Virus record (IMG/VR): IMGVR_UViG_2778261544_000001
Strand: one strand, 5' to 3'
Length of the DNA stretch: 10,687 nt
From: a virus
Lineage: Duplodnaviria; Heunggongvirae; Uroviricota; Caudoviricetes
Both the position numbers and the translations under genes were made by a program. Below the pieces are notes generated by a model. That model saw only the letters and a list, made by a program, of their open reading frames with translations. It searched no databases and was not told the origin of the DNA. Every line of letters starts with the position of its first letter. The stretch's first letter is position 1. This document shows, piece by piece, positions 1 through 10,687 of the stretch.

Positions 1-195
<195 letters not shown>

Positions 196-206
196 AAGGG
201 GGATGT

Positions 207-785
207 ATGGCCATAAAAGGTCTTGAGCAGGCCGTTGAAAACCTCAGCCGTATCAGCAGAACGGCGGTGCCCGGTGCCGCCGCAATGGCCATTAACCGCG
301 TTGCTTCATCCGCGATATCGCAGTCTGCGTCACAGGTTGCCCGTGAGACAAGGGTACGCCGGAAACTGGTAAAGGAAAGGGCCAGGCTGAAAAGGGCCAC
401 GGTTAAAAATCCGCAGGCCAGAATCAAGGTTAACCGGGGGGATTTGCCCGTAATCAGGCTGGGTAACGCGCGGGTTGTCCTGTCCCGACACAGGCGTCGT
501 AAAAAGGGGCAGCGTTCATCCCTGAAAGGTGGCGGCAGCGTGCTTGTGGTGGGAAACCGTCGTATTCCCGGCGCGTTTATTCAGCAACTGAAAAATGGCC
601 GCTGGCATGTCATGCAGCGTGTGGCCGGGAAAAACCGTTACCCCATTGATGTGGTGAAAATCCCGATGGCGGTGCCGCTTACCACGGCGTTTAAACAGAA
701 TATTGAGCGGATACGGCGTGAGCGTCTTCCGAAAGAGCTGGGCTATGCGCTGCAGCATCAACTGAGGATGGTAATAAAGCGATGA
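207..785 (+). CDS. Z: Tail completion protein Z (minor tail protein)
   Basis: 192-aa ORF with ATG at 207 preceded by a G-rich SD (GGGGG at 198-202). The translation (MAIKGLEQAVENLSRISRTAVPGAAAMAINRVASS...) is near-identical to lambda gpZ as recalled and has the same length. The TGA stop overlaps the U start (ATGA at 782-785). Confidence 0.93.
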   Translation: MAIKGLEQAVENLSRISRTAVPGAAAMAINRVASSAISQSASQVARETRVRRKLVKERARLKRATVKNPQARIKVNRGDLPVIRLGNARVVLSRHRRRKKGQRSSLKGGGSVLVVGNRRIPGAFIQQLKNGRWHVMQRVAGKNRYPIDVVKIPMAVPLTTAFKQNIERIRRERLPKELGYALQHQLRMVIKR

Positions 786-1177
786 AACATACTGAACTCC
801 GTGCAGCCGTACTGGATGCACTGGAGAAGCATGACACAGGGGCGACGCTTTTTGATGGTCGCCCCGCTGTTTTTGATGAGGAAGATTTTCCGGCAATTGC
901 CGTTTATCTCACCGGCGCTGAATACACGGGCGAAGAGCTGGACAGCGATACCTGGCAGGCGGAGCTGCATATTGAAGTTTTCCTGCCTGCTCAGGTGCCG
1001 GATTCAGAGCTGGATTCGTGGATGGAGTCCCGGATTTATCCGGTGATGAGCGATATCCCGGCACTGTCAGAGTTGATCACCAGTATGGTGGCCAGTGGCT
1101 ATGACTATCGACGCGACGATGATGCGGGCCTGTGGAGTTCAGCCGATCTGACTTATGTCATTACCTATGAAATGTGA
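782..1177 (+). CDS. U: Tail terminator protein U (tail tube terminator)
   Basis: 131-aa ORF ([48 protein letters not shown]...) matching lambda gpU in sequence and length. Its start overlaps the Z stop (ATGA), suggesting translational coupling. Confidence 0.93.
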
Positions 1178-1184
1178 GGACGAT

Positions 1185-1925
1185 ATGCCTGTACCAAATC
1201 CTACAATGCCGGTGAAAGGGGCCGGGACCACACTGTGGGTTTATAAGGGGAACGGTGACCCTTATGCGAACCCGCTTTCAGACGTTGACTGGTCGCGTCT
1301 GGCAAAAGTTAAAGACCTGACGCCCGGCGAACTGACCGCTGAGTCCTATGACGACAGTTATCTCGATGATGAAGATGCGGACTGGACTGCGACCGGGCAG
1401 GGGCAGAAATCTGCCGGAGATACCAGCTTCACGCTGGCGTGGATGCCCGGAGAGCAGGGGCAGCAGGCGCTGCTGGCGTGGTTTAATGAAGGCGATACCC
1501 GTGCCTATAAAATCCGCTTCCCGAACGGCACGGTCGATGTGTTCCGTGGCTGGGTCAGCAGTATCGGTAAGGCGGTGACGGCGAAGGAAGTGATCACCCG
1601 CACGGTGAAAGTCACCAATGTGGGACGTCCGTCGATGGCAGAAGATCGCAGCACGGTAACAGCGGCAACCGGCATGACCGTGACGCCTGCCAGCACCTCG
1701 GTGGTGAAAGGGCAGAGCACCACGCTGACCGTGGCCTTCCAGCCGGAGGGCGCAACCGACAAGAGCTTCCGTGCGGTGTCAGCGGATAAAACAAAAGCCA
1801 CCGTGTCGGTCAGTGGTATGACCATCACTGTGAAAGGCGTCGCTGCAGGTAAGGTCAACATTCCGGTTGTATCCGGTAATGGTGAACTTGCTGCGGTTGC
1901 AGAAATCAACGTCACCGCCAGTTAA
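1185..1925 (+). CDS. V: Major tail tube protein V, with a C-terminal Ig-like domain
   Basis: 246-aa product from ATG 1185, preceded by GAGGA (1175-1179). [22 protein letters not shown]... matches lambda gpV. The track ORF begins earlier at 1155 inside U, but 1185 has the SD and gives the canonical length. TAA at 1923-1925. Confidence 0.94.
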
Positions 1926-1940
1926 TCCGGAGAGTCAGCG

Positions 1941-2363
1941 ATGTTCCTGAAAACCGAATCATTTGAACATAACGGTGTGACCGTCACGCTTTCTGAACTG
2001 TCAGCCCTGCAGCGTATTGAGCATCTTGCCTGGTTGAAAGAGCAGGAAAAAAAGGCTGAATCCAGTGGCAACCTGCAGGTGTCTGTAGAGGATCTTATCA
2101 GAGGCGGGGCGTTTCTGGTGGCGATGTCTCTGTGGCATAACCATCCGCAGAAGACAAAGCTGCCGTCCATGAATGAAGCCATTACGCAGATTGAGCAGGA
2201 AGTGCTTACCACCTGGCCCACGGAGGCAATTGCTCAGGCTGAAAACGTGGTGTTACGTCTGTCCGGAATGTCTGAGTTTGTTGTGAATAATGCCCCTGAA
2301 CAGGCAGATGACGCCGGGCCTGCAGAGCCTGTTTCTGCGGGAAAGTGTTCGACGGTGAGCTGA
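1941..2363 (+). CDS. G: Tail assembly chaperone G (zero-frame product)
   Basis: 140-aa ORF with ATG 1941 preceded by GGAGAG (1929-1934). MFLKTESFEHNGVTVTLSELSALQRIEHLAWLKEQEKK... matches lambda gpG. The slippery heptamer GGGAAAG lies at 2339-2345 near its 3' end. TGA at 2361-2363. Confidence 0.92.
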   Translation: MFLKTESFEHNGVTVTLSELSALQRIEHLAWLKEQEKKAESSGNLQVSVEDLIRGGAFLVAMSLWHNHPQKTKLPSMNEAITQIEQEVLTTWPTEAIAQAENVVLRLSGMSEFVVNNAPEQADDAGPAEPVSAGKCSTVS

Positions 2364-2779
2364 GTTTTGCCCTGAAACTGGCGCGTGAAATGGGGCGACC
2401 CGACTGGCGCGCCATGCTTGCCGGGATGTCATCCACGGAGTATGCCGACTGGCACCGCTTTTACAGTACCCATTATTTTCATGATGTTCTGCTGGATATG
2501 CACTTTTCCGGGCTGACGTACACCGTGCTCAGCCTGTTTTTCAGCGATCCGGATATGCATCCGCTGGATTTCAGTCTGCTGAACCGGCGCGAGGCTGACG
2601 AAGAGCCTGAAGATGATGTGCTGATGCAGAAAGCGGCAGGGCTTGCCGGAGGCGTTCGTTTTGGCCCGGACGGGAATGAAGTTATCCCCGCTTCCCCGGA
2701 TGTGGCGGACATGACGGAGGATGACGTAATGCTGATGACAGTATCAGAAGGGATCGCAGGAGGAGTCCGGTATGGCTGA
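1941..2779 (+). CDS. T: Tail assembly chaperone G-T fusion, made by programmed -1 ribosomal frameshift at 2339-2345 (about 279 aa)
   Basis: The -1 frame ORF (track 2345..2779) has no independent SD or ATG; the track's start is a GTG inside the slippery site. It overlaps the end of G by 19 nt and ends at TGA 2777-2779, overlapping the H start. The arrangement and the heptamer G GGA AAG are the same as the lambda G/GT frameshift. Confidence 0.85.
2339..2345 (+). promoter_or_regulatory. Slippery heptanucleotide GGGAAAG (X XXY YYZ) for the G to G-T -1 frameshift
   Basis: Read directly: in the G frame the codons are GCG GGA AAG (2337-2345). Slipping back one base gives GGG AAA G and continues into the 144-codon T frame. 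Confidence 0.85.
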
Positions 2780-5351
2780 ACCGGTAGGCGATCTGGTCGT
2801 TGATTTAAGTCTGGATGCGGCCAGATTTGACGAGCAGATGGCCAGAGTCAGGCGTCATTTTTCCGGTACGGAAAGTGATGCGAAAAAAACAGCGGCAGTC
2901 GTTGAACAGTCGATGAACCGACAGGCGCTGGCTGCACAGAAAGCGGGGATTTCCGTCGGGCAGTATAAAGCCGCCATGCGTATGCTGCCTGCGCAGTTCA
3001 CCGACGTGGCCACACAGCTTGCAGGGGGGCAGAATCCGTGGCTGATCCTGCTGCAACAGGGTGGTCAGGTGAAGGACTCCTTCGGCGGGATGATCCCCAT
3101 GTTCAGGGGGCTTGCCGGCGCGATCACCCTGCCGATGGTTGGTATCACTTCGCTGGCGGTGGCGACCGGTGCGCTGGCGTATGCCTGGTATCAGGGTGAC
3201 TCAACCCTGTCCGATTTCAATAAAACGCTGGTCCTTTCCGGTAATCAGGCGGGACTGACGGCAGATCGTATGTTGGTCCTGTCCAGAACCGGGCAGGCGG
3301 CAGGGCTGACGTTTAACCAGACCAGCGAGTCACTGACGGCGCTGGTGAATGCCGGTGTGCGTGGTGGTGAGCAGTTTGAGGCAATCAGCCAGAGTGTGGC
3401 GCGTTTCTCCTCTGCATCCGGCGTGGAGGTGGACAAGGTCGCTGAAGCCTTCGGGAAGCTGACCACAGACCCGACGTCGGGGCTGACGGCGATGGCGCGC
3501 CAGTTCCATAACGTGACGGCGGAGCAGATTGCGTATGTTGCTCAGTTGCAGCGTTCCGGCGATGAAGCCGGGGCATTGCAGGCGGCGAACGAGGCCGCAA
3601 CGAAAGGGTTTGATGACCAGACCCGTAAACTGAAAGATAACATGGGTACGCTGGAGACCTGGGCAGACAAGACTGCACAGGCATTCAAATCCATGTGGGA
3701 TGCGGTGCTGGATATTGGCCGCCCGGACTCCTCTGCTGATATGCTCGCCAAAGCTGAAAAAGCTTTTGATGAAGCGGATAAAAAATGGCAGTGGTATCAG
3801 AGCCGGAGCCACCGGCGCGGTAAAACGTCAGCATTTCTTGCCAATCTTCGGGGGGCATGGGAGAAGAGAGAGAATGCGCGACTTGGGCTTTCAGCCGCCA
3901 CGTTGCAGGCAGATCTTGAAAAGGCCAGTGAGATGGCAGCAAAAGATCGGGCCGAGTCTGAGGCATCACGGCTGAAATATACCGAAGAGGCGCAGAAGGC
4001 TTACGAACAGCTGCAGACGCCGCTGGAGAAATATACCGCCCGTCAGGAAGAACTGAACAAGGCACTGAAAGACGGGAAAATCCTGCAGGCAGATTACAAC
4101 ACGCTGATGGCAGCGGCGAAAAAGGATTATGAATCGGCGCTGAAAAAGCCGAAACAGTCCGGCGTGAGGGGGGCTGCGGGCGATCGTCAGGAAGACAGTG
4201 CTCATGCTGCCCTGCTGACGCTTCAGGCAGAACTCCGGACGCTGGAGAAGCATGCCGGAGCAAATGAGAAAATCAGCCAGCAGCGCCGGGATTTGTGGAA
4301 GGCGGAGAGTCAGTTCGCGGTACTGGAGGAGGCGGCGCAACGTCGCCAGCTGTCTGCACAGGAGAAATCCCTGCTGGCGCATAAAGATGAGACGCTGGAG
4401 TACAAACGCCAGCTGGCTGCACTTGGCGACAAGGTTACGTATCAGGAGCGCCTGAACGCGCTGGCGCAGCAGGCGGATAAATTCGCACAGCAGCAACGGG
4501 CAAAACGGGCCGCCATTGATGCGAAAAGCCGGGGGCTGACTGGCCGGCAGGCAGAACGGGAAGCCACGGAACAGCGCCTGAAGGAACAGTATGGCGATAA
4601 TCCGCTGGCGCTGAATAACGTCATGTCAGAGCAGAAAAAGACCTGGGCGGCTGAAGACCAGCTTCGCGGGAGCTGGATGGCAGGTCTGAAGTCCGGCTGG
4701 AGTGAGTGGGAAGAGAGCGCCACGGACAGTATGTCGCAGGTAAAAAGTGCAGCCACGCAGACCTTTGATGGTATTGCACAGAATATGGCGGCGATGCTGA
4801 CCGGCAGTGAGCAGAACTGGCGCAGCTTCACCCGTTCCGTGCTGTCCATGATGACAGAAATTCTGCTTAAGCAGGCAATGGTGGGGATTGTCGGGAGTAT
4901 CGGCAGCGCCATTGGCGGGGCTGTTGGTGGCGGCTCATCAGCGTCAGGTGGTGCAGCCATTCAGGCAGCTGCGGCGAAACTCCATTTTGCGACCGGAGGA
5001 TTTACGGGAACCGGTGGCAAATATGAACCTGCCGGGATTGTTCACCGTGGTGAATTTGTCTTCACGAAGGAGGCAACCAGCCGGATTGGCGTGGGGAATC
5101 TTTACCGGCTGATGCGCGGCTATGCCACCGGCGGTTATGTCGGTACACCGGGCAGCATGGCGGACAGTCGGTCGCAGGCGTCCGGGAAGTTTGAGCAGAA
5201 TAACCATGTGGTGATTAACAACGACGGCACGAACGGTCAGATAGGGCCACAGGCGCTGAAGGCGGTTTATGACGTAGCCCGTAAGGCGGCAATGGATGTT
5301 GTGACCGGGCAGATGCGTGATGGTGGTCTGTTCTCCGGAGGTGGACGATGA
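2772..5351 (+). CDS. H: Tail tape measure protein H (tail length determinant)
   Basis: 859-aa ORF with ATG 2772 preceded by AGGAGGAG (2758-2765). MAEPVGDLVVDLSLDAARFDEQMARVRRHFSG... matches lambda gpH. It has a long Ala/Gln/Glu/Lys/Arg-rich helical middle, a Gly-rich hydrophobic segment near the C-terminus (about 4878-5017), and ends ...GGLFSGGGR. TGA at 5349-5351 overlaps the M start. Confidence 0.95.
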   Translation: MAEPVGDLVVDLSLDAARFDEQMARVRRHFSGTESDAKKTAAVVEQSMNRQALAAQKAGISVGQYKAAMRMLPAQFTDVATQLAGGQNPWLILLQQGGQVKDSFGGMIPMFRGLAGAITLPMVGITSLAVATGALAYAWYQGDSTLSDFNKTLVLSGNQAGLTADRMLVLSRTGQAAGLTFNQTSESLTALVNAGVRGGEQFEAISQSVARFSSASGVEVDKVAEAFGKLTTDPTSGLTAMARQFHNVTAEQIAYVAQLQRSGDEAGALQAANEAATKGFDDQTRKLKDNMGTLETWADKTAQAFKSMWDAVLDIGRPDSSADMLAKAEKAFDEADKKWQWYQSRSHRRGKTSAFLANLRGAWEKRENARLGLSAATLQADLEKASEMAAKDRAESEASRLKYTEEAQKAYEQLQTPLEKYTARQEELNKALKDGKILQADYNTLMAAAKKDYESALKKPKQSGVRGAAGDRQEDSAHAALLTLQAELRTLEKHAGANEKISQQRRDLWKAESQFAVLEEAAQRRQLSAQEKSLLAHKDETLEYKRQLAALGDKVTYQERLNALAQQADKFAQQQRAKRAAIDAKSRGLTGRQAEREATEQRLKEQYGDNPLALNNVMSEQKKTWAAEDQLRGSWMAGLKSGWSEWEESATDSMSQVKSAATQTFDGIAQNMAAMLTGSEQNWRSFTRSVLSMMTEILLKQAMVGIVGSIGSAIGGAVGGGSSASGGAAIQAAAAKLHFATGGFTGTGGKYEPAGIVHRGEFVFTKEATSRIGVGNLYRLMRGYATGGYVGTPGSMADSRSQASGKFEQNNHVVINNDGTNGQIGPQALKAVYDVARKAAMDVVTGQMRDGGLFSGGGR

Positions 5352-5677
5352 AAACCTTCCGCTGGAAAGTGAAACCCGGTATGGATGTGGCTTCGGCCCC
5401 TTCTGTAAGAAAGGTGCGCTTTGGTGATGGCTATTCCCAGCGAGCGCCTGCCGGGCTGAATGCCAACCTGAAAACGTACAGCGTGACGCTTTCTGTCCCC
5501 CGTGAGGAGGCCACGGTACTGGAGTCGTTTCTGGAAGAGCACGGGGGCTGGAAAGCCTTTCTGTGGACGCCGCCTTATGAGTGGCGGCAGATAAAGGTGA
5601 CCTGCGCAAAATGGTCGTCGCGGGTCAGTATGCTGCGTGTTGAGTTCAGCGCAGAGTTTGAACAGGTGGTGAACTGA
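5348..5677 (+). CDS. M: Tail tip assembly protein M (minor tail protein)
   Basis: 109-aa ORF (MKTFRWKVKPGMDVAS...EFSAEFEQVVN) matching lambda gpM in sequence and length. ATGA overlap with the H stop; GGAGGTGG lies upstream at 5337-5344. Confidence 0.92.
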   Translation: MKTFRWKVKPGMDVASAPSVRKVRFGDGYSQRAPAGLNANLKTYSVTLSVPREEATVLESFLEEHGGWKAFLWTPPYEWRQIKVTCAKWSSRVSMLRVEFSAEFEQVVN

Positions 5678-6375
5678 TGCAGGATATCCGGCAGGAAACG
5701 CTGAATGAATGCACTCGTGCGGAGCAGTCGGCCAGCGTGGTGCTCTGGGAAATCGATCTGACAGAGGTCGGTGGAGAACGTTATTTTTTCTGTAATGAGC
5801 AGAACGAAAAAGGTGAGCCGGTCACCTGGCAGGGGAGGCAGTATCAGGCGTATCCCATTCAGGGGAGCGGTTTTGAACTGAATGGCAAAGGCACCAGTAC
5901 GCGGCCCACGCTGACGGTTTCTAACCTGTACGGTATGGTCACCGGGATGGCGGAAGATCTGCAGAGTCTGGTCGGCGGAACGGTGGTCCGGCGTAAGGTT
6001 TACGCCCGTTTTCTGGATGCGGTGAACTTCGTCAACGGAAACAGAGACGCCGATCCGGAGCAGGAGGTGATCAGCCGCTGGCGCATCGAGCAGTGCAGCG
6101 AACTGAGCGCGGTCAGTGCCTCTTTTGTACTGTCCACACCGAATGAAACGGATGGCTCTGTTTTTCCGGGGCGTATCATGCTGGCCAACACCTGCACCTG
6201 GACCTATCGCGGCGATGAGTGCGGTTATAGCGGTCCGGCGGTCGCGGATGAATATGACCAGCCGACGTCCGATATCACGAAGGATAAATGCAGCAAATGC
6301 CTGAGCGGCTGTAAGTTTCGCAATAACGTCGGCAACTTTGGCGGCTTCCTTTCCATTAACAAACTTTCGCAGTAA
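5677..6375 (+). CDS. L: Tail tip protein L (minor tail protein with a C-terminal Cys cluster)
   Basis: 232-aa ORF (MQDIRQETLNECTRAEQSASVVLWEIDLTEVGGERYFFCNEQNEKGEP...) matching lambda gpL. The start overlaps the M stop (TGATG at 5675-5679). The C-terminal region carries clustered cysteines. TAA at 6373-6375. Confidence 0.92.
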   Translation: MQDIRQETLNECTRAEQSASVVLWEIDLTEVGGERYFFCNEQNEKGEPVTWQGRQYQAYPIQGSGFELNGKGTSTRPTLTVSNLYGMVTGMAEDLQSLVGGTVVRRKVYARFLDAVNFVNGNRDADPEQEVISRWRIEQCSELSAVSASFVLSTPNETDGSVFPGRIMLANTCTWTYRGDECGYSGPAVADEYDQPTSDITKDKCSKCLSGCKFRNNVGNFGGFLSINKLSQ

Positions 6376-6379
6376 TCCC

Positions 6380-7123
6380 ATGACAGAGACAGAATCAGCG
6401 ATTCTGGCGCACGCCCGGCGATGTGCGCCAGCGGAGTCGTGCGGCTTCGTGGTGAGAGCGCCGGAGGGGGAAAGATATTTTCCCTGCGTGAATATTTCCG
6501 GTGAGCCGGAGGATTATTTCCGGATGGCTCCGGAGGACTGGCTGCAGGCAGAGATGCAGGGTGAGATTGTGACACTGGTCCACAGTCATCCCGGTGGTCT
6601 GCCCTGGCTGAGTGAGGCTGACCGGCGGCTGCAGGTGCAGAGTGATTTGCCGTGGTGGCTGGTCTGCCGGGGGGCGATTCACAAGTTCCGCTGTGTGCCG
6701 CATCTCACCGGGCGTCGCTTTGAGCACGGGGTGACGGACTGTTACACGCTGTTCCGGGATGCTTATCATCTGGCGGGGATTGAGATGCCGGATTTTCATC
6801 GCGGGGATGACTGGTGGCGTAACGGTCAGAATCTCTATCTTGACAATATGGAGGCGACTGGTTTTTACCGTGTCGCACTGACAGAGGCGCAGCCTGGCGA
6901 CGTGCTGCTGTGCTGCTTTGGTTCATCGGTGCCGAATCATGCCGCAATTTACTGCGGCGACGGCGAGCTGCTGCACCATATTCCTGAACAACTGAGTAAA
7001 CGAGAGAGGTATACCGACAAATGGCAGCGACGCACACACTCCCTCTGGCGTCACCGGGAATGGCACGCATCTGCCTTTACGGGGATTTGCAACGATTTGG
7101 CCGCCGCATCGACCTTCGTGTGA
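6380..7123 (+). CDS. K: Tail tip assembly protein K, a two-domain peptidase-like protein (JAB/MPN JAMM domain plus NlpC/P60 domain)
   Basis: 247-aa product from ATG 6380 (MTETESAILAHARRCAPAESCGFVV...), 5 nt after the L stop. It contains a JAMM-type motif H-S-H-x7-S-x2-D (HSHPGGLPWLSEAD, nt 6581-6622) with an upstream E-x2-G (ESCG, Glu at 6434-6436), and a downstream Cys (TDCYTL, 6740-6742) plus His residues typical of NlpC/P60. The start is ambiguous: the ATG at 6524 has a strong SD (GGAGGA at 6508-6513), while 6380 has none. The 3' end overlaps I by 103 nt. Confidence 0.8.
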   Translation: MTETESAILAHARRCAPAESCGFVVRAPEGERYFPCVNISGEPEDYFRMAPEDWLQAEMQGEIVTLVHSHPGGLPWLSEADRRLQVQSDLPWWLVCRGAIHKFRCVPHLTGRRFEHGVTDCYTLFRDAYHLAGIEMPDFHRGDDWWRNGQNLYLDNMEATGFYRVALTEAQPGDVLLCCFGSSVPNHAAIYCGDGELLHHIPEQLSKRERYTDKWQRRTHSLWRHREWHASAFTGICNDLAAASTFV

Positions 7124-7692
7124 AAACGGGGGCTGAAGCCATCCGCGCACTGGCCACACAGCTCCCTGCGTTTCGTCAGAAACTGAGCGACGGCTGGTAT
7201 CAGGTACGGATTGCCGGGCGGGACGTCAGCACGTCCGGATTAACGGCGCAGTTACATGAGACTCTGCCTGATGGCGCTGTGATTCATATTGTTCCCAGAG
7301 TCGCCGGGGCCAAGTCAGGTGGTGTATTCCAGATTGTCCTGGGAGCAGCCGCCATTGCCGGATCATTCTTTACCGCCGGAGCCACCCTTGCAGCATGGGG
7401 GGCAGCCATTGGGGCCGGTGGTATGACCGGCATCCTGTTTTCTCTCGGTGCCAGTATGGTGCTCGGTGGTGTGGCGCAGATGCTGGCACCGAAAGCCAGA
7501 ACTCCCCGTACACAGACAACGGATAACGGTAAGCAGAACACGTATTTCTCCTCACTGGATAACATGGTTGCCCAGGGCAATGTTCTGCCTGTTCTGTACG
7601 GTGAAATGCGCGTGGGGTCACGCGTGGTTTCTCAGGAGATCAGCACGGCAGACGAAGGGGACGGTGGTCAGGTTGTGGTGATTGGTCGCTGA
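7021..7692 (+). CDS. I: Tail tip assembly protein I (N-terminal ubiquitin-like domain ending in Gly-Gly, followed by a Gly/Ala-rich hydrophobic segment)
   Basis: 223-aa ORF (MAATHTLPLASPGMARICLYGDLQRFGRRIDLRVKTGAEAIRALATQLPAFRQKLSDGWYQVRIAGRDV...) matching lambda gpI. GAGAGG lies upstream at 7005-7010. The start is inside the 3' end of K in another frame. TGA at 7690-7692. Confidence 0.9.
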   Translation: MAATHTLPLASPGMARICLYGDLQRFGRRIDLRVKTGAEAIRALATQLPAFRQKLSDGWYQVRIAGRDVSTSGLTAQLHETLPDGAVIHIVPRVAGAKSGGVFQIVLGAAAIAGSFFTAGATLAAWGAAIGAGGMTGILFSLGASMVLGGVAQMLAPKARTPRTQTTDNGKQNTYFSSLDNMVAQGNVLPVLYGEMRVGSRVVSQEISTADEGDGGQVVVIGR

Positions 7693-7710
7693 TGCAAAAT
7701 GTTTTATGTG

Positions 7711-7740
7711 AAACCGCCTGCGGGCGGTTTTGTCATTTAT
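7711..7740 (+). terminator. Stem-loop in the I-J intergenic gap: 8-bp perfect stem (AAACCGCC / GGCGGTTT), 4-nt loop (TGCG), then a T-rich tail TGTCATTT. Candidate partial intrinsic terminator or RNA-stability element.
   Basis: Read directly: 7711-7718 AAACCGCC, loop 7719-7722, 7723-7730 GGCGGTTT (exact reverse complement), followed by TGTCATTTAT. This is the only sizable non-coding gap in the window (7693-7752). Confidence 0.35.
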
Positions 7741-7749
7741 GGAGCGTGA

Positions 7750-10687
<2,938 letters not shown>

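Follow-up and report, generated by a model that had tools for sequence, protein, structure and literature searches.

A lambda-type -1 frameshift site at the G/T junction of a lambdoid tail module and the conservation of its slip motif among relatives

How do ribosomes reach a reading frame that opens inside the end of another gene? The window, by which we mean the whole stretch of viral DNA that was analysed (10,687 nucleotides), raises this question at the junction of two tail genes, where the T frame starts within the 3′-end of gene G and in the -1 register relative to it. A sequence-only reading of this DNA had proposed that a programmed ribosomal frameshift at GGGAAAG joins the two into a fused chaperone. 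Our analysis confirms what was observed and supports this interpretation: the best explanation of the locus is almost certainly a lambda-type G/GT -1 programmed ribosomal frameshift, in a lambdoid phage or an E. coli prophage.

The window is a lambdoid tail module with the gene order Z-U-V-G-T-H-M-L-K-I-J, and as a whole it matches lambdoid phages at ~95%. The following features were assigned to it.

1185..1925, + strand: gene V, the major tail tube protein (Pfam Phage_TTP_12, E 1.9e-70, and Big_2).
1941..2363, + strand: gene G, the tail assembly chaperone of 140 aa (Pfam PF06894 Phage_TAC_2, E 3.7e-53).
2345..2779, + strand: the T reading frame, -1 relative to G, with 144 sense codons and TGA at 2777-2779 (Pfam PF06223 Phage_tail_T, E 2.1e-14).
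2772..5351, + strand: gene H, the tape-measure protein of 859 aa (Pfam TMP_2, E 6.5e-71, and Tape_meas_lam_C).
Gene M: Pfam Phage_min_tail.
Gene L: Pfam Phage_tail_L.
Gene I: Pfam Lambda_tail_I.

The start of V (ATG 1185) was set with the help of sequence context and of the near-identical E. coli H22 prophage as annotated by PGAP, and J, on the + strand, runs open from 7750 to the window's end. Profile searches establish the family membership of both parts of the pair: G covers positions 1-125 of the 126 in Phage_TAC_2 and scores 179 bits against a cut-off of 27, and the T frame scores 54 bits against a cut-off of 25.9. The two lie between V upstream and H downstream, which is the lambda-type placement. 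The end of T overlaps H by 8 nt (H ATG 2772), and the Shine-Dalgarno (SD) sequence of H, AGGAGGA, is located within T. On the minus strand, an ORF of 472 aa (8683-10101) runs antisense to J without a Pfam match and is most likely spurious. Within the C-terminal part of T, a segment is duplicated (2612-2677 and 2720-2776, DDVLMQKAAGLAGGVRFGPDG and DDVMLMTVSEGIAGGVRYG); in the shorter T domains of the phi80, HK225 and Gifsy-2 types, the xGGVR(F/Y)G motif occurs just once.

The site, its register and the architecture of the two frames can be read directly from the sequence, and two further features define where a change of frame could occur.

2339-2345, + strand: slippery heptamer G_GGA_AAG (GGGAAAG), by its sequence and register a -1 programmed ribosomal frameshift site.
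2312-2360, + strand: stretch in which both frames are open, 16 zero-frame codons.

Position 2339 is a third codon position of G, counted from its ATG at 1941, so the zero frame is phased GC[G GGA AAG] and the heptamer has the form X_XXY_YYZ. Through the site the zero frame reads ...GCG GGA AAG UGU UCG ACG GUG AGC UGA. The AAG is G codon 135 and the TGA at 2361-2363 is codon 141, in agreement with the earlier claim that the heptamer sits six codons before the G stop. A ribosome that slipped by -1 would next read GTG at 2345, and 144 sense codons lead from there to the TGA at 2777-2779; the coordinates that had been given for this ORF (2345-2779, ending 8 nt into H) are all correct. Upstream of the heptamer the -1 frame is open for 11 codons only, from 2312, and the frame as a whole is open over 2312-2779. 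Because it is closed by the stop at 2309-2311, G and T could be joined by a -1 shift only within 2312-2360.

The bare string GGGAAAG is not rare, with two copies in the window versus 1.5 expected from shuffles. When the position is taken into account, about 0.002 heptamers of the form X_XXA_AAG are expected by chance in the 16 in-register positions of the dual-open stretch, an estimate based on the window's own frequency of the motif. In addition, the + strand genes contain eight in-register X_XXY_YYZ heptamers, of which only the one at the G/T junction is followed by a long -1 ORF (144 codons versus 0-46). The second GGGAAAG, at 6468-6474 in gene K, was rejected as a shift site, as it is out of register and starts at a second codon position.

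A second in-register heptamer exists within G itself. This is a dnaX-type A_AAA_AAG motif at 2048-2054 (G codons 36-38, E-K-K), where a -1 slip would meet a stop after one codon and yield an abortive peptide of ~39 aa. The motif is limited to this variant of G, whose EQEKKAES version is present in 27 of the relatives that were fetched; one further relative with this version has a stop just upstream. At the equivalent position lambda G has RQAEQAES, without a slippery run.

To what extent is this the lambda site? The G-T region aligns without gaps to positions 9711-10549 of lambda (J02459) at 93.6% identity, the heptamer is collinear with its lambda counterpart (10109-10115) and lies in a run of 67 nt without a difference, which bears out the earlier statement that the site is identical in form to that of lambda. 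On the strength of this alignment, the heptamer is orthologous to the lambda G/GT frameshift site. At the protein level T is identical to lambda T (144/144 aa), and G shares 116 of 140 aa with lambda gpG. The window and lambda have in common the heptamer, its register, the six codons to UGA, a 144-codon T, the 8-nt overlap with H, and the gene order. They differ in the middle of G and in the length of H, which has 859 aa here versus 853 aa both in lambda and in the H22 prophage, which is otherwise near-identical (so small a difference would be expected to alter tail length slightly in lambda-type phages), but the recoding site itself shows no differences. The divergence of G is patchy, with a mosaic boundary within the gene: its first ~90 nt and everything from ~2320 on are nearly identical to lambda, and the middle of G, including a patch at ~2030-2110, is strongly diverged.

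The -1 programmed frameshift of lambda gpG/gpGT was reportedly described by Levin, Hendrix and Casjens in 1993 and by Xu, Hendrix and Duda in 2013 and 2014. We drew the experimental facts on lambda from reviews and from Maynard 2012. In these accounts, G_GGA_AAG is the experimentally established -1 site (Levin 1993, as described in PMC5009743, PMC3296357, PMC7618472), and standard decoding gives gpG while a low-level shift to -1 gives gpGT; ribosomes stay in the zero frame in ~96% of cases (a shift of ~4%), and the molar ratio of gpG to gpGT is ~30:1 (PMC5009743, PMC3296357, PMC7618472). Both proteins are required for tail assembly and neither is found in the virion (PMC5009743, PMC3296357, PMC7618472); the tape-measure protein H is the binding partner of the G parts, and V that of the T domain of gpGT (PMC5009743). 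E. coli has a single tRNA-Lys (mnm5s2UUU), on which the shift depends and to whose U34 thiolation it is sensitive; hypomodification of this tRNA raises lambda frameshifting and lowers phage yield (PMC5009743, PMC3296357, PMC7618472).

By analogy with lambda, whose sequence is identical over the 67 nt around the site, the slip itself, a frequency of ~4% and a role in assembly may be expected here as well. Specifically, most ribosomes on G would stop at the UGA and release the 140-aa gpG, and a small fraction would slip back one base on G_GGA_AAG. In these ribosomes two tRNAs would re-pair, tRNA-Gly from GGA to GGG and tRNA-Lys (a single species in E. coli, mnm5s2UUU) from AAG to AAA, and translation would continue with GUG UUC GAC... 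in the T frame. The predicted coding unit is as follows.

1941..2779, + strand: G-T fusion, join(1941..2345,2345..2779), with base 2345 read twice, 279 aa.

The product, of which the peptide SAGKVFDGELSF is a part, would be identical to gpG up to Lys135 and would comprise 135 + 144 = 279 aa. Building this fusion gives the junction ...PVSAGK-VFDGELSF..., precisely as had been proposed. We do not, however, agree with the accompanying claim that the exact junction residues depend on the slip mechanism: they are the same for a one-tRNA and a two-tRNA slip because GGA and GGG both encode Gly and AAG and AAA both encode Lys, so that Gly-Lys is encoded in both frames. The 279-aa fusion aligns over its full length with the fusions of nine phages, in which Lys135 is invariant; a sequence search of the PDB with the fusion returned no match. 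As in the lambda literature, many gpG and few gpGT would coat the tape-measure protein H, the T domain would recruit the major tail protein V, and a fixed slip frequency would set the gpG:gpGT ratio needed for tail assembly.

If a frameshift joins G to T, what is conserved at the junction? We compared relatives at two distances. The first set contained 80 close IMG/VR relatives and three phage records (83 loci), and GGGAAAG was kept in 81 of these; the other two lack a scored in-register heptamer. The second set was built from ten diverged phages and 73 loci from bacterial assemblies sampled at one genome per species, which together gave 51 distinct junction sequences, down to ~39% aa identity; their sources are phages and the genomes of numerous enterobacterial genera. 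Every one of these 51 relatives has, within the dual-open stretch at the G/T junction, an in-register heptamer ending in A_AAG or A_AAA. By type, there are 37 GGAAAAG, nine GGGAAAG, two AAAAAAG, two GGCAAAA and one GGGAAAA; the commonest slip site in the lambda G/T protein family is hence G_GAA_AAG (37/51) and not the classical G_GGA_AAG. The AAA core (columns A4-A6) is invariant in the 51 relatives while the flanks diverge, with a mean column identity of 77%. The consensus of the T domain (x-x-x-x-E-L-x-F-x-x-x-LAREFGRPDWR, on to ..AMLA..) starts at the first codon after the slip.

The stop codon of G behaves differently from the AAA core. It follows the AAG or AAA by six, two or one codons and may be TGA, TAG or TAA, so the conserved element of the junction is neither its spacing nor its identity. 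Taken together with the Pfam families, the synteny and the orthology to lambda, the slip motif in 51/51 relatives upholds the reading of this site as the conserved tail-assembly-chaperone frameshift.

A prophage of E. coli H22 carries the G-T segment with 100% identity, and of 5426 complete E. coli genomes, 3691 contain a match. Lambda-type G-T DNA was also encountered in loci L095-L111, which are short or low-coverage (~1x) contigs from assemblies labelled Neobacillus, Oceanobacillus, Kitasatospora, Chromatium, Shewanella, Pseudomonas, Leeuwenhoekiella, Paenibacillus, Enterococcus and others. Their best-matching protein segment is 99% identical to the G-T fusion of the window (82% for L108-L110), and they are most simply explained as contamination of sequencing libraries by lambda DNA and not as real prophages.

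The same relatives bear on whether T could start on its own. The sequence-only reading had held that T has neither an SD nor an ATG of its own. No ATG and no SD above background were found, and to that extent the statement stands; it overlooks the GTG at 2345, which GenBank and RefSeq use as the start. T might accordingly be a stand-alone gene that initiates at this GTG, with the heptamer incidental. Bacteria can initiate at GTG, this one precedes every other start codon in the open -1 frame, and GenBank J02459, RefSeq NC_001416 and the PGAP annotation of E. coli H22 all list T on its own, as a CDS that opens with the GTG of the slip site. The initiation signals do not favor such a gene. We calculated anti-SD energies of -6.6 to -10.8 kcal/mol for G, H, M, L, I, Z and U (-6.6 for G and -10.3 for H), but only -3.4 kcal/mol before GTG 2345, which is at the window's background mean of -3.43, and the sole G-rich stretch, GGGA, is only 2 nt away. 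The codon itself is also poorly kept. The first T-frame codon is GTG in 3/51 relatives and GTC, GCC, GTA, GCT, ATA, GCA or GTT in the others, none of which was counted as a start; in one close relative it is GTT. In 38/51 relatives there is no ATG, GTG or TTG at all between the upstream stop and the conserved Phe8, that is, before the conserved T residues. Lastly, the reported lambda products are gpG and gpGT (PMC5009743, PMC3296357). We consider independent initiation at the GTG very unlikely; the GTG of the lambda-type phages is a coincidental choice of valine codon, and the conserved feature of the junction is the slip motif and not a start codon.

A related proposal places the start of T at ATG 2390 (T residue 16), used either by termination-reinitiation or by weak independent initiation; it is more improbable still. 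This ATG lies 27 nt past the G stop, and the record of phage IdasGreatGrand has a 'minor tail protein' that begins at the equivalent ATG. Against this, it is not preceded by an SD (-2.3 kcal/mol), residue 16 is Phe (LAREF) and not Met in most relatives, and protein-level conservation in all relatives covers the 15 residues before it, which are therefore translated. Because the SD energies are at background, the start codons are not conserved and Met16 is mostly Phe, neither independent initiation nor reinitiation is the conserved route to T. The comparison supports the view that the G-T fusion, in its C-terminal part, is the only form in which T is translated.

The frame could in principle also be changed before translation, by slippage of RNA polymerase on the G or A run rather than by the ribosome. 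Transcriptional slippage usually needs homopolymer runs far longer than GGG or AAA, and those are the only runs at the window site. The process does make fusion proteins in some bacterial and phage genes (PMC5009743), and two relatives have a run of six A (AAAAAAG). What is conserved across the relatives, however, is the codon register and the potential for tRNA re-pairing (N_NNA_AAG) and not the length of a run, and the response of lambda frameshifting to the modification of tRNA-Lys is a property of the ribosome (PMC3296357). We regard the probability of this explanation as negligible and return to the ribosomal -1 shift.

If ribosomes shift at G_GGA_AAG, is the heptamer assisted by other elements? 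The A_AAA_AAG site of E. coli dnaX, with a shift of ~50%, is flanked by an SD-like element upstream and a stem-loop downstream. The slippage of a single tRNA-Lys from AAG to AAA is common to dnaX and the site described here (PMC7618472, PMC5009743), but the dnaX stimulators have no detectable counterpart at the window site, and the rate in lambda is ~4% (PMC3296357). An upstream SD-like stimulator was rejected, as the anti-SD mean before the heptamer (-3.43) equals background. A conserved downstream structure was likewise rejected: the fold of the 100 nt at 2346-2445 is no better than that of shuffles (z = -1.19), and the 51 sequences yield neither a consensus structure nor a robust excess of pair counts.

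Downstream of the heptamer, the consensus of 10 sequences contains a three-way structure with an outer stem of 2353-2360 and 2416-2423, set off from the heptamer by a 7-nt spacer, but the term for covariation is positive (+0.38). This stem is absent from the RNAalifold consensus of 51 sequences, in which only a trivial 4-bp hairpin is predicted. Covariation measures based on cells are above shuffles in the 51 sequences, and the robust measures equal them (6 versus 6.4 double-change pairs, 20 versus 19.4 pair types); helix 1 taken alone has the same outcome, with no robust excess over shuffles. For the stem itself, 77% of cells are paired. Pair 16/84 occurs as AU (17), GC (10), CG (5) and GU (3), and pair 18/82 as CG (15), UG (14), GU (6), UA (5) and AU (4). 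Both arms encode conserved residues of T, which counts against the stem. It is unlikely, on our assessment of these data, that in a lambda- and phi80-like subset a long-range stem between 2353-2360 (CGGUGAGC) and 2416-2423 (GCUUGCCG) tunes the frequency of the slip. If it did, the textbook heptamer-only signal of lambda would gain a lineage-specific stimulator.

Ribosome collision offers another potential source of stimulation, as the UGA is six codons downstream. In reporters with the same heptamer, the collision effect peaks at a spacing of 8-10 codons, A-site to A-site, and a construct with 5 codons gave significantly less frameshifting than the peak (PMC6815119). We rejected stimulation by collision as a conserved feature, given that the stops of relatives are 1, 2 or 6 codons away. 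Because no stimulatory element was found, efficiency must rest on the heptamer alone, and the absence of a detectable conserved stimulator is consistent with a heptamer-only shift of a few percent.

Other phages place the site in a wider context. The tail-assembly-chaperone frameshift is conserved in long-tailed dsDNA phages, as reported by Xu, Hendrix and Duda in 2004, with E/E+E' of P2 as a further case. Among the lambdoid phages, phi80, N15, HK225 and the Gifsy-type phages share homologous G and T domains and the position of the junction. Several of the public records already reflect this: that of phi80 has a gpG-T CDS written as a join and marks a 'slippery sequence for -1 translational frameshift', those of Gifsy-2 and HK225 note a frameshift hybrid, and that of HK630 annotates or notes the same fusion. 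Unlike the window, phi80, N15, HK225 and the Gifsy-type phages use the heptamer G_GAA_AAG, at which P-site re-pairing is imperfect (GAA to GGA), and the distance from the AAG to their G stop is 1, 2 or 6 codons. Long-tailed dsDNA phages in general have two overlapping ORFs between the major tail and tape-measure genes, and the longer chaperone product arises by a low-level -1 shift (PMC5009743). Most of the other examples have no detectable sequence similarity to lambda G/T and use other heptamers, whereas the window belongs to the lambda sequence family.

The G/GT frameshift of this locus is already known, being the founding example of the tail-assembly-chaperone frameshift, and the description of the site as well known rather than novel was apt for what is a textbook lambda case. 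As a discovery it carries little weight, since lambda G/GT recoding occurs in prophages of most E. coli genomes. The useful by-products concern annotation and the family as a whole. In public annotation, T belongs in the 279-aa fusion and not in a stand-alone CDS, and correcting this is the first of them. The others are that the form with GAA in place of GGA is the commonest in the family and that the core of the slip motif, A_AAG or A_AAA, is invariant.

What the first reader, a model, noticed from the sequence alone, without database searches (positions are those of the whole stretch)
6380..7692. K-I pair resembles a ubiquitin-like processing module (JAMM plus NlpC/P60 peptidase next to a ubiquitin-like protein ending in Gly-Gly)
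K carries an intact JAMM metallopeptidase signature (E-x2-G at 6434-6445; H-S-H-x7-S-x2-D at 6581-6622). It also has a downstream Cys/His set consistent with an NlpC/P60 cysteine peptidase (Cys at 6740-6742; His in ...VPNHAAIY... and ...LLHHIP...). The adjacent gene I encodes a roughly 100-residue N-terminal segment ending ...VPRVAGAKSGG (Gly-Gly at 7318-7323), followed directly by a Gly/Ala-rich hydrophobic segment. Comparative-genomics work has proposed this lambda K/I arrangement as a prokaryotic antecedent of ubiquitin/deubiquitinase systems. Whether K actually cleaves I, or another tail protein, after the Gly-Gly is the open mechanistic question.
Basis: partly seen in the sequence, partly recalled or inferred. 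Interest (0 to 1): 0.55.

Follow-up and report, generated by a model that had tools for sequence, protein, structure and literature searches.

The report
Lambda tail-tip K peptidase and I proprotein
These are the phage-lambda-type tail-tip genes K (a double peptidase) and I (a ubiquitin-like domain fused to the tail-tip plug). The motifs are real and strongly conserved, but the idea has been in print since 2006, and nobody has yet shown directly that K cuts I.

Summary
The window is a lambdoid tail region about 95-96% identical to lambda. K (6380-7123, 247 aa) matches Prok-JAB and NlpC/P60. I (7021-7692, 223 aa) matches Lambda_tail_I and differs from lambda gpI by one residue.

One correction: only the second Gly (G101) is invariant (100/100). 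The first is G, A, S or Q.

The interpretation restates Iyer, Burroughs and Aravind (2006), so the finding is already known. Newer data fit it. Only the C-terminal part of gpI is seen in virions (lambda 134/135-223; T1 from residue 92, which is the second Gly of its own G91-G92). The F-pyocin homologue PA0640 loses its N-domain on maturation.

The protease and the exact cleavage site remain unproven.

Side finding: the lambda reference J02459 carries a 1-nt deletion that truncates the annotated K to 199 aa and hides its JAB domain.

The parts
6380..7123 (+). Gene K: tail-tip assembly protein, 247 aa, with a JAB/MPN+ domain and an NlpC/P60 domain.
   Evidence: ORF and translation. Pfam. AF2 pLDDT 97.2, pTM 0.91. 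1765 phage records carry a homologue.
6389..6673 (+). JAB (JAMM/MPN+) metallopeptidase domain, K residues 4-98. It carries E19 (6434-6436) and H68-S-H70-x7-S78-x2-D81 (6581-6622).
   Evidence: Prok-JAB E=1.6e-13. Foldseek hits to PfJAMM1 5LD9/5LDA, AMSH, CSN5 and Rpn11. Motif residues are kept at 91-97% in 108 representatives and at 69-70 of 70 in prophage loci.
6710..7051 (+). NlpC/P60 (C40) papain-like cysteine peptidase domain, K residues 111-224. It carries C121 (6740-6742), H187 (6938-6940) and H199/H200 (6974-6979).
   Evidence: NLPC_P60 E=1.4e-12. Foldseek hits to MepS/Spr, LytE and Acd autolysins. C, H and H are kept at 94-96% in the representatives, in 17 of 17 phages (H200 differs in 2 of the 17) and in 69-70 of 70 prophage loci.
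7021..7692 (+). Gene I: tail-tip protein, 223 aa. It has an N-terminal ubiquitin-like domain, a junction, a hydrophobic segment and a C-terminal plug.
   Evidence: One residue different from lambda gpI (PDB 8IYK chain I). Pfam Lambda_tail_I. 1733 phage records carry a homologue.
7060..7311 (+). MoaD/ThiS-type beta-grasp (ubiquitin-like) domain of I, residues 14-97.
7306..7344 (+). Conserved junction G96-A-K-S-G100-G101 | V-F-Q-I-V-L-G108, the proposed cleavage site after G101 (7321-7323).
   Evidence: G101 is invariant in 20 of 20 sequences (the window, two PDB homologues and 17 phage loci) and in 80 of 80 prophage loci. G96 is 80/80, K98 79/80, Q104 76/80 and G108 80/80. Position 100 is G, A, S or Q. 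The T1 gp34 model starts at residue 92, the second Gly of its GG.
7324..7476 (+). Gly/Ala-rich hydrophobic segment of I, residues 102-152, predicted to be membrane-active.
   Evidence: Hydropathy peaks. Residues 137-152 are noted as hydrophobic in PMC10721106. Transmembrane prediction is noted in PMC12617516.
7420..7689 (+). The part of I seen in virions, residues 134-223. It forms a trimeric plug in the tail-tip lumen and holds the C-terminus of gpH.
   Evidence: PDB 8IYK and 9E7M. PMC10721106 and PMC12617516.
7021..7123 (+). K/I overlap of 103 nt. The I frame is -1 relative to the K frame.
   Evidence: The four substitutions relative to lambda are all synonymous in I and non-synonymous in K.

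Best explanation
K and I are the lambdoid tail-tip maturation pair.

I is made as a proprotein with three parts:
1. An N-terminal MoaD/ThiS-like beta-grasp domain, about residues 14-95.
2. A conserved linker that ends in an invariant Gly (G101).
3. A hydrophobic, membrane-active segment and the C-terminal domain that forms the trimeric plug inside the tip. The plug holds the C-terminus of the tape measure protein.

K is a cytoplasmic assembly enzyme that is not kept in the virion. It has two intact active sites.

The most likely mechanism is as follows. The JAMM site of K binds the beta-grasp domain as deubiquitinases bind ubiquitin. It then cuts the peptide bond after G101. This removes the ubiquitin-like prodomain, which would act as a solubility tag or steric shield for the hydrophobic segment. 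The fragment 102-223 stays in the tip.

What is shown: domain identities, folds, conservation, co-occurrence of the two genes, absence of the N-domain from virion maps, and loss of the N-domain in a homologous tailocin.

What is inferred: that K is the protease, that the JAMM site rather than the NlpC/P60 site does the cutting, and that the cut falls exactly after G101. The substrate of the NlpC/P60 site is unknown.
For: Domain identity and folds:
- K has JAB and NlpC/P60 domains by Pfam and by a confident model (pLDDT 97).
- The JAB domain resembles PfJAMM1, which was solved in complex with the ubiquitin-like protein SAMP2 (5LDA).

Conservation:
- The catalytic residues of both sites are under strong selection. 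They are kept at 91-97% in 108 representatives below 65% identity.
- They are kept in 17 of 17 phages sampled across the whole tblastn ranking, except that H200 differs in two phages.
- They are kept at 69-70 of 70 in prophage K proteins that are only 32-44% identical to the window K.

Gene linkage:
- 17 of 17 phage loci anchored on I carry JAB plus NlpC/P60.
- 70 of 80 genome loci anchored on I carry them within 3 kb.
- 1765 phage records have K and 1733 have I, with nearly the same organism breakdown.

Junction:
- G101 is invariant in 100 of 100 sequences, within a conserved G-[SA]-K-x-[GAS]-G|hydrophobic-[FL]-Q motif.

Virion data:
- Lambda gpI is visible only from residue 134/135.
- The single gpI peptide found by mass spectrometry (9.87% coverage) can only be the C-terminal tryptic peptide 202-223.
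- T1 gp34 is modelled from residue 92, and its GG is at 91-92.
- gpK is absent from virions.

Homologous tailocin:
- In the F-pyocin, the N-region of PA0640 is present in stalled tips and absent from mature particles. The K homologue PA0639 is essential and is not in particles.

Prior proposal: Iyer et al. 2006.
Against: - No experiment links K to cleavage of I.
- PA0640 expressed alone in E. coli lost its N-region to unknown host proteases. K may therefore not be required for the cut.
- The invisible N-domain of lambda gpI could simply be flexible. One mass-spectrometry peptide is weak evidence.
- In lambda, and in the F-pyocin (visible from residue 127), the visible part starts about 30 residues after the junction. 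The real N-terminus is therefore unknown.
- The model of I has only medium confidence (pLDDT 60-70 in the N-domain, 48.5 overall).
- Sequence profiles do not reach ThiS/MoaD significantly.
- A second conserved peptidase site in K has no assigned substrate.
Confidence: 0.55

Rival explanations
1. The prodomain of I is removed, or merely disordered, without any help from K. Host proteases or instability do the trimming. The two peptidase sites of K act on another tail protein. The obvious candidate is the tape measure gpH, whose cleavage to gpH* plus gpHC in a Gly-rich region has no known protease.
For: PA0640 expressed alone in E. coli loses its N-region. PMC12617516 states that the gpH cleavage site and its protease are unknown. 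The window's H has a Gly-rich stretch ...GGAVGGGSSASGGAAIQAAAAK... at residues 715-735.
Against: The near one-to-one linkage of the JAB domain with an I that carries a ubiquitin-like domain, and the invariant Gly at the junction, are better explained if I is the JAB substrate. From general knowledge, not checked here, gpH cleavage is reported late in assembly. At that stage the segment lies inside the tube and K is not part of the structure.
Confidence: 0.2
2. The JAB domain of K is an anti-defence deubiquitinase. It strips ubiquitin-like proteins that bacterial Bil-type systems attach to the central tail fibre. It is not a processing enzyme for I.
For: This was speculated by Hor et al., bioRxiv 10.1101/2023.09.04.556158. 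Bil targets the gpJ-type central tail fibre of phages with this tail type.
Against: The K homologue is essential for tip assembly in a tailocin, where no counter-defence role is apparent. From general knowledge, lambda K amber mutants fail in K-12, which lacks Bil. The JAB domain co-occurs with the phage's own ubiquitin-like domain in essentially all loci. A counter-defence gene would be expected to be patchy, but this one is universal in this tail type.
Confidence: 0.07
3. The NlpC/P60 domain of K is a peptidoglycan endopeptidase that helps the tail cross the cell wall, and the JAB domain is accessory.
For: The closest structural neighbours of the domain are D,L-endopeptidases: MepS/Spr, LytE and Acd autolysins. 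From general knowledge, some related tail tips such as RcGTA carry an NlpC/P60 peptidase in the particle.
Against: gpK and PA0639 are not detected in particles by mass spectrometry or cryo-EM. The K sequence was not analysed for export signals here.
Confidence: 0.08
4. K is a non-catalytic chaperone whose peptidase motifs are relics.
For: No activity has ever been shown for K.
Against: All nine catalytic residues tracked in all three data sets are kept in relatives only 32-44% identical to the window K, while the mean column identity of the 99-sequence K alignment (A2) is 27%.
Confidence: 0.03

Closest known systems
Phage lambda gpK / gpI (TAPK / TAPI of Iyer, Burroughs and Aravind 2006, PMC1779556)
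   Same: These are the same genes. The I protein differs from lambda gpI by one residue, and the region is about 96% identical in DNA. The architecture and the proposed mechanism are identical.
   Different: The window has an intact 247-aa K ORF. [quoted passage not shown]
F-type pyocin PA0639 / PA0640 (bioRxiv 10.64898/2026.02.24.707460; PDB 25VF)
   Same: A K-like assembly factor that is absent from particles, and an I-like plug protein visible only from residue 127. The N-region is shown by mass spectrometry to be lost on maturation. The junction ...GSKQSG|LFQTVLGAA aligns with the window's GAKSGG|VFQIVLGAA.
   Different: It is a tailocin, not a phage. It has S-G rather than G-G. The protease is not identified there either.
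JAMM peptidase plus ThiS/MoaD-type ubiquitin-like pairs (PfJAMM1-SAMP2, PDB 5LDA; from general knowledge also HvJAMM1-SAMP, Mec+-CysO and QbsD-QbsE)
   Same: A JAMM E...HxH...S..D site and a MoaD-like beta-grasp that ends in Gly. The structural neighbours of K and I are exactly these proteins.
   Different: In those pairs cleavage exposes a C-terminal Gly for E1-dependent sulfur transfer or conjugation. Here there is no E1 or E2. The functional product is probably the part downstream of the Gly. K also carries an NlpC/P60 domain.
Bacterial ubiquitin-like defence systems (Bil; CBASS Cap2/Cap3)
   Same: A JAB-type deubiquitinase working with a ubiquitin-like protein. Bil acts on the same tail-tip assembly pathway.
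   Different: Those systems are host-encoded, have E1 and E2 enzymes, and conjugate to lysines. K/I is phage-encoded and has no conjugation machinery.
T5 pb3 plug domain
   Same: A trimeric plug closes the tip lumen in the same position as gpI (PMC10721106).
   Different: In T5 the plug is an insertion in the hub protein. There is no ubiquitin-like prodomain and no K-like peptidase.

Membership tests
JAMM/MPN+ (Prok-JAB, PF14464) metallopeptidases | The motif E-x(n)-H-[ST]-H-x7-S-x2-D. | tested here: met
   E19 and H68-S-H70-x7-S78-x2-D81 are present and conserved in homologues.
JAMM/MPN+ (Prok-JAB, PF14464) metallopeptidases | A profile match above the curated threshold, and an MPN fold. | tested here: met
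   51 bits against a cut-off of 25. Foldseek hits to PfJAMM1, AMSH, CSN5 and Rpn11 with a pLDDT-97 model.
JAMM/MPN+ (Prok-JAB, PF14464) metallopeptidases | Zn-dependent (iso)peptidase activity after the C-terminal Gly of a ubiquitin-like protein. | not testable with these tools
   This needs biochemistry.
NlpC/P60 (C40, PF00877) cysteine peptidases | A Cys-His-polar catalytic triad in the canonical order. | tested here: met
   C121, H187 and H199 (plus H200) are present. They are 94-96% conserved in the representatives, kept in 17 of 17 phages except H200 in two, and kept at 69-70 of 70 in prophage loci.
NlpC/P60 (C40, PF00877) cysteine peptidases | A profile match above threshold, and a papain-like fold. 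| tested here: met
   47.9 bits against a cut-off of 23. Foldseek hits to MepS, LytE and Acd33800.
ThiS/MoaD-type ubiquitin-like beta-grasp | A beta-grasp fold. | tested here: met
ThiS/MoaD-type ubiquitin-like beta-grasp | Significant sequence-profile similarity to ThiS or MoaD. | tested here: inconclusive
   A profile of 18 diverse N-domains hits only I homologues in the PDB; the MoaD-related protein 1v8c scores E=1.3. Pfam ThiS matches 1 of 18 members at E=0.02. Iyer et al. reached it with iterated PSI-BLAST.
ThiS/MoaD-type ubiquitin-like beta-grasp | A conserved Gly (classically Gly-Gly) at the end of the domain. | tested here: met
   The terminal Gly (G101) is invariant in 100 of 100 sequences. 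The penultimate position is G, A, S or Q, so a strict di-Gly is not conserved.
Ubiquitin-like conjugation system (ubiquitin-like protein + E1 + E2) | E1-like adenylating and E2-like enzymes in the module, and a free C-terminal Gly. | tested here: not met
   The gene order in the window is M-L-K-I-J, and all are tail genes. The ubiquitin-like domain is internal and is followed by 122 residues. No E1 or E2 was seen in any of the 17 annotated phage loci.
Lambda_tail_I (PF06805) / lambda gpI | A profile match and near-identity to gpI. | tested here: met
   E=1.1e-28. 222 of 223 residues are identical to PDB 8IYK chain I.

The most novel reading that the evidence does not exclude
K is a dual-site maturation protease that runs a proteolytic checkpoint in tail-tip assembly. 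Its JAMM site removes the ubiquitin-like prodomain of I after G101, and only once I sits in the J-L-I tip. Its NlpC/P60 site performs a second, so far orphan cleavage. The candidate is the Gly-rich C-terminal region of the tape measure gpH, giving gpH* plus gpHC, for which no protease is known. That would make K the first phage-encoded deubiquitinase-like enzyme with a defined structural substrate, and it would solve the decades-old question of how gpH is processed.
Probability: 0.1. Interest if true: 0.7.

Novelty: already known. Interest (0 to 1): 0.3.

Why it matters
This is a minimal viral pairing of a deubiquitinase-type peptidase with a ubiquitin-like domain, and it has no conjugation machinery. 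It is present in about 3.4-3.5% of sequenced phage genomes (1733 records for I and 1765 for K, out of 50,697).

If K does cut I after the invariant Gly, three things follow:
- It would explain why only the C-terminal third of gpI is seen in every tail-tip structure.
- It would give the 'proteolytic checkpoint' described for F-pyocins an enzyme.
- It would provide an experimentally easy model for how JAMM enzymes recognise MoaD-like beta-grasp domains.

Tried and rejected
- The search for related loci with the 99-sequence K alignment found no conserved stretch. With a 12-sequence alignment it returned only 92-99% identical IMG/VR loci, which were useless for diversity. They were later reused to check the lambda indel.
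- AF2 of full-length I from a shallow alignment gave pLDDT 48.5. Only residues 13-93 are interpretable, and nothing can be said about the linker or the C-terminal part from the model.
- Sequence-profile searches of the I N-domain against the PDB and Pfam did not reach ThiS/MoaD significantly.
- I looked for K variants with only an NlpC/P60 domain, as reported by Iyer et al., to test whether loss of the JAB domain goes with loss of the ubiquitin-like domain. At tblastn sensitivity, 1724 of 1765 phage hits cover both domains, and none of the listed rows was NlpC-only. That reciprocal test could not be done.
- I considered a programmed -1 frameshift that would fuse K to I, because I is in the -1 frame and K-I fusion proteins exist in databases. 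By eye there is no X-XXY-YYZ slippery heptamer in 7021-7123. The listed fusions stand for only a few sequences: P0017 (2 member sequences), P0031 and P0105 (1 each). They are most likely sequencing errors or decayed prophages. This was rejected and not tested further.
- Resemblance between the I junction (KSGGVFQ) and the Gly-rich region of gpH (ASGGAAIQ) is too weak and low in complexity to count as evidence.
- The simple terminator scan did not flag the hairpin between I and J.
Full report
**What the window is.** The 10.7-kb window is a lambdoid tail-gene block (Z, U, V, G/T, H, M, L, K, I and the 5' part of J). It is about 95% identical to lambda-like phages over its full length. It is 96-97% identical over 5300-7800. 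Window coordinates equal lambda J02459 coordinates minus 7752, apart from two compensating 1-nt indels. The finding spans gene K (6380-7123, 247 aa) and gene I (7021-7692, 223 aa). The two genes overlap by 103 nt in different frames.

**Checking the observation.**
- E19-x2-G22 at 6434-6445.
- H68-S-H70-x7-S78-x2-D81 at 6581-6622.
- C121 at 6740-6742.
- H187 in VPNHAAIY, and H199/H200 in LLHHIP.
- G100-G101 of I at 7318-7323, followed by a Gly/Ala-rich hydrophobic stretch.

These are family-level matches, not chance. Pfam gives Prok-JAB (E=1.6e-13, K residues 4-98), NLPC_P60 (E=1.4e-12, residues 111-224) and Lambda_tail_I (E=1.1e-28, I residues 14-97). All are above the curated cut-offs. The I protein differs from lambda gpI, as deposited in PDB 8IYK, at one residue.

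**Folds.**
- *K.* An AF2 model from a 99-sequence alignment is very confident (pLDDT 97.2, pTM 0.91). Its PDB neighbours fall into two groups. The first is NlpC/P60 D,L-endopeptidases: MepS/Spr, LytE and C. difficile autolysins. The second is JAMM enzymes: PfJAMM1 alone and with SAMP2 (5LD9, 5LDA), AMSH, CSN5 and Rpn11.
- *Sequence level.* The link to ThiS/MoaD is not significant with simple profiles. The assignment of a ubiquitin-like domain therefore rests on fold, and on the iterated searches of Iyer et al.

**Conservation and linkage.** An exhaustive search of 1.84 billion cluster representatives found 2751 K relatives.
- In 108 near-full-length representatives below 65% identity, the catalytic residues are the most conserved columns. 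E19 is kept at 95%, H68 at 97%, H70 at 96%, S78 at 91% (plus 7% Thr) and D81 at 97%. C121 is kept at 95%, H187 at 96%, H199 at 96% and H200 at 94%.
- tblastn finds I in 1733 and K in 1765 of 50,697 phage genomes, with almost identical organism breakdowns. In 1724 of the K hits both domains are covered.
- I sampled 17 phage loci evenly down the I ranking. The hosts were Yersinia, Ralstonia, Burkholderia, T1-like, Dhillonvirus, Webervirus, Stenotrophomonas, Synechococcus, Pseudomonas, Vibrio, Caulobacter, Dickeya, Acinetobacter, Serratia, Pectobacterium, Rtpvirus and mEp213. All 17 have JAB and NlpC/P60 upstream of an I gene with ubiquitin-like and C-terminal parts. All catalytic residues are intact in them, except that H200 differs in two phages.
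- In 80 loci anchored on I from one-genome-per-species gamma- and beta-proteobacteria, 70 have a single JAB-NlpC/P60 ORF within 3 kb. The other ten are a contig end, loci with unrelated genes inserted between K and I, or remnants. The 70 K proteins are only 32-44% identical to the window K, yet keep each catalytic residue in 69-70 cases.

**The junction.** The conserved feature is not strictly Gly-Gly.
- Across 20 sequences (the window, two PDB homologues and 17 phage loci) and 80 prophage sequences, the second Gly (G101) is invariant.
- Position 100 is G, A, S or Q.
- The surrounding motif is I-x-I-x-P-x3-G96-[SA]-K98-x-[GAS]-G101 | hydrophobic-[FL]-Q104-x-[IV]-hydrophobic-G108. In the 80 prophages G96, P92 and G108 are invariant, and K98 and Q104 nearly so.
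- Both sides of the putative scissile bond are thus constrained.

**What is already known.** The JAMM motif in lambda K was listed in 2003-2004, with its function described as unknown (PMC300881). Iyer, Burroughs and Aravind (2006) described the ubiquitin-like domain of I and its conserved C-terminal Gly. They also described the JAB plus NlpC/P60 architecture of K and the conserved K-I-J neighbourhood in lambdoid and T1-like phages. They proposed explicitly that the JAB domain releases the ubiquitin-like domain by cutting at the C-terminal-most Gly (PMC1779556). The finding is therefore not new.

**What newer data add.** At the time of Iyer et al., gpI was thought not to be in the tail. Cryo-EM now shows a gpI trimer as a plug in the tip lumen, holding the C-terminal helix of gpH.
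- Only residues 134/135-223 are seen. gpK is absent from virions by mass spectrometry and cryo-EM (PMC10721106, PMC12617516).
- The virion mass spectrometry lists one gpI peptide with 9.87% coverage. The only tryptic peptide of that size is the C-terminal 202-223. Four well-sized N-domain peptides were not reported. This is weak evidence but consistent.
- In T1 the homologue gp34 was modelled from residue 92. Its GG is at residues 91-92. The ordered chain therefore begins at the junction.
- In the F-type pyocin, PA0640 is visible from residue 127. Its N-region is found by mass spectrometry in assembly-stalled tips but not in mature particles. The K homologue PA0639 is essential for tip formation and absent from particles. 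The authors state that the cleavage mechanism is unknown (bioRxiv 10.64898/2026.02.24.707460).
- Against a strict need for K, PA0640 expressed alone in E. coli also lost its N-region.

**Mechanism.** The best reading is that I is a proprotein. Its MoaD-like domain is a removable N-terminal module. Plausibly it keeps the very hydrophobic 102-152 segment soluble, or blocks premature docking. K would be the assembly protease whose JAMM site cuts after G101. I put this at about 0.55. The weak points are listed under the best explanation above. The NlpC/P60 site is equally conserved and has no assigned substrate.

Rivals considered:
- K-independent trimming of I, with K acting on another protein such as gpH (about 0.2).
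- An anti-Bil deubiquitinase role, as speculated by Hor et al.. The universal presence of K, its linkage to I, and the need for K homologues in a tailocin argue against it.
- A cell-wall hydrolase role for the NlpC/P60 domain. The absence of K from particles argues against it.
- A relic pseudo-enzyme. The conservation argues against it.

**Side finding: the lambda reference.** The lambda reference J02459 annotates K as 199 aa, starting at the codon equivalent to Met49 of the window's K. Aligned with the window and phage 434, the reference lacks one base in codon 45 (GGAGGC-TAT). Two independently sequenced lambda derivatives, DE3 (EU078592) and lambda KT232076, read GGAGGCGTAT. All 76 IMG/VR relatives that matched the test pattern are in frame.

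The 199-aa K is therefore most likely an artefact of the 1982 sequence or of that stock. It removes E19 and half of the JAB domain. The DE3 record copies it. A 2020 review that used the 199-aa protein found only 'a peptidase domain'. The 434 record already uses the 247-aa start.

**Verdict.** It is already published and is textbook-adjacent for lambda specialists. Its value is that a 20-year-old hypothesis is now sharply testable, with a defined site (after G101), defined mutants and supporting structural data.

Noticed in passing
window 6509-6517 (K codons 44-46); L001 (lambda J02459), L100 (DE3), L101 (lambda KT232076), L099 (phage 434): The lambda reference sequence has a 1-nt deletion here (GGAGGC-TAT, against GGAGGCGTAT in DE3 and in another lambda record; the window reads GGAGGATTAT). 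This breaks the long K ORF and explains the classical 'K;199 aa' annotation, which lacks the JAMM Glu and half of the JAB domain. All 76 related IMG/VR loci that matched the test pattern are in frame.
   Followed up: yes
window 6509-6526: A GGAGG Shine-Dalgarno-like sequence lies 10 nt upstream of the internal Met49 ATG (6524). A JAB-truncated 199-aa K product (23.0 kDa, against 28.3 kDa for the full protein) could in principle also be made by internal initiation.
   Followed up: no
window 7021-7123: In the 103-nt K/I overlap, the four differences from lambda are all synonymous in the I frame and non-synonymous in the K frame. The first beta-hairpin of I seems more constrained than the C-terminal helix of K. 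In other phages the overlap is only 4-49 nt.
   Followed up: partly
window 7711-7730: A hairpin AAACCGCC-TGCG-GGCGGTTT followed by TGTCATTT lies between I and J. The equivalent site is annotated as a terminator in phage 434 (OL657226). The simple terminator scan did not flag it.
   Followed up: no
window 4914-4964 (H residues 715-731): The tape measure H has a Gly-rich stretch GGAVGGGSSASGGAAIQ after a hydrophobic Gly-zipper-like segment. This is the region where gpH is cut to gpH* plus gpHC by an unknown protease. It loosely resembles the I junction (KSGGVFQ).
   Followed up: no
L090 1751-3769 (Synechococcus phage S-H1); L093 1605-2496 (Caulobacter phage Seuss): The K domains are split into separate ORFs here. 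In S-H1 the order is JAB then NlpC/P60, and the I homologue is fused into a 434-aa protein. In Seuss the order is NlpC/P60 first, then a small JAB ORF. The catalytic motifs are intact in both phages.
   Followed up: partly
L091, L092, L147, L160, L163, L165 (Pseudomonas and Vibrio phages and prophages), about 500-2400 nt upstream of I: Unrelated small genes are inserted between K and I. They include ORFs with lipoprotein-like signal sequences directly upstream of I in several Pseudomonas prophages, and reverse-strand genes in Vibrio pVa-1. They look like moron insertions in an otherwise tightly packed tail operon.
   Followed up: no
P0017, P0031, P0105 (K-I fusions); P0147 (JAB-I fusion); phrog_28576, phrog_35166; phrog_31 (I-like region inside J): Databases hold fused K-I, JAB-I and I-J proteins. 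The listed E. coli examples are singletons or near-singletons (1-2 member sequences) and look like frameshift errors or deletions in decayed prophages. The I-J fusions reported by Iyer et al. may be genuine.
   Followed up: partly
L145 1110-3576 (Photorhabdus khanii): A P4-type integrase-like ORF abuts an N-terminally truncated I homologue. This is probably a prophage remnant boundary inside the tail module.
   Followed up: no
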